From a virus: a DNA stretch of 64,000 nt. This document shows positions 1 to 64,000 of the stretch, piece after piece (the first letter of the stretch is position 1; each line of letters starts with the position of its first letter). The notes under the pieces are model-generated. The model had not been told where the DNA came from. It made no database searches and worked only from the letters and a program-made list of their open reading frames with translations. The stretch lies in IMG/VR virus record IMGVR_UViG_3300018080_000131, positions 1 through 64,000 of that record. One strand, given 5' to 3'. The translations under genes were made by a program, and so were the position numbers.

Positions 1-528
1 ACAGAAGCACAAGAAGATGAATTAAGTAGACAAGAGAAGATGTTTGAAAAGTTCTTTGGTGAGAATGGTACTATGGCTGGAATATTTGATAGTTTTGGAA
101 AGAAGCTAGAGAGTATTTTTGGAAACACTTTTGGTAATATTGTTGATAATGCTGAAGGTGTTTTAAAAGCTTCAACAAGGCATATGAATTCTTGGTGGGA
201 GAAAAATCCATTTAGTCCCAGATTTGAAGAAGGTGGGGATGGTGGTGGAGGTGGTGGTACACCAGCACAACATGGTTTTCATGGTACTGTAACTGGACCA
301 AGACAGTTTAACATTGAGCCAGGAAGGACAGAGAGAGTGGATATAAATCCTATTAGACCTGGAAGACCACAAGAAGAAGGTGGTGCATCTCCAGTTGTTG
401 TGGTTCAAGAAAAGAAGATTGAACCTGTATTTATTCCAGTTGAAGAGCTTGGTGGGTTTATGATTAAATTTTTAGAGACAGCTAGTGATGATGAAAGATT
501 TAAAACTAAGAGTAAAAGTTTGAGGTAA
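1..528 (+). CDS. C-terminal part of probable tail tape measure protein (5' truncated by window edge)
   Basis: Frame is open from position 1. Helical segment, then a Gly-rich linker and QHGFHGTVTGP...EPGRTERVDINP resembling the C-terminal motif of many tape measure proteins. Lies directly upstream of tail-tip genes. Confidence 0.6.
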   Translation, partial: TEAQEDELSRQEKMFEKFFGENGTMAGIFDSFGKKLESIFGNTFGNIVDNAEGVLKASTRHMNSWWEKNPFSPRFEEGGDGGGGGGTPAQHGFHGTVTGPRQFNIEPGRTERVDINPIRPGRPQEEGGASPVVVVQEKKIEPVFIPVEELGGFMIKFLETASDDERFKTKSKSLR

Positions 529-534
529 TGAAAA

Positions 535-1641
535 ATGACTAATGCTTCTTTTTTATATAATAATCTTTGGGATGGTTCAGGAACTTTAACTTATTCATCC
601 AAGCATAGTAACTTTCCAGCAACACAAACAAGAAATAGGTGGTTTACTAAAAGTTGGAGAAGTAGATATGGTTCTGGTTCTGGTTGGGGTAGGTTTGTTA
701 TATCTACTGGTGTAAATGATGCTATTGATTTTGATGAAGGTGGTGCAGAAATAAATGCTACTCTTACAGCAGGAACATATACAGCAGATACTTTATGTAC
801 TGAGATTAAAACTCAATTAGATGCTGGTGGTGCTTTAACATATACAGTTGATTATGATGATGCTAATAATAAATTTGTTATTTCTGCTACTGGTAATTTT
901 ACTTTAAGATGGAATACAGGAACTAATAAAACTACAAGTGTTGCTAGTACTATTGGTTATAGTGATTCTGCTGATGATAATGGTGGAGCAGATTCTTTTA
1001 CAGCAGATAATATGAGGATTCATAGTGAAGAATGGTTGAAATTTGATTTTGGTTCAGCTAAAAGTATTACCAGTTTTGCTATAAGGTATCATAATCTTTC
1101 AAGTTCAGCTACTTTAAAACTACAAGGTCATACTGCTGATTCTTGGAGTTCACCAGATGTTGATGAAACTATTTCTATTACTGATGATGTTATTTTTAAG
1201 TTTTTATCATCTGCTCAGAGTAAAAGATGGTGGAGAATTTATATAAATGATGTTGATAATTCAGATGGGTATGTTGAATTAGGTAGGGTGTTTCTTGGTA
1301 CTTATTTTGCTCCTACTGTTAATTGCAGAAGAGATTATAGTGTTGATTGGGTAGACCCATCTACAATTATGTTTTCTGATGGTGGTCAATTGTCTTCAAA
1401 TAAAAAAACAAAATATGGTTATGAAAGTTATGTTTTTGAATATATTACTGATACAGATTTAGCTAATTTTAAAACTATGTGGGATTCTATTGGAATGACA
1501 GAGGATATATTTTTTGTGAGAGATAGGGATAATGCTTCTACAACAGGAATGTATTGTAGGGTTGCTACTCCTATTAGGTATAAACATTTTGTGAGAGAAT
1601 CTTTTTATACTCTTAATATTGATTTAGAGGAACTTAGGTAA
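535..1641 (+). CDS. tail protein (distal-tail-like, with a discoidin/F5-8-like insertion)
   Basis: 368 aa, beta-rich T/S/D/G composition. EEWLKFDFG...ITSFAI...RWWRIYI...ELG resembles a discoidin fold. Position after the tape measure gene. Confidence 0.6.
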   Translation: MTNASFLYNNLWDGSGTLTYSSKHSNFPATQTRNRWFTKSWRSRYGSGSGWGRFVISTGVNDAIDFDEGGAEINATLTAGTYTADTLCTEIKTQLDAGGALTYTVDYDDANNKFVISATGNFTLRWNTGTNKTTSVASTIGYSDSADDNGGADSFTADNMRIHSEEWLKFDFGSAKSITSFAIRYHNLSSSATLKLQGHTADSWSSPDVDETISITDDVIFKFLSSAQSKRWWRIYINDVDNSDGYVELGRVFLGTYFAPTVNCRRDYSVDWVDPSTIMFSDGGQLSSNKKTKYGYESYVFEYITDTDLANFKTMWDSIGMTEDIFFVRDRDNASTTGMYCRVATPIRYKHFVRESFYTLNIDLEELR

Positions 1642-1710
1642 TGCAATTATACTTGTGTGGTGGAGTTTTTGGCTTAGAAGGCTTCTTAGAGGCTTATACA
1701 GGTGTTTTAT
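1641..1710 (-). repeat. dispersed ~70 bp intergenic repeat, copy A
   Basis: Reverse complement ATAAAACACCTGTATAAGCCTCTAAGAAGCCTTCTAAGCCAAAAACT...CAAGTATAATTGCAT aligns to 52075-52146 and 47010-47082. Confidence 0.8.
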
Positions 1711-1722
1711 AAGGATATTTAG

Positions 1723-4707
1723 ATGCAGTTTGCTGATTTTATAAAACTAACAGATAGTTTCAAGTTGTTTCTTGTTGAAATTAATGTTGGTGATGAGATA
1801 GAAGATGCTACTTGGGTACAAGATGTAACTTATACTAATTGTTGGTATACTGAAAATTATGATGTTGGTGTTCCTAATAAAGTAACTGAAGATGGAAGTG
1901 AATATACTGAAAGATTTACTCTTACAGAATTAAATAGTAATGCAAGTGGGTTTTATTATGATTTTGAAAATCAGAAATTATATCTTCATACTTCAGGAAG
2001 TGATGACCCAGGAAGCCAAACTGGTGATGATTATGATTATAAGATTGTTGCTTTTTCTTATAGGTATATTTGTAATAGTCAATTTGGAGATGGTAATGAA
2101 GTTGTATTTGCAAGAGAACAAGAGGCTTTAACAGATGGTAGTTTTGAACTTTGGGATTCTTCTACTGATTTAACTAATTATACAGAAACTACTGCTGGAA
2201 CTTCTACAGTAAATAGAGACAGTAGTGTTGTTTATGCTGGTGGATATTCTGTAAGAATAGATATAGATGGAAGTGGAAACAATGCTAGTATTTTACAAAA
2301 TATTATTTTAAAACCAAGTGGTAAGTGCAAAATAACTTTTAGATACAGGCATGATGGTGCTGGAATTACTTCAGTTTTAAGAATAAAAGATTCAGCTAGT
2401 AATGTTTATCTTGATTCTAGTGGGGATTGGCAAGCTGGAGCTACTAATATATCTTTAGCTAATTCTAATGCTGAATGGACAGAATATGAACTTGAATTTT
2501 ATGCTCATGATGATTATACTAATTACACTATAGAGTTTGAGGGGACAGATGCTAATTCTTCTAATTGGTTTGATGATGCTTCTTTGACAATATATAGAGA
2601 AGATAATTATTATATTCCTTTTCTTTATTCTGGTTCTCTTCCTTCTATTCAACAGGCTGTTGATGATTATTATAATAGTTCTGTAAGAATGGAATTTGGA
2701 ACTATTAGATTTATAAATGATGGTTGGTGGTATTCTCAGATTCAGAATTATTTATGGTATAAGAAAGATATTACTATTAGGTATGGAGCTAAGGGTTCTG
2801 ACTATGAGGATTTTGAAACTATCTTTACAGGTAAAACTAGAAAACCTATGGTTGGTGATGAGTTTGCTTCAATAGATGTTACTGATGTTAAGGCTTTAAT
2901 CTATAAAGAAATACCTGCTACTAAATATTGGATAAGCAATTATGCTAATTTAGAAGCTGGTGCAGAAGGGTTGCCTATTCCTATTGCTTATGGTGAAATA
3001 TATGGAATTATTCCAATTTGTATAGATACTACAGCATATGAATATAAGATTGCTAATCATGAAATAGAAGATATTTTAGATGTTTATAAAGATGGTACTG
3101 CTCTTACTGGTGGTGGTGTTGATTATACAGTTGATTTGGCTAATGGTGAGTTTACTCTTTCTTCTGACCCAGGAGATTCATTAATAACTTGTGATATTCA
3201 AGGGAAGAAGTGTGATATAGAAGATGGAACTTATTCAGATAATGTTGCTGATATTCTTTATGATATTCTTGTTAATTATTCAGATATTGATGCTAGTCAA
3301 ATAGACCTTGAATCATTTCTTGATTTAAAAGGTGGAAGAACTCAATCCCATCAATTGTATATTAATGTTGGAAGGTCTTGTGTTGAGTATGTTAGGCTTC
3401 TTCAGCAATCATCTCTATTTCATGTTATTCCTTTGACTAATGGAAAAATAGGAGCTTTTAGGTATGTAACAGGAACAAGTTCTTCTACTCCTAGATTTGT
3501 TGATGAAGACTATAATGAGTTTTCTATTATTTATGATACTTCCAATATTCATAATAAAATAAAGGTTAGATATAATCATAATCCTGGTGATGAGTCTTAT
3601 GCAAAAACAGTGAGAACTGATAGTGATGTTGAATATAAGTATGATGAAGTTAACACAAAGACTATTACAACAACATTGAAAGATGAGGCTGATGCTGAAA
3701 ATTTAGGTGATTTTTATCTTGATTTATTGAATGAACCACAAAGGAAGGTTAGTGTGGTTCTTCCAACAAGGATATTTAATTTAAGACCTGCTGAAAAAAT
3801 TATATTCAATAAAACAAGATATATGAAGGAAGGAACTGTTACTGTTTTTGATGAAGAACCTTATAGGATATTAGAATTAAATAAAAGTTTGGCTGATGGT
3901 AAGGTTAAGGTTATTGCTATTGAAGACCTTCAATCTGCTGGTGAAGGGTTTTGTGAGGTATGTTATACCTGTCAATCCTGTAATGTGGAGCAAGATGGCT
4001 CATGTTCTTCATGTTATACCTGTGAAAAGTGTGATGCTGGTGAGTGTGATTCTTGTCAATCTTGTTATTATTGTCAAAAGTGTGATGCTGGTGAGTGTTC
4101 AAGTTGTGAGGTTTGTGATAGTTGTGAGGAGTGTGAATCTGGTCAGTGTGGGACTTGTGAAACTTGTGATTCTTGTCAAACCTGTAATACATGCCAGGAT
4201 TGTGATTCTGGGGAATGTGCTACATGCCAAACTTGTGATAGTTGTGAGGAATGTGATAGTTGTCAATTAGGATGTTATACTGGTCAGTGTACTTCTTGTG
4301 AATCTTGTGATTCTTGTGAAGGGTGTAATACATGCCAAAATTGTGATAGTTGCCAAAAATGTTATTCTGGAGAGTGTTCCAGTTGTGAATCTTGTGATTC
4401 TTGTCAAACCTGTAATACATGCCAAAATTGTGATACAGGTGAGTGTTCCAGTTGTCAAAGTTGTGATACATGCCAGGATTGTTATTCTAATGAATGTACT
4501 TTATGTGAATCTTGTGATTCTTGTCAAACCTGTAATACATGCCAAAATTGTGATACAGGAGAATGTTCTAGTTGTCAGGCTTGTAATACCTGTCAAACCT
4601 GTGATAGTTGTGAAAAGTGTAATACTGGTCAATGTACTTCTTGTCAAACCTGTAATACATGCCAAAATTGTTATACCTGTGAGGTATGTGATATTGTCCA
4701 AGGATAA
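1723..4707 (+). CDS. large tail-tip/baseplate hub-like protein with a carbohydrate-binding-like insert and a C-terminal Cys-rich (Cxx)n domain
   Basis: 994 aa. DGSFELW...VYAGGYSVRI CBM-like segment; PIPIAYG typical of tail hub proteins; residues ~744-994 hold ~74 Cys (hand count) in CxxCxxC arrays. Confidence 0.7.
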   Translation: MQFADFIKLTDSFKLFLVEINVGDEIEDATWVQDVTYTNCWYTENYDVGVPNKVTEDGSEYTERFTLTELNSNASGFYYDFENQKLYLHTSGSDDPGSQTGDDYDYKIVAFSYRYICNSQFGDGNEVVFAREQEALTDGSFELWDSSTDLTNYTETTAGTSTVNRDSSVVYAGGYSVRIDIDGSGNNASILQNIILKPSGKCKITFRYRHDGAGITSVLRIKDSASNVYLDSSGDWQAGATNISLANSNAEWTEYELEFYAHDDYTNYTIEFEGTDANSSNWFDDASLTIYREDNYYIPFLYSGSLPSIQQAVDDYYNSSVRMEFGTIRFINDGWWYSQIQNYLWYKKDITIRYGAKGSDYEDFETIFTGKTRKPMVGDEFASIDVTDVKALIYKEIPATKYWISNYANLEAGAEGLPIPIAYGEIYGIIPICIDTTAYEYKIANHEIEDILDVYKDGTALTGGGVDYTVDLANGEFTLSSDPGDSLITCDIQGKKCDIEDGTYSDNVADILYDILVNYSDIDASQIDLESFLDLKGGRTQSHQLYINVGRSCVEYVRLLQQSSLFHVIPLTNGKIGAFRYVTGTSSSTPRFVDEDYNEFSIIYDTSNIHNKIKVRYNHNPGDESYAKTVRTDSDVEYKYDEVNTKTITTTLKDEADAENLGDFYLDLLNEPQRKVSVVLPTRIFNLRPAEKIIFNKTRYMKEGTVTVFDEEPYRILELNKSLADGKVKVIAIEDLQSAGEGFCEVCYTCQSCNVEQDGSCSSCYTCEKCDAGECDSCQSCYYCQKCDAGECSSCEVCDSCEECESGQCGTCETCDSCQTCNTCQDCDSGECATCQTCDSCEECDSCQLGCYTGQCTSCESCDSCEGCNTCQNCDSCQKCYSGECSSCESCDSCQTCNTCQNCDTGECSSCQSCDTCQDCYSNECTLCESCDSCQTCNTCQNCDTGECSSCQACNTCQTCDSCEKCNTGQCTSCQTCNTCQNCYTCEVCDIVQG

Positions 4708-5523
4708 AAGAGGTAAATAATGGGTTGTGCTGTTTGTGAGTCATGTAATACTTGTGAAGTATGTGATTCTGTAGTTTGTGGAAGCTGTCAAGCTTGTAAT
4801 GCTTGTCAGGCTTGCTATACAGGGGAGTGTTCTACATGCCAGGATTGTGATAGCTGTCAAACAGCTTGTTATACTGGTCAATGTGCTAGTTGTCAGAATT
4901 GTTATACTTGTGAATCTTGTGATTCTGGTCAATGTGCTGTTTGTCAATCCTGTGATTCTTGTGAATCATGTAATACCTGTCAAACTTGTGATTCTTGTGA
5001 GGCTTGCTATACAGGTGAGTGTTCTACTTGTGAAACTTGTTATACTTGTGAAAAATGTGATGCTTGTCAAGTATGTGAAGCTGGTCAGTGTGCATCTTGT
5101 CAAACTTGTGTAGCTTGTGAAACCTGTGATAGTTGTGAAGGGTGTAATGTGTGTCAATCCTGTAATGCTTGTGAAGCTTGTTATACTGGTCAGTGTCCAA
5201 GTTGTCAATCCTGTGTAAGTTGTCAAACCTGTGATAGTTGTGAAACATCTTGTTATACTGGTCAGTGTTCATCCTGTCAGGTATGTGATAGTTGTCAGGA
5301 TTGTGTGGTAAAACAATGTGCTAGTTGTCAATCCTGTGATGCTTGTGAGTCATGTAATACATGCCAAAATTGTGATTCTTGTGAAGCTTGTTATACTGGT
5401 CAGTGTGCTACATGCCAGGATTGTAATGCTTGTCAAACCTGTGATAGCTGTCAAACAGCTTGTTATACTGGTCAGTGTGTTAATTGTCAAGTATGTGATG
5501 ATTGTCAGGAATGTGATACCTGT
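3952..5523 (+). repeat. coding tandem repeats TGT-N6 (Cys every third codon) spanning two genes
   Basis: 9-nt periodicity. The longer block TGTGATTCTTGTCAAACCTGTAATACATGCCA recurs near 4165, 4393 and 4513. Confidence 0.95.
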
Positions 5524-5550
5524 CAAAATTCTTATATAATAGAACCATAA
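4720..5550 (+). CDS. Cys-rich repeat protein, putative radical SAM substrate
   Basis: 276 aa with ~81 Cys (hand count). CxxCxxC runs joined by CYTGQC/CDSGQC linkers; SD GAGG upstream. Confidence 0.85.
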   Translation: MGCAVCESCNTCEVCDSVVCGSCQACNACQACYTGECSTCQDCDSCQTACYTGQCASCQNCYTCESCDSGQCAVCQSCDSCESCNTCQTCDSCEACYTGECSTCETCYTCEKCDACQVCEAGQCASCQTCVACETCDSCEGCNVCQSCNACEACYTGQCPSCQSCVSCQTCDSCETSCYTGQCSSCQVCDSCQDCVVKQCASCQSCDACESCNTCQNCDSCEACYTGQCATCQDCNACQTCDSCQTACYTGQCVNCQVCDDCQECDTCQNSYIIEP

Positions 5551-5566
5551 TAGGAGAAAATATAAA

Positions 5567-7066
5567 ATGAAAGAATGTGAAACTTGTGAAAGTTGTTATA
5601 CTTGTGAAAAAAGTGTTATTTCAAGTATAACAAAAGAACAATTAGATGAAGCAAAAAAGAAAGGTGGTATTCCTTCTGAATGGTTGAGAGATTTAGATTG
5701 TGAAAACTGTTTTTCTTGTCAGAAGTGTGATACAAGTCAAGAAGTTGACAAATGTGGAAACTGCTATGCTTGTCAGAAGTGTGATACTCACCAAGGAAAT
5801 GCTGGTGATGGGTTAAATAATTGTGAAAATTGTTTCTCTTGTCAGAAGTGTGTTTCTCAGCAAGCTAATTGTGAAAATTGCTATACCTGTCAGGTTGGTG
5901 ATGTTTCTAATGATTCTTGTAAAGGTGGTGTTTGTAAGGTAAAGAAGGATGAGGATTATGTTAATAATATAACCTATTTCTTATTTCCAACAAATAATTG
6001 TAACTTGAGATGTACTTATTGTTATGCTACAAAAACTCCTAAAGAAATGGATGCTGAAACCTTAGCTCAGGCTGGAGAATTTATACTTGGTCCAGAGGAA
6101 GAGAGGAATCCTGGGAGAAGGGTTAATATTCAGTTTTTTGGTGGAGAACCTATGTTGAAATGGAATATGCTAACTACATTTATTGATTGGATGAATGAGG
6201 AAGCAAGAAAAAGATTAGGAAGAAAGATTAATTGGGGTATGACCACAAATGGTACTCTTTTAAATGAAGAAAGAATTAAGTGGATGAAGGAGCATAATTT
6301 AAGACCTTTATTGAGTGTTGATGGTAGAAAGGAAACTCATAATAAGCATAGGATTTATGCTAATGGAAGAGGTTCTTTTGATGATATTCCTTTTGATACT
6401 TTTTTGAAATATTTTCCTAATCCAGAATTAAGACCAACAATTCTTCCTGATACTGTAGAAGGTTGGATTGAAGATTTGTATTGGTTTCATTCTAAGGGAT
6501 GTTATAATGTTGCTACAGAGGTTGCTTATGAGGCTGATTGGGATGATGAGGCTATGGCTAAGGCTTGGAGAACTTATGATAAGATGGGAGATATTTATAT
6601 TCAATTTAGGAAAGCTGGGAAGAAAGATTTTTGGATGAAGTTTATAATGGATGGTTTGAATACTTTAGGTATAGAAAGACAAACAGGAACAGTATGTGGA
6701 ATTGCAAGAAATACTGTAGCCATTGATGCTCATGGTTGGCTTTATGCTTGTCAGAGATATGCTGATTTTAATAATCCTGATTTGAAGATTGGAGATATTT
6801 GGGAAGGTTGGGATTATGACAAGTTGAAGGAATGGAGAAGTTTGAGAAGAGAACATATGTATCCTGACCCAAGAAGTGGTTTTGATTGTGAAACTTGTCC
6901 TGCTAGATGGAAATGCAGAGGTGGTTGTAATGCTATGAATTATCAATGTAATAATGATAGAAAAATGATATTGGAAAATCATTGTAAGTTTCAGAGAATG
7001 TGGGCTTTAATAACATTAAGAGTGTTGTCAGCAACAGGAGAGTTACATAGGAAAATTAGAAGATAA
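5567..7066 (+). CDS. radical SAM/SPASM peptide/protein maturase with Cys-rich N-terminal extension
   Basis: CNLRCTYC rSAM motif, FFGGEP, TTNGTLL, SVDG. SPASM cysteines CGIARN...YACQ...IGDI...CETCPARWKCRGGC...HC. SD GGAG. Confidence 0.95.
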   Translation: MKECETCESCYTCEKSVISSITKEQLDEAKKKGGIPSEWLRDLDCENCFSCQKCDTSQEVDKCGNCYACQKCDTHQGNAGDGLNNCENCFSCQKCVSQQANCENCYTCQVGDVSNDSCKGGVCKVKKDEDYVNNITYFLFPTNNCNLRCTYCYATKTPKEMDAETLAQAGEFILGPEEERNPGRRVNIQFFGGEPMLKWNMLTTFIDWMNEEARKRLGRKINWGMTTNGTLLNEERIKWMKEHNLRPLLSVDGRKETHNKHRIYANGRGSFDDIPFDTFLKYFPNPELRPTILPDTVEGWIEDLYWFHSKGCYNVATEVAYEADWDDEAMAKAWRTYDKMGDIYIQFRKAGKKDFWMKFIMDGLNTLGIERQTGTVCGIARNTVAIDAHGWLYACQRYADFNNPDLKIGDIWEGWDYDKLKEWRSLRREHMYPDPRSGFDCETCPARWKCRGGCNAMNYQCNNDRKMILENHCKFQRMWALITLRVLSATGELHRKIRR

Positions 7067-8463
7067 TGGATTTTATAACTAGTGAAGAGTATGAGAATAC
7101 TGTAAGAAATATTCTCAAAAGACTTGATGGAAAGATTGATAAATCAGGTGGTAGTATATCTGGTGATGTAGATATTACTGGAACATTAAGTATTAAATCT
7201 CAAAATGAATTAAGATTCTATGATAATGGAAATTATGTAGGGTTTGAAGCTCCTGCTTTATCTGGGAATCAGATTTGGGTTCTTCCTGATGCAGATGGAG
7301 GTGCTAATGAGGCTTTAGGCACAGATGGTGGTGGAAATCTGATATGGAGAAACCATGATGAACTTGCTGGGTATGTTGCTGATGAGCATATTGATTGGAC
7401 AAATGCTACTGATAATTTAAGCACAAGTGGAAATATATTTACAACTGGTGGTCATTACTATGCTCCAAATGATGCTAAAATTTATTTTAGAGATGTTGGT
7501 GATACTGGCTACATAAGAGCTTTAAATGTTAATACTAATGACCATACAACATTAAATGCTAGTTCTGGTAAAGATATAATTTTTATGGAGAATGTTAGTG
7601 CTAAGATGAGATTAGTTAGTGGGGATTTTGGAATAGGTACAAATACTCCTGCTACAGTTGCTTCTGCTTCTCTTGGTGGTACAGTTCTTCATGTTTTAGA
7701 TAGTAGTGCTGATGGTAGATTGGTTGCTTCAGGTGCTACAGGAGCTAATTTAAATCTTGTTGATACTGGTGGTGGCTCTAATGATAAATGGTTACAGCTA
7801 GATGTTGATGGTGGTATTGGAAAATTTGCTTCTGTTGCTGATGCTGGTACAAGTTTTGTATCTAATAATATTCTTGTTATGGATTTAGGAAATGGTAATG
7901 TTGGGATAGGTACAAATACTCCAGGTGATGAGCTTGAGGTTAATGGCAATATAATGGCTAATGGGATAGGGTTGGGGAAATCTCCTACTCAGTTAATTGA
8001 TATGCAAGCTGAGAGTGCTTTATGCCCTATTTATATGACAGCTATAACCTCAACTAGCCAATGGCAATCTCCTCAAATTTTAACAAGAAGAGCAAGAGGA
8101 ACTGTTGGCTCTATATCTGCTGTTGCAGATGGAGATTTACTTTATAGGAATGATATATATGCCTATGATGGAAGTGATTATGTCTTAGCTGGTCATATAA
8201 GATGCCAAATGCAAGATGACCCAACAGATGTAGGTAATATTACACCATGTTCTCTTGGTTTTGCTGTTCAAGACTCCTCGGGTAATTTAAGAATAGCTAC
8301 TCAATTTGGTGAGTATTTTTATCTTCAACATGGTGTTCTTGCTATGGCAGAAACTACAACTCCTTCTGCTATTGCAAGAGTTGGAAAATTGTATACAAAG
8401 AGTGATAATAAACTTTATTTCCAGGATGGTGGTGGTACTGAACATGAAATGGCTTATGCATAA
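7066..8463 (+). CDS. tail fibre / receptor-binding-like protein
   Basis: Repeated GNVGIGTNTP/GDFGIGTNTP motifs; WVLPDADG and KLYFQDGGGTE segments typical of fibre proteins. Start overlaps the rSAM stop (TAATG). Confidence 0.75.
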   Translation: MDFITSEEYENTVRNILKRLDGKIDKSGGSISGDVDITGTLSIKSQNELRFYDNGNYVGFEAPALSGNQIWVLPDADGGANEALGTDGGGNLIWRNHDELAGYVADEHIDWTNATDNLSTSGNIFTTGGHYYAPNDAKIYFRDVGDTGYIRALNVNTNDHTTLNASSGKDIIFMENVSAKMRLVSGDFGIGTNTPATVASASLGGTVLHVLDSSADGRLVASGATGANLNLVDTGGGSNDKWLQLDVDGGIGKFASVADAGTSFVSNNILVMDLGNGNVGIGTNTPGDELEVNGNIMANGIGLGKSPTQLIDMQAESALCPIYMTAITSTSQWQSPQILTRRARGTVGSISAVADGDLLYRNDIYAYDGSDYVLAGHIRCQMQDDPTDVGNITPCSLGFAVQDSSGNLRIATQFGEYFYLQHGVLAMAETTTPSAIARVGKLYTKSDNKLYFQDGGGTEHEMAYA

Positions 8464-8480
8464 AATGGAGGAAAAATAAA

Positions 8481-8705
8481 ATGGCTTTAGAAGATGAAAG
8501 AAAATTGGAGATTGTTAAAAATGCTTTTAAAAGAAAAATTATGAGCTTTTCTGATTGGGAAGAGTTTAAAGATTTTCTTAGAAATTTAACAAGAGCAAGA
8601 ATTAAAACTTTTATTATTAATGCAGTTCAGAATAAAAAGAATATTAGTGATGAAGAATCTGAGTTATTAGATTCTTTACATAGTGAAATAGATAATGATT
8701 TATAA
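8481..8705 (+). CDS. hypothetical protein
   Basis: Strong SD GGAGG; follows the fibre gene. Confidence 0.6.
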   Translation: MALEDERKLEIVKNAFKRKIMSFSDWEEFKDFLRNLTRARIKTFIINAVQNKKNISDEESELLDSLHSEIDNDL

Positions 8706-8720
8706 TGGGAGGCTTAAATA

Positions 8721-9011
8721 ATGGCAAAGAAAAAAACTAATGTTCCTAAAACAAAGGTAAATAAAGAAGAAGGGAAAATAGTTAAAAAAAAGGTTGAATT
8801 TAAAAAATCACAAAGAAGGCTTTTAAATGAACTTACAATTAAACATACAAGGGAAATTAATGAAGTGATTAATGAGATTCTAGAAGAAGAAGGTTTAAAG
8901 GGTGAAGTAATGAGTTCTGTAAAGACAGAATTGATGCCAAGATATGAAGGTGTAATTATATATATAAAGGAAGGAGAGAAGGAAAAGGATGAAGAAAACT
9001 CTAAGTCTTAA
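8721..9011 (+). CDS. hypothetical protein (possible fibre chaperone)
   Basis: SD GGAGG; charged helical protein. Confidence 0.55.
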   Translation: MAKKKTNVPKTKVNKEEGKIVKKKVEFKKSQRRLLNELTIKHTREINEVINEILEEEGLKGEVMSSVKTELMPRYEGVIIYIKEGEKEKDEENSKS

Positions 9012-9303
9012 TGATTATTTAGATAGTTCAAGGTTAGCTGATAATAAGTATAAATTACTTATTGAAAAGATTCAATCTGAGAGTTCTTTAGATAATAAGG
9101 TTGATGGATTGGCTACTTTGGTTTTTATGCTTATCAATAATGATATATCTTGTTTGGAAGCTGAAGTAAAAAGTGTTAAGAGTTTATTAAAAAAGCTTTA
9201 CAAGAGAATACTTATTTTTGGTATAGCTATTGTTATATTGTTTTTATTTTTTAATCCAGAGAGTTTGAATTTAATTCTACAGATTATTAAATTTTGTTTC
9301 TAA
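8989..9303 (+). CDS. membrane protein, possible holin/spanin-like
   Basis: Coiled coil followed by a C-terminal hydrophobic helix ILIFGIAIVILFLFF; lies at the end of the tail module. Confidence 0.45.
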   Translation: MKKTLSLNDYLDSSRLADNKYKLLIEKIQSESSLDNKVDGLATLVFMLINNDISCLEAEVKSVKSLLKKLYKRILIFGIAIVILFLFFNPESLNLILQIIKFCF

Positions 9304-9318
9304 GGGAAAGGTGTAGTT

Positions 9319-9627
9319 ATGGATATAAACCTAATTCAAAAAGAGCAGATTATTTTAGACCAAGTTAAATTTTTAAATGTAATGTTAGAGCAATTGAGAA
9401 AGAGAAACAAATTATTAGAAAAGAAATTAGGTATGCATTATGCAAAGATGATAGGTTCAGGTACTCCTTATGAGAATCTGATTCATCATACAAGAAATAT
9501 AAAATCTGATTTTGATAATTATTTAAAAGTTGTCAGAGATGAGATAATAAAAATTGAGAAGGCTAAAGCTCAAGAGCAAAGAAAGAAGAGAAAGAAACAC
9601 AAGTATCAAAGTCATAACCAGGAATAA
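9319..9627 (+). CDS. hypothetical coiled-coil protein
   Basis: Codon usage like neighbours; followed by a weak hairpin and T-run. Confidence 0.55.
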   Translation: MDINLIQKEQIILDQVKFLNVMLEQLRKRNKLLEKKLGMHYAKMIGSGTPYENLIHHTRNIKSDFDNYLKVVRDEIIKIEKAKAQEQRKKRKKHKYQSHNQE

Positions 9628-9711
9628 TTCATTCCTTATTTTATGAAAATTTTGTAATTTTATCCAAAATCAAGGAATTTCTATAAATTTTTTTAAAAAT
9701 ATTTTTATACT

Positions 9712-9811
9712 TAAATCATTGTATAACAATAACTTAGCAAAAAAGTTGAAAAAAAGTTGAAAAAAAGACTTGACAAATGACTAAAAATGGTTTATATTAT
9801 AAGTAGAAACA
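9712..9811 (+). promoter_or_regulatory. early promoter cassette (TAA-N19-TTA site, A-tracts, TTGACA-17-TATATT)
   Basis: TTGACA 9770-9775 and TATATT 9793-9798; same architecture at six other loci. Confidence 0.9.
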
Positions 9812-10690
9812 ATGAGAAAAGAAAAAGAAACAAACAAAAAAGGAGAAAGAGAAATGTTAGATGTTTCAAAACTTGGTTCTAAGGAAAGAAAAAAGGTTCT
9901 TCAGGAAAAACTCAATGAGTTAGCTTCTAATCTAATTACAGATGTTGAGAAGCTTAAAGAGTTTGCTAGAAATTGGAGTGCTGGGTTTCATCATTATTCA
10001 TTTTATAATCTTCTTCTCATCTGGTGTCAGAAACCTAAAGCTACTCTTTGTGCTGGTTTCAAACAGTGGATTAAAAAGCACAAAAGGTTTGTAAGAAAAG
10101 GTGAAAAGGCTCTTTGGATTCTTGCTCCTATTTTCAAAAAAGAAAAGAAGGTTGAAGAGATTAAAGATGCTGATGGAAATGTGGTTGAGACAAAAGAGAA
10201 AGAGATTGATAAGCTGGTTGGTTTCACTTCAGTTCCAGTTTTTGATGTTTCACAAACAGAAGGAGAAGCTTTGGATATTGGTGGTAATAATGTAAAGGCA
10301 AATGGTGAGCTTCCTAATGTTGAAGAGATTGGCAAAAAGTTTGGTTTTCCAGTAAGAATCTCTCAGGGTGTTGCTGATGGTTGGACAAATGGTAAAGAGA
10401 TTGTACTTTGTGAAAGAAAAAATAAAGCTCAAATGGTTGCTTGTTTCTTTCATGAATTAGGTCATAATCTTTGTGGTCATCTTAAAGACAGAAAAGATGT
10501 TTCAAGAGAAAGAGCAGAATTAGAAGCTGAAGCTGTTAGTTTTTTGGTTTGCTCCTGCTTGAATATTGAGAATAATAATAGTGCTTCTTATATCTCTTGC
10601 TGGAAAGGTGATAGGGAAAAGATTGAGCAAAGTGCTTATAAGGTTTTAGGTGCTTCTGAAAAAATCTTGAAAAAAGTACTTGACAAATAA
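9812..10690 (+). CDS. ardC: ArdC-like ssDNA-binding/antirestriction protein with HExxH zincin domain (SD-led start probably 9854)
   Basis: YSFYNLLLI...AGFKQW...VRKGEKALWILAP...VFDVSQTEG N-terminal motifs; HELGH and ELEAEAVSFLV...SASYISCW in the C-terminal part. Confidence 0.85.
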   Translation: MRKEKETNKKGEREMLDVSKLGSKERKKVLQEKLNELASNLITDVEKLKEFARNWSAGFHHYSFYNLLLIWCQKPKATLCAGFKQWIKKHKRFVRKGEKALWILAPIFKKEKKVEEIKDADGNVVETKEKEIDKLVGFTSVPVFDVSQTEGEALDIGGNNVKANGELPNVEEIGKKFGFPVRISQGVADGWTNGKEIVLCERKNKAQMVACFFHELGHNLCGHLKDRKDVSRERAELEAEAVSFLVCSCLNIENNNSASYISCWKGDREKIEQSAYKVLGASEKILKKVLDK

Positions 10691-10707
10691 GGAATGTATG
10701 ATACAAT
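10680..10707 (+). promoter_or_regulatory. sigma70-type promoter
   Basis: TTGACA-16-TACAAT with upstream TG. Confidence 0.6.
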
Positions 10708-10936
10708 GAAAATGAAAAGAGAAAATAAAATGAAAGATAAAACAATGATTGAAGGGTTTAAAGATAGGTTAAGTAAGCTTGGTACAGATTATGATGAGTA
10801 TGTGAGGTTTAGAGAAGATTTACTGGAATATAAAAAGAAACTTCAGGATGATGCTCAAATAAGAAAAGTAGATAAGCTTGTTTATCTGTCTTTGATTGTT
10901 TGGGATAGTAAAGCAGAAACAATTACACTTTATTAA
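10694..10936 (+). CDS. hypothetical protein (true start probably downstream)
   Basis: ORF after a promoter; several in-frame ATGs. Confidence 0.55.
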   Translation: MYDTMKMKRENKMKDKTMIEGFKDRLSKLGTDYDEYVRFREDLLEYKKKLQDDAQIRKVDKLVYLSLIVWDSKAETITLY

Positions 10937-10947
10937 AGGAGAATAAA

Positions 10948-11427
10948 ATGAAAACAAAACAAGAAGAGATTCAACAGTTAGAGGATTTCTTGGGTACTTT
11001 GGAAAAAGGTGGTTACCTTGATATGATGTTTAAAGGAATCATGGAACATGCAAGGTATATCATCAAGAATGATTTTGGGATTTCCATTATTGAGCAGATG
11101 AAAAATTACATGGATGAGATTGGAAGGTATGAAGCTGATAAGAAAAAGCTCCAAGATGAATTAAGAGATAGTAATGAAGATTGGCATCTTAGGTTGAAGA
11201 AGATTGGTAAGAAAGCTGGTGAGAAGATGAGAGTGATGAATAATAAGATGAACCATTATAAAGGTGTTAACAGTACTATAATTGAAAGTAGAGATGATGT
11301 GGTAAAGGAATTCAATGAACTTAGAGACAAGTACTGGAAACAGATAGAAGAGCTTGATAATGCTAAGGAAGAAATACTGAAACTGAAAGCTAGGTTGTAT
11401 GACCTTGAGCATAAAGAGGAGAAGTAA
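10948..11427 (+). CDS. hypothetical coiled-coil protein
   Basis: SD GGAG; C-terminal EEILKLKARLYD. Confidence 0.65.
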   Translation: MKTKQEEIQQLEDFLGTLEKGGYLDMMFKGIMEHARYIIKNDFGISIIEQMKNYMDEIGRYEADKKKLQDELRDSNEDWHLRLKKIGKKAGEKMRVMNNKMNHYKGVNSTIIESRDDVVKEFNELRDKYWKQIEELDNAKEEILKLKARLYDLEHKEEK

Positions 11428-11428
11428 A

Positions 11429-11617
11429 ATGAGAACAGTTAAAATAAAGATTGATATTCCTATAATGACAGAAGAAGAGTATCATGATTTGGATGATTAT
11501 ACAAGAAGAGAGTTTGGAAAAACTCTTGAAGATAAGCTTGAAGATGTTGTTGATAATTGGTTGGAAAAAGCAAAGGCTACAGTTGAAGTTGAAAAAAAGT
11601 TTAAAAAAAGTGCTTGA
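11429..11617 (+). CDS. hypothetical protein
   Basis: SD GAGGAG before ATG 11429. Confidence 0.55.
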   Translation: MRTVKIKIDIPIMTEEEYHDLDDYTRREFGKTLEDKLEDVVDNWLEKAKATVEVEKKFKKSA

Positions 11618-11642
11618 CAAACTTTATGATTTATGATATGAT
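11614..11642 (+). promoter_or_regulatory. sigma70-type promoter
   Basis: TTGACA-17-TATGAT. Confidence 0.65.
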
Positions 11643-11660
11643 GAAATTAAGGAGTAAGAA

Positions 11661-12002
11661 ATGACTAAATCAGAAAGAATGAAAGAGAGATGGAAAGACC
11701 CAGAGTTTAGGAAGAAACATGCAGAAGCTATTAAGAACAGAAGACCAAGAGGAGAGGTTAAAGCTGAGAAGGCTGAGAAAGCCAGGAGAAAGGCTGTAAG
11801 GAAAGAACACCAGGAGATGAAGGCTAAGGCTAGGGAAGAGAAGAAAAGGAAGAAGGAAGTGGTTGAGAAATACATTAAGGATACCAGCAGTAAGAGAGTT
11901 GAAATGAATAACTCATGGAGAACCTGTTTGTGTTGTGATAAGATTCTTCCTATTAATATGATTGTGGATAAGAGATTTAATATCTGCATTGATTGTAAAT
12001 AA
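11661..12002 (+). CDS. basic protein with C-terminal Cys pairs (possible Zn ribbon)
   Basis: SD GGAG; CLCC...CIDC. Confidence 0.6.
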   Translation: MTKSERMKERWKDPEFRKKHAEAIKNRRPRGEVKAEKAEKARRKAVRKEHQEMKAKAREEKKRKKEVVEKYIKDTSSKRVEMNNSWRTCLCCDKILPINMIVDKRFNICIDCK

Positions 12003-12014
12003 AGGAGCTAGGAA

Positions 12015-12677
12015 ATGAAACTTTATAATCACACAAGATTCAGTGATAGGGTTTTAAGGGATATGTTGGAACATGCATCTAAGGCTATTGGTGGTGTTAG
12101 AACTGATGATGTTGTTATTAAGGTTTCTGCTGGTAGGTCTTATTCAATCAGTGGTAAGGTTTTTAGGTCAAACCAAGTTTCTAATTTTTGGACAGAAGGA
12201 GCAAGGAAATTTAAAAGTAAGAATATTCCTTTTGATTTTATTGAGACAGATAAAGCTTATATGCAATTGATTATTCCTTATAGAAAATGGGATGTTGCAG
12301 GTTTTGTTAAATCAGTTTTTAAAATTATGGCTCATGAATGGAAGCATATAAAGGATGCTCAGGAAGGAGCTAGATTTGATTCTCATGATATTCCTTATAA
12401 GAAAAGGATTCAAGAAATAAGAGCTTTCCAAGCTGAACAAGATGCTATAAAATATTATAATGAATTTAATCCTGAATTTGATAATGTGATTCATATGTTT
12501 GTTAGAGAAATATTGAAAATTGTTGAGAAAAAGATTGATGCAAGAAAGAAAGCAGAAGAGAGGATGAGGAAACAAATGATGGAAAGGTTTCAAGCTAAGA
12601 AGAAATTAGAAGAACAAATAAATGAACTTAAACAGATAAGAAAAGAGTTAGAGGAAACTGAGGGAATTTATGTCTAA
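12015..12677 (+). CDS. putative zinc metallopeptidase-like protein
   Basis: AHEWKH motif plus downstream EIRA; SD GGAG. Confidence 0.55.
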   Translation: MKLYNHTRFSDRVLRDMLEHASKAIGGVRTDDVVIKVSAGRSYSISGKVFRSNQVSNFWTEGARKFKSKNIPFDFIETDKAYMQLIIPYRKWDVAGFVKSVFKIMAHEWKHIKDAQEGARFDSHDIPYKKRIQEIRAFQAEQDAIKYYNEFNPEFDNVIHMFVREILKIVEKKIDARKKAEERMRKQMMERFQAKKKLEEQINELKQIRKELEETEGIYV

Positions 12678-12861
12678 GAAAAAGAGAAGAGGAAGGCTTC
12701 CTTCAGTAAAGAAAATTGAGTTTAGCAGGTGTAAGAATTGTCCATTAAAATATTATGGTGTAGAAAAGGATGCTAAAACTGGTAAGATTCTCAGAGTTTT
12801 TGATTGCAGAAAAGATTGTATTTTGTTAAAAAAGACAAAACCAGAAGGTTTGGAATTATGA
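12670..12861 (+). CDS. small Cys-containing hypothetical protein
   Basis: Overlapping start; CKNC...CRKDC. Confidence 0.45.
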   Translation: MSKKKRRGRLPSVKKIEFSRCKNCPLKYYGVEKDAKTGKILRVFDCRKDCILLKKTKPEGLEL

Positions 12862-12933
12862 AATTGAATAAATTTTCAAAAAAGTTTTACAGAGGTAACT
12901 TACCAAAAGTAGGTTGTTTTAACCAAAACTTGG

Positions 12934-12963
12934 TTGACAAGCTACTACTTTTTATGGTATAAT
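12934..12963 (+). promoter_or_regulatory. sigma70-type promoter
   Basis: TTGACA-18-TATAAT with extended TG. Confidence 0.7.
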
Positions 12964-12967
12964 AATA

Positions 12968-13222
12968 ATGAAAGGAGAAAGAACTATGATGATTTATCCA
13001 ACAAAGCAAGGAGCTTTAAGACCAGGAAACTATTGGAGAGTGGTCTTCAAGTTCCAAAAGAATGAAAAGGAATGGTTTCCAACAATTCATCTATTTGATG
13101 ATGAGGAAGAAGCTAAGGCTAAGGTTGAGGAGTTGAATGAATTTACTGGAATGGTGCATAGTTTAGGGACAGTAACTATTCAGAAACAGGTGAGGTGGGG
13201 AGATGTTGTGCAAAAAGTGTAA
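12968..13222 (+). CDS. hypothetical protein
   Basis: Follows promoter; internal SD GGAG before a second in-frame ATG. Confidence 0.6.
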   Translation: MKGERTMMIYPTKQGALRPGNYWRVVFKFQKNEKEWFPTIHLFDDEEEAKAKVEELNEFTGMVHSLGTVTIQKQVRWGDVVQKV

Positions 13223-13454
13223 GAAAGAAATTAGGTTGAAAGGTCTTTTCTTTGCAAACAAGCTTTCAATAGACAAAGGATATTGCAGTTGGGCTTGTAT
13301 GCTGGCTGATTTAGGAGAAGATGCTTGGGAAATTCTAAGGAAGTACATTAAAGATTCAGATGAGGAATTTAAAAAGAATAGGAAAGAGTTTGAAGAGTGG
13401 AAGAAAAGGAGATTTCAGGAAATGCAGGAGAAAAAAAATGAAAGAAATGATTAG
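13203..13454 (+). CDS. hypothetical Zn-finger-like protein
   Basis: CKKC...YCSWAC; SD GAGGTG. Confidence 0.55.
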   Translation: MLCKKCKKEIRLKGLFFANKLSIDKGYCSWACMLADLGEDAWEILRKYIKDSDEEFKKNRKEFEEWKKRRFQEMQEKKNERND

Positions 13455-13887
13455 TAAGGATAGGTCTAATTACAAAATTAGAAAGGTTATAGCCAAAACT
13501 GAAGCTAGAACAAAGGCTCTTATGGATAAAGTTAATGAGTATAGAAGTATTATTCATGAGTTACAGGTTAAGCTTCATGAGGCTGAGAAGAGGTTAGAAG
13601 AATGTCAAAAGAAATAGATGAAGGAATGGAAAGGTTTATTAAGTGGAAGAAGGATTGTTTTATGTCTTGGTTTAACAGTTTGTCAAAAAGGAAACAGTTG
13701 TATTATAAATGGTGGATGGAGAATAGTCATAAAATTCCTATAGAAGACTTAGAAAAAATGGGAAAGACAAATTGAGATTCATAGCTGGTTTGTGTTTACT
13801 TTGGTTTTTCATTTGGGTATGGACAGTACTTGATTTAATGGATGCTGAAGGAACAGGTGAAATAAGAATTTTTAAAAGGAGAAGAAA

Positions 13888-14334
13888 ATGAAACAAAGAA
13901 GGTTTGACCAAAAGAATTTAATTAGGTTGGCTGAGGAGTATGTGAATACTTCTGATGATACTGTATTTGAGAGATTAATGGCTGAGGAGCTAGATGCTTT
14001 AATTGGAATACAGTTGGGAAAGAATTATATGAGTGTAAGGGAGTTTTGGGAAGATATGAAGCAGGAAGTTATGATGTACTTGTGGAAGAATAGGGAAACA
14101 GTGAAGAGTACAAAGAGTAGAAGTTATTATCAGTTTTATTATATTAGAATTAGAGGTAGATTAAATCATATTGTAACTAACCAAAATAGGACAAATAGAA
14201 ACTCTTATAAAACAGGAATGAAAATATCATCTTATGATTCTCAAAATGATGCTGTAATAGCATTTGATAATTTATCATTAAAAGATAAAAAAGACTTAGG
14301 ATTGCCAGAATATTCTGATGAAATTGATATGTAA
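13888..14334 (+). CDS. sigma-factor region-2-like protein; paralog of the C-terminal half of 48531-49358
   Basis: LGKNY...WEDMKQEVMMYLWKNR...YYIRIRGRLN aligns with LGKNY...WDDMRQDVIINLWKNR...YYNRIRKGLN. Confidence 0.55.
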   Translation: MKQRRFDQKNLIRLAEEYVNTSDDTVFERLMAEELDALIGIQLGKNYMSVREFWEDMKQEVMMYLWKNRETVKSTKSRSYYQFYYIRIRGRLNHIVTNQNRTNRNSYKTGMKISSYDSQNDAVIAFDNLSLKDKKDLGLPEYSDEIDM

Positions 14335-14354
14335 ATGTGGTACTATATAGATGA
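14333..14354 (+). promoter_or_regulatory. second promoter class (extended -10), copy 1
   Basis: Identical 22-mer AAATGTGGTACTATATAGATGA also at 26406 and 54436; TG-n-TACTAT. Confidence 0.75.
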
Positions 14355-14376
14355 AAGGAGAACAAGACACAAAAAT

Positions 14377-14462
14377 GGGAGAAGCAAGTGAGCAAGGAGA
14401 AAAGTTTAGAAGAGTGGGTTTTACTCCTTTTCCTGCTCTGATAAATGTTCCTTGCTTCTCCT
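14377..14462 (+). ncRNA. long intergenic stem-loop / possible small RNA
   Basis: GGAGAAGCAAG 14378-14388 pairs perfectly with CTTGCTTCTCC 14451-14461; inner GAGCA/TGCTC stem; just downstream of a promoter motif. Confidence 0.55.
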
Positions 14463-14481
14463 ACATTAAAGGAAATATAAA

Positions 14482-14772
14482 ATGACAAAAGAACAAGCTA
14501 TTAAATTAGCAGAAAGTAGGTTTTGGGAAGATATGACAAATTATGATATTGCTAAGTTTCAATTATTTGAAGATAAGCTTTGTATGCCTTTTGAAATATT
14601 TCATAAAGCAATTGAAGAAGTATTAGGAAGACCAGTGTTTATTCATGAATTTGGTCTTAATAGAGAAGGTCTTAAAAAAGAGCTATTGGGAGAAAAAGAA
14701 TCTCCTTCTCTTGAAGATATAATTAATCTTATTCCAAAAAATAAGAGAGTTATTGTTATTAAAGGAAAATAA
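14482..14772 (+). CDS. conserved phage hypothetical protein
   Basis: FQLFEDKLCMPF...FHKAIEEVLGRPVFIHEF motif familiar from phage proteins. Confidence 0.65.
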   Translation: MTKEQAIKLAESRFWEDMTNYDIAKFQLFEDKLCMPFEIFHKAIEEVLGRPVFIHEFGLNREGLKKELLGEKESPSLEDIINLIPKNKRVIVIKGK

Positions 14773-14914
14773 AAATGAAAAAATGGAATATTAAACTTAA
14801 TCTTATTGCTCCAATTCAAATAATTGTTTCTTTGATTTTAGGATTTACTGGTTTGGTTAATTGGTGGGTTATTGCATTTGTTTGGTTAATGCATACAAGT
14901 TTTGATATAGAAAT

Positions 14915-16318
14915 ATGATTAAAGACAAAGTTACAATAGCAGTAGGTAATGTTTATTCTATGCTGTCAGATTATACTGAAGAGCTTGAGAAAAAACTTAC
15001 TTGTGCTTATGAAAACTATTGGTTTTCACCAAAATATAAATCTGGTCTTTGGGATGGTATGTATCACTTCTTAAAGATACCCAGCTTGAAGTTTCCAACA
15101 GGTTTAATGTTTCTGGTTACAGAATATCTTAAAGAGAATGGTATTGAGTATGAGTTTATTGATAATAGGAAGGTTGTTAATCCTAGTGCTTTTATACTAT
15201 CTGATGATATGTTGGAAGGAATAACTCTGAGAGACTATCAAAAAGATGCTGTCAGAGAGGCTGTAGTCAATTCTAGAGGTATTTTAGAGCTTCCTACAGG
15301 TTCAGGCAAGACAGAGATAGCAATTGCTGTTACAAAGGCTCTAAGGCTTAAAACATTATTCCTGGTTAATACAAAAGACCTTCTTCATCAAACAAGAGAA
15401 AGATTCAAGAAGAGGTTGGGTTGTGATGTTGGTATTGTTGGTGATAGTTTGATTATTGGTGATGATGAAAATATTACAATTGCTACAGTTCAAACAGTTA
15501 ATTCATTGATGAAAAGTAATTTAAAAGAAACCAAAAAATGGTTGAACAAGTTTGAGGTAATATTCTTTGATGAATGTCATCATGCAAGTTCACAAACATT
15601 CTATAAGGTTGGGATGTTTTGTCATGGTGCTTATTACAGGTTTGGTCTTTCTGGTACTGCATTGAGAAGAGACAGGCTTTCTAATCTAAAGCTTATGGCT
15701 TTAACAGGTGAGCAAATTTATAAGCTTCCTGCTCAGGAGCTTATTGATAAAGGTGATATTAGTGATATTGAGATTAAGATTTTCAATTACCCAGGATTAG
15801 AATATTATGGTGAGAAGTGGTTGGAGATTTATGATAAAGGAATTGTAAGGAATGAACAAAGAAATGATGTTATTGCTAATATTGCTTGTAAGGATTTTGC
15901 TTTTGGTAAGAGAGTTATGATTCTTGTGAGATATATAGAACATGGAGAGATATTGGAAAACAAACTACAAAATGAGTATAAGCTTCCTTGTGTTTTTATT
16001 CATGGTTCTCATACCAGTAAAGAAAGAAAGGAAGTAAAGGAGATGTTTGATAAGGATGGTGATTTTATTCTTATAGCTTCTCCTATATATAATGAAGGTG
16101 TTGATATTCCTACAGTGAATAGTTTAATTATTGGTGCTGGTGGTAAATCAGAAGTTAGAACAATTCAGCAGGTAGGAAGAGGATTAAGGAAAAAGGATGA
16201 TGGAAGTAAGCTGATTGTATATGATTTTCAGGATACAGGAAAGTTTCTCACTAAACATAGTGAGAAAAGAATTGAGATATATAAGAAGGAATTTAATTAC
16301 AAAGGAGATGTAAAATGA
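14915..16318 (+). CDS. uvsW: superfamily 2 DNA helicase, UvsW-like
   Basis: LRDYQ, PTGSGKT, DECHH, SGT, EGVDIP, QQVGRGLR. Confidence 0.92.
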   Translation: MIKDKVTIAVGNVYSMLSDYTEELEKKLTCAYENYWFSPKYKSGLWDGMYHFLKIPSLKFPTGLMFLVTEYLKENGIEYEFIDNRKVVNPSAFILSDDMLEGITLRDYQKDAVREAVVNSRGILELPTGSGKTEIAIAVTKALRLKTLFLVNTKDLLHQTRERFKKRLGCDVGIVGDSLIIGDDENITIATVQTVNSLMKSNLKETKKWLNKFEVIFFDECHHASSQTFYKVGMFCHGAYYRFGLSGTALRRDRLSNLKLMALTGEQIYKLPAQELIDKGDISDIEIKIFNYPGLEYYGEKWLEIYDKGIVRNEQRNDVIANIACKDFAFGKRVMILVRYIEHGEILENKLQNEYKLPCVFIHGSHTSKERKEVKEMFDKDGDFILIASPIYNEGVDIPTVNSLIIGAGGKSEVRTIQQVGRGLRKKDDGSKLIVYDFQDTGKFLTKHSEKRIEIYKKEFNYKGDVK

Positions 16319-16713
16319 CAAAAGTAACTAAAGTGTTTTTATGGATTTTTGGTATTCTTGGGATTTTGATTATTACAGGTGTTTTTTTATCAGGATATTT
16401 TGATGGAAGGAAGTATGTTCCTTATGAAAAACCAACAAAATCTGAAGGTGAAAAGATGAGAACTTGGGAAGGTTTTGAATATGCTCAAACTGGTCAAACA
16501 TGGAAAATCTATGGTGAGTATACTCCAGTTTGGAGTTCACCTGATGGTAACAGAATTTTAGAGACTACTTTAGGTGATGGTATTAAGGTTAGGATTATCA
16601 GTGTTACAAGAACAGAGTATGATATTTGGTATTTTTGTGAAGCTGATACTTTTCCTATTGTAAAAGGCTATATTTGTGTTGCTCAGGTTGATGATGCAAG
16701 GAGAATAAAATGA
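16315..16713 (+). CDS. membrane-anchored hypothetical protein
   Basis: N-terminal TM helix; SH3-like C-terminal pattern. Confidence 0.55.
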   Translation: MTKVTKVFLWIFGILGILIITGVFLSGYFDGRKYVPYEKPTKSEGEKMRTWEGFEYAQTGQTWKIYGEYTPVWSSPDGNRILETTLGDGIKVRIISVTRTEYDIWYFCEADTFPIVKGYICVAQVDDARRIK

Positions 16714-17075
16714 AAAAAGTTGTTATAACTATTCTTATGATGCTTGTTTTTATGGTTGGATGCAGTACATTAGGTATCAAAACATGGAAACAGGTTAGGC
16801 TTGATTATTGTGAAGCTAATATAGGAACAAGACCAGCATCTATTCTGAAGGCTATGAGAAGTAATAAGCTTGCTGAAGGAATGACAGAGAGAGAAGCATA
16901 CCTTGTTTCTGGTCATTATTATGATGGAGAAAGATACATTTCTAATTATCATGTTGGTGGAGTAGAATATAAAACAAAGATTTTATATAATTCAAGTGGA
17001 ACAAGTTCTATTACATTGATATTTAGGAATGGGTATCTTGAATCTTGGGATAGAAGCCATTATAGGATTTATTAA
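16710..17075 (+). CDS. putative lipoprotein
   Basis: MKK + hydrophobic stretch + MVGC lipobox; GMT motif. Confidence 0.65.
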   Translation: MKKVVITILMMLVFMVGCSTLGIKTWKQVRLDYCEANIGTRPASILKAMRSNKLAEGMTEREAYLVSGHYYDGERYISNYHVGGVEYKTKILYNSSGTSSITLIFRNGYLESWDRSHYRIY

Positions 17076-17084
17076 GGTTGATTA

Positions 17085-17152
17085 ATGGTTTTATACTTGG
17101 ATGGTAGAGTTTTTAGCTCTATGGGCTTCTCAGAGGCTTATAGATGGTATTT
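17085..17152 (-). repeat. dispersed repeat, degenerate copy B
   Basis: TTATACTTG...GAGTTTTTAGCT...GGCTTCTCAGAGGCTTATAGATGGTATTT matches copy A in the same orientation. Confidence 0.7.
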
Positions 17153-17302
17153 AGAAGGAGAAACTGGTGCAAATAAACAGAAGTAATGAATGGATAAAGG
17201 AAAAAGCTTTTGAAATTACTCAAATTACTATGATTGAAACTGCTACCAAATTTATGTTAACTCTGCTGGCTGATATAAAATTTGGTGAAATAAAAACAAA
17301 GG

Positions 17303-17842
17303 ATGAGGAATCTAGAGATGCAATTAAAAATCTTAAAAGAGTATTGGAATGTGATAAGAGGAAAGGTAAGGAGTCTAGTTTATTATCCAGAATCTGAAGA
17401 TATATTTAGTGAAATACTTCTTGCATTACATGAGATTGAGTTTAAAGGTAATAGTGATGTTGGTACTCTTATTTACAAAATAACAAAGAATAAAATTACT
17501 GACTATTTAAGAAGGAAGTATAAAATGAAAGAAGTTCAATATGATAGTTATTTTATGAAAAATTATGATGATGATTTTTATTGGTCAGAACCAGAACATA
17601 ACAGAGTATTATATTACAATGAAAAGGATGGAATTAAAGAGATTGAAGACAGGTTGCATGTTCAGTACTTACTCAGTTTGATTAAGAATGAGAAATATAG
17701 AAAGGCTATTATATTAAGATATTTTAATGAATGGGAAACAGAAGAGATAGCTAAATATTTTTCTGTTACATCAAAAACAGTTAATGATTATGTCAGAAAA
17801 GGCATAAATCAAATAAGAAAAATGGAGGGATTAAATGGTTGA
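17303..17842 (+). CDS. ECF-type RNA polymerase sigma factor
   Basis: SEDIFSEILL...LIYKITKNKITDYLRRK (region 2); YRKAIILRYF...EEIAKYFSVTSKTVNDYVRKG (region 4 HTH). Confidence 0.85.
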   Translation: MRNLEMQLKILKEYWNVIRGKVRSLVYYPESEDIFSEILLALHEIEFKGNSDVGTLIYKITKNKITDYLRRKYKMKEVQYDSYFMKNYDDDFYWSEPEHNRVLYYNEKDGIKEIEDRLHVQYLLSLIKNEKYRKAIILRYFNEWETEEIAKYFSVTSKTVNDYVRKGINQIRKMEGLNG

Positions 17843-18173
17843 AGATTCTGCAACAATTACTTTTAATGTATTAGCTCCTGCTGATATAAAAGTAGTTCCT
17901 AATCTGACAGAAGCAATTGTTAGGCTTGGAGATTGGGCTTATATTGCTTTTGAGGTTCAGAAGATTGAGAATTTTGCTGGAGAAGTTTATTTTGAAGCAT
18001 TAAACTTACCAGCAGGTGTTGAGGTTGTTTATAAACCACAAGAACAGCATCTTACAGTTGGTGGAGAACAGCAACAAGGTTTTATGATTGATTTCTTTTT
18101 TCCAAATGATGTTAATCTTCTTGGTCAACATGAAATTACTGTTAGGATTTGGGGAGAACATACAGGTGCATAA
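17835..18173 (+). CDS. small beta-sandwich (Ig-like) protein
   Basis: Alternating beta pattern, NLPAGVEV turn; SD GGAGG. Confidence 0.5.
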   Translation: MVEDSATITFNVLAPADIKVVPNLTEAIVRLGDWAYIAFEVQKIENFAGEVYFEALNLPAGVEVVYKPQEQHLTVGGEQQQGFMIDFFFPNDVNLLGQHEITVRIWGEHTGA

Positions 18174-18281
18174 AGCTGAGGATACAGTTATTGTGAGATT
18201 CACAGTGAGGAATCTCACTCTCATAGAAAAGATTCTCAGGTTCTTCAAGAAGATTTGGAAGTGGACAAAGGAGTTGTTTAA

Positions 18282-18845
18282 ATGAAATTCTTTACAGCAG
18301 ACACTCATTTCAATCATAAAAGTATTATTGAAGCTTGTTATAGACCTTTTAAGAATGTTTGGGCTATGAACAGTTTTATGGTTGAGAAATGGAATGAGGT
18401 TGTTTCCAAGGGAGATGTAGTTTATCATCTTGGGGATTTTGCTCTTCCTAATAAAGGTGATGGTCATGAGATTGAAGATATTATTGACAAGTTGGCTGGT
18501 ACTATAATTCTAATTCTTGGGAATCATGATGAGAGGAATTTAAGAAAAAAGCATTTAGAGAAGTTTGCTAAGGTGGTTGATTTAGATTATATTAAGCTTG
18601 TTGATAATGGAAATAGTTATAGAGCTATGTTATGCCATTATCCTATGAAAACCTGGAGAGCTTCTTGTCATGGAAGCTGGCATCTACATGGTCATAGTCA
18701 TGGTAACTTACCAGATTATGGTTTTGCTATGGATGTTGGTGTTGATGTTCATAATTTTTATCCTATTAGTGAGAGAGAAATTATTGATATAATGCTTGAG
18801 AGGAAAGAAAGAAAAGAAAAAAACTTAAATGGAGTGAAAAAATGA
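18282..18845 (+). CDS. calcineurin-like metallophosphoesterase
   Basis: DTHFNH, HLGDF, GNHD, HYP, HGHSH, DVGVD. Confidence 0.92.
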   Translation: MKFFTADTHFNHKSIIEACYRPFKNVWAMNSFMVEKWNEVVSKGDVVYHLGDFALPNKGDGHEIEDIIDKLAGTIILILGNHDERNLRKKHLEKFAKVVDLDYIKLVDNGNSYRAMLCHYPMKTWRASCHGSWHLHGHSHGNLPDYGFAMDVGVDVHNFYPISEREIIDIMLERKERKEKNLNGVKK

Positions 18846-19573
18846 AAGAAACAAAACTATTAGAAGAATTATTTCCAAAAGAGGAATATATCCTTCTTAA
18901 TAATATTCCTTCTGAATTAAAAACATTATTTAAAAACACAGATGCTCATCTTGCTGGTGGAGCTATTACTTCAGTATTTAGTAGAAGCTTTATTAAAGAT
19001 TATGATTTATATTTCAGGAATATTTCAAGTTTTGCAATGGCTAAATCTTGGTTTGAAAAAGAAGCAGAGCTTATTGTTAGAACTGAATCAGCAGATACTT
19101 ACAAATATAAAGATAAAATATATCAATTAATTTGCCATAGTAATTTTATAAATAAACCTATTTCTGATATTATTAGTGGTTTTGATTTTACTATCTGCAT
19201 GGGAGTTTATTCTTTCAGATATAAATTATTTACTATTCATGAGGATTTCATGAGGCATCTTGCTGAGAAGATATTGGTTTTTAATTCTAAATGCAAATAC
19301 CCATTTTCATCTTTAATCAGAACAATAAAGTATCAGAAAAAGGGGTTTAAGATTTCTGGAACTGAAATGACCAGATTAGCTTTAAAAATACATTCTATTA
19401 AAATGGAAACTCTTGGGGATTTGAAAAGACAATTGATGGGAGTTGATGTTGTACTTTTACAAGAGCTTTGGGATTCTATTAATCCAGAAGATAAATATGA
19501 TTTTGAAAAATTTCTAGAATTAATGGAACAGTATATTAAACAAAGATATAATATAGAGGAAGAAGAGGTATGA
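18842..19573 (+). CDS. nucleotidyltransferase-fold phage protein
   Basis: AGGAITS...DYDLYF and FDFTICM; R..KY..KGF. Confidence 0.75.
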   Translation: MKETKLLEELFPKEEYILLNNIPSELKTLFKNTDAHLAGGAITSVFSRSFIKDYDLYFRNISSFAMAKSWFEKEAELIVRTESADTYKYKDKIYQLICHSNFINKPISDIISGFDFTICMGVYSFRYKLFTIHEDFMRHLAEKILVFNSKCKYPFSSLIRTIKYQKKGFKISGTEMTRLALKIHSIKMETLGDLKRQLMGVDVVLLQELWDSINPEDKYDFEKFLELMEQYIKQRYNIEEEEV

Positions 19574-19827
19574 AACAATTAATATTAGCTGGTGATACTT
19601 ACCAGTATAAACTTTATATTGTCTACAACAAGTTAAAAGAAGAGAATTGTGTTTGTGTTTATGCTCTTCCTGATTTGCTTGGTAGACCTAAAGAAGAGTT
19701 AGAGAATATGGTTTTGGTTGGTACTTGGTATAAAAGACCTTATTCTATTATTTATCATATTCAAAACTTTCTTGAAAATCAAGGAATAAGTTTTGAAACT
19801 TTAGAACAAAAGATTATTAGTAAATAA
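19570..19827 (+). CDS. hypothetical protein
   Basis: Overlapping start/stop coupling. Confidence 0.5.
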   Translation: MKQLILAGDTYQYKLYIVYNKLKEENCVCVYALPDLLGRPKEELENMVLVGTWYKRPYSIIYHIQNFLENQGISFETLEQKIISK

Positions 19828-19838
19828 GGAATAAGAGG

Positions 19839-20141
19839 ATGGATGTAACATTCAATGAGGAATTTTTGAGAGGTCTTGAAGGATTAAATCTATCTTATTT
19901 TAGAAAGATTCATTCTTCTGCTCTTCCAGTTTTTATAGTACTTTGTGGGTTTCTTGAAAATGGTAAAGATGCAGTTTCTATATCATTAAAAGATTTAAGC
20001 AAGTATACTGGTTTGTCAAAAAGAACAGTTTATAATGCTTTAAGTGCTTTAGATGGTGTTTTAATAGATAAAGTAGGTAAAACTTCTACAAGAGGAAATG
20101 CTGTTTTTATTATCAGGGCTAGTAAACATACCAAAGTATAG
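19839..20141 (+). CDS. winged-HTH protein (replication initiator N-terminus-like)
   Basis: ISLKDLSKYTGLSKRTVYNALSAL. Confidence 0.7.
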   Translation: MDVTFNEEFLRGLEGLNLSYFRKIHSSALPVFIVLCGFLENGKDAVSISLKDLSKYTGLSKRTVYNALSALDGVLIDKVGKTSTRGNAVFIIRASKHTKV

Positions 20142-20262
20142 AAAATGCATTTTGACTAAGTAGTTATCAAAGTATAGAAAGTGCGACATTGAAAGACTTA
20201 TATATATACTGTAAAGTATATATCTGTATGATTAATATAATAAGAGTATTTATGAGGCATAT
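20132..20262. other. possible replication origin (iteron pair + AT-rich tract)
   Basis: CAAAGTATAGAAARTGC at 20132 and 20168, a third partial AAAGTATA and a TATATATATA tract; sits between the HTH gene and the helicase operon. Confidence 0.4.
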
Positions 20263-21051
20263 ATGAAACATAAAATGAAAGGTTCATTAAATATTAATGA
20301 AACATCTATGAAGGATGAAGGAAAATTTGAAAAGTATCAAAATGGAGAGATGTATAAGAAAGTATGTAAGATTTATAGAGATTTGGTAGGAGAGTATTTT
20401 GGTTTAGATTCAAAGCTGTTTCCACCAAAAGAAGAAACAATGAATGAGAGATGGAAGAGAGACAGCAGAAAGTTGACAGCAAGAGCAAAGAAGGCTAGAA
20501 AAACAATGAAGAAAATAAAGAAGGTGGTTGAGGTATGTAGGAAGCTTGATGTTCCAGTTGAAACATATATGAAAACTCAGTTTAAGATTATCTATCCAGA
20601 TTTTATTAAATCTCATCCAAGAGGAGTAATAAGCTTGGGTTGGTTAACTTCTGTTAATGCTGTTGAGAGATTTAACCAAAAGGCTTCAGGAAAGGACAAG
20701 AAAATAAACATAGAAGGGGTTGTGAAGGCTTCTAAGGCAAAGAAAAGTGATATTGATAGGTCTATGCTGTCTTCAGTGAAAGCTTTGGAGAGAAGGCTTC
20801 TGGGAATAAAAGAGGTAATGGAGTTAAACAGAGATGTAGTTAATGAGGAACTTCAGAGGCTTTCAAGATTCAAAAAAATAAAAGCTCCATATATTTATTC
20901 TTCAAATTACATTAAGGAGCATGGAAGTAGAGTTCTGAAAGCAAAACAGAAAATTATTGGAGTAAAATTGACAGAAGAGGAGAAGGAGAAGATAAGAGAA
21001 TTTAAAGACAATTATAATTTTAATGAGGAAATTGCTGAATATGTCAGATAA
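20263..21051 (+). CDS. basic hypothetical protein upstream of helicase (possible initiator/loader)
   Basis: 262 aa; overlaps the DnaB-like start. Confidence 0.55.
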   Translation: MKHKMKGSLNINETSMKDEGKFEKYQNGEMYKKVCKIYRDLVGEYFGLDSKLFPPKEETMNERWKRDSRKLTARAKKARKTMKKIKKVVEVCRKLDVPVETYMKTQFKIIYPDFIKSHPRGVISLGWLTSVNAVERFNQKASGKDKKINIEGVVKASKAKKSDIDRSMLSSVKALERRLLGIKEVMELNRDVVNEELQRLSRFKKIKAPYIYSSNYIKEHGSRVLKAKQKIIGVKLTEEEKEKIREFKDNYNFNEEIAEYVR

Positions 21052-22405
21052 AGCTAAAAAGAGTACAACAGAAAAAGCTAAATTTGATTTTAGTGAAAGT
21101 GTTCAGATTAGAATAGTTGGGTTGTTGCTGTATGAATCTGATAGTATAGCACAGAATATAGATATTATCAAACCTGAATATTTTGATAATGTGATTCTTC
21201 AGGATATGGTTGAGATTGTTATTGAGTTTTATAAGAAGTACAAGAGAGGAATTATATTTGATGAATTTATGGAAGAGGTTGGGTTGCTTCTTGAGAAGAA
21301 TCCAAGGTTACCAGATGATGATTATTGGAAGATGGTTGAGACAATAGCTCAGGTTTGTGAAGAGGCTAAGTTTGAGTATGTCAGGGATAAGGTTGTTGAT
21401 TTTTCAAAGTATCAGGCTGTAAAAGAAGCTATGAAGAAAGGGGTTAATACTGTCAAGAAGAAAAGAGATTATTCCAGTGTGGTAAATGATATTAAAAATG
21501 CTATGATGATTGGTGAGGAACAGAAAGACTTAGGAACATTCTATTATGAGGAATTGGATGAGAGGTTGAAGCTGAGGAATGAAGGAACTTCTAGGAGAGA
21601 TTTGTGTATTCCAACAGGAATAGATTTACTTGATGAGCATTTGGATGGTGGTATTGGAAGGACAGAGTTAGGTATTTTGCTTGGTCCTATGAAGAGAGGT
21701 AAGTCAATTACAGCAGTTAATCTATCAGTAGGAGCTTTGTTGAATGGTTTCAATGTTGCTCATTATGTTATGGAATCAAGTGAGGTAAGAACAACAGTTC
21801 TTTATGATGCTTGTTTGTCAGGTATTCCAAGAGATGAATTGAAAGCAAGAGAAGCTGAGGTTAGGGAAGAGGTACAGTTGGCTTTGAAAGCTCCTAATAT
21901 GGGTAAGCTGGTTATTAAAGAGTATCCAGCTATGAAGGCTTCTGCTTTCACTATTGAATCTCATATACAGAAGTTGAAGCTTTTGAAGGGTATTAATATT
22001 GATTTGGTGATAATTGATTATCTTGGGTTGTTAAGACCAGCAGATAAGAGTATTAAAATTGAAGCTTCTGGTGGTGGTAAATATCATATGATGGGAGTAA
22101 TTACAAAGGAATTACTAGCATTAGCTCATCAATATAATGTTGCAATATGGCTTCTTCATCAAAGCACAAGAGCAAGTAAGGGTAGGAAGGTGGTTGACCT
22201 TGAGCATAGTGGAGATAGTATTGAACCTATGAGAGATGCTGATTTAATTCTTACCTTGAATCAAGAAAAATCAGAGACAGAGAAAGAAGGTGTTCAGGAA
22301 ATGAATTTTTTTCTTGCAGGTGGTAGAGAGATGAAGGATAGGAGAATGATTAAGCTTTATGTTGATAAAGCAAAATGCATAATAACAGATGAAATGGAGG
22401 AATAA
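21041..22405 (+). CDS. dnaB: replicative DnaB-like helicase
   Basis: IPTGIDLLDEHLDGGIG, GPMKRGKS Walker A, VIIDYLGLL, HQSTR, DADLILTL. Confidence 0.92.
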   Translation: MSDKAKKSTTEKAKFDFSESVQIRIVGLLLYESDSIAQNIDIIKPEYFDNVILQDMVEIVIEFYKKYKRGIIFDEFMEEVGLLLEKNPRLPDDDYWKMVETIAQVCEEAKFEYVRDKVVDFSKYQAVKEAMKKGVNTVKKKRDYSSVVNDIKNAMMIGEEQKDLGTFYYEELDERLKLRNEGTSRRDLCIPTGIDLLDEHLDGGIGRTELGILLGPMKRGKSITAVNLSVGALLNGFNVAHYVMESSEVRTTVLYDACLSGIPRDELKAREAEVREEVQLALKAPNMGKLVIKEYPAMKASAFTIESHIQKLKLLKGINIDLVIIDYLGLLRPADKSIKIEASGGGKYHMMGVITKELLALAHQYNVAIWLLHQSTRASKGRKVVDLEHSGDSIEPMRDADLILTLNQEKSETEKEGVQEMNFFLAGGREMKDRRMIKLYVDKAKCIITDEMEE

Positions 22406-22575
22406 AATGGGACAAATTATTTATGCTGATGATTGGTTTATAGGTTTTGTTTGTAATTGTGGTAAAGGAATTGTATTTGATTGTGATAAAGATGGTGAAA
22501 AAAATATTATTACTTGTCCTGAATGTGGTATAAAATGGGAAGCTGGTTTTACAGTTTATGTAAAGGAGATAAAAA

Positions 22576-22791
22576 ATGACTAGAAGATGTAATATGTGTG
22601 ATAATAAAATTGACAAATGTGAAAATTGTGGTGATAAGTTTGGAAAAGAAAATGAACAGATTTTTTGTTATACTGATGATATAGATAATATTGAGAGGCA
22701 TTTCTGTTCAACTAGTTGTTTTGAAAATTGGTTGATAGTTAAGGAAAATGATAATTTATGGGAAGCTATGGTTGTAATTGAAAATGAATAG
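22576..22791 (+). CDS. small Zn-finger protein
   Basis: CNMC, CENC, FCSTSC. Confidence 0.5.
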   Translation: MTRRCNMCDNKIDKCENCGDKFGKENEQIFCYTDDIDNIERHFCSTSCFENWLIVKENDNLWEAMVVIENE

Positions 22792-23488
22792 AAATAGATT
22801 TATAGTAAGTTACCCAAGAAGTGGTAGTACTTGGTTAAGGTATCTTTTAACAAGTATTGTCTATCCAAATGAGGAATTAACAGTGGATAATGTGGATAGA
22901 TTAGCTCCAGATATTCATGAGATGGGAAAATGGAATGAGTTAGGTGTTAAGAATCCATTTATAATTAAGAGCCATTTCAGGGATAATGTTGATTATGAAA
23001 ATTCATATATCATATATCTTTATAGAGATTTTAGAGATGTTGCTGTATCTTATTATTTTTTTAGAGAAGAACAGGAAGATTTTCATGATTATTTAACAAA
23101 TCTTGTTATGAATGGTATGCAGTTTGGTAAATGGGAAAATCATATTGATTATTGGTTGTTTGGTGGTGAGAATCCATATTACTTTTATTCTGTTAGTTAT
23201 GAGAAGCTTTATAATGATACTAGGTTTGAATTAAAAAGTATTGCTAGATTTCTTGGTTTGGATGCTTCAATTGATGTTATTACTGAAGCTATTAAAAGAT
23301 GTAAGTTTGGTAAGATGAGAAGGATTGCTGAAAGAGATGGTTTGAAAGAGAGGTTTCTTGGATATAGAGGAAGACCTGGAAGATGGAAAGAAATGTTTAC
23401 AACAGAAGATTTAGATTATGTTTGGTATAAGTATAAATATTTTTTGAAACATCTTGGTTATGAGGAAGGTAATATTAAAAATGAATAA
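22778..23488 (+). CDS. PAPS-dependent sulfotransferase
   Basis: SYPRSGSTW (5'-PSB loop), KSH, YRDFRDVAVSYY (3'-PB), SYEKL, RGRPGRWK. Confidence 0.9.
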   Translation: MKMNRNRFIVSYPRSGSTWLRYLLTSIVYPNEELTVDNVDRLAPDIHEMGKWNELGVKNPFIIKSHFRDNVDYENSYIIYLYRDFRDVAVSYYFFREEQEDFHDYLTNLVMNGMQFGKWENHIDYWLFGGENPYYFYSVSYEKLYNDTRFELKSIARFLGLDASIDVITEAIKRCKFGKMRRIAERDGLKERFLGYRGRPGRWKEMFTTEDLDYVWYKYKYFLKHLGYEEGNIKNE

Positions 23489-24035
23489 TTTAATAGATAA
23501 TTTATTTAGTGATGATTTGGGAAATGATATTAATAGAATTTTTGAACAGATAGACTCTGTTGAAATGTTAATTGAATTGGAAAAAAAGCATAAAAATTTT
23601 AATTATATTAATGCTTCTATTTTATCATATAAATCTGAAATTTTATCTAGAAGAAGTTTGCCTTTGTGGATATTTACAAACCATGTTAAGGAAGTAATTT
23701 CTAGATTTAAACAAATAATAGGTGATGAGAAAAAAGATGATATTAAAAAATTATTTTTTCCTTTAACAAGAGCAGAATTAGTACTTTGTTTAAGTGATAC
23801 TTCTTTTGTTGCTCCAATTCATTATCCTTATAGTCATTATATGATTGTAATTTTTAACCAGATATGTAAAGAAGAAAGAATGTATAATTGTGTTATTGAG
23901 ATTGATTATAACATTGATAAAAATGAAATTAATAATTTAGAGAGTTTATATTCTTCAAAAATTAATAATATTTGTAATAAAAGAGTAGAGCTAATTTGGA
24001 AAATATTTATGGAGGTTAGAAAAAATAATGACTAA
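23454..24035 (+). CDS. hypothetical protein, very AT-rich
   Basis: Long ORF filling the gap before the polymerase. Confidence 0.55.
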   Translation: MVMRKVILKMNNLIDNLFSDDLGNDINRIFEQIDSVEMLIELEKKHKNFNYINASILSYKSEILSRRSLPLWIFTNHVKEVISRFKQIIGDEKKDDIKKLFFPLTRAELVLCLSDTSFVAPIHYPYSHYMIVIFNQICKEERMYNCVIEIDYNIDKNEINNLESLYSSKINNICNKRVELIWKIFMEVRKNND

Positions 24036-26406
24036 AAAGAAAGATTATTGTGAAACTTGTGCTTTAAACAGGTACAATAGGAATAGGGTTCATTCTCAGG
24101 GAGATTTTAAAACAGCTAAAGTAATATTTGTTGGTGAAGCTCCTGGTAGAAGAGAGGATGAGGAAGGGCTTCCTTTTGTTGGTCAGGCTGGTCAGGTTTT
24201 GAGAGAATGTTTAGAAGAGGTTGGAATAGAAGAGAAAGATGTAGTTTTTTCTAATGTTTGTAGATGTAGACCACCATCAAACAGAAATCCATCTCAGAAG
24301 GAAATGAACAGGTGTATTAAGTATTTGAAGGAAGAGCTTGAAGAGTTTGATGGGTTGATTGTATTGCTTGGTGCTGTTCCTATGAAGGCTTTTTTAAACA
24401 AGAAAGGAGTTTTGAATAATAGAGGTTATGGGTTTATGAAGGATGGTAGGCATTTCTTTGTTACATACCATCCATCTTATGTATTGAGAAATAGAGGTAA
24501 TAAGGAAATAAGAGATGAGTTTGTAGAGGATTTAGGTAAGGTTAGAACATGGATGAATGGAATTGAGTATGTTCCTTTTACAAAGATTGAAAATTGGGAA
24601 GGGCTTGATAAATTTATAGAGAAGGCTAAGAAGGCTAAGTACATTTCATTTGATATTGAGACTAATGGTTTAGACCCATATGCTGAAGGAGCTAAGATTC
24701 TATCAATTGCTTTTTCTTGGGGTAAGGAGAAGGATGAGAATTATTTTATTCCTTTAGCTTATCCAGGTTCACCATTTGAATATAAGGTTGCTGTTCTTTT
24801 AACTAGATTGGAATTTTTGTTTAATGACCAGGATAAGTGTCTTATAGGACAGAATCCAGGTTTTGATATTAAGTGGATAAAAAAACATGCTATGATTGAG
24901 GTTACTAATCTCTGGTTTGATACCAAGTTTGCAAGTTATTTGATAAATGGGAAATGGAAACCACAGAACTTAAAGAGTATGGTTTGGAAGTATCTTGATT
25001 ATGGTGGATATGGAATTGATAGAGATGGTTTAGAGAATGAGGATATAGAAAGACTTGCTAAATATAATGTTATGGATGCTTTTTGTACTCTAGAGCTTGT
25101 GAAGGTGTTTATGGATAAGCTTTCTGATAAGCAGTTTTCTTTAATGACAGAAACAATGAGTGGTGCTATTTCTGCTTTGGCTGAGATGGAAGCTGTTGGG
25201 TTGACAATAGCAAAAGAAGAGCTTGAGGAAATGAGTAATGAATATTATGAGAAGTTAACAGAGTTGGAAGAAAAAATGCACAAGTATCCTAAGATTCAAG
25301 AGTATGAGAGGAAGAATAAGGAGTTGATTAACTTCAATTCAACTAAGCAGTTGGTAAAGGTGTATGATATTCTTGGTATTCATCCAGATAAGAAAACATT
25401 AAAAACAGATGAGTTTTCTACAGATGTAGAAGCTTTGAATCAGGTGAAAGGAAAGCATAAGTTTTTTGATGATTTACTTGAGTATAGGAAGGCTGTAAAG
25501 ATTTATAGTACTTATCTTCATCCATATATGGAAGAGAAGGCTGAGGCTGTTAGAACTTCTTATAATACTACATTTACTGTTACTGGTAGGTTGAGTTCTA
25601 ATAATCCTAATCTTCAGAATATTCCATATGGGGTAAGACCAGTGTTTACAGCTAGTCAGGATTTTCTGGTTGAGATTGATTATAGCCAGTTGGAGCTTAG
25701 GGTTTTGGCTATGTATTCCAAGGATGAGGCTTTAATTGATGCATTTAGAACAGGTAAAGATATTCATGAGGTTACAAGATTTGAGATTTATGGGGATAAT
25801 TCAAAGTTACCAGATGATAAGCAGGTGGAGCAGAGAGTACAGGCTAAAACAGTGAATTTTGGAATTGTGTATGGAATAAGTGAATATGGGTTAGCACACA
25901 GGTTGGAGTTGACAGAAGAGAAAGCTGGGGAAATGATTAAAATTTTCTTGAATAAGTATAAAGGTGTTGCTGAATTTAACAAGAGTGTGAAAAAGTTTGT
26001 AAGGGAAAATGGATATTATGAAACTTTCTTTGGTAGGGTTAGGGAGTTTGATTTTAATAATCCTGCATTGAGAAGGGTTGCTGGTCATTCTAAAAGAAAG
26101 ATGATAGATAGTTTGTATAGAGAAGCTGTTAATTTTCCTATTCAGAGTACAGCTAGGGATTTGGTGTTTGATGCTCAGGGGAGATTATGGAAAGAGATGA
26201 GGAAGAGGGAAATGGATTCAAGAATGATTGCTGATGTTCATGATAGTATCCTGTTTGATGTTAGAGATAAGGAGCTAGAGGAGCTTTTGGTGTTGGCTAA
26301 AGGGGTTATGGAAGATTTTAGTGAGTTTGATTTTGTTAATGTTCCAGTGAAGATTGATATAAAAATTGGTGAGTTTTGGGGTAAATTGGAAGAATTTGAG
26401 ATATGA
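24028..26406 (+). CDS. polA: family A DNA polymerase with N-terminal family-4 uracil-DNA glycosylase domain and 3'-5' exonuclease
   Basis: GEAPG, NVCRCRPPSNRNP, TYHPSYVLR (UDG4); FDIET exo I; TGRLSSNNPNLQNIP, DYSQLELR, AKTVNFGIVYG, VHDS. Confidence 0.95.
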   Translation: MTKKKDYCETCALNRYNRNRVHSQGDFKTAKVIFVGEAPGRREDEEGLPFVGQAGQVLRECLEEVGIEEKDVVFSNVCRCRPPSNRNPSQKEMNRCIKYLKEELEEFDGLIVLLGAVPMKAFLNKKGVLNNRGYGFMKDGRHFFVTYHPSYVLRNRGNKEIRDEFVEDLGKVRTWMNGIEYVPFTKIENWEGLDKFIEKAKKAKYISFDIETNGLDPYAEGAKILSIAFSWGKEKDENYFIPLAYPGSPFEYKVAVLLTRLEFLFNDQDKCLIGQNPGFDIKWIKKHAMIEVTNLWFDTKFASYLINGKWKPQNLKSMVWKYLDYGGYGIDRDGLENEDIERLAKYNVMDAFCTLELVKVFMDKLSDKQFSLMTETMSGAISALAEMEAVGLTIAKEELEEMSNEYYEKLTELEEKMHKYPKIQEYERKNKELINFNSTKQLVKVYDILGIHPDKKTLKTDEFSTDVEALNQVKGKHKFFDDLLEYRKAVKIYSTYLHPYMEEKAEAVRTSYNTTFTVTGRLSSNNPNLQNIPYGVRPVFTASQDFLVEIDYSQLELRVLAMYSKDEALIDAFRTGKDIHEVTRFEIYGDNSKLPDDKQVEQRVQAKTVNFGIVYGISEYGLAHRLELTEEKAGEMIKIFLNKYKGVAEFNKSVKKFVRENGYYETFFGRVREFDFNNPALRRVAGHSKRKMIDSLYREAVNFPIQSTARDLVFDAQGRLWKEMRKREMDSRMIADVHDSILFDVRDKELEELLVLAKGVMEDFSEFDFVNVPVKIDIKIGEFWGKLEEFEI

Positions 26407-26427
26407 AATGTGGTACTATATAGATGA
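26406..26427 (+). promoter_or_regulatory. second promoter class, copy 2
   Basis: AAATGTGGTACTATATAGATGA. Confidence 0.75.
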
Positions 26428-26477
26428 GAGGAGTAAGATATGAAAATACAAATAATAACTACAAGGGAGAATGAAAA

Positions 26478-27680
26478 ATGAGTAAAAAGAAAAATAAAAA
26501 TAAAAAAGGAAATATTAAACCTACAAAAGAAAAACTGAATAATGTTTTTAATAATCCAAATGGTGATTATGATTGTGGTAAAAAAAACATTTATTTTCTT
26601 TATAATCCAAGAGAAATTTCTTATTCTTTAAAAATTGGTGGTACAGATAAAGATATTGATGCACAAATAAAGAGATATTCAACACAAACTCCAGATATTA
26701 AATCTGTTGGTGATAAGAGAGTATATCCTTCTAATCTTTTAAGTGAATGGTTAGTAAAAATTTTATTTAAGGAATATCATGATAGGGGGGAAAAATATAA
26801 TTTAACTGATGAAATTAAAGAAAGGGTAAGAATTTTAGATAAATTTTTATCAGATGAATCTTATAATTTTGATAATGAATTTAAAGAAGATGAAGTTCTT
26901 GAATTGAATAGAAGAAAAACTTTAGATTATAACAGGTTTTGGTATCTTTCTACTAATAGAACTTTTACAGAGAATGATATTACTAACTTGAAAAAAAATT
27001 TTTATGATAAATTCAAAGAACATTTATCTCTATCTTCAGAAGATTTTCCAATTAGGGTTATTAAATATAGAGGTTTGTTTTTTATTGTTGATGGTCAAAA
27101 ACAATTTATATTAAAAAAAAGGGAAAAATTGCCAATTGTATATACTATAGAAAAGATAGCAGATTCATTAGAAGATGCAAATGAACATATTATTTTTTTT
27201 ATTTTACAAAGTGAAATGCAAAAATCTTGGAAAGCAGATGAGCTTATTTATTCATTAGCTAAAATGGGTAATTATACCCATAAACAGTTAGTAAGTATAA
27301 TGAAAGAATTAGGTTTAACAAGAAGTATTTTAAATGAATTAATACCAAGTTTACCAAAAAAACCTTCAGATTTAATTAAATATAATAATATTCCAAAAAA
27401 AGAACAAGAAGAATTTAAAAAAAATGTTATGTTTTTTCATAGTCTTAAGGAATATATACCTACATTTTGGAATAGTGCAAATTGGATTTGTGGTTGTATG
27501 ATGGCAAAAAAAGAGTTGGAAAAAAAAGGAATGAAAGATTTTTTCAATTCTCTAAAATTTACTTTAGAAAATTTTTCTTCTTTAGAAAATATTTCTCCTG
27601 ATAAATTAGAGTTTACTGATAGTCATGCCAAGGGTTATATTAGGGATGAGATTATTAAGATTTTAACTCATAGTTATTAA
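26478..27680 (+). CDS. protein with GIY-YIG/T5orf172-like N-terminus and ParB/Srx-like domain
   Basis: IYFLYN...LKIGGT; PIRV...FIVDGQKQ (ParB-like DGxHR variant); very AT-rich. Confidence 0.5.
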   Translation: MSKKKNKNKKGNIKPTKEKLNNVFNNPNGDYDCGKKNIYFLYNPREISYSLKIGGTDKDIDAQIKRYSTQTPDIKSVGDKRVYPSNLLSEWLVKILFKEYHDRGEKYNLTDEIKERVRILDKFLSDESYNFDNEFKEDEVLELNRRKTLDYNRFWYLSTNRTFTENDITNLKKNFYDKFKEHLSLSSEDFPIRVIKYRGLFFIVDGQKQFILKKREKLPIVYTIEKIADSLEDANEHIIFFILQSEMQKSWKADELIYSLAKMGNYTHKQLVSIMKELGLTRSILNELIPSLPKKPSDLIKYNNIPKKEQEEFKKNVMFFHSLKEYIPTFWNSANWICGCMMAKKELEKKGMKDFFNSLKFTLENFSSLENISPDKLEFTDSHAKGYIRDEIIKILTHSY

Positions 27681-27690
27681 GGAAAGCAAT

Positions 27691-28683
27691 ATGAATAAAT
27701 ATATAGGTATGTATTCTTTTGATGCTGAACAGCAATCAAGAAGAAAGAAAAATAAAAAGAAACAGTTTCCTAATTTAGCATTAATGAAATTATCAACATA
27801 TTTTAAAAATAAAGATTATAGAGTTGAGCTTTATAATGAAGAGAAAGATAAAAATGGTTATTATGATAAAGTTTTTGTAAGTGTTGTGTTTGATTGGTCA
27901 TTAAAAAAATTACCAAAAAATATTCCTAGTCATTGGGAAGTTGGTGGTTATGCTTATGATATTAATAAAAAATTACCTATTAATGCTGAACATTTAGTTC
28001 CAGATTATGATTTATTTGATTGTGATTCTTATTATGGTTTTACAACAAGAGGGTGTTTTAGAAATTGCTCATTTTGTTTTGTGCCAAAAGCAGAAGGAAA
28101 GTTTAGGAGATATGTTGAAGATATTAATGAATTTTGTCCATCTGATAAAGGATTTACAAAAATAACATTACTTGATAATAATATATTATATGATAAAGAA
28201 CATTTCATTAATATATCAAATCAGATTATAGATAAAAATTTGTTAGTTGATTTTAATCAAGGCTTGGACCATAGATTGGTATGTGATGATGATATATTAA
28301 ATATTTTAACCAAATTGAAACATAGAGAATATAGATTTTCATTTGATTTTATTGAATATAAAAATAATGTTATTAAAACTATTGAGTGTTTAAAAAAACA
28401 TGGATTAAAGAAAAATTTTTGGTATGTTTTAGTTGGGTATAATACAACAATAGAAGAGGATTTAGAAAGATTAAAAATTTTAAGAGATTATAAGCAGGTT
28501 GTTTATGTTCAAAGATATAATAAAAGTAAAGATAGATTGTTAATACCTTTAGCTCAATGGGCTAATCAACCTTGGATTTTTTATAGTTATACATGGAATG
28601 ATTTTATTACTCATCCAAGTAAAGAAAGATACAGAAAATTATATGAAGAAAATAATTTACCATTAAGTTTAGAATCTATATAA
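27691..28683 (+). CDS. radical SAM protein (phage-type, no SPASM)
   Basis: PNLALMKLS, PDYDL, TTRGCFRNCSFCFVPKAEG, LLDNN, DFNQGLD. Confidence 0.9.
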   Translation: MNKYIGMYSFDAEQQSRRKKNKKKQFPNLALMKLSTYFKNKDYRVELYNEEKDKNGYYDKVFVSVVFDWSLKKLPKNIPSHWEVGGYAYDINKKLPINAEHLVPDYDLFDCDSYYGFTTRGCFRNCSFCFVPKAEGKFRRYVEDINEFCPSDKGFTKITLLDNNILYDKEHFINISNQIIDKNLLVDFNQGLDHRLVCDDDILNILTKLKHREYRFSFDFIEYKNNVIKTIECLKKHGLKKNFWYVLVGYNTTIEEDLERLKILRDYKQVVYVQRYNKSKDRLLIPLAQWANQPWIFYSYTWNDFITHPSKERYRKLYEENNLPLSLESI

Positions 28684-28696
28684 TTTAGGAGTAAAA

Positions 28697-29158
28697 ATGA
28701 TTAACTTAAAGAAAACAGAAATCCTCATTGATGAGGAAGAGTATATCCTTGACCCAGAGGATTTGAAGGCTTCAGAAGATACAATTAATGAAGACCTAGT
28801 AAACCAACCTTCATTATATGTCTGGTACTCAGTATTAAAAGAAGAGGCTGAATCAGAATATCAGATTAAGAAAATGGAGTTGGATTTATTGGAAGCTGAA
28901 TTGGACAAAGAGTACAGAGAGGAAATGGAAAAAACTACAGAAGCCAAGATTGCTAAAGCTATTATGAGAGATGAGAGATATATGAAAGCTAAGATGGAGC
29001 TTATCCAGGCTAAAAGAGCATATGGCATCTTAAGAGCTTGGGAAGAAGGAGCAAGACAGAGGAAGGAAACTCTTATTGCTTTTGCCAGTAATCTAAGGGC
29101 TTCAATGGATGTTGATTTGACTATAAAAAAAGAACAAGTAAAGAAAAGGAGAGGATAA
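28697..29158 (+). CDS. uvsY: recombination mediator UvsY-like
   Basis: Helical protein QPSLYVWY...KTTEAKI...DERY; in a UvsX/gp32 context. Confidence 0.7.
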   Translation: MINLKKTEILIDEEEYILDPEDLKASEDTINEDLVNQPSLYVWYSVLKEEAESEYQIKKMELDLLEAELDKEYREEMEKTTEAKIAKAIMRDERYMKAKMELIQAKRAYGILRAWEEGARQRKETLIAFASNLRASMDVDLTIKKEQVKKRRG

Positions 29159-29159
29159 A

Positions 29160-29591
29160 GTGAAAAAAGTTTATATTGTTTCTCATGGTACTTATTCAGA
29201 TTATTGTATTGATGGTGTTTTTTCTACTAAAGAAAAAGCTGAGGCTTTTATAGAAACTTTTCCAAGAGACAGCATGTATGCTAAAGAAATTGAAGTATGG
29301 AAATTAGATGCATTTGATGATGTTATTAAAGCTGTTGAAGGAAAAAAAGTTTTTCAGGTGGAAATGGATATTGTTACAGGAGATGTTTCAAAGAATGGTA
29401 TAAAAGAATATACTGGTGAATTATGGGAGTCTCAGTTGGCTTTAGAAAGAAAGTATATTATAAACAAAGGTTTTATTGAAGCTTATGTATTTGCTGATGA
29501 TAAAGAACATGCAGTTAAGATTGTTGGAGAACAGAGAACTAGAATAATTCTTAAAATGGATGAAGAAAAAAATAGAGAAAAAGGAGAATAA
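29160..29591 (+). CDS. hypothetical phage protein
   Basis: VYIV..G.YSDY.I.GVFSTKEKAE motif common in phage proteins. Confidence 0.65.
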   Translation: MKKVYIVSHGTYSDYCIDGVFSTKEKAEAFIETFPRDSMYAKEIEVWKLDAFDDVIKAVEGKKVFQVEMDIVTGDVSKNGIKEYTGELWESQLALERKYIINKGFIEAYVFADDKEHAVKIVGEQRTRIILKMDEEKNREKGE

Positions 29592-29592
29592 A

Positions 29593-29805
29593 ATGTTTAT
29601 TCATGTTATTTTGGCTTTTGTGTTTTTGTCTTTAGCTATTTGGTGTTCTGGAATCTCTATTGGATTTTATAATAGAGGTTATTTTGGAAGTAATGAAATA
29701 AAAGACCTTCTTTTTTCTGTAATTATGCTTATTTTTAGCATGTTCAATTTTATTATGTTTGGTCTTAAAATTTTTCTTGCAGTAGAAAAGCTTTTAGGAG
29801 TTTAA
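29593..29805 (+). CDS. small membrane protein
   Basis: Two hydrophobic helices; SD GGAG. Confidence 0.55.
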   Translation: MFIHVILAFVFLSLAIWCSGISIGFYNRGYFGSNEIKDLLFSVIMLIFSMFNFIMFGLKIFLAVEKLLGV

Positions 29806-29806
29806 G

Positions 29807-30019
29807 ATGAGTATAGAGCTAGGTTTTAAGATTCTTCTAACAAGTATTTTGGTATTATGTTTGTTAGGTTTGCTGGCAAAACTTGGTATGATGCTTGATG
29901 ATGATGCAATCTTTAATCCATTAAGGTTTATTATGGTGATAGTATTTGGTTTTATGTTTGGTTTGAGTATTATTACTATGATTGCATCTGCAATTTATAT
30001 TGTATGGAATATTTTCTAA
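29807..30019 (+). CDS. small membrane protein
   Basis: Two hydrophobic helices; SD GGAG. Confidence 0.55.
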   Translation: MSIELGFKILLTSILVLCLLGLLAKLGMMLDDDAIFNPLRFIMVIVFGFMFGLSIITMIASAIYIVWNIF

Positions 30020-30622
30020 AAAAATTAAATGAGGAGAAGTAAAATGGATTTTATTAAAGAATTGAAAAATAAGGTTAAGGAATTTGAAAAGTTTGAAAAG
30101 TTTGAGAATGCTTATAGTAGAAAATTTGATGAATTAAATGATGCTCTTAGCTTGATTAATGTAGGTGTGTTTATGGAAGTTTATAATGATGAGGATTTAA
30201 AAACTTTTATAGATGATTTTTATAATGCTAGAGAAAAAGTTAAAGAATTTTTCAATATTGTGGAGAAGAAAAAATGAAATTATTTAAAAGAATAAGATTT
30301 GGGTTGCCAAAGATTTATACTGGAGAGCCTTGTGTTGAGATTATTCCTTTTGGTTTACATATGAATGATGGTGAAGGTCAGAAGTTTGGTATTAATTCTC
30401 AGGTGAATATTGGTGGATTTTTTCTTTGGCAATTATATTTTGAAAGTGGTTGGTGTTTTAATCTAATTGTTTGTGGATTTGAGTTAATTATTGATTTGGA
30501 TTAGAAAATGAAAGATTGGTTAAAGTATAACAAAGAATACCTTATTTTTATAGGGTTATTCCTACTGATTTGGATATTATCCTTATTCAGAGGAAAATAA
30601 AAATTTATTTGGAGGTTATTTA

Positions 30623-31675
30623 ATGGCAAAAGCTAAATTCAGAAAACCAGATGTTGAGGAAGACCAGGAACTTCTAAAAAAAGAAGATAGTAGAGGTCAA
30701 AGAACAGATTATTCTGAGAGATTTTGGAAACCAGAACCTGGAGAAAATTTAATTAGGGTTCTTCCTGCAAGGGGAGAAACAAATGCTTCTTACCATATGA
30801 TAGCAGGTAAGCATTTCATTAAGCACAAGGACAGAATAGAATCCTTTGTTTGTCCTAAAGAAACATTTGGAGAAGAGTGTCCTGCTTGTGAGAAATTTTT
30901 AGAGCTAGTTAAGAAAGGTAAAAAGCAAGAAGCTAATAGGTACAGGGTGAAGAGAATTGGTGTTTTTAATGTGATTGATAGAACAGAAGAAGAACCAGTT
31001 GTAAAGCTGTATGAAGCTCCTAGAAAAGCAGTATGGCATAGGGTTGTGAAGATTGTTACTTCTAAAAGAAAACAATCTCATATTCTTGATGAAATTAATT
31101 CTAAGTTTGAAGTAACAAAACCTGGAAGAGATATTTTTATTGATTTTGACCCAGATGCAGACCCACAATCTATGTATACTGTTTATCCTACTGATGCTGA
31201 AGAGTTAGGTACTCCTGAAGAAATTCAGAAGTGGTATGAAGAAATTGTAGACCTTCTTCCTGAGAATGTTTATACCTTAATTTCCTATGAAGATGCTGAG
31301 ATTAAGATGGATGGAACTAAAGAAGAAAGAGAAGAGTTGAGAGAAAGATGGGCTAGAGAAAGAGAAGAGGATGAAGAGGAAGAGGATGAAGAGGAAGAGG
31401 ATGAAGAGGAAGTTGAGGAAGATGATGATGAGGAAGAAGAGGAGAAACCTAAAAAGAAAAAGCTGAAAAAGAAAGTTAAAAGGAAACAAAAAGAAGAGGA
31501 TGAAGAAGAAGAGGTTGAGGAAGAGGAAGATTCTGAAGAGGAAGATTCTGAAGAGGAAGAAGAGGTTGAGGAAGAGGAAGAGGAAGATTCTGAAGAGGAA
31601 GAAGAGGATTTATCAGCTAAGGTGAGAAAGAGAGTTTCAGAGTACAAGAAGAAAAAAAAGAAAAGTAAGAAATAG
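30623..31675 (+). CDS. single-stranded DNA-binding protein, gp32-like, with long acidic tail
   Basis: FWKPEPGENLIRVLP, HF...CP...CPAC zinc site, NVIDR, GRDI; E/D-rich C-terminus. Confidence 0.85.
   Translation: MAKAKFRKPDVEEDQELLKKEDSRGQRTDYSERFWKPEPGENLIRVLPARGETNASYHMIAGKHFIKHKDRIESFVCPKETFGEECPACEKFLELVKKGKKQEANRYRVKRIGVFNVIDRTEEEPVVKLYEAPRKAVWHRVVKIVTSKRKQSHILDEINSKFEVTKPGRDIFIDFDPDADPQSMYTVYPTDAEELGTPEEIQKWYEEIVDLLPENVYTLISYEDAEIKMDGTKEEREELRERWAREREEDEEEEDEEEEDEEEVEEDDDEEEEEKPKKKKLKKKVKRKQKEEDEEEEVEEEEDSEEEDSEEEEEVEEEEEEDSEEEEEDLSAKVRKRVSEYKKKKKKSKK
31368..31610 (+). repeat. GAA/GAG/GAT low-complexity coding repeat (poly-Glu/Asp)
   Basis: GAAGAGGAAGATTCT and GAAGAGGAAGAGGAT units. Confidence 0.85.
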
Positions 31676-31707
31676 GTATTAATCAGAGGTTAGCTGGTGA
31701 GGTGTTT

Positions 31708-31776
31708 GATGGATGAGGTTAGAAAGAATCTGAAAGTACTGTAAATACTTTAGGCTTGAATCCTCATCCATCTCCA
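31708..31776 (+). tRNA. degenerate/minimal tRNA-Tyr(GTA)-like element
   Basis: Acceptor GATGGAT/ATCCATC then T and CCA; D arm GGTT-AGAAAG-AATC; anticodon arm AAAGTA-CTGTAAA-TACTTT; 3-bp T stem AGG-CTTGAAT-CCT. Confidence 0.5.
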
Positions 31777-31796
31777 AATTTTTTAAGGAGAATAAA

Positions 31797-32069
31797 ATGA
31801 ATTACAAAGAAGTAAAAGAGCATTTGAAAACATCTAAAGATTTTTTAACAAGTGCTAAGAATTTTGTTGATTATCAGGGTGATTCAAGGATAATGCTTGC
31901 AGTTATATCAATAGCAGAGTCTTTGTTTGTCTTGTCTTCAATTGTTTCAGATGTTGAGTTTGAGGATGAAAAGAGAGATATAGAGTTGAGAGAAAGGTGG
32001 AACAAAGAAGAAGAAAATAAAGGTGATTATCTTCCAGAAGATTTAGCTTCTGTTGGAGAGAGGAGATAA
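31797..32069 (+). CDS. hypothetical protein
   Basis: SD GGAG. Confidence 0.55.
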   Translation: MNYKEVKEHLKTSKDFLTSAKNFVDYQGDSRIMLAVISIAESLFVLSSIVSDVEFEDEKRDIELRERWNKEEENKGDYLPEDLASVGERR

Positions 32070-32071
32070 AT

Positions 32072-32356
32072 ATGGGGTTATATAATTGTTTTGGTGAAAG
32101 AGGTATCCAGTTAAAGGCTGAGGATTATGATGAACTGATGATAAAGAGTTATAAGATTGGAGATAAAATTAATCTTCCTGATGGTGTTTATGTTGCTAAT
32201 GAAGGAATTGTAGTTATTTATAGAGGTACATTTGTTGCTGAGGTAGATTCTATATATGATAAATATGGTGGAATTATTAATCTTAGTAATGAACTGGAAA
32301 AAAGAAATCCCATAGCACAGGTTATTAAGGAATTTAATAATGAAAATAAGGAATGA
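32072..32356 (+). CDS. hypothetical protein
   Basis: SD GGAG. Confidence 0.55.
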   Translation: MGLYNCFGERGIQLKAEDYDELMIKSYKIGDKINLPDGVYVANEGIVVIYRGTFVAEVDSIYDKYGGIINLSNELEKRNPIAQVIKEFNNENKE

Positions 32357-32428
32357 GATTAAAAATTGCTTATCAGAAATGATTATGAGAAAAGTATCTC
32401 ATTCCTTTACTAAATATTTGGAGTTATT

Positions 32429-33379
32429 ATGATTAGTAAAGATGCAAAAAAGAAGATGAAGGTGATTGATTTGAAATCCAGGTTTGATAAGCTTGTGAAG
32501 TATAGAGTGAGTACAGGGATAGTTGCTTTTGATAAAGTAATAGGTGGTGGTATTCCTTCTGGTAGATATACAGAGTTCTTTGGTGGTGAGTCTACAGCTA
32601 AGAGCAGGTTGTGTGGTCATATTCTAGCAGAGACACAGAAGATTGGTGGTATAGCAGTTTTGGTTGATACAGAAAAGAGTATGGGAGAAGGGTTGATTGA
32701 GTTAACAGGAATTGATTTAGAGAATTTGATATATCCTGACCCAGAAGAGATAGTTACTATTGAAGATGTTTTTGAGCTTGTTGAGTATGTATCAACAGAA
32801 ATGAGAGAAGAGTTCCCAGATGTTCCTATTACTTTTGTATGGGATTCTTTGGCTTCTTCTCCAGGTATGGAAGATATGGAAAAAGAAATTGGTAGGAATG
32901 AAGCTGGTATGAGAAGAGCTAAGATTATTGGTGAAGGATTGAAAAAGTATATGCCTATGGTTTATAAGAATCAGATATGTCTTATTATTGTAAATCAGGT
33001 TAGAGACAAAATGAATGTGATGTTTGGGGATAAGACAGATGTTCCTGGTGGTAGGCAAGTGAAACATTGGGCTTCATTAAGATTAGGGATGAAGGTAATT
33101 GGCTCAGTTAAGGACAAAGATACTAAAGAGCAGGTATCAACTAAGGTTCAGTTGCTGGTTAGGAAAAGTAGGGTATGTAAACCTTTTGGAATTGTTAACC
33201 TTGATATTCCTGTTGATGAACCTATTAATAAATATAGTGGTTTGTTGGATTATTTAAAGAGGCATGGGGAGATTGATAATAAAGGTAAATATTATTTCTT
33301 TACAGATAATCCAGAAACTACATTTCTGAAAGATGATTTTCCAAAGATTTATGAGGAAAGAAATGGAAGAAAAAAATAA
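32429..33379 (+). CDS. recA: RecA/UvsX-like recombinase
   Basis: VSTG...FD..IGGGIPSGRYTEFFG, VDTE, VWDSLA, VNQVR, PGG...HWASLRL. Confidence 0.92.
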   Translation: MISKDAKKKMKVIDLKSRFDKLVKYRVSTGIVAFDKVIGGGIPSGRYTEFFGGESTAKSRLCGHILAETQKIGGIAVLVDTEKSMGEGLIELTGIDLENLIYPDPEEIVTIEDVFELVEYVSTEMREEFPDVPITFVWDSLASSPGMEDMEKEIGRNEAGMRRAKIIGEGLKKYMPMVYKNQICLIIVNQVRDKMNVMFGDKTDVPGGRQVKHWASLRLGMKVIGSVKDKDTKEQVSTKVQLLVRKSRVCKPFGIVNLDIPVDEPINKYSGLLDYLKRHGEIDNKGKYYFFTDNPETTFLKDDFPKIYEERNGRKK

Positions 33380-33600
33380 CAAAAGAATAAGAAGAAAGAA
33401 AAAGATTGATAAGAATGTTCTTGAGGATATTGAGAATATTTGGAAGTTTATTCAAAGTGATGAATATGAAAGAGGAGATATAAATTTTAGGTTGGTTTTT
33501 ATAAATAGATTAGAGGAGTTAACTGGTTTGGAATTTAAAGGTACTCAGGATATGAAAGAAAAGATGGAAGTGTATTTAGAATCTCAGAGAGAAAAATAAT

Positions 33601-34506
33601 ATGAAAAAAATACTTATTGTAGATGGTAATAATTTAAGCTGGAGAGGTTTAGGGCAAGCTCCTTTAACTCATGAAGGTGAAAGAGTAGAAATGGTGTATA
33701 CTGGTTTGGCTATGTTGAGAAGTTATTTAAATAAGTTTGAATCAGATGAATGTTTTGTGGTATGGGATTATGGTAGAGACAAAAGAAGAACTTCAGTATA
33801 TCCAGAATACAAAAAGAAGAAGAGAGAATTAACTAAGGTTGAAAAAAAAGAAAGAGAGTCTTTTTATAAGCAGATTAATAATTTAAAGTATTGTATTGAA
33901 TTACTTGGAATACCACAATATGCTTGTTTTGGAAGGGAAGCTGATGATTTGATTTATAATATTATCAAAGCTAATCCTAATCAGGAATATGTGGTTGTTT
34001 CCACAGATAAAGATATGTTCCAGTTGATGGAGCTTAGCCATACTGTTTTTATTTATAATCCCATTAAGAAGGTCATAGACAATAGACAAACAGTAGAGGA
34101 AAGGTTTGGTATTCCTATTAAGTTTTTTGCTGTCTATAAGGCTCTAATGGGGGATAAGAGTGATAATATAGGTGGTATGAGAGGTGTTGGACCAGTTACA
34201 GCAGTTAAGTTGGTGGAAGCTATTACAGATGGTGAGAAGTATATGGAGTTGTCAGATAAAGAGCAGAGATTTTTTAGAAAAATGGCTTCAGCTAAGTTTA
34301 AAGAGATTCATGGGTTGGTGAAGTTTAAAGGTATTAAGGATGAAGAAATACAAGAAGGTTTAAAATGGAATCCACCAGAATCTAGGGAAGAATTGAATGA
34401 GAGGATAATGGTAATGTGTGAAACATTTGGGTTTCAGAAGTTTCTAGATACTTTTGAAAGTTGGGTTGCTCCTTTTGAGGAGTTGTTTAGGAAGAGTAAA
34501 AAATGA
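33601..34506 (+). CDS. 5'-3' exonuclease / flap endonuclease (T4 RNase H-like)
   Basis: IVDGNN, YPEYK, EADD, STDKDMFQL, LMGDKSDNIGGMRGVGPVTA. Confidence 0.93.
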   Translation: MKKILIVDGNNLSWRGLGQAPLTHEGERVEMVYTGLAMLRSYLNKFESDECFVVWDYGRDKRRTSVYPEYKKKKRELTKVEKKERESFYKQINNLKYCIELLGIPQYACFGREADDLIYNIIKANPNQEYVVVSTDKDMFQLMELSHTVFIYNPIKKVIDNRQTVEERFGIPIKFFAVYKALMGDKSDNIGGMRGVGPVTAVKLVEAITDGEKYMELSDKEQRFFRKMASAKFKEIHGLVKFKGIKDEEIQEGLKWNPPESREELNERIMVMCETFGFQKFLDTFESWVAPFEELFRKSKK

Positions 34507-34719
34507 TTGATGATGAGAGAGTTCCTGGTTGGTTGAATTTTATTTTATTAATTGTCTTTTATTCTGTAGTTTTTTATGGTATGATATTGTTTTGGGATTT
34601 AGCAGAGAGGTTTTTAGGTGAAACAGCAGTAAGAGTTATTGTACTTTTTGCTGGTGCTTATTTAGCAAAGAGAAAATTTTATTGGTCAGATGGAAAATGG
34701 ATAAGGAGATTTTTCTAAA

Positions 34720-35043
34720 ATGAAAATAAATTTATCAAGTGGATATATAAAATTATTAAATGGTAAAAAAGCTCATAATGATAAAATAATTAGATTATAT
34801 CCAGCAGGAATTCAACTAACATATGAAGAAATATATAAATTAAATATTCTTTTTTCTTTAAATGAAGAGCATATTTACCCAAAGAAATATGGTTGTGATG
34901 GTGGTGATAGGTTTCAAGAGTTATTAATACTTTCTATGATTGCTTATGAGGAATTATTAGAAAAATATAAAGAAAAATTTATGAGTAGTATTAATAAGGA
35001 TTTAGATAATAAATGGGAAGAGGATAGAAAAAAATTATGGTAG
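34720..35043 (+). CDS. hypothetical protein
   Basis: AT-rich ORF between coupled genes. Confidence 0.5.
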   Translation: MKINLSSGYIKLLNGKKAHNDKIIRLYPAGIQLTYEEIYKLNILFSLNEEHIYPKKYGCDGGDRFQELLILSMIAYEELLEKYKEKFMSSINKDLDNKWEEDRKKLW

Positions 35044-35053
35044 GAAAATTAAA

Positions 35054-36094
35054 ATGAAACATTTAATATTTTCAGATTTACATTCACATAATTACAAAGA
35101 GTTTTCATCTTATGATGAGGAAGGAATTAATAGTAGGTTATGGGATGTTATAGAAGTACTTGATAGAATTGATAATAGTGCTAAAAAACATGAAGTTGAT
35201 ACTGTATGGTTTTTAGGTGATTTGTTTCATTTGAAAAATAATGTAGATAGTAAAGTTATTAAATTAACTATGGAAAGAATGGTTTCTCTTTCAGAATATT
35301 TTACTATTTATATTATACCAGGAAATCATGACCTAAGAAGTTGGACAAAAGACCCAACATTATTAGAGGTTATTTCTCAGGTTGCAAAAGTAAATATTTT
35401 TGTTTGTGATAGAGAAAATGTTATGACTAATTTTATTACTGCTCCTTTTACCAGAAAAGTAAAAGAGTTAGAGGAGTGGATTGATGGTTTGAAAACTAAT
35501 CCAGATAAAGATATATTTCTTGGTCATCAATATTTAAAAGGAACTAAGTTTGGAAGTTATGAAGTTACAACAGATGGTCTATCACCAGAACTTTTAATGA
35601 GGAAGTTTAAGATGAGCTTCCTTGGTCATTGTCATACCATGTTTAAGTTAAAAAATAAGGACAGAGATTCTAGAATCATTTCTGTTGGTTCTCCTTTACA
35701 ACATAATTTTGGTGATGAAGGAAGTAAGAGAGGATGGTGGATATTAGATGATGAGACTTGGGATTTGAAATATATTAAAAATTCATTCTCACCAAGATTC
35801 ATCACAATAAAAATAAAAGAGGATTGGGATATTGAGAAGGTTTGGGAGAATGATGAAGAGGCTAAATTTGATAAGGATTTTTTTAGGATTAAGGTTATTG
35901 GAAGGAAGATACCTAAAGGATTGGAGAATATAAGGTGGAAGAGGGTTACATATGAGCTTCAGGATGCTGGGAAGAAGAGGTCAACTATTTCATTCTCTGA
36001 TAAAGCTGATGATATTCTTGATAAATATGTTAGTGCTAAGAAGGGTGATTTGGATAAGGATAAGTTGCTTGAGATAGGGAGAAAATTCTTATGA
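35054..36094 (+). CDS. sbcD: Mre11/SbcD-like nuclease (gp47-like)
   Basis: SDLH, LGDLFH, PGNHD, LGHCH, VGSPLQHNFGD. Confidence 0.92.
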   Translation: MKHLIFSDLHSHNYKEFSSYDEEGINSRLWDVIEVLDRIDNSAKKHEVDTVWFLGDLFHLKNNVDSKVIKLTMERMVSLSEYFTIYIIPGNHDLRSWTKDPTLLEVISQVAKVNIFVCDRENVMTNFITAPFTRKVKELEEWIDGLKTNPDKDIFLGHQYLKGTKFGSYEVTTDGLSPELLMRKFKMSFLGHCHTMFKLKNKDRDSRIISVGSPLQHNFGDEGSKRGWWILDDETWDLKYIKNSFSPRFITIKIKEDWDIEKVWENDEEAKFDKDFFRIKVIGRKIPKGLENIRWKRVTYELQDAGKKRSTISFSDKADDILDKYVSAKKGDLDKDKLLEIGRKFL

Positions 36095-38010
36095 AAATAA
36101 AAATGCTTGATGCTGAGAACTTTTTATCTTTTAAGAAGCTTGAGTATGTATTTCCAGAATCAGGCTTGGTGTTTATAGGTGGTAAAAAGATTGATTCATA
36201 TATATCATCTAGTAATGGTGCTGGGAAGAGTGCATTTATAGAGGCTTTATGTTGGGGTTTATTTGGAAATACTATTAGAAATGCTGGTGCTGATGATGTT
36301 GTGAATAGAGATAAGGGTGAAAATTGTTATGTTTCTATTTTGTTTGAAGATGATTCTGGTCAAGAGTATTTAGTGTATAGGTCAAGGAAAGATTCTAATC
36401 ATGGAAATAATTTAACATTATTTAAAGGAAATGATGAGCTTAGTTTCTCTGGTATGAAAGAAACACAGGAGCAGATTGATAGGGTTCTTGGGATGAATTG
36501 GCAGGTGTTTTCTTCAGCAGTAGTATTTGGGGAGAAAGCACAAAGATTTTCTCAGGCAACAGATAAGGAGAAAAAGGAAATTTTTGAAGATATTTTAGCA
36601 TTATATTCTTATTCAGAGGCACAGGCTGAGGTGAAGAAAACACTAAAAGATATACTCAGTGATTATTATGGTTGTGAAAGTGATTTAAAATCAAAGAATG
36701 AATTAAAAGATTCTATTGAAGATGAGCTTGATGAATTGCAGGAAAAGTTAGAGCAAGCAAAGGAAGAAGGAAAGAAAGCAGATAGTGAAATAAAAAAACT
36801 ACAAACTGAAATAAAGAAATGGAATGATGAAAAAAATGTGGTTGAAAAAGAGTTGAAGAATTTGGAAAATGATACAAAGGATTTGCTTGAAGATAAGAAT
36901 GATATTCATGCAGAGATTCAGAAACTTGAGAAGGATAAGATAAAGGATTTGGAAGAGGCTGAGAATAGTTTGAAAACTGCTCAGTTGGAATTGAAGGGTA
37001 TTGATTCAGATATAAACAGAATAGGTATGGCTATAAAGGATTTGGTAAATCTAGATGAAGGTTCTTTCTGTCCTACTTGTGGAAGAAAAGTAACAGAGAA
37101 ATCAGTAGAAGATGTTAAGAAAAGATATAAAGAGGATTTGAAACCTTTGCTTTTAAAACAAAAGAAATGGAATGAAGAGGTTGTTAAATTTAATAAAGAA
37201 AAAGAAGATAAGAAAGTAAAATGGGATAAGAAAATAGATGAACTTATTAAGGCTGAGGATGAGCTTCTTGATGCTGTAGAAGATTTTGAAAAAGAGAAGA
37301 AAGGGTTTGAGGATAAGATAAGAAGATTTGAGGATGATATTAAAGATAATAAAAGAGAGATTAAGGGTTTAGAAGATAAGAAAGATTTAGCAGAAGGATA
37401 TGCTCAGGAAGCTATTGATAAGAAGAAAGAGGGTTTAAAGAAGGTTGAAAATGGTATTAAGGATATTAAAAAAGCTATGAAGAAGTTAGAGATTGATATT
37501 CCTTATTATGAATTTTGGGTTGAAGGGTTTGGTAATAAGGGTATTAAGAGCTTCTTGATTGATGAGGTAGTTCCAGTGTTGAATAACAAAGTTAGTGAGT
37601 TTGCATCTGCTCTTATGGATGATAGTGTTCAGGTTCAGTTTGATACTCAAAGTAAATTGAAGAGTGGGGAGTATAGAGAGAAGTTTGATGTTAAAATGGT
37701 AGTTGGTGATGAGGAAATTAATTATAGTAGTTTCTCAGCAGGAGAGAAAAGGAAGATTGATGTTGCAATTCTATTAGCATTACAGAATCTTATCTTTCAG
37801 AGAAGTGCTAGTGGTTGTAATTTGGTTGTTTTTGATGAGGTGTTTGATGCTTTAGATAGAGTTGGAATTGAAAGGGTTGTTAATTTACTTAGTGAAGAAT
37901 CTAAAGAGAAATCTATTTTTGTGATAAGCCATATTCAAGAGCTTCAGGATTATTTTGATAAAGTGATTATAGTAAAAAATAAAAATGGAATAAGTGAATT
38001 GGAGGCATAA
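36091..38010 (+). CDS. sbcC: Rad50/SbcC-like ATPase (gp46-like)
   Basis: NFLSF, NGAGKS, CPTC zinc hook, FSAGEK, VFDEVFDALD, VISH. Confidence 0.95.
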   Translation: MKIKMLDAENFLSFKKLEYVFPESGLVFIGGKKIDSYISSSNGAGKSAFIEALCWGLFGNTIRNAGADDVVNRDKGENCYVSILFEDDSGQEYLVYRSRKDSNHGNNLTLFKGNDELSFSGMKETQEQIDRVLGMNWQVFSSAVVFGEKAQRFSQATDKEKKEIFEDILALYSYSEAQAEVKKTLKDILSDYYGCESDLKSKNELKDSIEDELDELQEKLEQAKEEGKKADSEIKKLQTEIKKWNDEKNVVEKELKNLENDTKDLLEDKNDIHAEIQKLEKDKIKDLEEAENSLKTAQLELKGIDSDINRIGMAIKDLVNLDEGSFCPTCGRKVTEKSVEDVKKRYKEDLKPLLLKQKKWNEEVVKFNKEKEDKKVKWDKKIDELIKAEDELLDAVEDFEKEKKGFEDKIRRFEDDIKDNKREIKGLEDKKDLAEGYAQEAIDKKKEGLKKVENGIKDIKKAMKKLEIDIPYYEFWVEGFGNKGIKSFLIDEVVPVLNNKVSEFASALMDDSVQVQFDTQSKLKSGEYREKFDVKMVVGDEEINYSSFSAGEKRKIDVAILLALQNLIFQRSASGCNLVVFDEVFDALDRVGIERVVNLLSEESKEKSIFVISHIQELQDYFDKVIIVKNKNGISELEA

Positions 38011-38189
38011 ATGCTTAATTTATTAATTGGTTTGAAACATCCAGATAAGGTTTTTAATGTTGATAATTATCAGGAGTTTCAACATAAGAAGTTTGGAAAT
38101 CAGTTATGGATTCAAATGAAATTAGCTGATGGTGGAAAAGCAGAAGTTCCAGCAGAGAATGTTGCTTTTATAATAGAGGCTAAGAAATA

Positions 38190-38759
38190 ATGGCAAAAGA
38201 TTGGAAAGGATTTGAAAGAGAAGTAGCAAGATTGCTAACTGTAGTTTACTATCCTGATGGTGATGGAGAATTTAGAAGAGTTCCACAATCTGGTGGTTGG
38301 GATAAGAAGGTTGTTACAGGTGATATAATGGCATTGAAAAAAACTTATGAAGATAGTTTTGTCTTTGATGTTACTTTTCCATTTTCTGTAGAATGTAAAA
38401 CACATAGAGATATTAAACATTTCTTTTCAGGATTGTATTCTAAAGATAGTGAATTATTTCAGTGGATGCAACAAGCTGAAGATGATTGTAGACATATTCC
38501 TAATAGAAGACCTATTGTTACTTTTAGATTGTATAGACAGAAGATTGTGAGTATGTTGAAAGCTGAAGATTTTAGTAAGTTGAAGGAGATGTTTGGAGAA
38601 CCAAAATTTAAGTATTATTTTCTTAGAAAGTATCCTACAGAATTTGAAGAGAATTTTGATATTAATCTTTTGGTATTGTGTTTATTCAGTGATTTTGTAG
38701 AATGGATTGATTGGGGTATTTATAAAATGAAATATATAAGGAGTATGGTGAGGAAATGA
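38190..38759 (+). CDS. Holliday junction resolvase-like PD-(D/E)xK nuclease
   Basis: KGFEREVA...RVPQSGG...GDI...VECK. Confidence 0.8.
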   Translation: MAKDWKGFEREVARLLTVVYYPDGDGEFRRVPQSGGWDKKVVTGDIMALKKTYEDSFVFDVTFPFSVECKTHRDIKHFFSGLYSKDSELFQWMQQAEDDCRHIPNRRPIVTFRLYRQKIVSMLKAEDFSKLKEMFGEPKFKYYFLRKYPTEFEENFDINLLVLCLFSDFVEWIDWGIYKMKYIRSMVRK

Positions 38760-39088
38760 AACTTAAATACTGGTTAAAATACAAATGGCAAAGATTAACT
38801 AAAGGGTTTGGTGATGATGAAGTTTGGAATTTAGATGTTACAATAGCTGAATTTATTCTTCCAAGATTAAAGAGGCTTAGAGAGATTCAACATGGTTTTC
38901 CAGCTTGTTTAGATAAAGATGGAGAAGATTTAGGTGCAGTAGAATGGGATAGAAGATTGGATAGTATGATAGAGGCTTTTATAATAATTAGTAATGAGTG
39001 TTATTGGGATATGGATAGTGAAATGAATAAGGTTGTTAAGGAAGGTTTGAATTATTTCAGAGAGCATTTTTTTGATTTATGGGATTAA
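38756..39088 (+). CDS. conserved phage hypothetical protein
   Basis: WNLD.TIAEFILPRLK...EGLNYFREHFFDLWD motif typical of phage proteins. Confidence 0.7.
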   Translation: MKLKYWLKYKWQRLTKGFGDDEVWNLDVTIAEFILPRLKRLREIQHGFPACLDKDGEDLGAVEWDRRLDSMIEAFIIISNECYWDMDSEMNKVVKEGLNYFREHFFDLWD

Positions 39089-39298
39089 GAAATGAGAATG
39101 ATTTGTTTCTTTAGAGGCTTGTTGAGAACATTTATATATCCTGTTGGCTGTTGGGTTTCTGGTCATAATCTTGTTGAAACTTTTAATGATGGGTTTACTC
39201 AGGTGTTAACTTGTGAGACTTGTGGTTTTGAGTCAAAAGGTAAAAAAGAGGGATTTTTCAGAGAATTTACAGAAAAAAATGAAAAAAATTTTCATGTA

Positions 39299-39393
39299 TA
39301 ACTTGTTTGTTTTTATGTACTTAGAAAAAAACTTTAAAAAACTTTAAAAAAAGACTTGACAAACAAGAAAAAATGTTTTATATTATAAGTACA
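39299..39393 (+). promoter_or_regulatory. early promoter cassette
   Basis: TAA-N19-TTA 39299-39323; TTGACA 39356; TATATT 39379. Confidence 0.9.
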
Positions 39394-39726
39394 ATGACAA
39401 ATAAAAAGGAGCAAACAATGAAACAAGCAAAGAGAAAAGGTATTATTGGTGAGTGTCCTTTGTGTTCCACAGAGGCACAGAGCAGAGTGCTTTATTACAC
39501 AGAGGTTACTGGTGTTTATGAATGTGCTTTTTGTGGTGCAATTCATGGACAGTGTTACAAAGGTGATTCTTATACCTTGGTGAAACCTTTCTTCCATCCT
39601 AATCCTAATGAGGTTGAGGCTGAGGATACAAGGTATTATGATTTAACAGTATTGGGTTCTGATGGAGTAACAAGAAGGCATGGTTGGTTTGACCCCAAAA
39701 CAAAGACAATTATCCAGGTTGGATAA
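39394..39726 (+). CDS. Zn-binding hypothetical early protein (SD-led start 39418)
   Basis: CPLC, CAFC; RRHGWFDP. Confidence 0.65.
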   Translation: MTNKKEQTMKQAKRKGIIGECPLCSTEAQSRVLYYTEVTGVYECAFCGAIHGQCYKGDSYTLVKPFFHPNPNEVEAEDTRYYDLTVLGSDGVTRRHGWFDPKTKTIIQVG

Positions 39727-39727
39727 A

Positions 39728-40126
39728 ATGGTTGACAGAAAATATTATTCAACAATGATTCTTCCAATAGAAGTTTCACAAACAATAGCTGATTCTTTTT
39801 GTGGGATTTTTGGTCTTCCAAAAGTTGAAGTTATTTACAAAGATTTGTCTTATCTAAATGCTTGGGGATTGTATGAAGGAACTAAAGTGTTTCTGGAAAA
39901 AACAAGACCAAGGCTTGCTACTCTTCTTCATGAGATTGCCCATCATGTTCAGAATGAAGAGAATCCTAATTACAGATGTTTTGAATCTGTTCATGGTGCT
40001 TCTTATCAGAAAGCAATCAGAAAGGTTGTTAAGGTTTTTAGAGAAGCTTATGGTTGTGAAAGGTTTATATACTTTTCAGGTAAACAAATTTTAGAACCTA
40101 AAAGGAGAAAGAAAAATGGGTTATGA
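39728..40126 (+). CDS. HExxH metalloprotease-like (SprT-like) protein
   Basis: TLLHEIAHH...HG. Confidence 0.65.
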   Translation: MVDRKYYSTMILPIEVSQTIADSFCGIFGLPKVEVIYKDLSYLNAWGLYEGTKVFLEKTRPRLATLLHEIAHHVQNEENPNYRCFESVHGASYQKAIRKVVKVFREAYGCERFIYFSGKQILEPKRRKKNGL

Positions 40127-40544
40127 TGTAACATTGTATTTAGGAAATCTTTGGTCAACTGACAGTTGGAGAGAGGAAATCACAAATAGTAAAGGGGAGA
40201 GTATGCAGAGTTATGAGCAAGTTGCTGAAGTAGATTTGTGTTGTGTTGATAATTCTCTTCATAAACTTATGAATGAAATGCCAGTTAGTAGGTATTACAT
40301 TTGGCAAAAATCTGATGATATTGAGAATGAACCAAAAGTTACTAATGATGGTTACAATGATTTTAAGATGTTTACTGGTAATGATGTTAAAAAATTGTAT
40401 GCTTTGATAATGGCTGAACAGGCTAAAGATATGCATGAGTATCAAGGTAGCCAAGGCTATAGAAGATATGATATGGCACTTGGTATGCTTAGGAATCTTA
40501 TGGAGAATTTTAATAATCCTATTGTTATTTGGTATGGTAGTTAA
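40116..40544 (+). CDS. hypothetical protein
   Basis: SD GGAG. Confidence 0.6.
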   Translation: MGYDVTLYLGNLWSTDSWREEITNSKGESMQSYEQVAEVDLCCVDNSLHKLMNEMPVSRYYIWQKSDDIENEPKVTNDGYNDFKMFTGNDVKKLYALIMAEQAKDMHEYQGSQGYRRYDMALGMLRNLMENFNNPIVIWYGS

Positions 40545-40568
40545 GAAAATAAGAAAGAAGTAAGTAAA

Positions 40569-40781
40569 ATGATTTGGGTTTTAATGGAATGGCTTTACAC
40601 AGTATTGGGATTAGTAGGATGTTATTTAGTTGTGAAGAAAAAGAGAATAGGATGGTTGATTTGGCTTTTATCTTGTCCAATTATGGTAGGTGTTTTGATT
40701 CATAAACAAAGTTACCCAATTATTTTAGTGTTTATTGCTTATGGAATTTTAAACATTAAAGGATGGATAGAATGGAAATGA
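40569..40781 (+). CDS. small PnuC-like membrane protein
   Basis: EW...LG...L...K.RIGWLIW...GWIEW pattern. Confidence 0.55.
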   Translation: MIWVLMEWLYTVLGLVGCYLVVKKKRIGWLIWLLSCPIMVGVLIHKQSYPIILVFIAYGILNIKGWIEWK

Positions 40782-40913
40782 TTAAAACTAAGTGTTGTAA
40801 AAAAGCAGTAAATTATCATGTACAAGATAATTGCATACATGATTTTTTAACTTGTAGAGATTGTGGGAGAGAAGTAAATTTTAAAGGAAATATAATAAAA
40901 AAAGGAGAAAAAA

Positions 40914-41606
40914 ATGAGTAGAAAGAATGGTTTTAATGTTTGGATGACTATTTTAACATCTATGGTTTTAGGATTAATTGGTGGTTTTGTTGCTGAGATT
41001 CATAGTGATAAAAAGATTATAAAGACCTTGAATGAAAGATTGGCTGAGGTTGAGATTGAGCTTAAAGCTAATTCAAAGCAGATACCACACATAGCAAAGT
41101 ATATGACAGTGGTTAGGAATCTTACTGAAGCTGTTGGTGATAATATGACAGCATATGAGATTGTAGAAGTTTCAAAGATTATTGTTACTCAGTGTCAGAT
41201 TCATGAAGATATTGAGTTGACACCAGATTTGATTTTTGGGCTTATTGAAAGAGAGAGTGGGTTTAATCCTAATGCTGTTAGTTCAGCTAATGCTTATGGA
41301 TTAATGCAAATAACTAGAAGCTGTTTTGCAATTCATCTTTCAGAACTTGGATATGAGTTTTCAAAAGAGGTTGCTTTAAATCCAGTGGTAAATATTCAGG
41401 TTGGTATAATGGAATTGATTAGGTTGAGAAGGCTTTATTTGGAAGAAGGTTTTGAAGGTTGGAGTATTCCTTTACATTCTTATTTTTGGGGTGAGAGATA
41501 TACAAGAACACTGTTAACCACAAAGAATAGGGTTAATGTTCCTGGTTTGGAATATTCAAAAGGAATAATAGACCTTGCAAAAGGATGGAAGGAGAAGGGA
41601 GTATGA
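40914..41606 (+). CDS. lytic transglycosylase (SLT) with N-terminal TM/signal-anchor
   Basis: IERESGFNPNAVSSANAYGLMQI, LNPVVNIQVG, SYFWG. Confidence 0.88.
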   Translation: MSRKNGFNVWMTILTSMVLGLIGGFVAEIHSDKKIIKTLNERLAEVEIELKANSKQIPHIAKYMTVVRNLTEAVGDNMTAYEIVEVSKIIVTQCQIHEDIELTPDLIFGLIERESGFNPNAVSSANAYGLMQITRSCFAIHLSELGYEFSKEVALNPVVNIQVGIMELIRLRRLYLEEGFEGWSIPLHSYFWGERYTRTLLTTKNRVNVPGLEYSKGIIDLAKGWKEKGV

Positions 41607-42412
41607 AAAAAGAAGAAAAAATTAAAATAGTTAAGGATTTTCATAAAGGTGTAGAATTACAAAGACAAGCTGATAATTTGATGTATGGGGTTTCTTCTAT
41701 ATCTCATGAGATTAAAGAAGGGGAAAGAATAATTATTTCTTTTATATATAAAGGTAAGGGTTATAAGATTTTTGGAGAGGATTTAATAAATGGGTAAGTT
41801 AAAGGTAACAGAAGAGCTTATTAGAAAGGCTGAGAGAGTGATTGGTAATGGTAGTATACCAACTAATAGGGGATTAAGTAGAAAGGAGCTTAGAAGCCTT
41901 GAGAGAGCTAATATAGTAAAGAAAACTAAGGTATTTGAGAAGAAGAAATACTCAGATGCTAATCCTCAGTATTATTATATATGGGAGATGGTTGAAAAAT
42001 GAAACAAAAAAAGGAAAAACATTTAGTTAATCCAGACAGATTTTATGTTATTCAAAAGCTTGAAGATTTAGGTGGGAAAACTAATGATTTAACTTTAATT
42101 TGTTGTGATTGTGGTTTGGTTCATGATGTTTGGTTTAAAGTTAAAAATGAAAAGTTGTATTTTAAAATAGATAGAAATGAATATGAAACTGAATATTGGA
42201 GAAAATATGGAAAGTTACCAGATAGGAGAAAGAAGAGAGGTATTTTTAAATGAGTAAAAATTTTTATATGAATGATTATAATGAGGCTGAAGGTGTTTTT
42301 GTTGATACAGCTATTAATGAAATTTGTGATATTATGTTGTATAGGGGTAATATGATGGAAGAAGGAAGACTAAGAGAGATTCTTGGTAAATTGATTTTAA
42401 GGGTGATAAAAG

Positions 42413-42841
42413 ATGAGCAAAAATAAAGTTCCTAAAACAAAGGTAAAAAAAGAGAGAATAGATTTACTTGATTTTGCTGTTATGAATGTTGTGATGTATA
42501 TGGAAATTGAAAGAGATGCTAGAAATGTTCTTATTAGAACAAAAAGACTTACTCAGTTTCTTGATTTGAAGTTGAAAATAGAAATGGCTTTTTGTGAGAA
42601 TGTTTTGATTAATCTGTTTGGGGTTTCAAAAGCTGAGATTATAAGAATAGCTGAAGGATTTAGAGCAGATAAAAATTGGGAAAAAGAGGTTGAGAGGTTT
42701 GTTGATGCTGTTGCTCCAGGTGGAACAAAGAAGGTTCAGTTATTTAATGAGAATGATTTTAAGAATGAGGTTATTAATCAAGATAGAACTAAAAAGGAAG
42801 AAAAGAAAATAAAAACAGGTGGTGGGTTGATAATATCATGA
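42413..42841 (+). CDS. hypothetical protein
   Basis: 142 aa ORF coupled to the next gene. Confidence 0.6.
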   Translation: MSKNKVPKTKVKKERIDLLDFAVMNVVMYMEIERDARNVLIRTKRLTQFLDLKLKIEMAFCENVLINLFGVSKAEIIRIAEGFRADKNWEKEVERFVDAVAPGGTKKVQLFNENDFKNEVINQDRTKKEEKKIKTGGGLIIS

Positions 42842-43239
42842 AAGAAAAAAGATTAAAAAGAAGTGAAAAAAGAAAACATAGTAATATGGTTGTTGCTGTT
42901 GATTTGGATGGCACTATTATTAAAGATTGGTCAGGAAGTATATTTGAATTTGGTGAGCTTCAGAAAGGTGCAGTTGATTATATGAAGAAGATAAGAAAAG
43001 CTGGTTATACTATTATGATTCATACATGCAGATTAACTCCAAGTGTTTATAAGTATGCTAATGATACACAAGAGCTTGCATTAGTGAGAATAGAAAAGTT
43101 TCTTGATGATAATGATATTCCTTATGATGCTTTTTGGGTAGGAGAAGGGAAACCAGTTGCAGATTTTTATATTGATGATAGAGGAATAAGATTTGAAACA
43201 TGGAAACAGGTTTGGAGAGAGATGAATGAAAGAATGTGA
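42838..43239 (+). CDS. HAD-superfamily phosphatase-like protein
   Basis: VAVDLDGTI, HTCR, GKPVADFYIDDR. Confidence 0.88.
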   Translation: MKEKRLKRSEKRKHSNMVVAVDLDGTIIKDWSGSIFEFGELQKGAVDYMKKIRKAGYTIMIHTCRLTPSVYKYANDTQELALVRIEKFLDDNDIPYDAFWVGEGKPVADFYIDDRGIRFETWKQVWREMNERM

Positions 43240-43495
43240 GTTGTGTGATTTGGAAAAGAAAACTAAGTGGTATTATGAAGATTCTGAATTTGTAGTTTGT
43301 GATTGTGAAACTTGTAAAATTCCTATGATTGTTAGTAAAGACCATAATTTTAGGTTAAAGGATTTTCCTGGTCATGGTGCAGATAGAATTTTTAAGATAG
43401 TTCAAAAAGTGTTTCCAGGTAGAGATTTTTATTTTAGAACTGAGCAAAGAAAGGTAAAGAATCATTGGCATTGGCACATAATTTTTGAGGAGTAA
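43226..43495 (+). CDS. HIT-like protein
   Basis: N-terminal CELC and C-terminal HWHWHI triad. Confidence 0.7.
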   Translation: MKECELCDLEKKTKWYYEDSEFVVCDCETCKIPMIVSKDHNFRLKDFPGHGADRIFKIVQKVFPGRDFYFRTEQRKVKNHWHWHIIFEE

Positions 43496-44036
43496 AATAA
43501 TGTTATATGAATTTTCAAAACAGTTTGAATCTTTTGTTAAAGCTTGTAAGAGTCAGTGGGTTTGTGGTGGTGATAGATATGCTTTAGAAGAGAATAAAGA
43601 GTTCACTGATTTGGTTTGTGAGATTGCTGGTAATATTTGGATAGGTGGAAATATTATTAAGTATTCAGGTGAGATTTGGAATTCAAAAAGGCATGGAGAA
43701 CCTATTGTTGAAGTTAACTTTTTCAAAATTGCTGTTTATTCTTATATTTGGTGGTTGAAAGAGGTAAAACACCCAACAACAGGAATTGCATTGAAGAAGA
43801 AATATTGGTATGAGTTTGTTGTAGGAATGTGGAAAGCTCATTGTGGTTTAGATAAGTTAGGAGAAATTGGAACAGATACATTTATTGAGTTGATAGATTG
43901 GTTGAAAATGCTTGGTCCAAAGAAAATAGAATATTGGGATATTTTGTTTACAGTAGGAGCAAGAGCTTATGAATGGTGGTTATTAGAACAGCATAATTTA
44001 ACTGATAGAGATAAAGGTGAGGAATTTGAGAAATGA
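43485..44036 (+). CDS. hypothetical protein
   Basis: 183 aa; GNIIKY...FFKIAVY. Confidence 0.55.
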   Translation: MRSKIMLYEFSKQFESFVKACKSQWVCGGDRYALEENKEFTDLVCEIAGNIWIGGNIIKYSGEIWNSKRHGEPIVEVNFFKIAVYSYIWWLKEVKHPTTGIALKKKYWYEFVVGMWKAHCGLDKLGEIGTDTFIELIDWLKMLGPKKIEYWDILFTVGARAYEWWLLEQHNLTDRDKGEEFEK

Positions 44037-44563
44037 AAATTAGATTTATAATAGAAATTTATAATAAATATGATTATTTTGGTAAAGATGAGTTTAGAAC
44101 TTTTAGAGTTGTTGATGATACAGATGTTAATTCTATTGAAACTGCTGAAATAGAAATTAAAAAATTGATTGATAAATTTAATGAAGAAGAAAAAAATAAT
44201 TATGGAGAAAAGGCTGGAAGTAGAAAATTATTAAGAATTATTGATGAAGAAAAATTAAAAAAGTGTCCAACTGAATTAATATGGGATTCTTATATGAGAC
44301 AGGAATTACAGGGTGAGTGTTCTGAATGTGGGTATAAGTTTATTGATTTTTTTAATAGAGGAAAACAAAAACCAGAAAATTTTAAACATTGTTTGGGTTT
44401 TGGTCAATCAAGAGTTAAAAATTTTGATAGAGTTATTGTTTTTGAGTGTCCAAAATGTTTTTTAAAATCACAATTTCATTGTAATGATAATTGGTATGAT
44501 TTATATGGTGAATGGATTGTTGATAATTCTATATTTTTGAAAGATGAGAAAAATAATGAGTAA
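44033..44563 (+). CDS. hypothetical protein with Zn ribbon
   Basis: CSEC...CPKC. Confidence 0.55.
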   Translation: MKIRFIIEIYNKYDYFGKDEFRTFRVVDDTDVNSIETAEIEIKKLIDKFNEEEKNNYGEKAGSRKLLRIIDEEKLKKCPTELIWDSYMRQELQGECSECGYKFIDFFNRGKQKPENFKHCLGFGQSRVKNFDRVIVFECPKCFLKSQFHCNDNWYDLYGEWIVDNSIFLKDEKNNE

Positions 44564-46229
44564 AGCTGTGTGTGATTTAAAAGGTGGTTCTTGTGTTGCA
44601 GAAGCAAGGTATTATAGTGAAGGAGAAGATTGGGATAAGTTGGCTATGAGAGTTTCACAGGCTATTGGTGTTAATGAAAGTGATATTGTGGTAGCTCAAA
44701 CATATGATATAATAAATAGAAAAGAGTTTATTCCTGGTGGTAGGATTCTTAGAAATGCAGGAAAGCTAAAAAGAAATCTTTTAAACTGTTTTGTTATTCC
44801 TATTGATGATAGTATAGAGGCTATTGCTAATTGTATGAGAGATTCATTAATAACTTGGTCTTCTGGTGGTGGAGTAGGTGTTAATTTTTCTCCATTAAGA
44901 CCAGTAGGAGAAGAGATTAAAGGGAAAGGTGGTGAGTCTTCAGGATTGGTATCTTTCCTAGAGGCTATGGATGCTGTTGCTAATACTATTGAGTGTGGTG
45001 GTCAAAGAAGGAGTGCTTGTATTGCTATTGTTGATATTTCTCATCCAGAGATAGAAGAGTTTATTGATGCAAAGTTGAAGCATGGGAAGTTGAAAAACTT
45101 TAATATATCAGTTGGTATTAATGATGCATTTCTTGAAGCAGTAGAAAGAGGGAATGGCTGGAATTTAGAGTTTAGGCAAAAGGTATATAAAGAGGTAATG
45201 GCTAGAGATTTGTGGGATAAGATTCTAAAAAACATGATTAATTCAGCAGAACCAGGATTGTTGAATATGAGTAATTTGACTAAAGCTAATAGTTATTACT
45301 TTTCTCCTATTATTGCTACTAATCCTTGTGGAGAACTTCCTTTGAGTGCTTATGGTTCTTGTGATTTAGGAGCTTTGAATTTACCTTTATTTGTTACTCC
45401 AGGTGGTTATACTAATTGGAAATCTTTGGAAGATGTTATAAAATTAGCTGTTAGGTTTTTGGATAATGTTATAGATATAACTACATACCCAATTCCACAA
45501 ATGAAAGAAGTTGCAGAAAAAGGAAGAAGAGTTGGTTTGGGGATAATGGGATTAGCTGATTATTTATTTCTGAAGAAAATAAGATATGGTTCTGAAAAGG
45601 CTAATAATGAGATTGAACATTTGTTTAAGTTTATTAGAAATACAGCATATGAAACAAGTATAAAGCTTGCAAAAGAAAAAGAACCTTTCCCAGCATTTGA
45701 TTCAGTGGATTATGGTAAGGCTAGTTTTGTTAGGAAGCTTCCTGCTAAGATAAGAAAGGCTATAAAGGAAAATGGTATTAGGAATTCTTCTCTTTTAACA
45801 GTTGCTCCTACAGGTACAACAAGTATGGTAGGAGAAGTTACAAGTGGAATTGAGCCTTTGTTTTCTAAAGCACATAGAAGAAAGGATGCTTTAGGTGAGA
45901 GAGTTATTATTCATCCTATGTATATAGAATTTTTGAAAGATGGGAAGATTCCTGATTGGTTTGTTGATGCTCATGATTTGAAACCAGAAGAGCATTTTGA
46001 AACACAGGCTTTGATTCAGAAATATGTGGATGGAAGTATAAGCAAAACAATTAATCTTCCTGCTAATACAACAGTTAAGCAGTTGTCAGAATGGCTTCTT
46101 GAATATGCTTATGAGTTGAAGGGAGTTACAGTGTATGTTGATAAAAGTAGGAAGGAGCAGGTTTTGTATCCTATGAGTAAAAAGGAAGTAAAAGAATATT
46201 TGAAGGAGAAGGAAAATGAAAGCAAGTAA
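44544..46229 (+). CDS. nrdJ: ribonucleotide reductase, class II (B12-dependent), compact
   Basis: PGGRIL, NCFV, GGGVG, TNPCGE, SCDLGALNL, RRVGLGIMG, APTGT, SGIEP, ISKTINLP. Ends TVYVDKSRKEQVL with no class I Tyr-Tyr pair. Confidence 0.9.
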   Translation: MRKIMSKAVCDLKGGSCVAEARYYSEGEDWDKLAMRVSQAIGVNESDIVVAQTYDIINRKEFIPGGRILRNAGKLKRNLLNCFVIPIDDSIEAIANCMRDSLITWSSGGGVGVNFSPLRPVGEEIKGKGGESSGLVSFLEAMDAVANTIECGGQRRSACIAIVDISHPEIEEFIDAKLKHGKLKNFNISVGINDAFLEAVERGNGWNLEFRQKVYKEVMARDLWDKILKNMINSAEPGLLNMSNLTKANSYYFSPIIATNPCGELPLSAYGSCDLGALNLPLFVTPGGYTNWKSLEDVIKLAVRFLDNVIDITTYPIPQMKEVAEKGRRVGLGIMGLADYLFLKKIRYGSEKANNEIEHLFKFIRNTAYETSIKLAKEKEPFPAFDSVDYGKASFVRKLPAKIRKAIKENGIRNSSLLTVAPTGTTSMVGEVTSGIEPLFSKAHRRKDALGERVIIHPMYIEFLKDGKIPDWFVDAHDLKPEEHFETQALIQKYVDGSISKTINLPANTTVKQLSEWLLEYAYELKGVTVYVDKSRKEQVLYPMSKKEVKEYLKEKENESK

Positions 46230-46527
46230 ATATTTAAAAGGTGAGATTCTTTATGAGATTTTTGAAGAAATGTGTAAAAGGGTTGGAGCTAGTCTTGATG
46301 ATATTGAGCTTGTGGAGAATAATGGTAAATATGAGTTTCCATATTATGCTTATGAATGGACAGAAGAAGAAGAATCTGATTTTAGGAAATGGTTGACAAA
46401 CTATCTATATAAAAACAGAAAGAAGTTTGGAATGTCATATATGACAAAGAAGAGGATTGATATTTATGAGACTCCATTATTTTTGTTAATGTATGGATGG
46501 AAATATAAGCAAGGAGAAGAAAAATGA
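46216..46527 (+). CDS. hypothetical phage protein
   Basis: EMCKRVG...YEWTEEEE...F..WL...YGWK. Confidence 0.6.
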   Translation: MKASKYLKGEILYEIFEEMCKRVGASLDDIELVENNGKYEFPYYAYEWTEEEESDFRKWLTNYLYKNRKKFGMSYMTKKRIDIYETPLFLLMYGWKYKQGEEK

Positions 46528-46691
46528 ATAAAACTATTTCATTTGAAATTGAATGTATTCTTGGTCAGGGTTATATTCTTACTTATGAAAGTAATGATTT
46601 TTCTTGTAGTGGTGAAGAAAAGCATATTTTTATGAGTAGACAAGAGCTTTATGATTTTATTGAAAAGAAATTTGAAGAGGAAAATGTTTAA
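46524..46691 (+). CDS. small hypothetical protein (not in ORF track)
   Basis: 55 aa, SD GGAG, ends KFEEENV. Confidence 0.55.
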   Translation: MNKTISFEIECILGQGYILTYESNDFSCSGEEKHIFMSRQELYDFIEKKFEEENV

Positions 46692-46832
46692 ATGAGATTA
46701 GAAGAAGCTGAAGATAAGGCATATGAGTTATTGGAAGCAGGTTATGTTTGCTCTGATTGGACAATTGAAGTAGATAGTTTTTTAGAGTGGTTGAGGGAGA
46801 ATGGGATAAAATTTGAAGAGGAGAATGTTTAA
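46692..46832 (+). CDS. small hypothetical protein (not in ORF track)
   Basis: 46 aa, ends KFEEENV, starts directly after the previous stop. Confidence 0.55.
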   Translation: MRLEEAEDKAYELLEAGYVCSDWTIEVDSFLEWLRENGIKFEEENV

Positions 46833-46996
46833 ATGAGAATGTGTTTATGGCTTATTCAGTTAGGTGTTTGGTTTATTGTAACAAGATTGGATAATAGTTT
46901 AAATATTACTATTCTTGCTGTAGTTAGCTTGTTTATTTCATTATTGGCTTTAGGAGTTGATTGGGGTAATAAAGAAGGAGCTAGGTGGAAAAAATA

Positions 46997-47085
46997 GGTT
47001 GAAATATGGGTAAAATATACCTGTATAAGGGTGTTAGAGGCTTTCTAAGAGAAGAACTATATAATAGTAATATGTTTACATTAGT
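46997..47085 (+). repeat. dispersed repeat, copy C
   Basis: GGTTGAAATATGGGTAAAATATACCTGTATAAGG...TTCTAAG...AACTATATAATA...TATGTTTACATTA; closely matches 52060-52148. Confidence 0.85.
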
Positions 47086-47360
47086 AGAAATAGAAAGATG
47101 CTTAGGATTGGTCTAATGAAAAGAATAAGTGGTATTGATATTAGTAAATGGGGTATTTGGTTTAATTATCAGTTTTGGATTGACAAAGAAAAAAGAATAA
47201 ATGAGGAAGACGGTTTGCTTTATGTGTGGATATGGAAAAGAAAGAAAAAATATAGAAGATTCAAATACTGTTCTTCTATATCTCAGGGTTTGTTTAAGAG
47301 CTTGAAAGAGGTAAGGGAATTTTGGGTTGATTATAATAAATTTGTAAGATGGTATAAAAC

Positions 47361-48275
47361 ATGAAAACAATAGATGAGATTTTTGAAGGTGTTTGGGTTA
47401 GTGATGGTGAGTTTTTAATTCAGTGTCCTTATTGTAATGACCATCCTACTCATAATCATTGTTATGTGAATATCAAAAAAAGTGTTTTTAATTGTTTTTA
47501 TTGTGGAGAATCAGGAACATTAAAAAAGCTGTTAAAGGATTTTGGTGATGATGAGAAGGTTAAGACGATAAGAAGAAGGCATGGGGTTAAAGAAAGACAA
47601 AAACATAAAGAAATATCAATTGATGAGTTTAATAGATTTAATCCAGTAACAGGAGCTAATGGTACTAATGATTTATTAGCATTGAAATATCTTGAGAATA
47701 GAGGATTAAGACCATTTGAGATTAGGAATTATGATATTAGGTATGCTTCTTCAGGTAAGTATTTTGGAAGGGTGATTATTCCTATTTATGAGGAAGGTGA
47801 TTTGGTTTGTTTTATTGCAAGAAGTTTCTTAGATATGATTGAACCTAAATATTTATTTCCAAAGCATGGAGAAACTAAATTAACTACAAATGAAGCATTA
47901 TTTGGGTATGAGAAATCAAGAGATTATTGGTCAAGCAATCATGTTATTGTAGAAGGTGTTTTTGATGCTATAAAGATAAATCAAACAGATAATTTTAAAG
48001 GTATAGCTATTATGAGCAAGCATTTAAGTGAAGGTCAGAAATATAAGCTGTTGAAGCTGGAAGGAACTTTTTATATAATGCTAGATTCAGATGCTAAGTT
48101 AGATTCTTTGAAGGTTGCTGGAGAATTATCTAAGTATGGAAAAATTGTGAAGGTTGCGTTTATTAAAAGTAAAGACCCAGGAGAAGCTAGTTTGAAGGAA
48201 ATAAGAAAGGCTTTGAGACAAGCTGAGCCTTTTTCTTATGAACTAGAAATGAGAATAAAAATGGAGGATTGGTAA
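47361..48275 (+). CDS. DNA primase (Zn finger + TOPRIM)
   Basis: CPYC..H..CFYC, YLENRG, GRVIIPI, IARS, PKY, VEGVFDA, LDSD, KDPGE. Confidence 0.92.
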   Translation: MKTIDEIFEGVWVSDGEFLIQCPYCNDHPTHNHCYVNIKKSVFNCFYCGESGTLKKLLKDFGDDEKVKTIRRRHGVKERQKHKEISIDEFNRFNPVTGANGTNDLLALKYLENRGLRPFEIRNYDIRYASSGKYFGRVIIPIYEEGDLVCFIARSFLDMIEPKYLFPKHGETKLTTNEALFGYEKSRDYWSSNHVIVEGVFDAIKINQTDNFKGIAIMSKHLSEGQKYKLLKLEGTFYIMLDSDAKLDSLKVAGELSKYGKIVKVAFIKSKDPGEASLKEIRKALRQAEPFSYELEMRIKMEDW

Positions 48276-48286
48276 GGCAGGTAAAA

Positions 48287-48553
48287 ATGCTAAAAATAAC
48301 AGTTGAGATTATTCCTTTTGGAATAAAAGATATGAAGAAAAGGCTTGGCGAGATATATATTACTAATGATGGTACTGGAAATGAAGAAATAGGAAATTAT
48401 AATTATACAATTAAAACTGAAAGAAGACAAGATGAGAAGATTGGTGATGAGTTAAAAGGGAGAGTAGAGAACTTCCAAAGAAGAAAGTGTAATTTTTGGA
48501 AGCTGTTGTATTTGATTTTGAAGGGAGTTTATGATGGGAGAGAAAAAATATAA
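48287..48553 (+). CDS. hypothetical phage protein
   Basis: MLKITVEIIPFG...I.NDGTG...GNY motif. Confidence 0.6.
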   Translation: MLKITVEIIPFGIKDMKKRLGEIYITNDGTGNEEIGNYNYTIKTERRQDEKIGDELKGRVENFQRRKCNFWKLLYLILKGVYDGREKI

Positions 48554-49358
48554 AATTTATTTGATTATAAATAAAATTAATGGAAAAACATATGTTGGAA
48601 TGACTAGTAGGACAGTTAAACAGAGAGTAGAGGGTGGTCATTTTACTAAAAATGCTAATATTCTGTTACAAAGAGCTTTAGATAAATATGGAAAAGATAA
48701 TTTTGAATATGGTACTTTAGAAGTTTGTGGTTGTGAAGAGGATGCTGTTGAAGCTGAAAAATTTTGGATTGCTACTTTTAATAGTATTTCTAATGGATAT
48801 AATATAGATGAAGGTGGTACTTTTCCAAGTGAATCTATGAGGGATAAAAGTAGTGAAGGACTTAGAGAATATTGGAAAAGAGTTACAGGTAAGAAATCAG
48901 TAAAAAGAATAAATATTAAGAAAATAAATGAATTAACACAGAAATATGTTGATACAAAGGATGAAAAAATTTGGGATGATTTAATTTCAGAATTGTATAT
49001 TATTATTGATATTTTACTTGGGAAAAATTATACAAGAATAAAAACTCTTTGGGATGATATGAGACAAGATGTAATAATTAACTTGTGGAAAAATAGAAGA
49101 ACTGTTGGTGATACCTGTTCTCATAGTTTTTATAATCATTATTATAATAGAATTAGAAAGGGGTTAAATAGAGCTATAAAAAAATATGAAGGTGAAAAAT
49201 ATGAAGAAAGTGATTATTTAATTTATAAGGAGAAAAAACAACCTATGTATGATTTTTTAGATATGAATGTTAAGTCTATAGAAGATTTAACTGATGAGGA
49301 AAAATTAGAAGTTGGTTTGGATACTGAAGGAAATATGTCAGAAGATTATGAAGAGTAA
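48531..49358 (+). CDS. GIY-YIG endonuclease domain fused to sigma-region-2-like domain
   Basis: KIYLIINKINGKTYVGMT...R...H...LQRALDKYG..NF...E..WI...GYNI; C-terminal half is paralogous to 13888-14334. Confidence 0.75.
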   Translation: MMGEKKYKIYLIINKINGKTYVGMTSRTVKQRVEGGHFTKNANILLQRALDKYGKDNFEYGTLEVCGCEEDAVEAEKFWIATFNSISNGYNIDEGGTFPSESMRDKSSEGLREYWKRVTGKKSVKRINIKKINELTQKYVDTKDEKIWDDLISELYIIIDILLGKNYTRIKTLWDDMRQDVIINLWKNRRTVGDTCSHSFYNHYYNRIRKGLNRAIKKYEGEKYEESDYLIYKEKKQPMYDFLDMNVKSIEDLTDEEKLEVGLDTEGNMSEDYEE

Positions 49359-49938
49359 TATTGATAAACCTAATAAAGAAGCTATAGAGGCTTTTATAAA
49401 AGATTTTCCTAATTCTGTAGTTTCTGATTTACTTATGTATTTTGGAGAGGATGTTGTTGTGAGATTTGTGGAATTGTATTCTGGTCAAAAGATAAATATT
49501 CCTTCAGTGAATAGTATTTGGATAAGTTACAGAAATAGGAAGGTTGTTGAAGAGCTTGATAAAAAAAATACAAAAGAAGTTAGGGAGATGTTGGCTGATA
49601 ATTTTGGTTTGGAAGATAAAGAGGTAACAGATATATATGCATATTGTAAAGGAAAACATATAACAAGAGTTAAACATACTACTATAAATAGGATTGTTGA
49701 TGTTATATTTAGGAAGAATCTTAGGAAGTATCATAAAGCTGTTATGAAAATGACACAAGGAGCAAGTACTGATAGTACACAAGACCCAGAAATTTTGTAT
49801 TTAGTTGAAGAAGCTAAAAGAGAGTTTTTGTCTAATTGTATGGAAGATTTGAATGAACATTTGGTAATTTGTGGTAGAAAAGACAAGAGAGATAAATGTG
49901 TTGAGCTATTAATGAAGAAAATAGATGAAGATATTTGA
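49312..49938 (+). CDS. Mor/C-like transcriptional activator
   Basis: FGEDVVVRFVELYSGQKINIP...RNRKV...REMLADNFGL...VTDI pattern. Confidence 0.6.
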   Translation: MVWILKEICQKIMKSNIDKPNKEAIEAFIKDFPNSVVSDLLMYFGEDVVVRFVELYSGQKINIPSVNSIWISYRNRKVVEELDKKNTKEVREMLADNFGLEDKEVTDIYAYCKGKHITRVKHTTINRIVDVIFRKNLRKYHKAVMKMTQGASTDSTQDPEILYLVEEAKREFLSNCMEDLNEHLVICGRKDKRDKCVELLMKKIDEDI

Positions 49939-50008
49939 TTTTACTAAGATTAGTTCAAAATACTTGAAAAATCAAGCCTTCTACATTATTAGAAGGGTAT
50001 AAGTTAAG

Positions 50009-51565
50009 ATGGAAAATTTAATAGAGAAAAAACCAAGAAATATCATACAAGCTTTTGAAGAAGAGGAGTTTTTTGGTAAGTCTTTTCCAGGTAAGAAGAA
50101 AGGAAGCTGGGATAAGTGGAAAAGCTTCTTGAAAATTGTATATGGTATCAGATTAAACAAAAGGGACAGGGAAGTTTATGAGAGATGTACTGGTAGAAGC
50201 ATTGATGATATTCCTAAAGGTGGTTTTGAAGAGTTTTATGGGATTGTAGGTAGAAGAGGTGGTAAAAGTACTATTTCTTCATTTATTGCTTCTTATGAGG
50301 CTTTATTTGGTGGTTGGGAAAAAGTATAAGCTCCTGGTGAAACAGGAAGTGTGTTTATTGTTGCTCCTGATAAAAAGCAAGCTGGAATTATTTTCAAATA
50401 TTGTAAAGCTATGATTGCTGATAATTTTAAAGATATGATTGTGAGAGATACTACAGAATTGATTAGCTTGAAAAATGGAATTGATATTGTGATAATGCCA
50501 GCTAGAATGACAGGTTTGAGAGGTTTTTCAACTATTTGTGTTATTCTTGATGAAATTGCTTTTTTGAAAACAGAGGATTATGCTAATCCAGCAGATGAGA
50601 TTATTACAGCATTAGAACCTTCTTTGAAGGCAAAAGCTAAGTTGATTGGGATTTCTACTCCTTATGGAAAATTTGGTTATTTCTATGATATGTTTAAAGA
50701 GCATTATGGAAAAAGAGGTTCTGAAATTTTAGTTTGGCAAGCTCCAACAACATATATGAATCCAAGGTATGATGTAAGTAAAATCAGAAGAGCTAAAAGA
50801 AGGGATTTGTCAAAGGCTACAGCAGAATATGAGGCTACATTTAGAGAAGATGTAAGTTCTTACATTTCAGAAGATGAGCTTTTGGGGTTAACAGAATTTG
50901 GTATAAAAGAAAGGTTACCAGAAGAGGATATGCCTTATTATGCTTTTGTTGATGTTTCTGGTGCTAGGAAAGATTCTTTTACTTTTGCAATTGCTCATGT
51001 TGAAGAGGATTTTGTAGTTTTAGATGTTATTTATGAAAAAGTTCCACCATATAATATTGAAAATCAGCAACAGATTTGTGCTGATTATTTGAAGAAATTT
51101 GGAATTAGGCATATTGTTGGTGATAAATATGGTGGTGATTTTCCAGTTCAAGGATTTAAGAGGAAGGAGATTCAGTATTATCAAAGCCAAAATCCTAAGT
51201 CTGATTTATATCTTGATTTTCAGATAGTTTGTAATTTGAAAAAAGTGAAATTGCTTGATAATGAAAGAATGAGAAAGCAGTTTATTATTTTAGAAAGGAA
51301 AACAGATGCTTCAGGAAAAGATTCTGTAATTAAGCCAAGAAATACTCATGATGATGTTGCTAATTCAGTTGCAGGAGCAGTAGTAATGGCATATAGGAGT
51401 ATTTCAACTAGACCTTCTGAGGAAGAGCTAAAAAGCAGGATGTTTAGGAAAGTGCATAAAAGAGGGTTGAATTATGATGAGGAATGGGCTAATATTTTGA
51501 AAGAAGCTGAAAAAGAAATGGAAGAGCAGTTAGCTAGAAGAAAAAAAGGAGAAGGAGAAAAATGA
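50009..51565 (+). CDS. terL: terminase large subunit, interrupted by a single in-frame TAA at 50327-50329
   Basis: GRRGGKS Walker A in the first segment; VAPDKKQA, RG, VILDEIAF, ISTPYG, EYEATF, FVDVSG, HDDVAN in the second. Both segments share one frame. Confidence 0.88.
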
Positions 51566-51789
51566 AAGGTTTGATATATTACATAAACAAGATTTTAGGT
51601 AGAGTTCCAACAGAAACAGATAAGAGTTTTGCTAAAAAAGAGCTTGAGTATTTTATGAGAGGTAGAGGTGCTACTCATAGGTTTGTAAGACCAGGAGAAA
51701 GATTCAGAAAGCCTTGGAAAAAAAAGAAAAAGCTTAAAGTTGGTGAATCTGAGAGAATTGGAAGATTTTACAAATATGAGGAGAAATAA
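51562..51789 (+). CDS. basic hypothetical protein
   Basis: SD GGAG; coupled to terL. Confidence 0.55.
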   Translation: MKGLIYYINKILGRVPTETDKSFAKKELEYFMRGRGATHRFVRPGERFRKPWKKKKKLKVGESERIGRFYKYEEK

Positions 51790-52059
51790 GAATATGGATA
51801 ATATTGGAAAAGAAATTATTTATTTTGAAGAATGGGTAGATAAGAGAATAAGACATATTGAAAGAAAGGAAAAGAGGAAACTTTTTATTAAATATTTAAA
51901 ATATTATCTTACTAAAATGGAAGAGGCTATGGAAAAAGATGATAAGGTTAAGGTTCTTTCATTACAAAGAAAGTTTAAAGAAGAAGATGTTGGTTTTTAT
52001 TATGTTTTTAAAATGGCAAGTTATTTTGCAAATAAACTATTTGATGAGGAGTAATTTAT

Positions 52060-52148
52060 AGGCTGAAATATGAGTAAAATATACCTGTATAAGGCTATTA
52101 GAGCTATTCTAAGCCAAAAACTTTATAATACAAGTATGTTTGCATTAA
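52060..52148 (+). repeat. dispersed repeat, copy D
   Basis: See copies A and C. Confidence 0.85.
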
Positions 52149-52193
52149 TGGAGTTTTAATAAGGCTTAAAAATGATTTGGAGGTGATTAAATA

Positions 52194-52322
52194 ATGGCTA
52201 AAAGAGGTGTTCCTAAAAGAGATGGTTCTGGAAGAGGAACTAGAGCAAATAGAGGAAGAGGTGGATGTTCTTCAACTAAAGTTAGAGGACAGGGAAGAAG
52301 TGGAAACAGAGGAAGGAGATAA
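52194..52322 (+). CDS. 42-aa Arg/Gly-rich peptide (not in ORF track)
   Basis: Strong SD GGAGGTGA; MAKRGVPKRDGSGRGTRANRGRGGC... Confidence 0.75.
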   Translation: MAKRGVPKRDGSGRGTRANRGRGGCSSTKVRGQGRSGNRGRR

Positions 52323-52323
52323 A

Positions 52324-52482
52324 ATGAATATTTTTGAGCTTAAATGTTATTACTGTGGAAACATTAATAAAATAAAGTATCTGGGTAATGAAGAACCAAA
52401 GAAAGTAAAGTTTCAGTGTAGAGAATGTAAGAGAGATATAAAGTATGAGGATGAGGTTGCTAGAAATTTTAGGTTTTACTAA
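52324..52482 (+). CDS. small Zn-ribbon protein
   Basis: SD GGAG; CYYC...CREC. Confidence 0.6.
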   Translation: MNIFELKCYYCGNINKIKYLGNEEPKKVKFQCRECKRDIKYEDEVARNFRFY

Positions 52483-52592
52483 TGCTAGTTGAATATTTAG
52501 AAGCTTTGGGTTTTATTGCTTTAATTTGGGTTCTTCTTTTTATTTGGGAAAGATTAGGAAGGAAGAAGAAGCTGAAATTGTAGTTTTTTGTC

Positions 52593-53063
52593 ATGAAACA
52601 TAGAACCAGAATTGAAAGAAAAAACAGAAAAAGCAAGAGATATATGACCTTGCATAAAAGTGGTTGGTTGTCTCAAAAGGACTTATCACAATTTTTGAAT
52701 ATCAGCATATGGACAATAAGAAGATGGAGTGGGTTAAGATATTGGAATACTTGGGATATTCCAGAAGGTTTTCCCAAACCAGTTGCAAAAGATGGAGAAT
52801 GGAGATGGAATCTGAAAGAGGTTTTGGTTTTTTGTGGATTTAAAAAAGAAGAGGATGAAATGAGCTATCATGAATTAACAGAGATTGAAAAATTGCTTAA
52901 AACAAATGAGGTTGCTGAAATGCTAAGATGTACTCATTATTGGGTTAGAAAATTGGCAATAAAAGGTGATTTGGATTATGTTAAGCTTGGTAACCAGTAC
53001 AGATTTAGGTATAAAGATGTACTAGATTTATTGAATAAAAAAAGGAAAAATTGTAGGATATAG
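52593..53063 (+). CDS. tandem MerR/excisionase-like HTH protein
   Basis: LSQKDLSQFLNISIWTIRRW...GFPKP...RW and LLKTNEVAEMLRC...VRKL...G.L..VKLGNQYRF. Confidence 0.8.
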   Translation: MKHRTRIERKNRKSKRYMTLHKSGWLSQKDLSQFLNISIWTIRRWSGLRYWNTWDIPEGFPKPVAKDGEWRWNLKEVLVFCGFKKEEDEMSYHELTEIEKLLKTNEVAEMLRCTHYWVRKLAIKGDLDYVKLGNQYRFRYKDVLDLLNKKRKNCRI

Positions 53064-53074
53064 GTGGTGAGAAA

Positions 53075-53191
53075 ATGAGCAAACATGCAGAATATTCTTT
53101 TACCAGAAAAGCTGTTTTGAAAAGGGATAAGAGGAATAAGAAAAGGAAGAAAAGAGGTAAGGGAAGTAAGCATGTAAGGAAAAGCAAGTAA
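53075..53191 (+). CDS. 38-aa highly basic peptide (not in ORF track)
   Basis: SD AGGTGG; MSKHAEYSFTRKAVLKRDKRNKKRKKRGKG... Confidence 0.5.
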   Translation: MSKHAEYSFTRKAVLKRDKRNKKRKKRGKGSKHVRKSK

Positions 53192-53531
53192 AATGAACCA
53201 GTATATGAAAGAAGAGGAGCTTATAGAAGAGGCTTTGAAAAAATTGCATTTGTTAACTGGTGAAAAATGTCAGGAAAGGAAAGAAAAACAGGTTTTGAAA
53301 AAGTTGGTTGAAATAATAAAGAAAAAACAGATTAATCAATTGAAGAAAGATTTAAAAGGGGTAATAGACTATTTTACAGATAGGAGAGTAATATGAGTAT
53401 TATGATATTAAACAATATTTTGTATAGGTATAGAGATTTTATTAAACACAATAACTTATCATATATGAAAAGCAGGTATAATTTTTCTGATGATTTTGAT
53501 GAGTGGTGTAATAGAACAGAATAAAAATTAG

Positions 53532-53797
53532 GGGTATGGGTATAAAAGAGAAGATAAGGAAAATGAGGTTGGCTATAATACCAGATATGCCTAATATAAT
53601 AACAGTAGATGATATAATGTTGTATATACCTAATGGTTGTATAGAATCTGATATATGGGATTATGTGGATTGGGAAAGAGAGATAAAAGAAAATAGGGAG
53701 TAGGGTTGAAAAGAGAAGTAATGAAAATGCAGAGGATAGTATAGAAAGGAAACATACCTAAAATAGAGATATTTTTATAGGGTATGGGTATAAAAGA
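53532..53797 (+). repeat. 18-bp direct repeat in purine-rich non-coding tract
   Basis: GGGTATGGGTATAAAAGA at 53532 and 53780. Confidence 0.75.
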
Positions 53798-54204
53798 ATG
53801 GTATATAGGAAAGAAAAAGGTAGTAGAAGGAAAGTAGATACATTGTATATACTTCATGAGGTGTCAAAAACTGCTCAATTTTTTGCAAGACAAAACCAAA
53901 ACCAAGGCAAAGAAAAAAGAAGGCTTACTCCAGGGGTAGACCTCAGTTGCAAAGTTGTTGGCACAGGAGAGTATGTTTTAGGTTATGAGGCTTTTTGAAG
54001 GGTATTATACCACAAATGAGGGGTGTATGTCAAGTAGGATGGTGCTGAAACAGGCTTGGGCTTCCAGAACAGCAGGGGTTTCTGATGAGCATGGTAGAAT
54101 CTGTAAAAAACCAGCATATACCACAATATATAGGGGTATTGATGCTGTATATACTAGTCAAAAAAGTTAAGTTGCAGAAAATAAAAGAGATATGGGTAGA
54201 AAAA

Positions 54205-54232
54205 AGTTTACATAATAAAAGTTATAAGACAC
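54205..54232 (-). other. dif: dif-like XerC/XerD recombination site
   Basis: Minus strand GTGTCTTATAA-CTTTTA-TTATGTAAACT has the 11-6-11 layout; the right arm equals the Bacillus subtilis dif XerD (RipX) arm TTATGTAAACT. Confidence 0.8.
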
Positions 54233-54435
54233 AGGTGGGGTATATGATGCAGGATTCTGGTAGTGAAAGTAAAGTTCAGGTGCAGTTGCAGGAACATTTT
54301 GGTATCAAAAGCCAGCAGAAGTTCTCAGGAGTTGGGGATTTTTTTCTTGGAATATGCAGAAGACAACAAGTACACCAGTTATACAGTAACAGGGGTAGGA
54401 TTCCTTGGAATTGAGAAAAAGGATTGTTTACAGTG

Positions 54436-54457
54436 AAATGTGGTACTATATAGATGA
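54436..54457 (+). promoter_or_regulatory. second promoter class, copy 3
   Basis: AAATGTGGTACTATATAGATGA. Confidence 0.75.
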
Positions 54458-54469
54458 AAGGAGAGAATA

Positions 54470-54646
54470 ATGAGTATTGTTTATGACCCTACAATAGAAG
54501 CCAAAGTGGTGCTTTGTCCTAAGTGTGAGGCTAATATGGAAGACTTGGAGTTTGAGATTGCTGGAGATGGTCTTTGGGAGTGGAAGTGTAATAAGTGTGG
54601 ATATAGTTGGACAATGACAGAAGAGGAGATGAAGGAGTTGAGATGA
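54470..54646 (+). CDS. small Zn-ribbon protein (not in ORF track)
   Basis: SD GGAG; CPKC...WKCNKCGYSW. Confidence 0.65.
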   Translation: MSIVYDPTIEAKVVLCPKCEANMEDLEFEIAGDGLWEWKCNKCGYSWTMTEEEMKELR

Positions 54647-55047
54647 AAGAAAAGGTTTACTGTTGCAATTGTAAGTATTTTTATGGGTTTACTTCTCCAA
54701 ATAGCCAAAAGACTTGTTTGGCTAAGTGTTTTACCAGAAGTACTCCAATAGTTCCAAAAGAAATCTTTAATCAGGATGGTGAGTTGCTGGGGACAAGAAA
54801 TCCAGAAGAGGTTAATAGAAATAATGATTGCCCAGATTATAAAAGGAAATGGTGGAAGGTTTGGGTATGAAAGAAAAAGAGATTATACTACAATTAATGG
54901 AGGCTTGTAATACTTTAATGGATGAGGTTGTAGGAAAGAAAGCTACTAGATGGGGTGTTGTCAATAAGGCTCTTGTTGATGGAAGTAAGTATATAAAGGA
55001 AATAGAAAAAAAAGAGATGATACAAAAAATAAAAAAATTGGGGTATA

Positions 55048-55323
55048 TTGATGATTAGAAAACAGAAGAAAGCTTATAAGAAGCTAAAGAAACACTACAA
55101 AAAACATATTGAAAGCTGGGAAAAATGGTTAACACATATAGAGGAATACAGAATACCTTATTTTCAGGAAGAGCAGAGAAAGTATCATATACTGTTAAAG
55201 AATAAGAAAGAGATATTGGATTATTTAAGTGAGTATTATGGTTATTTAGCTGAATTGGAATACAAAAGAAAACAGATGGAAAAAGAAGAGGAAAGAAGAA
55301 TCTCTTTTATAGGATTAAGATGA
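55048..55323 (+). CDS. hypothetical protein
   Basis: Coupled ORF in a small-gene cluster. Confidence 0.5.
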   Translation: MMIRKQKKAYKKLKKHYKKHIESWEKWLTHIEEYRIPYFQEEQRKYHILLKNKKEILDYLSEYYGYLAELEYKRKQMEKEEERRISFIGLR

Positions 55324-55483
55324 AAGAATATTTTAATTGTCTTAAATGTGGTTCTTTGTGTGAGGTTGTTTTCAAGGATAATGATGAGTATTCTGGAGAA
55401 GAGGTTTGTGAGAAATGTGGTGCTTCTCATGAGGTGTATTTAGTAACAGAATTGAAAGTATCTTTAAATGAAGAATAGATAAT

Positions 55484-55518
55484 TGTCAGAAATGAGGCTT
55501 CTCACTTCTGACAAAAAA
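55484..55518. terminator. intergenic hairpin, probable terminator
   Basis: TGTCAGAAATGAG-GCTT-CTCACTTCTGACA followed by an A-run. Confidence 0.6.
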
Positions 55519-55567
55519 GGTGATAAGTTATGGAAAAAATTGAGAAAATGAAAAAAACTTTGCTGTA

Positions 55568-55653
55568 TAAAATGCTTGTTTATAACAAGTTAAAAGAAAA
55601 AAGAAAAAAATTTCAAAAAAAGACTTGACAAATGATAAAAAATGTTTTATATT
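55568..55653 (+). promoter_or_regulatory. early-type promoter driving the ncRNA operon
   Basis: TAA-N19-TTA 55568-55592; TTGACA 55625; TATATT 55648. Confidence 0.88.
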
Positions 55654-55658
55654 GTGAT

Positions 55659-55695
55659 TGTCTTCAGTTAGAAGATGTAAGTTCTTTAACAATTT
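55659..55695 (+). promoter_or_regulatory. rrn-type antitermination leader (boxB-like hairpin + boxA)
   Basis: Hairpin TGTCTTC-AGTTA-GAAGATG then GTTCTTTAACAATTT; compare E. coli rrn boxA TGCTCTTTAACA. Confidence 0.7.
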
Positions 55696-55700
55696 AATTG

Positions 55701-55957
55701 ATTGTCTCTTCTGAGAGAAGGGAGTTAATCCACAGTTCATCTTGAGCTTGGGAAAAGTTCCTAGAGGATGGAAGATTCAACTAATCTGAGGATAGGTGTT
55801 GAAAACCTAGATGATTCACCTAGTTAGGAGTAGCTAACCTAATGATGATGGTGGTTGGGGTGTCCCCCCTGACAGTTGACCCTAGTTCTCCAAGGGTGTT
55901 CTTGTTACCAAGTGAGCTTAGTTGCAAGAGCTTGGTACTTCTCCCAGAAGAGACAAT
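55701..55957 (+). ncRNA. structured ncRNA module 1
   Basis: 20-bp closing helix (55701-55720 with 55938-55957, one mismatch); several internal hairpins; higher GC than flanks. Confidence 0.75.
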
Positions 55958-55963
55958 AAAATG

Positions 55964-56175
55964 TTTTCCTTCTAATGGGAAGGTCAACTAGACAGAAGAC
56001 TTACTCATTAGTGAAACAGGGAATTGATTAATGCTTTTAAGTAGGCATGGTCAGCATCTGAGTAGAACCATCTGTGGTAAGCAGAAAGACAAAAGGCTCT
56101 GTTGGCTGTCAGTTCTTTGTGAAGTATTAATGCTTCTTGCAGGTGGAATTCCTGCTCTTCCCATTAGAAGGAAAA
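55964..56175 (+). ncRNA. structured ncRNA module 2 (tRNA-like, expanded anticodon arm)
   Basis: Perfect 19-bp closing helix; T arm GCAGG-TGGAATT-CCTGC; variable-arm hairpin GAAGTA-TTAA-TGCTTC. Confidence 0.78.
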
Positions 56176-56191
56176 ATAAAAAATTCTCCTT

Positions 56192-56401
56192 AGAGTTTTT
56201 TCTGGGAGAATAGCTTAAGAAAGCTGTAATGCATTTAATAGGATGCTGGTGAGATGAGATGGTTATACTAGTTGCCATTTTATCTTCTCAATTCCAGCAC
56301 TATGACTATAGCATAGTTAGCATAATAACAGTTTAAAGCTCTGGTTCTTTGAATCAGGTAAATGTTGGTTATGAAATCCAACTTCTCCCAGAAAAAACTT
56401 T
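56192..56401 (+). ncRNA. structured ncRNA module 3 (tRNA-like, ~110 nt D-loop insertion)
   Basis: 19-bp closing helix; GGGAGAA-TA-GCTT...AAGC-T-CTGGT-TCTTTGA-ATCAG...GTTGG-TTATGAAAT-CCAAC-TTCTCCC. Confidence 0.78.
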
Positions 56402-56407
56402 GGTGAG

Positions 56408-56502
56408 TAAAGTATTGTATAACAATAACTTAGAAAAAAACTTTAAAAAAAAAATGAAAAAAAAGACTTGACAAACACATAAAAATGTTTTATATTATAA
56501 GT
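56408..56502 (+). promoter_or_regulatory. early promoter cassette
   Basis: TAA-N19-TTA 56408-56432; TTGACA 56468; TATATT 56491. Confidence 0.9.
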
Positions 56503-56686
56503 ATGATGATAAACAAAGAAACAAGCAAAACAAAACAAAGCCTTCTTGATGAGCTTTCTATCATTAGAGAAGATATTAAAGATGTTCAGTTTTCTATCCA
56601 GAATGGCAACATTTCTGATGTTTCTATTCTTAAAGGTCTTCAGGAAGTTGAAACATCTCTCTTAAATCAAATAAAGGAGTTTTAAG

Positions 56687-57172
56687 ATGACAATTAAGTT
56701 TCATAGGCACTCAGGTTTTTATGGTGATGGCAATTCCAGGTATTTCTGGGAAGACAGAGAGTTGGATTTGTCAAAAGGTGTCATGAAGATTCATACTGTG
56801 GTTTCCAAGTATGGTCAGTTGGCTAGTAATGGTAACTTTCAGGAAGATACTGAGGATGAGGAAATTCAGGCTATTCCTTTTAATAAGGAAACAGAAGAGC
56901 AGATTTATGAGATTCTTCTTCCTCTTATTGAAACAAAAGAGAAGTATCCTCATCTTGTTAACTTCAGATTCTTTTCCTACAAACACAAATTGTTTGTTAC
57001 TGGTAGGATGAATAAAGCTGTTAAGATTGCTGTTAAGAGTGGTAGTCATTATTATGGTACAGATTGCAGTAAAAACATCTTTGTGCTTCAGAGAAAAGGG
57101 TTGGTTGTTACTACTTATTATGAAGATACCTTCAAACATTCCTTCTGGAAAATCAAAGTGGAGAAAATATAA
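56687..57172 (+). CDS. hypothetical early protein
   Basis: SD GGAG. Confidence 0.65.
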   Translation: MTIKFHRHSGFYGDGNSRYFWEDRELDLSKGVMKIHTVVSKYGQLASNGNFQEDTEDEEIQAIPFNKETEEQIYEILLPLIETKEKYPHLVNFRFFSYKHKLFVTGRMNKAVKIAVKSGSHYYGTDCSKNIFVLQRKGLVVTTYYEDTFKHSFWKIKVEKI

Positions 57173-57174
57173 GT

Positions 57175-57245
57175 TGAAAAAAACTTTAAAAAAAATGAAA
57201 AAAAGACTTGACAAATGACTAAAAAAGTGTTATATTATAAGTAGA
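57175..57245 (+). promoter_or_regulatory. early promoter
   Basis: A-tracts; TTGACA 57208; TATATT 57231. Confidence 0.88.
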
Positions 57246-58085
57246 ATGAGAAACAAAAAAGGAGAAACAAGGATGAAACAAACAATTTATTACTTTGGTG
57301 AGAAACTTAGCTTCATGATTGAGACAGATTCTTCAGATGAGGCTCAGGCTCTTTTAGACTCTGAAAGAGCTAAAGGAAGAGCTTGTTGCTGTCTTCATGA
57401 AAATGGGAAACATCAGATTTATTCCCAGATTCCAGAAGAAGCAGTTAGGTTTCAGGTAGCCAACATTGACACTGAGGAAATTTATTTTGTCAGTGGTTGG
57501 GAAGAAGGTAGAGATAGTACTGACAAGTCAGCAATTCAGGAAGCAATCAAACTCAATGATACAATCACAATGGGTAAGGTGATTGTAACTCCAATTAGGT
57601 TTACTGATATTCTTGATGAACTGAATAAAGAGGCTCAGAAGGATGATTTACCTCTTGATGCTTCTAGGGAAGGCTCAGTGATGCATGGTATCCTAAAAGA
57701 CTCTCAGAAGGCTTCTAATGAGCTTAAAGAGGTATTTGGTGATGTTATTAGTAAGTATACTGATGATGAGGCTGTAGATGATGGGCTTTTAGTTCCAGTT
57801 GAAGACCTTTTGCCAATTACTTATATGACAGCAGGTGTTTATGCAAAGTGTATTGAACCTTTTGTTTTAAAGGATGTTATTACTGGTAGGACAATTAAGG
57901 GTACTTCTCCAAAAGCTTTGACAAAGAAGCTTATCACAAGAATCATTTCTGCTGTGAGTCTTCAGATAAGTGATGGTTCTGCTCCTTCTGATGATTGGAT
58001 GTATAAAGTTGATGCTTCAGGTTGGGAATTCTTTGTGGTTGAAAACCAGACAGGTTTTACAGTGATGTTTCCAGAGGAGTATTAA
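57246..58085 (+). CDS. hypothetical early protein (SD-led start 57273)
   Basis: C-terminal VISKYT..EAVDDGLLV...TVMFPEEY motif familiar from phage/plasmid proteins. Confidence 0.7.
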   Translation: MRNKKGETRMKQTIYYFGEKLSFMIETDSSDEAQALLDSERAKGRACCCLHENGKHQIYSQIPEEAVRFQVANIDTEEIYFVSGWEEGRDSTDKSAIQEAIKLNDTITMGKVIVTPIRFTDILDELNKEAQKDDLPLDASREGSVMHGILKDSQKASNELKEVFGDVISKYTDDEAVDDGLLVPVEDLLPITYMTAGVYAKCIEPFVLKDVITGRTIKGTSPKALTKKLITRIISAVSLQISDGSAPSDDWMYKVDASGWEFFVVENQTGFTVMFPEEY

Positions 58086-58086
58086 G

Positions 58087-58518
58087 ATGACCTATAAAAA
58101 AGCACTTGGTTTGCTTATAGGAATTGCTAAGGATAATGGTATTAAGGTTTGTTTTCATGAGAGTGAATCTGAAATAAGAGGTTATTGTATACCATCTGAG
58201 AAAAAAATAGTTCTTAATAAAAAGGCTATTTTAGACAAGCATGGAGAAAGGATGTTTTACTCAAATGTTACAGCAGTTTTGGCACATGAAATTGGTCATA
58301 TTATGCTTCAGCATATTAGGCTTTGTGTAGATAGTTTTGATGAGATTATTGAGCAGGAAAAAGAGGCTTGGATGTATGCTAGTTTTCTTTTTAGTAGATT
58401 GGGTATAAGAATAACTAAAACATTTATAAATAGTATGGAAGAAGGTATTGAGAGTTATAGAATTGCTTATATGCAGAATATGGCTAAAGCATATAATAAA
58501 TCAAAAGGAGAAAAGTGA
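58087..58518 (+). CDS. ImmA/IrrE-like metallopeptidase
   Basis: IRGYC...IVLN...VLAHEIGHIML...EKEAW.YA. Confidence 0.75.
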   Translation: MTYKKALGLLIGIAKDNGIKVCFHESESEIRGYCIPSEKKIVLNKKAILDKHGERMFYSNVTAVLAHEIGHIMLQHIRLCVDSFDEIIEQEKEAWMYASFLFSRLGIRITKTFINSMEEGIESYRIAYMQNMAKAYNKSKGEK

Positions 58519-58732
58519 AATGAAAAAAACTACAATTTCTGATTTATTTAACAAGAAGGTTGAGTATGGTGGTGAGATTAGGACTTATGGAAGTGTCAGG
58601 AAGGAGCTTGAAGAAAAGGAGTTTCCATCACAATTGATTGACTATTATATGATGGGTTTACTTACTATGATGGAGAGGAAGGATTCTTCAAAGTAAAAGT
58701 GTATAACAAAAAAATTTGAATGAGGTGTTTTT

Positions 58733-58933
58733 ATGGGTAAGAGATATGTTAAGCATATGGAATGGAAGAGTAAGAGTTGGTTGGAGAAAGAGTATATAGA
58801 GAAACAAAAGAGTGTTAGAGAAATTGCTAAGGAATGTGGGGTTGCTGTTAGGACAATTGCTTATTGGCTAGAAAAGTTTGATATAAAAACAAGAGATATT
58901 TCTAAGAGTCTAGAGGTTAAATATAGGAGATAA
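58733..58933 (+). CDS. small HTH protein
   Basis: WLEKEY...KSVREIAKECGVAVRTIAYWL..FDIKTR. Confidence 0.75.
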   Translation: MGKRYVKHMEWKSKSWLEKEYIEKQKSVREIAKECGVAVRTIAYWLEKFDIKTRDISKSLEVKYRR

Positions 58934-59133
58934 TATTGTTATTTAAAAACAAGATGAAACAAAAATTAGGTAAAGATGATTATGGATTTGTGATTAATGG
59001 AGAAACTGGAAATTTGGAAATGTCTCTTCCTAAGAAGGAAGAGTATACAATAAAAGAATTAAGCATTGTTTTAGCTGGTCTTGAAAAATTTAAAAAAGCT
59101 TTCAAGATATTAGTGGAAAATGGAGAGTAAATA

Positions 59134-59346
59134 ATGACAAAAAGAATATCAAGTAATATAACAAAATCAAGTAAAAAGAAACAGTGGACTTGTAAAAAAT
59201 GTGGTAAAAAAGGTATTGTAGGTGAGTATACACAATCCTTAATCTGTGGTGATTGTGGAAATGTGATTAGTGAATTTAAACAGGTTGAGATTATTACAGA
59301 ACCTTGGATTGGGAAACAAGAAGAGATTATGGAAAGTGATAAATAA
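59134..59346 (+). CDS. small Zn-ribbon protein
   Basis: CKKC...LICGDCGNVI. Confidence 0.55.
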   Translation: MTKRISSNITKSSKKKQWTCKKCGKKGIVGEYTQSLICGDCGNVISEFKQVEIITEPWIGKQEEIMESDK

Positions 59347-59372
59347 AATTACATTTTTTGAAGGAGATTGAA

Positions 59373-59996
59373 ATGCTAAGTAATTTTAAATTTACAGAAC
59401 CTTTGGTATTTGATAATATTTATAATATTCCTGTTATAGAGAAGCAGGAGTTTAAGTTTGATGTTAATAAGGTTATGGGTTTTAATTATTGTCTAAGTAA
59501 GAAGGAATTGATTGAGAATACAATTCATTTTTTCTTAGATGATTATCAGTTTGAGAGGGTTTGGAATAAACCTGAAAGATATTTGAAGATTCTGAAGGAG
59601 TTTAATGGTTGTTTTTCTCCAGATTTTTCAATATTTAGAGATGCTCCTTATCCAATTCAGCTATTTAATGTTTTTAGAAACAGAATAGTTGGGTTATATT
59701 GGCAAAGGAATGGTATTAATGTTATTCCTACAGTTGGTTGGGGTGATGTTGATACTTGGGATTTTTGCTTTGAAGGAGTAGAGGAAGGTTCTTGGGTTGC
59801 TATTTCAACAAGAGGAGCAATTCATAGAAATGAAGATAAAGAGTTGTTTAAAGAGGGTTATAATCAGATGTTAGAGGTTATTAAACCTGAGAAGATTATT
59901 GTCTATGGTAGGAAGTTGGAAGGTCTTGATGGAAACATTGAGTGGATTCCTTGGGACTATTATAGAACAGAAAAATTAAATAGTGAGGAGAATTAA
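59373..59996 (+). CDS. DUF4417-family protein
   Basis: IHFFLDDYQFERVWN.P...SPDFS...NVFRNR...WQRNGINVIPTVGW...F.EGY...I.P..I.VYG. Confidence 0.85.
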   Translation: MLSNFKFTEPLVFDNIYNIPVIEKQEFKFDVNKVMGFNYCLSKKELIENTIHFFLDDYQFERVWNKPERYLKILKEFNGCFSPDFSIFRDAPYPIQLFNVFRNRIVGLYWQRNGINVIPTVGWGDVDTWDFCFEGVEEGSWVAISTRGAIHRNEDKELFKEGYNQMLEVIKPEKIIVYGRKLEGLDGNIEWIPWDYYRTEKLNSEEN

Positions 59997-59997
59997 T

Positions 59998-60264
59998 ATG
60001 GGAGGAAGAGGTTCAGGTTCAGGTGGTGGAGCAGGTGGTGGTGGAGGTGGTGCATCTCCAGAAACACCAGCACAAGCTCAGGCTATGATTGATTCAATTG
60101 ATAGTAGAATGGATGGTTTGAGAACTAGGATTAGGTATCATATTGAGAGAGGTGCTACTTCTCAAGCTACTGCTTTACAGAGAAGATTAAGAAGGCTACA
60201 ACAAAGAAAAAAAGCTTTACAAGCTTTAATGAAGAGGCTTCAAAAAGCTGGTGTTCCAACATAA
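59998..60264 (+). CDS. MGGRG-initiated small protein
   Basis: SD GAGGAG; MGGRGSGSGGG N-terminus of the type often following DUF4417 genes; basic coiled coil. Confidence 0.7.
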   Translation: MGGRGSGSGGGAGGGGGGASPETPAQAQAMIDSIDSRMDGLRTRIRYHIERGATSQATALQRRLRRLQQRKKALQALMKRLQKAGVPT

Positions 60265-60279
60265 TAATTAGGAGATATA

Positions 60280-61830
60280 ATGGATTTTAAAGGATTTTTC
60301 TATAGGGTTTGGTATGATTGGTTGAATCTAAGAAAGAATGTATTCTGTCCTTTGGCAAAAAAGAATAATTGGAAATGGTTATTTAATGTTTGTGATTGTC
60401 AGAGATATGAACCTAAATATATTTGGGTATGGGTATGTTCTGATTGTGGTAAGTTGACAGAAGAAGGAAAACCAAAAGCTATTTATAAAAAATTCCTTAA
60501 AGGAACAGAACCTACAGAGAAGTGTACTTGTGCAATTATACCACCAATAGAAAAAGTAGAAAGAACCATTTGTCTTGTTAGTGGATTGCTTGCTAGAGGT
60601 TTCTGTTTACATACAGAAGTGAGAGAATACAACAAAGGAACAGAACCTACAGAGAAGTGTGATGTTCATGATTTTGTAAAATCTAAAAGAGATGAAGAAA
60701 AATGTGCAGGTATGCTAGGTTTCTTTTTAAGCTTTATTAGACAAGCTTGGAATCCTAAAGACCAGATGAAAACTGTTGAGGAACACCAAGCTGTTTTTTC
60801 TGAGTTAGCAAGAAGAGGATATAAGTATGTTGATTGGTTTATGTGGTTATGTGATAATAAATATGAACATAAATATTTAAATGATAAGACTCCTTTTTAT
60901 CAATATAAAAATGCTGTTGGGAAAAGGATGTTTGATTTAATGAAATGGGATGAAAGATTTTGGGAATTGTTTGAGATATTTATTAAACTACATAAACAGT
61001 TTAATCTTGTCCCTGTTCCTCAGATTCTTATGGCTAGATATTGTGATTATCCTTTTGAGAATAATAGAAATAAAGTTAGAGGTTTTTGGGATAAAACAGC
61101 TAGAGATGTTCAGTATGATTTGATTGATAAAACTGTTAGCATTGTTAAAGGAATTGTTGGAAAAGATTTTCTTGTGAAGTTTGTAAATGAACCTCAGCAT
61201 GGTGGAAGTGATAGTAGGTTTCATACAATTGCTGAATGGCATCATGATATGTTTTGGCATGGTCTTTGCAAACATTTTGATACTGGAGAAGAGGCTTTGA
61301 GTCATTTGGTCATTGATAATTCTGGTTCTGAAGCTGGTCAATTGTTGTTGGTTTGGCATCATGGTGGTGAAGATGGTCAAAGGTGTCCTAAATGTGGTAA
61401 GCTTTTTAAAGATATATTTGGCTACAGTACTGAAGAATGGATGGGTAGGCTTAGAATTGGAGAACAGCACACTGTTAGTATTGTGGATGATTTGGAAGCT
61501 GGTCATAATTCTTTAAGAAAGTTTTTTGGTTCTGCTAATAGAAAGGTGAGATGGCATGAAGATGGTGGTGCAAGTGATTGTTCTAAAGCTCATGGTTACC
61601 ATAATGGATATTGTTTTGCTAATGCTGAAGAGTATGGTAAAATGTGTGCTAAGGTATGGAAGATGCAAGCTGAAAGAGGAAGAGGAAAGATATGTTATAT
61701 TTGTATATTTCCTGCTGAAACATTATTTTATATTGATAAGGTTTTCCTAGAAACTTACAGAGTAGATACTATTAATTGGGACAGATTTGATGAAATGGTG
61801 AAAATGCATAAAAAATATCTTGGAGATTGA
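60280..61830 (+). CDS. protein with two GTEPTEKC Zn-binding-like repeats and a glycoside-hydrolase-like (TIM barrel) domain
   Basis: 27-nt exact repeat at 60499 and 60634; ICLVSGLLA..C...GTEPTEKCDVH; FVNEP as in clan GH-A acid/base motifs. Confidence 0.5.
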   Translation: MDFKGFFYRVWYDWLNLRKNVFCPLAKKNNWKWLFNVCDCQRYEPKYIWVWVCSDCGKLTEEGKPKAIYKKFLKGTEPTEKCTCAIIPPIEKVERTICLVSGLLARGFCLHTEVREYNKGTEPTEKCDVHDFVKSKRDEEKCAGMLGFFLSFIRQAWNPKDQMKTVEEHQAVFSELARRGYKYVDWFMWLCDNKYEHKYLNDKTPFYQYKNAVGKRMFDLMKWDERFWELFEIFIKLHKQFNLVPVPQILMARYCDYPFENNRNKVRGFWDKTARDVQYDLIDKTVSIVKGIVGKDFLVKFVNEPQHGGSDSRFHTIAEWHHDMFWHGLCKHFDTGEEALSHLVIDNSGSEAGQLLLVWHHGGEDGQRCPKCGKLFKDIFGYSTEEWMGRLRIGEQHTVSIVDDLEAGHNSLRKFFGSANRKVRWHEDGGASDCSKAHGYHNGYCFANAEEYGKMCAKVWKMQAERGRGKICYICIFPAETLFYIDKVFLETYRVDTINWDRFDEMVKMHKKYLGD

Positions 61831-61846
61831 AAAAAATTTTGATGTG

Positions 61847-61942
61847 TAAAGTATTGTATAATAATAACTTAGAAAAAAATTTAAAAAAAATGTTAAAAAA
61901 ACACTTGACAAACAAGAAAAAATGTTGTATATTATAAGTACA
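61847..61942 (+). promoter_or_regulatory. early promoter cassette
   Basis: TAA-N19-TTA 61847-61871; TTGACA 61905; TATATT 61928. Confidence 0.9.
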
Positions 61943-62272
61943 ATGAGAAACAAAGGAGAAACAAAGATGACAGAAACAAAAGAAAGACCAGAGGTTAAAG
62001 CTGGTGATTTTGTCAATCCTGATGGTTGGGGAAAGTGGAATGGTGAAATACTTCAGGAAGATGATGGTTTCAAAGATTCTTCTTTTCCTGGTTGCCAGTT
62101 CAGGCTTCCTTCTAATACCTGTCCTGATTGTAAGTTTGCTGTTAATGTCAGAATAACAGGTAAGGAAAGATGGGATAAAGGTTCTGGTTGGTTCAGGTGT
62201 GAAGTTGAGTTTGTTGGTGATGGAGAACCTTCAACATTCACCAGAGGCTGGCTTCATAAGAATGTTTGGTAA
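61943..62272 (+). CDS. hypothetical early protein (SD-led start 61967)
   Basis: Follows promoter. Confidence 0.65.
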   Translation: MRNKGETKMTETKERPEVKAGDFVNPDGWGKWNGEILQEDDGFKDSSFPGCQFRLPSNTCPDCKFAVNVRITGKERWDKGSGWFRCEVEFVGDGEPSTFTRGWLHKNVW

Positions 62273-62453
62273 AAAGGAGAGATAAAATGGCATTAGGAAG
62301 TAAGAAAAGAGATTATGTAACTTCAGCAAGATTGGTTGAAAAAAGGCTTGCTCTTCATTTTCAGTTTATGAATGAATATATTCAAAATGGAATGGAAAAA
62401 GATGAAGCAAGTAAGAAAGCTTTTAAGGATATTCAAGAAGGAAGGATAAAGTA

Positions 62454-62870
62454 ATGGTTGGTTACATTAGTTGGAAATATAATAATGCATGTTTACCAGA
62501 AGAAGGCTATATTGAAGTTGTGATTATGACAAAGAAAGAGAAGATTAGTAACTTCTATAAAATTAAAAGATTTGAAGGTGATGATTTGAGAGATGGTAAT
62601 ATTGCTGTATTCTACAATAGATTAATTACTGGTTCTTTTTGGAGAAGTGGTCAAACTATTTTTTATACTGATAATGTTCCTTGTAGAACTAATGTTGAAG
62701 AGTTAAAGAGTTATAAGGTTTGTGAGAATTGTATTCATCTTACACAAGGTTTCCACCAGATAAAGGGTAGAAAAACTTATACTTTTGAGTGTGGTAGTTT
62801 TGAAAGTAAGAAGAAAGGAAAGAAGGTTAGTTTATCAGATACCTGTGAAAAGTTTTTTTCAAAAAAATGA
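62454..62870 (+). CDS. hypothetical protein with C-terminal Cys motif
   Basis: CENCIH...C...CEKF. Confidence 0.55.
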   Translation: MVGYISWKYNNACLPEEGYIEVVIMTKKEKISNFYKIKRFEGDDLRDGNIAVFYNRLITGSFWRSGQTIFYTDNVPCRTNVEELKSYKVCENCIHLTQGFHQIKGRKTYTFECGSFESKKKGKKVSLSDTCEKFFSKK

Positions 62871-62917
62871 AAAAAAGACTTGACAAATAAAATAAAATGT
62901 GTTATATTATAAGTAGA
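62860..62917 (+). promoter_or_regulatory. early promoter
   Basis: TTGACA 62880; TATATT 62903. Confidence 0.88.
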
Positions 62918-63325
62918 ATGAGAAATAAAGGAGTAAAAAAGATGAGTAGAGAAGAAAGTAATAGGCTTGAGAGGCTTATGAGTGGTTTGGAAGAAGTTAC
63001 TGGTCATAGGGCTTCTATGAGTCAGAAGGAGCTTTGGAATCTTGCTCCTAAAGAGGCTAAAAGAACTGTTAGGAAAATGAGAAGACTTGAAAAAAAAGCT
63101 AAAAGGCTTCCTAGTAGGAGTTCTCATCCTGAGCTTCAGAGTGTTACTGTTCCTAGATTGGCTGATGGTCTTATGAGATTGGTTGGTAATACTCTTAGGG
63201 TTGGAAATAAAGTTCTTGTTGGTGGAGAACCTGCTAGACAGCTTCATAAACATGGTGCTATGATGGAAAGTGATTATCAGAATTATAAAGCTAAAGATTC
63301 TAAAAATAAATCAAGGCATTTGTAA
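62918..63325 (+). CDS. basic hypothetical early protein (SD-led start 62942)
   Basis: Follows promoter. Confidence 0.65.
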   Translation: MRNKGVKKMSREESNRLERLMSGLEEVTGHRASMSQKELWNLAPKEAKRTVRKMRRLEKKAKRLPSRSSHPELQSVTVPRLADGLMRLVGNTLRVGNKVLVGGEPARQLHKHGAMMESDYQNYKAKDSKNKSRHL

Positions 63326-63343
63326 AAATGTGAGGTGATATGA

Positions 63344-63562
63344 ATGAGTAAATATAATGTTAGGGTTTTAAGTTTTCTATATGATATTAATAAGCTTGAT
63401 TCAGATATTGCTGGGTATCCTCATTATTTTACTGTAGAAGCAAAATCCAAAAAAGAAGCAGAAGAGAAAATGAGAAAGAAAATGGTTAAAAGATATGGAG
63501 AAAACTATTTTAAAATAACTGATGTTGAATTATATGATAAAGATTTTGCTTCTTATGATTAA
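63344..63562 (+). CDS. hypothetical phage protein
   Basis: SD GAGGTG; VEAKSKKEAEEK motif. Confidence 0.6.
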   Translation: MSKYNVRVLSFLYDINKLDSDIAGYPHYFTVEAKSKKEAEEKMRKKMVKRYGENYFKITDVELYDKDFASYD

Positions 63563-63573
63563 AGGAGAATAAA

Positions 63574-64000
63574 ATGAGTGAGCTTCTAGAAAAATTCAAG
63601 AGTCTTTTAAAGAAAAGAGAAGGAATTGTACATGAAAGAAGCAAGCTTTATAAGTTGAAGTTTGATATGAGAGATGCAGATTATCAAGAGAGATATGATA
63701 AAACTAAGTTCCAGCTAAGAAAGTTTGATGATAGAGAGAGAAAGATTAACAAGCTTCTTGATGGTCTTGCTAAAGAGCTTCCTGTTCAGGTTAGTAAGAA
63801 TTGGAAGAAGTATGATTCAGTTTGGGAGTCAACATATTCTTCTCAAGGGTTTGGTTCTTATAAGTATGCTAAGGAAAGAGCAGAAAAAATAGCTGATGAT
63901 ATTAAAGTGAATGGTGTTCCAGTGAAGATAGAGATTGAAACAAAGAAGTTTGAAGGTTCTGGTTCTATATTTAGTAGTAGAAATTCTCATTCAACATTTA
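63574..64000 (+). CDS. hypothetical protein, runs off the window
   Basis: SD GGAG, ATG 63574, frame open to the window end. Confidence 0.6.
   Translation, partial: MSELLEKFKSLLKKREGIVHERSKLYKLKFDMRDADYQERYDKTKFQLRKFDDRERKINKLLDGLAKELPVQVSKNWKKYDSVWESTYSSQGFGSYKYAKERAEKIADDIKVNGVPVKIEIETKKFEGSGSIFSSRNSHSTF

Follow-up and report, generated by a model that had tools for sequence, protein, structure and literature searches.

The window analysed here, a stretch of 64,000 nucleotides, comprises the first 64 kb of the IMG/VR virus record IMGVR_UViG_3300018080_000131, which has a length of 101,074 bp and is about 65% complete; the only sequencing run listed as containing the stretch is a sediment metagenome (DNA), probably the source sample, and no RNA run is among them. 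The genome shows a GC content of 31%, a GC skew of about +0.45 and essentially all of its genes on the + strand, and it encodes T4-type capsid, portal and prohead protease genes together with PolA, RNR and RecA. No close cultured relative of the phage was found, and the best relative of its TerL among 5.8 billion proteins is 64% identical.

The largest non-coding tract of the phage (about 55480-56485) came out as the most structured region when a sliding scan was run over the whole genome, with the most negative GC-corrected energies. It is flanked by AT-rich sequence, and a terminase gene is located about 4 kb upstream. Within the tract, the region 55655-56410, taken as a 756-nt RNA, folds into three modules that each possess a long closing helix (-257 kcal/mol, z = -8.7). 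The following elements make up the locus:

55625 to 55653, + strand: promoter of the RNA operon, TTGACA and TATATT spaced by 17 nt, with an A-tract upstream and 11 of 12 consensus matches
55660 to 55696, + strand: leader, with a small hairpin (55660-55676, in the operon fold) followed by the boxA-like GTTCTTTAACAATTTA (55681-55696)
55698 to 55960, + strand: module 1, multi-branched and closed by a 23-nt helix that is 91% complementary
55964 to 56175, + strand: module 2, the subject of this analysis
56194 to 56399, + strand: module 3, a tRNA-Lys(UUU)-type cloverleaf (56204-56390) within a long closing helix
56468 to 56496, + strand: next promoter of the same class, which drives the downstream genes and bounds the RNA operon and the tract

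The neighbouring proteins of the RNA operon provided no functional clue. The nearest large protein without assignment, of 516 aa and encoded downstream (60280-61830), has the look of a GH5-type barrel.

Seven near-identical strong promoters with upstream A-tracts are present in the genome. Six of them are followed by ATAAGTA and a gene, whereas the promoter at 55625-55653 is followed by RNA structure instead. The boxA-like GTTCTTTAACAATTTA starts 27 nt after the -10 hexamer, occurs only once in the 101-kb genome when both strands are considered and, in a direct alignment, agrees in 15 of 16 positions with the boxA region found in the rrnB leader of E. coli. Since boxA has a known role in rrn operons, namely Nus-type antitermination, the leader may well serve the same purpose for an untranslated transcript. 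An operon of about 55655-56400 would accordingly be transcribed on the + strand from a strong sigma-70-type promoter, and its rrn-style boxA leader would probably protect the transcript from Rho. The helix of 17-23 bp that brackets each of the three units, formed from the unit's own flanks, could further represent a stalk for both processing and protection, by analogy to the RNase III stalks that rRNA operons are known to have.

The inverted repeats that close the modules measure 23 nt (91% complementary) in module 1, 19 nt (100%) in module 2 and 17 nt (100%, plus a G-U extension) in module 3. Three such pairs of 17-23 bp, together with the AT-rich flanks and the terminase gene about 4 kb upstream, would also be compatible with an element that acts at the DNA level, i.e., an origin of replication, cruciforms or three insertions that resemble MITEs and end in inverted repeats. 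The two strands differ, however, in fold energy and G-U content: module 2 folds with -80.1 kcal/mol on the + strand vs -62.8 kcal/mol on the - strand and with 12 vs 3 G-U pairs, which favours an RNA and disfavours a DNA-level element, and all three modules are more stable and contain more G-U pairs on the + strand. The helices inside the modules are moreover of the RNA type, no module is a copy of another, a promoter and a boxA belong to the tract itself, and module 3 contains a tRNA-type cloverleaf. We hence consider an element of DNA highly unlikely. Judged from folding and promoter context, module 2 is a structured, strand-specific and promoter-driven RNA with a predicted size of about 187-212 nt.

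The fold of module 2 is well defined (z = -6.18 vs 200 shuffles) and consists of the following parts:

55964 to 55982, + strand: 5' strand of the closing helix, a perfect inverted repeat of 19 nt (probability ~1), with the acceptor-like top GGGAAGG at 55977-55983
55983 to 56015, + strand: 5' junction strand, with an optional mini-hairpin GUC-AACUA-GAC (55983-55993) and no canonical D arm
56016 to 56120, + strand: long arm in the place of an anticodon arm, 105 nt and branched
56016 to 56028 with 56108 to 56120, + strand: 13-bp helix of the long arm (probability ~1)
56031 to 56048, + strand: long-arm hairpin with the loop UUAAGU
56049 to 56056 with 56100 to 56107, + strand: long-arm helix
56070 to 56084, + strand: long-arm hairpin with the loop GGUAA
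56121 to 56136, + strand: variable-arm-like hairpin, GAAGUA and UGCUUC around the loop UUAA (probability ~0.73; present in the centroid fold)
56139 to 56155, + strand: T-arm-like hairpin GCAGG-UGGAAUU-CCUGC, 5 bp with a 7-nt loop (probability 1.00)
56156 to 56175, + strand: 3' strand of the closing helix, UCUUCCC and A56163 followed by a 12-nt extension

An ORF of 60 codons (56031-56213) runs across these helices; its codon score of -0.02 is intermediate between that of genes (0.44) and that of spurious frames (-0.30), and protein coding was rejected as an identity of the element.

The initial annotation had described module 2 as a tRNA-like shell with a domain of about 110 nt in place of the anticodon loop. 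The observation is real and the coordinates are correct, but the anatomy is partly different. The proposed pairing of GGGAAGG (55977-55983) with UCUUCCC (56156-56162), followed by A56163, is present, as are the 5-bp/7-nt T arm, which directly adjoins this helix, and the variable-arm hairpin. The 7-bp acceptor-like helix is merely the top of a perfect one, however: 19 unbroken Watson-Crick pairs connect 55964-55982 with 56157-56175 and nothing marks a break after 7 bp. Since the helix continues past this point, a free acceptor end of module 2 is an assumption. The helix ACAGAAGACU/AGUUCUUUGU, thought to enclose the inserted domain, contains an A.C mismatch, has a probability of 0.00 in the ensemble and, if forced, yields -71.5 kcal/mol vs -80.1 kcal/mol for the MFE structure, so that of the two elements on which the proposal hinged, folding upholds the T arm and not this long helix. 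The actual partner of AGUUCUUUGU, its 3' strand, is 56016-56028, and the resulting 13-bp helix encloses a branched domain of 79 nt instead of about 110 nt. As to the short unpaired D region, a D arm is indeed lacking and the 5' junction is left with 32 nt, but the mini-hairpin of 3 bp can form within it with a probability of 0.69.

To what extent is module 2 a tRNA? Default ARAGORN finds neither a tRNA nor a tmRNA in it, and Rfam searches, at the gathering score as well as at E <= 10, gave no match to a tRNA, tmRNA, group I intron, Y RNA, GOLLD, ROOL or 6S family. Calls by relaxed ARAGORN carry no weight, as this setting reports 1.7 'tRNAs' per kb throughout the genome. Default ARAGORN was therefore complemented by a deletion approach, in which the program was run on every single-deletion variant of each module. 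Not one of the 13,481 single deletions of module 2 gives a tRNA, and 6 of 1.47 million double deletions pass, with mismatched D and anticodon stems; two genomic controls gave no double-deletion passes. Versions of module 2 in which only the interior is shuffled give 23 to 209 passing double deletions, i.e., more than the native sequence, which means that the shell carries the whole tRNA signal and the interior none. When the shells were equipped with the D arm and the anticodon arm of a tRNA-Thr that the phage itself encodes, default ARAGORN accepted 29 of 50 junction variants for module 3 and 1 of 60 for module 2, a marginal result, compared to 0 of 19,726 for random shells.

These tests bear directly on the possibility that module 2 is a tRNA gene split by an intron or a mobile insert, the removal of which would yield a working class II tRNA. 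Its topology, which recalls a type II tRNA that carries an insert in its anticodon arm, would fit, and an intron derivative had been among the initial proposals. Yet no single deletion restores a tRNA, the few double-deletion passes are outnumbered by those of shuffled interiors, and neither a D arm nor an anticodon stem with a 7-nt loop emerged from the deletion tests. A group I intron core is missing according to Rfam, and no splicing endonuclease EndA, RtcB, Rnl1 or Rnl2 is encoded in the 101 kb of the record (about 65% complete), although the Rnl1 search has little weight because it matched none of its control genomes. We give this possibility hardly any credence. Without a D arm and an anticodon, the module 2 RNA cannot decode.

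The combination of acceptor and T arm with a reduced D region ending in GAC and a large domain in the position of the anticodon arm is also shared with the tRNA-like domain of tmRNA, and a reduced or two-domain tmRNA-like RNA, which is charged and enters stalled ribosomes, could be envisaged. The initial annotation, which had put forward a highly reduced tmRNA, already pointed out correctly that a G3-U70 pair, an encoded CCA and a clear tag ORF are absent. Position 3 is in fact a G3-C70 pair, a tag frame with a hydrophobic end does not exist, the T loop deviates from the T-psi-C type and the ends of the RNA are base-paired, locked in the 19-bp helix. Furthermore, neither default ARAGORN nor any Rfam tmRNA family, even at E <= 10, recognises module 2, and the 'permuted' calls (tmRNAp) of relaxed ARAGORN lie at unrelated coordinates. 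The probability of a tmRNA-like function is, in our view, negligible. A gene for a CCA-adding enzyme was likewise not found in the 101 kb. A retron-type RNA is disfavoured, as no reverse transcriptase is encoded in the same 101 kb.

What speaks for a relation to tRNA is the shell. The closing helix, the long variable hairpin and the T-arm-like hairpin, with G53-C61, U54, R57, A58 and the A after CCC, fit a tRNA, and so does the stacking of a 7-bp acceptor on a 5-bp/7-nt T arm, yet the helix extends to 19 bp. Within the T loop UGGAAUU, positions 54, 57 and 58 conform to tRNA, but positions 55-56 are GG and not U and C, which excludes the canonical contacts between D loop and T loop as well as recognition of the TruB type. 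The term 'tRNA mimic', as used initially, is hence appropriate for the shell and not for the interior, and overall the initial interpretation is partly supported.

The neighbouring modules place these features into context. In module 1, no tRNA was detected by ARAGORN among 23,556 single and 770,040 double deletions. Module 3, in turn, becomes a tRNA-Lys(UUU) for default ARAGORN after deletion of about 111-114 nt within its D loop, which harbours a structured insert of about 111 nt (roughly 56220-56330). Its cloverleaf displays U8, A9 and a 4-bp D stem, together with C33 in place of U33 and a T loop of 9 nt. Among 250 random genomic segments of 226 nt, with about 14,000 deletion variants each, none gives an ARAGORN match. 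The T stems of modules 2 and 3 (GCAGG/CCUGC vs GUUGG/CCAAC) differ by two compensatory pairs, and a similar stretch of 21 nt is found at the starts of both inserts (local score 23 vs a null of 16.1 +/- 2.3). Module 3 as a neighbour supports a tRNA origin of module 2, as does the recurrence of the module 2 T arm in tRNA-like elements of other phages (see below).

One could nevertheless argue that module 2 is a structured non-coding phage RNA that is unrelated to tRNA, and that its resemblance is coincidental, the T-loop-type hairpin being a generic one. A hairpin beside a closing helix is common in multi-branch RNAs. Such a reading would be in line with the blank result of the Rfam tRNA model even at E <= 10, the interior devoid of tRNA signal, the non-canonical loop positions 55-56, the marginal performance of the shell in ARAGORN and the fact that module 1 of the same operon is not tRNA-like. 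It does not account for the statistically supported tRNA-Lys-type cloverleaf of module 3, which lies 30 nt downstream and has a like terminal helix, nor for the 12-bp stack of helix and hairpin, G53-C61, U54, A58 and the A that follows CCC, each of which agrees with tRNA. In addition, other phages contain the same 17-nt hairpin next to acceptor-like helices in the vicinity of tRNA genes (see below). From our point of view, an unrelated RNA is possible, if rather unlikely.

Searches for relatives of the locus itself were without success. No homologue of the operon was detected by blastn against phage records, the 161-aa protein and the nuclease led to no useful related loci, and three IMG/VR relatives of TerL (39-48% identical) come without such an RNA, a comparable non-coding tract or an insert-bearing tRNA. 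A pattern made of the T arm and acceptor of module 2 found no relative in viral, metagenome and genome collections. The promoter pattern retrieved unrelated phages only, searches with the upper parts of the module 1 and module 3 closing helices matched coding sequence at random, and the pattern from anticodon to T arm of module 3 had one unrelated match in metagenomes. As no operon homologue was found, the helices of module 2 have no backing by covariation.

The T-arm-like hairpin on its own, by contrast with the complete pattern, does recur. Its exact 17 nt occur at 23 loci in IMG/VR, most of them coding, and in bacterial genomes all four inspected matches with a long abutting helix lie within long ORFs or coding sequence. 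At the locus L171, however, the T hairpin adjoins a closing helix of 11 bp around a 124-nt multi-armed fold at 10265-10388 (z = -2.75), and at L188 it adjoins a Watson-Crick helix of 8 bp around an 86-nt element at 5756-5841 that starts 1 nt after a tRNA-Ala gene. By our own estimate, an abutting helix of 8-11 bp is expected by chance in about 0.001-0.003 of the matches, and the 7-bp cases are not significant by themselves. Versions of 80 nt exist at L311 (1102-1181), where the outer pair of the T stem is C-G instead of G-C, and in a group of AT-rich phages (L170 and others), the 5' strand of which is not conserved in L189. L179 was left out of the comparison because its row in the alignment had wrong coordinates. 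In L171, L188, L311 and the L170 group, (G/C)CAGG-UGGAAUU-CCUG(C/G) directly adjoins a closing helix of varying sequence, the conservation of the hairpin itself being given by construction since it was the search pattern.

The elements of L170 and L311 may further have in common an inner hairpin that presents a loop of the AAUAAG or UAAGUA type on covarying stems (GAGU-GAAUAAGUA-GCUC in L170 and CGGU-AAAUAAGA-ACCG in L311), with an ambiguous picture in L171 and a number of sequences that is too small for statistics. In module 2, the first hairpin of the long arm carries UUAAGUAGG, with the loop UUAAGU and then AGG (56037-56045). None of the UGGAAUU elements of other phages receives an ARAGORN or Rfam call. 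Taken together, these observations suggest, without proving it, that module 2 could be an enlarged representative of a so far undescribed family, namely tRNA-like phage RNAs with a UGGAAUU loop.

Among described RNAs, the closest parallel in architecture is RNAC of phage T4 (species 1 RNA, rnaC; NC_000866, 70908-71046), which like module 2 combines an acceptor-type helix, a long arm replacing the D and anticodon arms, a hairpin at the variable position and a 5-bp/7-nt T arm. The phage of module 2 also has T4-type capsid and portal genes in common with T4. RNAC differs, however, in that it has a canonical UUCGAAU loop, measures 139 nt, lies within a tRNA cluster and lacks a long helix of leader and trailer, whereas module 2 amounts to about 187-212 nt, carries the UGGAAUU loop and belongs to an operon led by a boxA. 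In RNAC homologues from four phage genera, both the T stem and the acceptor vary in a compensatory manner. The best match of an RNAC covariance model in a 3-kb stretch searched on both strands is 56074-56165, which covers the variable hairpin, the T arm and the 3' acceptor strand of module 2, with 5.6 bits and an E-value of 0.73. Module 2 hence shares the architecture of RNAC and is not a detectable homologue or member of its family. According to reviews and an omics study from 2022, the role of RNAC is still unknown (PMC3014915; PMC9697503).

With class II tRNAs (Leu, Ser and bacterial Tyr), module 2 has the stack of 7 and 5 bp formed by acceptor and T arm, A73, G53-C61 and a variable hairpin of 6 bp located two nt before the T arm in common. 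It departs from them by the absence of a D arm and an anticodon loop, by G55 and G56 in place of psi55 and C56, and by being invisible to ARAGORN and Rfam.

Another possibility is that module 2 represents a Y-RNA-like partner of a Ro60-type protein. The tandem arrangement of stem-closed RNAs with tRNA-like parts would fit such a system, and YrlA (RF02553), which mimics tRNA, is likewise modular, combines a long helix formed by its ends with a tRNA-mimicking part and sometimes occurs in tandem and in phages (PMC4201824). In YrlA, though, the end helix substitutes for an anticodon stem and a loop caps the acceptor, and YrlA features a GNCGAA motif and a Ro60 neighbour, none of which applies to module 2. 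The motifs ACAGCAA and ACAGC are absent as well, RF02553 gives no match at E <= 10, and no TROVE domain is encoded in the 101 kb (record about 65% complete) or in five records that contain the same T arm. The unassigned large protein nearest to the operon (60280-61830), as mentioned above, looks like a GH5-type barrel. A Y-RNA-like role is very unlikely in light of these data.

The reading that we favour, with about even confidence, is that module 2 is a tRNA-derived scaffold RNA and constitutes the middle unit of a stable-RNA operon of three units. In such a scaffold, the top of the closing helix would stack on the T-arm-like hairpin, beside the long variable-arm-like hairpin. The D arm would have been lost and the anticodon arm replaced by the branched domain of 105 nt, which would be retained rather than spliced out. 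The tRNA shell could then provide tRNA-like processing, stability or recognition by tRNA-binding proteins of the host or its defences, while the inserted domain may carry the specific function. Expression and processing of the RNA, as well as any function as decoy or scaffold, are inferred. A comparable design is known from the tRNA scaffold chimeras of Ponchon and Dardel, in which the anticodon arm of a tRNA serves as the grafting site for a structured RNA and the tRNA shell reportedly confers processing and nuclease resistance. These engineered scaffolds, unlike module 2, are man-made and retain the full D arm as well as a canonical T loop.

One could speculate further that the UGGAAUU T loop on an acceptor-type helix defines an undescribed family of tRNA mimics, with smaller members beside tRNA genes in unrelated phages. 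Module 2 would then be an anticodon-less look-alike, perhaps a decoy or inhibitor for defences that target tRNAs or a substrate of enzymes that are blind to the anticodon, produced early during infection by an antiterminated operon of the rRNA style together with a tRNA-Lys(UUU) look-alike. Such enzymes might include RNase P, RNase Z, the CCA-adding enzyme and, because of A73 and the long variable arm, LeuRS or SerRS. This more far-reaching scenario appears improbable to us at present.

That phages make stable RNAs with a tRNA-like shell has been known since T4 RNAC, and to our knowledge no function has been assigned to any of them. As a singleton from an uncultured phage, the locus described here is of limited value, but it represents an extreme form of this design, with three stem-closed units in one operon. 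The elements of the operon resemble those of rRNA operons (a strong promoter, a boxA and flanking stalks), and one unit is recognisable as tRNA-Lys(UUU). The locus can moreover be viewed as a natural counterpart of the engineered tRNA scaffold. tRNA-Lys is among the targets of antiviral nucleases, which can in turn be neutralised by phage tRNAs (PMC11464382; PMC12409363). If it proves true, a decoy or scaffold in the shape of a tRNA would thus be of direct relevance to the struggle of phages with the defences of their hosts.

The hairpin that resembles a T arm in module 2 (GCAGG-UGGAAUU-CCUGC, window 56139-56155), the tRNA-like central unit of the predicted RNA operon, has counterparts elsewhere, since the same arm, in the form (G/C)CAGG-UGGAAUU-CCUG(C/G), is also found in tRNA-like elements of 80-124 nt in other uncultured phages, the GC content of which ranges from 0.30 to 0.57. 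The following elements were located on contigs of these phages:

L171:10265-10388, element with the UGGAAUU T arm
L188:5756-5841, element with the UGGAAUU T arm, directly preceded by a tRNA-Ala
L311:1102-1181, element with the UGGAAUU T arm
L170:13636-13715, element with the UGGAAUU T arm
L173, L179, L180, L189 and L190, further contigs with the UGGAAUU T arm

The closing helices that adjoin the arm differ in sequence between elements, and none of the elements from other phages was called by ARAGORN or Rfam. On L189, a stretch of 118 nt (3852-3969) matches the Rfam tRNA model with 50 bits and looks like a tRNA carrying an insert of ~45 nt; the conserved block with the UGGAAUU hairpin begins 2 nt past this match. 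As regards T4 RNAC, a stable phage RNA with an architecture like that of module 2, a diverged and unannotated homologue was seen in Klebsiella phage KaAlpha (L166:224-371) between tRNA-Trp and tRNA-Gly, and another record (hit H48) lists the RNAC locus as a tRNA-Lys.

The transcription signals noted in the window, among them those upstream of module 1 (55698-55960), the first structured unit of the operon, are as follows:

Window 9769, 39355, 55624, 56467, 57207, 61904 and 62879, seven near-identical strong promoters
Window 55660-55676, small hairpin 5' of the boxA-like element
Window 55681-55696, boxA-like element GTTCTTTAACAATTTA, 27 nt past the -10 hexamer

The boxA-like element occurs only once in the genome, and 15 of its 16 nucleotides are those of the E. 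coli rrnB leader. All seven promoters share one layout, namely an A-tract, (G/C)ACTTGACAAA and then TATATT; ATAAGTA and a gene come after six of them, whereas RNA structure follows the promoter at 55624 only.

Among the proteins of the window, the large terminase appears to be split over two adjacent ORFs of 106 aa (50009-50329) and 404 aa (50351-51565); each of its closest relatives is one protein, 500-635 aa in length. A protein of 516 aa (60280-61830) has no Pfam or PHROG match; GH5-type glycoside hydrolases are nearest to it by language-model features and by the ESM Atlas structure model, with TM-scores of ~0.5 for the predicted structure.

Downstream of module 2 lies the third unit:

Window 56194-56399, module 3, cloverleaf of the tRNA-Lys(UUU) type; structured insert of ~111 nt in the D loop, T loop of 9 nt, C33

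By default ARAGORN, module 3 is called as a tRNA only once this insert is deleted, a behaviour shown by none of 250 control segments.

Several pairings between and within modules can be imagined. The 3' strand of the module 1 closing helix (55939-55959) and the 5' strand of that of module 3 (56190-56210) show 81% complementarity, and hence, as judged from sequence, these two strands could pair instead in a long-range helix around the whole of module 2. The module 2 T loop UGGAAUU (56144-56150) has an exact complement, AAUUCCA, within the module 3 insert (56290-56296), for which we estimate a chance of ~0.05 in 750 nt. Its GGAAUU recurs within module 2 at 56020-56025, and pairing of 56017-56025 with 56147-56155 could replace the T hairpin.

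The insert starts of modules 2 (56029-56049) and 3 (56227-56245) are alike (UAAUGC.UUUAA.UAGG.AUG; the local score is 23, where the null gives 16.1 +/- 2.3), a similarity that hints at an origin of both modules by duplication. With respect to the tRNA type that module 3 resembles, tRNA-Lys is known to be targeted by antiviral nucleases (PMC11464382).
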